Shown: piece by piece, positions 1 through 1,043 of the stretch
Layout: each line of letters opens with the position of its first letter
How positions within the stretch are numbered: position 1 is the stretch's first letter
Origin: Naegleria gruberi
Taxonomy: Eukaryota
NCBI GenBank assembly: GCA_000004985.1
Contig: GG739598.1
Length of the DNA stretch: 1,043 nucleotides
Direction: 5' to 3' (one strand)
Translations under genes and position numbers: made by a program
Notes under the pieces: generated by a model
What the model saw: the letters and a program-made list of their open reading frames with translations, nothing else
The model's database searches: none
Told to the model about the DNA's origin: nothing

Positions 1-1
1 A

Positions 2-127
2 TTTATAACGAAACAAGTTTCATTCAAAGTAAAGGAAATTAAAGATGTGGATTTTCAAGACGAAACTTTTATCAGTTTCACATTGAAAGGTTTTGATTAT
101 TCTGTTGGATTGGTATGTTTAGTTTGA
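2..127 (+). CDS. Open reading-frame segment entering from the 5' edge in the same frame as ORF1, closed by TGA at 125-127. It translates as FITKQVSFKVKEIKDVDFQDETFISFTLKGFDYSVGLVCLV*. It is either the C-terminus of an upstream gene or an upstream exon of the CRIB gene.
   Basis: I hand-translated the frame with codons starting at 2, 5, 8 and so on. It has no stop for 41 codons in AT-rich sequence, where stops are frequent. The amino-acid composition is protein-like and not low-complexity. It is the same frame as ORF1 167..448. No ATG lies in this frame; the only ATG nearby (45-47) is in another frame and is followed by a stop at 84-86. Confidence 0.3.
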   Translation, partial: FITKQVSFKVKEIKDVDFQDETFISFTLKGFDYSVGLVCLV

Positions 128-160
128 TTTAGAATATCTAATTCTTACATTAAACGAAAG
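113..160 (+). other. Candidate short spliceosomal intron (GTATGT donor, CTAAT branch-like element, AAG acceptor). It would splice out the TGA at 125-127 and join the upstream open frame to ORF1 in phase 0.
   Basis: GTATGT at 113-118 follows a complete codon (ttg 110-112). CTAAT at 138-142 lies about 19 nt upstream of the AG at 159-160. Resuming at 161 keeps the frame: ...SVGL|RLLENTEK.... This is the only frame-preserving AG downstream of the donor before ORF1. An AAG acceptor is non-canonical, which is a weakness of the call. Confidence 0.2.
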
Positions 161-166
161 CGATTA

Positions 167-448
167 TTGGAAAATACTGAAAAATTCACTCAAGACTTTC
201 TTAATCTTTTACGAGAAAGGGCCGAGCATTCGAATTTGGAATTGGAAAGGCCAATAATTCCCAAACAAAAGAAACGATTTTCATTCATGTTTGGATCACT
301 TTTATCAAATCAAAACGAAACTAAACAAGCAACAACACCTCGATTAAGAATTTCCCTTCCTCACACTGATCAATTCAAACACGTTAATCATGTTGAATGG
401 GATTCTGAATCGAAACAATTAATTTACAAAGAAATGAATCATCCTTAA
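167..448 (+). CDS. Small CRIB/PBD-motif protein, a probable Cdc42/Rac (Rho-family GTPase) effector of the Gic/Borg/SPEC/RIC type. Stop-to-stop the frame is open from 128. The annotated TTG start at 167 comes from the prokaryotic-style ORF caller and is probably not the real start. The first in-frame ATG is at 287. It is likely a 3' exon or C-terminal portion of a longer CDS.
   Basis: The translation contains I-S-L-P-H-T-D-Q-F-K-H-V-N-H-V-E-W-D. This matches the CRIB consensus I-S-x-P-x(2-4)-F-x-H-x2-H-V-G-(aromatic)-D at every conserved position except G->E. It is preceded by the polybasic PKQKKRFSF. Codon usage is coherent: AAA, GAA, TTG and ATT are favoured. The stop TAA at 446-448 is followed by AATAAA. 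Confidence 0.75.
   Translation: MENTEKFTQDFLNLLRERAEHSNLELERPIIPKQKKRFSFMFGSLLSNQNETKQATTPRLRISLPHTDQFKHVNHVEWDSESKQLIYKEMNHP
260..403 (+). other. Polybasic patch (PKQKKRFSF, nt 260-286) followed by the CRIB motif (ISLPHTDQFKHVNHVEWD, nt 350-403). This is the membrane-binding plus GTPase-binding module typical of small Cdc42 effectors.
   Basis: I mapped residue positions from the ORF1 translation. I62 is at 350-352 and D79 at 401-403; K33-R37 are at 263-277. In the Gic1/2, Borg and SPEC families a basic cluster sits immediately N-terminal to the CRIB motif. Confidence 0.6.
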
Positions 449-463
449 ATTTAAAACATCCCT

Positions 464-487
464 AATAAAGTTTCGAATAGGAATAAA
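464..487 (+). promoter_or_regulatory. Two canonical AATAAA polyadenylation hexamers (464-469 and 482-487), 16 and 34 nt downstream of the ORF1 stop codon.
   Basis: The sequence reads cctAATAAAgtttcgaataggAATAAActg directly after TAA 446-448. A U-rich stretch (gtttcg, ttatttc) follows, as expected for downstream elements. Confidence 0.4.
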
Positions 488-552
488 CTGTAATTATTTC
501 ATGTTAAGATAAGTTTCACAACAAAGGCGGGAAAGTTGCCGTAAGGAATTTC

Positions 553-572
553 GATTTTATTTAAAAATTAAA
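553..572 (+). promoter_or_regulatory. TATA-like, A/T-rich tract (gattttatttaaaaattaaa) immediately upstream of the ORF2 ATG. It ends in an A-rich start context with A at -3 (aaaATGc).
   Basis: TATTTAAAAA resembles a TATA element. It sits only about 12-20 nt from the ATG, so it fits either a very short 5'UTR in a compact genome or simply A-rich start-codon context. No Shine-Dalgarno-like purine tract is present. Confidence 0.2.
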
Positions 573-1010
573 ATGCGAAAAAAATGGACAACATCTAGGG
601 CACGGAATTTAACTTCCCAACAACAAGAAAATGATTCGGATGGACAAAATGAGAAAAATACAGCTGTGGAGCAACAATTGGCTCCAAAATTGCTTACTAA
701 TTTTTTCAATAGCATTACAAAACTTGATCGGAAAGAATTGGATAAATTTATTGATTGTGATAAGATGAATAGAGATGAGGATGGAATGAATTTGGGTTGT
801 GATGTTGTATTGAAACAAAAATTGTGGGGACTCTCTGTTGGACATGTTTTGGTTAATCGAAGTGATGATGAAGTATGTTCATGTTCGGAGGGTAGAGATT
901 CAATGATTGAGAAAGTGAATGAAATGTTAATTTATTTGATGGATTTGGGATTGGATTTGAATGTGGAGGAGAGGAAGAGTTTGATGAAACCAGATTCATC
1001 TCGCTGCTAA
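573..1010 (+). CDS. Hypothetical 145-aa protein with no recognisable domain. It has a basic N-terminus (MRKKWTTSRAR), a Gln/acidic stretch, a CxC pair (VCSCSEG) and an acidic, Leu-rich C-terminus (MDLGLDLNVEERKSLMK).
   Basis: This is the first ATG in an open frame that begins after TAA at 510-512. The start context is A-rich. Codon usage matches ORF1: TTG for Leu, GAA and AAA favoured, no CTG. The stop TAA is at 1008-1010. The overlapping antisense ORF is low-complexity, which supports the + strand as coding. Confidence 0.55.
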   Translation: MRKKWTTSRARNLTSQQQENDSDGQNEKNTAVEQQLAPKLLTNFFNSITKLDRKELDKFIDCDKMNRDEDGMNLGCDVVLKQKLWGLSVGHVLVNRSDDEVCSCSEGRDSMIEKVNEMLIYLMDLGLDLNVEERKSLMKPDSSRC

Positions 1011-1043
1011 ACGATGTTCATTTAGTTTCAAGTGGATAATGAC

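Follow-up and report, generated by a model that had tools for sequence, protein, structure and literature searches.

A probable 48-nt intron in a divergent WASP-like gene, at an intron position shared with a Willaertia magna homologue

Introduction

Several kinds of eukaryotic protein combine a basic patch with a CRIB motif. Yeast Gic1 and Gic2 and the mammalian CEP/BORG and SPEC proteins are small, non-catalytic CRIB effectors in which these two elements are the main GTPase-binding element; to our knowledge none of them has a WH1-like domain. Mammalian WASP and N-WASP have a WH1 domain, a basic region and a CRIB motif in that order, which is also the order predicted for the protein described here.

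WASP paralogues that keep the N-terminal domains and lack the CA or VCA region, the short WASPs (S-WASPs), are found in some fish and in basidiomycetes (Kollmar et al., 2012, PMC3298513). Their origin has been explained as duplication followed by domain loss, and multiplication of WASP has been reported in the heterolobosean Naegleria gruberi (PMC3298513).

The DNA analysed here (the window) is a stretch of 1043 nt, about 31% GC, in which an ORF caller had placed ORF1 at 167–448, beginning with TTG. An earlier note, made from the sequence alone, had proposed that this start was mistaken and that a short intron separated the ORF from an upstream exon of a larger protein. We reach the same gene model by comparison with a homologue: bases 113–160 are very probably (at about 0.88, on sequence evidence) a conventional U2-type GT-AG phase-0 intron in a WASP-like eukaryotic protein-coding gene. 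An intron with its donor at 113, preceded by an upstream exon, is held with higher confidence than the exact interval 113–160. The comparison supports a predicted structure in which the window contains the last two exons of the gene, 2–112 (partial) and 161–448, on the + strand.

Results

Reading frame and gene model

Read from base 2, frame 2 meets one TGA, at 125–127, and no other stop until a TAA at 446–448; both long ORFs of the window terminate in TAA. The opening from the left edge to that lone TGA, which the earlier note had described, was verified by translation. In-frame ATGs occur at 287 and 434 alone; a scan of frame 2 found none in 2–286 (so also none in 2–112). The first of them had been said to lie 3′ of the basic patch, and the coordinates (KQKKR at 263–277) bear this out. 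Feature positions are collected in Table 1.

Table 1. Positions of predicted features in the 1043-nt window.
Feature	Position	Strand	Basis
Partial upstream exon, 37 codons (FITKQ...YSVGL), frame 2, 5′ end outside the window	2–112	+	Open frame; homology to P0001
Predicted 48-nt phase-0 GT-AG spliceosomal intron, holding in-frame TGA 125–127	113–160	+	Signals; GC; homologue's intron position
Predicted 5′ splice site GTATGT	113–118	+	Directly after complete codon TTG (110–112)
Branch-point-like CTAAT, putative branch A at 141, 19 nt before acceptor G	138–142	+	Sequence match; putative function
Predicted 3′ splice site AG, context cgaaAG/cga	159–160	+	First AG past the branch-like element
Terminal exon, 95 codons plus TAA	161–448	+	Open frame; GC 0.33; CRIB homology to P0001
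Putative C-terminal alpha-helix of WH1-like fold, RLLENTEKFTQDFLNLLRERAE	161–226	+	Collinear with P0001 119–140 (QFYNDEEANRFQTVLKELMEE)
TTG, caller's start; internal Leu codon, second L of R-L-L-E-N	167–169	+	Translation
Basic patch IPKQKKRFSF (KQKKR 263–277)	257–286	+	MAFFT alignment with P0001 220–233, IPKGSKKKSLLKRF
First in-frame ATG; internal Met, not a start	287–289	+	Frame scan
CRIB motif, ISLPHTDQFKHVNHVEWD	350–403	+	Sub-threshold Pfam PBD; P0001 alignment
TAA stop, 13 codons past the CRIB core	446–448	+	Open-frame scan
ORF2, ATG-initiated, 145 aa, 124 nt past the ORF1 stop	573–1010	+	ORF call

Homology to a Willaertia magna protein

The spliced 132-aa translation matched exactly one of 1.84 billion protein representatives (HMMER, E 1.2e-4). 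This is P0001, the 518-aa hypothetical protein ABK040_010665 of the heterolobosean amoeba Willaertia magna (GCA_041937235.1, JBEGDK010000157.1). In a tblastn search against the raw window, P0001 residues 82–118 align with bases 2–112 (E 5e-8), so that the stretch FITKQVSF...GFDYSVGL, singled out in the earlier note, is 46% identical between the two. The HSP lies wholly upstream of the caller's start and stops precisely at base 112, immediately 5′ of GTATGT. This exon has a Smith-Waterman score of 90, whereas its shuffles averaged 25.9 (sd 3.9; z = 16.6, 0/2000). The first exon is thus coding and homologous to P0001, and the proposal that the TTG start at 167 was wrong holds, there being coding sequence upstream of it.

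A second tblastn match places P0001 residues 268–293 on bases 344–421 (E 0.002), covering the CRIB motif, in the same order as the first and, after splicing, in the same frame; the CRIB part has z = 6.45 (1/3000 shuffles). Taken alone, the first 42 codons of the second exon (161–286), which lie between these two matches, do not resemble P0001 significantly (z about 0), and the translation of 113–160 shows no similarity by the shuffle test (z = −0.04).

Since window residue 1 corresponds to P0001 residue 82 and 2–112 contains no ATG, the actual initiation codon, together with about 80 residues of the WH1-like domain, must, judging by this alignment, lie 5′ of the window. This agrees with the larger protein, with an N-terminus 5′ of the window, that had been postulated.

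P0001 itself has a strong Pfam PBD/CRIB match (E 8.7e-14) and a nearly full-length WH1 match (profile positions 12–109 of 111; E 0.021, or 0.0023 for residues 1–160) that falls below the gathering score. Its best solved relative is N-WASP (E 1e-8), with which the GBD aligns well; at the end of WH1 the alignment is weak, P0001 LVGLQFYNDEEANRF lying opposite N-WASP QVALNFANEEEAKKF. The window and W. magna differ sharply in codon usage: in the window, TTG accounts for 55% of Leu codons and CGA for 38% of Arg codons, versus 8% and 5% in W. magna, and GC3 is 0.28 versus 0.16. W. magna was therefore rejected as the source of the window, which is most likely nuclear DNA of an AT-rich eukaryote not represented in the protein collections searched; the intron position shared with W. 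magna (below) suggests a heterolobosean.

Other searches gave no relatives. A word-indexed homology search returned zero matches for the spliced protein and for ORF2 (5.8 billion proteins for the latter). Exact-protein look-ups found neither the TTG ORF (as translated, or with M) nor ORF2 on record; an exact DNA search, a protein-guided scan of metagenome contigs and a scan of viral contigs found nothing; and searches of PDB sequences with the spliced protein and of Rfam gave only chance matches (a cytoglobin at E 0.39, and E 0.68, respectively).

Splice signals and the shared intron position

GTATGT at 113, CTAAT at 138–142 and AG at 159–160 are all present where the earlier note had placed them. 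Two other AGs fall within the proposed intron (121–122 and 131–132), both upstream of CTAAT, and there is no AG between CTAAT and 159–160. Excision of 113–160, a multiple of three, gives ...GFDYSVGL/RLLENTEKFTQDF..., removing the sole stop and leaving the frame continuous. In 20,000 shuffles of bases 101–166, 1.7% had a GTAWGT donor and an in-phase AG with frame 2 uninterrupted. The GC content of the segment, 0.23, is the lowest of any in the window (flanking exons 0.28 and 0.33, intergenic sequence 0.27). By themselves the splice signals are suggestive rather than decisive for an intron here; it is the homology evidence that decides.

The exon structure of the W. magna locus (L001) was reconstructed so that P0001 was reproduced exactly, the gene model itself being a prediction, and contains three GT-AG introns of 74, 102 and 61 nt. 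The second is a phase-0 intron exactly between ...HYNYLVGL and QFYNDEEA. In the ungapped alignment this is the codon boundary, and the phase, of ...GFDYSVGL/RLLENTEK in the window. With three introns distributed over about 1554 possible positions, the coincidence can be estimated at roughly 0.2%. W. magna intron 1 shares the donor GTATGT (the other two begin with GTAAGT) and ends in AAAG, resembling the acceptor context in the window. The five W. magna introns recovered measure 58–102 nt, all of them longer than the 48 nt predicted here. The break in homology at 112 and the position of the W. magna intron both support the 48-nt interval proposed earlier, whose removal takes out the TGA and keeps the frame.

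A neighbouring W. magna gene (L001 11850–15480, − strand) has a single 58-nt GT...AG segment whose removal reproduces the annotated product length; its donor, GTTATT, is atypical and its GC content, 0.28, is exon-like, and the annotated intron there may be an artefact.

Two readings dispense with splicing altogether. In the first, TGA 125–127 is a real stop, and the window holds either the end of an upstream gene followed by a small ORF from ATG 287, or a decaying WASP-like pseudogene. This reading would fit a protein that is cut short relative to P0001 13 residues past its CRIB, that has E in place of a consensus G in that motif, and that has no identical or close counterpart in the collections searched. 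However, the WH1-like domain would then lack its C-terminal helix, ending ...VGLVCLV, and the CRIB ORF would start past the basic patch. The stop also happens to lie within a segment bounded by a perfect donor and an acceptor, with a branch-like element, whose removal preserves the frame (the 1.7% of shuffles given above), and which begins at the codon boundary of the homologue's intron; neither exon has any further stop or frameshift. We consider a genuine stop very unlikely.

In the second, TGA is read as a sense codon, through a variant nuclear code or programmed readthrough, and 113–160 is translated. The length of the segment, a multiple of three, and its having one stop only would allow this. 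But the resulting insert, VCLVxFRISNSYIKRK, has no counterpart in P0001, as its z-score indicates, and including it brings the alignment score only to 91, from 90 for the first exon alone, as against 102 for the spliced form. That both long ORFs finish with TAA tells us only that TAA acts as a stop. This reading would also leave the splice signals and the conserved intron position unexplained, and translation through the TGA appears extremely unlikely.

Boundaries of the intron

A further alternative keeps the intron and moves one of its ends: the donor at 113 might be used with a later in-frame acceptor, ending at 226 (a 114-nt intron) or at 271 (159 nt), or a weaker donor, GTTTGA at 122, with the acceptor at 160 (39 nt, giving ...VGLVCL/RLLEN...). 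Every one of these keeps frame 2 open, and the lack of significant P0001 similarity for 161–286 taken alone means that the acceptor is not fixed by homology. The W. magna introns, at 58–102 nt, also exceed 48 nt.

As to the donor, the W. magna intron sits exactly after GL, which corresponds to 113, and GTTTGA is unlike the donors of the W. magna gene, whereas GTATGT matches. The spacing from GL to the conserved helix F leans the other way: it is 10 residues in P0001 and N-WASP, 11 in the donor-122 isoform and 8 in the 113–160 isoform.

As to the acceptor, AG 159–160 is the strongest candidate when set against the in-frame AGs that end at 226 and 271: it is the first AG past the branch-like element, and the sequence after it is exon-like in GC and open for 42 codons in stop-prone, AT-rich DNA. 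Use of either later acceptor would delete the closing helix needed to complete the WH1-like fold, and that at 271 half of the basic patch as well. Smith-Waterman scores against P0001 slightly favour the same choice, by small margins: 102 for removal of 113–160, 98 for 113–226, 94 for the donor at 122, 91 for readthrough and 82 for a donor at 104. Boundaries other than 113–160 therefore seem unlikely, and we infer from sequence that AG 159–160 is the acceptor.

The predicted protein

With 113–160 removed, the exon at 2–112 would provide the last three predicted beta-strands of a WH1-like domain, and 161–226 its final helix. This assignment is putative and transitive, through P0001: P0001 119–140, with which the helix segment is collinear, aligns in turn with N-WASP NFANEEEAKKFRKAVTDLL, so that the pattern at the end of the N-WASP WH1 domain (GL-x-[FL]...E..F) is seen in the window by way of the P0001 alignment. 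The similarity of the helix segment to P0001 is not significant alone.

Only about the C-terminal third of the domain is in the window, and this fragment has no Pfam WH1 match. Nor did chimeras of the P0001 N-terminus with each window isoform produce one, so that the isoforms cannot be ranked in this way. AlphaFold2 models from two-row alignments had mean pLDDT values (35.5 for P0001, 40.8 for the spliced window protein) too poor for fold searches; in the low-confidence model of the window protein, exon 1 forms three strands and residues 44–60 a helix, a pattern that is consistent with the assignment but carries no weight. A two-sequence profile of the WH1-like region found only non-significant matches in the PDB (best E 0.11), none of them a WH1 structure.

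The segment DFQDETFISFTLKGFDYSVGL of the window (50–112) and P0001 96–118, (I)SFQS.N..S..IKHYNYLVGL, are weakly like AbfB beta-trefoil repeats (PDB 3kmv, E 0.18; 9nxi, E 1.4). The resemblance is not significant, and probably reflects convergent strand patterns.

The basic patch lies about 24 residues before the CRIB motif rather than immediately adjoining it. MAFFT aligns it with the KGSKKKSLLKR patch of P0001, a similarity that is not significant alone. The CRIB motif ISLPHTDQFKHVNHVE has seven of the eight consensus residues of ISxPx2-4FxHxxHVG, the exception being G to E. Its Pfam PBD match (E 0.065) scores 14 bits, below the cut-off of 21.3, because profile positions 2–21 alone are present.

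The C-terminal end

What follows the CRIB motif in WASP proteins is absent here. The ORF ends 13 residues past the CRIB core, without the autoinhibitory region (WAID), a proline-rich region or a C-terminal VCA (WH2, central, acidic), and a tblastn search found no resemblance to the C-terminal half of P0001 in any frame of 449–1043. In the gapped MAFFT alignment the TAA at 446–448 coincides, to one codon or less, with the end of W. magna exon 3, and this truncation at an exon boundary of the homologue hints at an origin by loss of the downstream exons. In this region (404–448 of the window, L001 11097–11158 in W. magna), the end of the window protein, YKEMNHP and stop, lies opposite P0001 WKEIFEKA, encoded by the last codons before W. 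magna intron 3.

Ways of restoring a longer protein were considered and rejected. Splicing out the stop would need a donor, and there is no canonical GT donor between 393 and 469, so that any such bypass would destroy the CRIB motif. The sequence TCATCCTT (439–446) is like a U12 donor from its third base on, but its first two bases are not those of a donor. ORF2, as a possible missing WASP C-terminus, has no similarity to P0001.

Sequence downstream of the stop codon

Two AATAAA sequences (464–469 and 482–487) occur just past the stop, along with a second CTAAT (462–466) followed by an AG at 479–480, which resembles the 3′ part of an intron without a usable donor. Poly(A) signals may lie in 449–490, or this stretch may be what is left of the intron found after the equivalent exon in W. 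magna.

No Pfam family matched ORF2 (best E 0.076), which has a strongly positive GC skew (0.6–0.77) throughout. It has the appearance of an orphan, a neighbouring gene in a compact genome. A second GTATGT (873–878) falls on a codon boundary (phase 0) of ORF2, which has no stop that would require an intron. In-frame AGs nearby would give an intron of only about 39 nt, and this GTATGT is probably due to chance, about 0.4 such hexamers being expected per strand.

Discussion

The proposed expression of this gene would be conventional. GTATGT would be recognised by U1 and A 141 of CTAAT would serve as the branch point; the exons would be joined at 112/161, linking ...GFDYSVGL to RLLENTEKF..., dropping TGA 125–127 and yielding one continuous protein with a WH1-like domain, a basic patch and a CRIB motif. 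If WASP-family proteins are a guide, the basic patch and CRIB motif, the latter with its G to E change, may bind acidic lipids and GTP-bound GTPases of the Rac/Cdc42 type.

The finding at 113–160 is in itself an ordinary one, a routine correction of a gene model by a conventional intron. A bacterial-style ORF caller applied to eukaryotic DNA produced a false TTG start and hid an exon. The protein is a divergent WASP-like one; its one mildly novel point is the apparently VCA-less architecture of a WH1-like domain with CRIB.

Since it has no WAID, proline-rich region or VCA, the window protein as predicted cannot activate Arp2/3, the defining activity of the WASP family. It is conceivable, though we lean against it, that it is a functional, naturally truncated WASP paralogue, composed of the WH1-like domain, basic patch and CRIB motif and nothing else, which arose by loss of everything past the exon in which the CRIB ends. 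Such a protein might act as a decoy or adaptor, binding active Rac/Cdc42-type GTPases and WH1 ligands without activating Arp2/3, and so damp or localise WASP signalling. For the evolution of the WASP family, a protein of this kind would be a modest curiosity, similar short WASPs having already been described.

The closest comparison is with P0001 of W. magna, which shares with the window protein a collinear CRIB motif and, in the MAFFT alignment, a similar basic patch (IPKxxKK..S...F). A linker of about 60 residues separates the WH1-like domain from the CRIB in the window protein; that of P0001 has about 130. Beyond the CRIB, P0001 has a region matching the N-WASP GBD, a PLPPIP stretch, a WH2-like motif and an acidic, W-containing tail, whereas the window protein has none of these.

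Set beside mammalian WASP and N-WASP, the window protein is like their N-terminal regulatory half, and its CRIB sequence, FKHVNHVEWD, resembles the FQHIGHVGWD of N-WASP. With the small CRIB effectors Gic1/Gic2, CEP/BORG and SPEC we found no sequence relationship. The S-WASPs are similar in domain content to the predicted protein, and differ in detail: basidiomycete S-WASPs end shortly past the WAID, whereas the window protein ends before any WAID, and fish S-WASPs lack the basic region, whereas the window protein retains its basic patch.

Follow-up and report, generated by a model that had tools for sequence, protein, structure and literature searches.

CRIB motifs follow the consensus ISxPx(2-4)FxHxxHVG[FW]D, the Gly of which is nearly invariant in known CRIBs. 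Motifs that depart from the canonical form, with altered binding requirements or nucleotide preference, have precedents in the Par6 semi-CRIB and the CRIB-like motifs of coronin 7, in which the His residues are missing or the motif is part of a folded domain. ACK (TNK2), a tyrosine kinase with four residues between the Pro and the Phe of its motif and a long GBD C-terminal to it, is a natural functional CRIB protein that departs from the consensus at the HVG end. Coronin 7 is described as preferring the GDP forms of Rac (PMC4585930), and effectors with one or two deviations among the core residues still bind (PMC8847673).

The energetic contribution of the individual consensus residues has been determined by alanine scanning in ACK and WASP, where the Ile, the Pro, the Phe and both His residues are the energetic hot spots (PMC5500802; PMC6166713). 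In WASP, no Cdc42 atom lies within 3.5 Å of Gly-251, whose proposed role is flexibility, and the G251A substitution raises the Kd about 10-fold, which is the smallest effect among the consensus residues, while the flanking Val-250 and Trp-252 touch Val36, Phe37 and Tyr64 (PMC6166713). The WASP fragment 201-254, consisting only of the basic region and the CRIB and ending right after W-D, binds Cdc42 with a Kd of 32 nM (PMC6166713).

In Gic1/Gic2, SPEC/CDC42SE, Borg/CDC42EP, the plant RICs and C. elegans F09F7.5 and T23G5.3, the CRIB is the sole recognisable feature of an otherwise unconserved, largely disordered protein. It is placed centrally in the SPECs and in the N-terminal part of Gic2, and both Gic2 and SPEC have a basic, phosphoinositide-binding stretch N-terminal to it; a role in electrostatic steering or acidic-lipid contact has been reported for the basic region of WASP, for Gic2 and for the SPECs. 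CRIB proteins confined to one lineage, with no homologues outside it, have been described, F09F7.5 and T23G5.3 being examples (PMC8847673).

The stretch of DNA analysed here, which we call the window, is 1043 nt long and has a GC content of about 31%. Its features are as follows.

2 to 112, plus strand: part of an upstream coding exon; frame 2 has no stop here up to the edge of the window, with the translation FITKQVSFKVKEIKDVDFQDETFISFTLKGFDYSVGL
113 to 160, plus strand: candidate 48-nt spliceosomal intron; GTATGT is the donor, CTAAT at 138-142 resembles a branch site, and the acceptor AG lies at 159-160
161 to 448, plus strand: likely last coding exon, including the TAA at 446-448; a predicted helix (LLENTEKFTQDFLNLLRERAEH) is followed by a polar tail with the basic cluster and the CRIB motif
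263 to 280, plus strand: basic cluster K-Q-K-K-R-F, net charge +4, separated by 23 residues from the Ile of the motif that follows it
341 to 403, plus strand: CRIB-like motif with flanking basic residues, matching the consensus at 9/10 positions and matched by PF00786 and by WASP chains in the PDB
395 to 397, plus strand: GAA codon for the Glu that replaces the consensus Gly; a single transition separates it from GGA, which the window uses most often for Gly
464 to 469, plus strand: AATAAA, possibly a polyadenylation signal judging from its sequence, 16 nt after the stop
573 to 1010, plus strand: ORF2, 145 aa, with an ATG start, 124 nt downstream of the stop of the first gene

We judge it somewhat better than an even bet that positions 161-448, likely spliced to the exon ending at 112, specify the C-terminal portion of a protein peculiar to one lineage, in an AT-rich, gene-dense eukaryote, and that the tail of this protein would end in a minimal, working Cdc42/Rac-binding CRIB. 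The motif, its statistical significance and the open frame are results of this analysis; we infer the eukaryotic origin, the splicing, the disorder of the tail and the binding to a GTPase.

Frame 2 of nt 341-403 reads RLR-ISLPHTDQFKHVNHVEWD, with R-L-R encoded at 341-349 and the Ile-to-Asp segment at 350-403. The core residues I, S, P, F, H, H and V are all present in the ISxPx(2-4)FxHxxHV spacing (ISLPHTDQFKHVNHV, nt 350-394), with a Pro-Phe spacing of 4. Against the whole consensus, 9 of the 10 defined positions match, as do 7 of the 8 Burbelo core residues, only the Gly being missing. The sequence-only reading had reported a CRIB consensus with 7 of 8 conserved positions and a Gly-to-Glu replacement, and the frame-2 translation and this score confirm both its coordinates and its peptide. 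All five hot-spot residues of the CRIB (Ile, Pro, Phe and the two His) are present, and the residues equivalent to Val-250 and Trp-252 of WASP are kept.

The closest local sequence is that of WASP/N-WASP, which also has basic residues N-terminal of the motif. When the PDB was searched with the tail by phmmer, the WASP CRIB chains 2k42, 1cee and 1ej5 were three of the four matches, at non-significant E-values of 0.15-1.8, with FKHVSHVGWD of WASP aligned to FKHVNHVEWD here. For a protein ending just past W-D, the best functional analogue is the WASP fragment 201-254. The two motifs differ in that the Pro-to-Phe spacing is 2 in WASP and 4 here, and in that Gly-251 of WASP corresponds to Glu; furthermore, the basic region of WASP abuts its motif, whereas here it is short (+4) and 23 residues off. 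No VCA or proline-rich region was found, the protein stopping after the CRIB. Nor was there a WH1 match in Pfam for the 37 or more upstream residues available, where such a domain would be incomplete, truncated at the edge of the window. The upstream fragment 2-112 as a whole has no match in Pfam or the PDB. In a low-confidence AF2 model (pLDDT 40), the upstream fragment has a strand-strand-strand-helix order, the layout with which PH-like or WH1-like folds end. That the fragment and the helix might be such an end is speculation only, as the idea has no support from Pfam or the PDB.

The 4-residue Pro-Phe spacing is shared with ACK, which differs in having a kinase and a long GBD C-terminal to the motif. 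A kinase after the CRIB, as in PAK, Ste20 and Cla4, was not found in the window: the motif is followed by the stop at 446-448, by AATAAA and by ORF2, which has no kinase match. With the Gic, SPEC, Borg, RIC and C. elegans proteins, the tail shares a CRIB as its only recognisable feature, placed here at the extreme C-terminus. Word-indexed and phmmer searches revealed no similarity to Gic, Borg, SPEC or RIC outside the motif, and ISLPHTDQFKHVNHVEWDSESKQLIY does not fit the extended Borg consensus ISxPLGxFRHTxHxGxxG..D.FGDxSFL (quoted in PMC8847673), which in Borg/CDC42EP goes with CI/CII (BH) domains. The basic cluster does not adjoin the motif either. The protein is thus not demonstrably a member of the Gic, Borg, SPEC or RIC families, whose arrangement had been proposed for it, nor of WASP or PAK. 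Unlike the Par6 and coronin-7 motifs, the motif here keeps both His residues and differs only at the Gly.

The polybasic patch claimed upstream of the motif does exist as KQKKRF, 23 residues away, but it is statistically weak and does not adjoin the motif as is reported for Gic2. Among shuffles, 6% had at least four K/R in five residues within the 40 residues preceding the Ile-Ser core, and 16% had them when any upstream position was allowed. The cluster is real but within chance (P ~0.06-0.16).

As a profile-based assessment, we scanned all versions of the ORF against Pfam. PF00786 (PBD) was the sole family matched in every version, scoring 14.9 bits (E=0.035) for the 106-aa ORF (128-445) and 16.0 bits for the 41-aa tail, while the spliced and read-through versions reached 14.0-14.3 bits; E-values were 0.016-0.065 overall. 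All of these scores lie below the gathering score of 21.3 bits, so the significant PF00786 match looked for in the HMM comparison was not reached. Only profile positions 2-21/22 of 59 align. The extended GTPase-binding domain beyond the motif (profile ~22-59, a hairpin and a helix) is missing, with the stop 14 residues after W-D, which leaves a minimal CRIB. Both the Glu substitution and the missing C-terminal half of the domain account for the sub-threshold score: changing the Glu to Gly in silico added 5.6 bits, giving 20.5 and 21.6 bits, about the threshold, and the Gly revertant had WASP or N-WASP in all of the top six places of the PDB search. The proposal that the protein is a CRIB effector therefore stands in part, with the consensus match, PF00786 as the sole family and the WASP CRIB as best match in the PDB in its favor, and with the sub-threshold score and the lack of family similarity outside the motif against it.

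The Glu at the Gly position calls for separate consideration. The replaced Gly had been held to contact the switch region of the GTPase, which the WASP data cited above contradict, given that Gly-251 makes no contact and G251A costs only about 10-fold (PMC6166713). A charged Glu is, however, a larger change than the Ala tested in WASP, and we count it against a working CRIB. We also count against it that no homologue was found in the searched collections. In a rival explanation, the motif has true CRIB ancestry but lost useful binding when Glu replaced the Gly and the C-terminal half of the GBD disappeared, so that the gene would be a relic, a pseudo-effector or re-used for another partner. 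It would fit this explanation that the Pfam score is sub-threshold with 5.6 bits lost to the substitution alone, that GAA is a single transition away from GGA, that the protein stops so soon after W-D, and that it is an orphan, as expected of a fast-evolving or decaying gene. The frame is nevertheless intact and coding-like, all five hot-spot residues are kept where decay would lose them at random, the Gly is the residue that matters least in WASP, and truncation after W-D leaves 32 nM binding there. We regard such degeneration as possible but unlikely.

The consensus match is far beyond chance. The next best consensus score in any of the six frames was 5, the best score was 7 (obtained once) in 300 nucleotide shuffles and 6 in 5000 amino-acid shuffles, and the analytic expectation for a score of at least 9/10, calculated from the residue frequencies of the six frames of the window, was ~1e-7 per window. 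For an empirical null, the pattern ISxPx4FxHxxHV[G/E/D/A/V]WD was back-translated and scanned in metagenome_contigs, prokaryotic genomes and IMG/VR. This degenerate DNA pattern had 0 matches in 596 Gb of prokaryotic genomes and 0 in IMG/VR; its sole match in metagenome_contigs (L001) was rejected as chance, being GC-rich, with an in-frame stop and Thr in place of Ser.

Homologue searches gave a consistently negative result. A word-indexed search of 5.8 billion clusters returned nothing for the spliced 132-aa protein or for ORF2, exact look-ups found no record of the product of the CRIB ORF or of ORF2, scans of metagenome, viral and prokaryotic genome collections with back-translated peptides gave no match, and the phage and plasmid collections held no DNA similarity. 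The sole phmmer match of the 106-aa ORF among 1.84 billion representatives (P0001) was rejected as an artefact, since it is a 1228-aa translated tandem repeat whose score is summed over the repeats; each repeat unit contains ISLPHAANYRHVG, a reminder that partial CRIB look-alikes occur in junk translations. An orphan CRIB protein is not new in kind, because lineage-restricted CRIB proteins are already documented.

If the resemblance were coincidental, the protein would have nothing to do with Rho GTPases. The HMMER E-values (0.016-0.065) are non-significant alone, the motif was picked by eye among uncounted windows and motifs, and the repeat of P0001 shows that partial look-alikes exist. Against coincidence stand the expectation of ~1e-7 per window, the lack of a credible match to the back-translated motif even in 596 Gb of prokaryotic genomes, and a match that reaches past the core to W-D and to the preceding basic residues, as in WASP. 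A chance look-alike is in our judgement improbable.

We went on to consider the gene structure. On the plus strand, frame 2 is open over nt 2-124, has a lone TGA at 125-127, is open again over 128-445 and ends with the TAA at 446-448; across 128-445 it is the sole open frame of the six, with 4-10 stops in each of the others. Enumeration of in-phase GT..AG introns revealed that the candidate intron 113-160 takes out the sole in-frame stop (TGA 125-127) and joins 112 to 161 in phase, with DYSVGL before the junction and RLLENTEK after it. Its CTAAT branch-like site lies 19 nt before the AG acceptor, which is an ordinary AG without a pyrimidine tract. Only 0.3% of the in-frame stops in composition-matched simulated sequence were removable by such an intron (P ~0.003). 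The GC content by codon position is 0.37/0.22/0.25 in 2-112, which is coding-like, as in the other ORFs, and 0.44/0.30/0.25 in 161-448, as opposed to 0.18/0.37/0.12, non-coding-like, in 113-160; the order GC1 > GC2 >= GC3 (or nearly) is found in 2-112, 161-445 and ORF2 and is absent from 113-160 and from the intergenic stretch.

These results indicate that 113-160 is likely a spliced intron joining 112 to 161, and that the ORF 128-448 of the sequence-only reading is probably the last exon plus part of the intron. By inference, the window would hold the 3' end of a spliced gene of a compact, AT-rich eukaryote, with the N-terminus of the protein beyond the window. The translation of 128-448 has no ATG upstream of nt 287, and an unspliced eukaryotic product from this ATG would be 53 aa long, without the basic cluster. 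Given a frame that is open to the window edge through the likely intron and has no ATG before nt 287, the earlier claim of a small protein is not established. At the other end, the protein stops 14 residues past W-D with no downstream splice extension, because there is no GT dinucleotide in 404-445. The tail of the last exon is polar and probably disordered; the single-sequence AF2 model gave only low-confidence secondary structure at its pLDDT of 40 and is uninformative.

Several other ways of reading this region were considered and rejected. A 20-nt intron (113-132) shifts the frame into an immediate TAA. A code with TGA as Trp (Mollicutes, mitochondria) would join both open stretches, but TGG encodes each of the three Trp residues of the main ORFs, and the searches returned no prokaryotic relative. 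The ciliate code (TAA and TAG as Gln) is unlikely, as CAA is used for 15/15 Gln residues and neither TAA nor TAG occurs in frame inside the ORFs. A second basic run, I-K-R-K-R, lies at 149-163 in frame 2 just 5' of the proposed acceptor, and the splice removes most of it; if the intron were retained and the TGA read through or recoded, the protein would have two basic clusters. The Rfam scan returned only a meaningless CrcZ match (12.7 bits), and the only repeats in the window are short chance matches.

A frame that is open by accident, in DNA that is non-coding or a pseudogene, and never translated would account for the missing ATG in 128-286 and for the absence of the product from the records covered by the exact look-ups. 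Open stretches of at least 106 codons arose somewhere in 17% of composition-matched 1-kb simulations, which makes ORF length alone weak evidence; the joined open stretch of 147 codons arose in 1.5% (P=0.015). As it is, the frame is the only open one of six, the others having 4-10 stops, it shares GC1>GC2>GC3 with ORF2 whereas the intron and intergenic segments do not, and a highly specific motif in exactly this frame would be a second coincidence. We consider an untranslated frame very improbable.

The least probable explanation is a non-eukaryotic one, a compact AT-rich virus or intracellular bacterium in which an ORF ending at TGA 125-127, a CRIB ORF of 93 aa (TTG start) or 53 aa (ATG start) and ORF2 would follow one another and the CRIB ORF would encode a secreted mimic capturing host Cdc42/Rac: all ORFs do share a strand, spaced by 39 nt and 124 nt, the two complete ones are ORFans and the GC content is 31%, but the prokaryote-genome and viral collections hold no relatives or copy of the motif and the phage and plasmid collections no match, no sigma-70 promoter, Shine-Dalgarno or intrinsic terminator signal rises above chance in the window, the in-frame stop falls within the strong candidate for an in-phase intron, AATAAA follows the TAA stop, and the unspliced product from the ATG at nt 287 lacks the basic patch.

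Downstream of the first gene, the spacer is very short (124 nt, 449-572), and its AATAAA lies ~105 nt before the next ATG. ORF2 is likewise an orphan: the homologue searches and exact look-ups returned nothing for it, and no Pfam family scored significantly. Its product has a basic N-terminus and an acidic middle part with Cys residues. The stretch 750-975 has a strongly positive GC skew (~0.7), and the long open frames on the antisense strand (609-845 and others) seem to be a side effect of composition. A second GTATGT at 873-878 inside ORF2 (codons E-V-C) is probably coincidental, because splicing to the in-frame AGs that lie up to 25 nt further on would make the intron too short to be plausible. 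The codon preferences are CGA/AGA, GGA, CAA and TCA>TCT>TCG. The short spacer, these preferences and the 48-nt intron resemble a nematode-type compact or operon organisation, although the 3' splice site is not TTTCAG.

Returning to our preferred reading, a tail that carries a working CRIB, we propose by analogy with WASP, ACK and PAK that the tail would be unstructured alone and would bind by the standard dock-and-coalesce route. The Ile would dock on a nucleotide-independent hydrophobic patch of a GTP-bound Cdc42/Rac-type GTPase, and the P...F-x-H segment would then pair with beta2/switch I as an intermolecular beta-strand. Asp38/Tyr40 would be engaged by both His residues, with the V and the W packing on Val36. 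R-L-R, and possibly KQKKR, may provide electrostatic steering or contact with acidic lipids. Binding is expected to be weaker than that of canonical effectors, because the hairpin/helix half is missing and a Glu replaces the flexible Gly; affinities would fall in the range of tens of nM to uM rather than sub-nM.

One further possibility, to which we give little credence, is that the C-terminally short CRIB with Glu for Gly is a lineage-specific functional class and not a weakened copy. Such a class might serve as a minimal GTPase 'cap' which, having no effector domain, would compete with real effectors for active Cdc42/Rac. Another possibility is that the acidic residue would redirect the motif to a different Rho-family member or nucleotide state, by analogy with coronin-7 and Rac-GDP. 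The CRIB could also stand behind a PH-like or WH1-like fold, in a WASP-like N-terminal half without actin-nucleating output.

Taken together, these results make it plausible that the protein is a divergent, lineage-specific Rho-GTPase (CRIB) effector. Such a protein would open no new mechanism and answer no long-standing question. If the tail binds active Cdc42/Rac, the protein would join the lineage-restricted non-kinase CRIB effectors, which annotation pipelines routinely overlook owing to the conservation of only ~16 residues; it also illustrates that a single substitution can drop a real-looking CRIB to near the Pfam threshold. If our reading is true, the protein would also be a natural experiment on the Gly, the one consensus residue thought to give flexibility and not contact.
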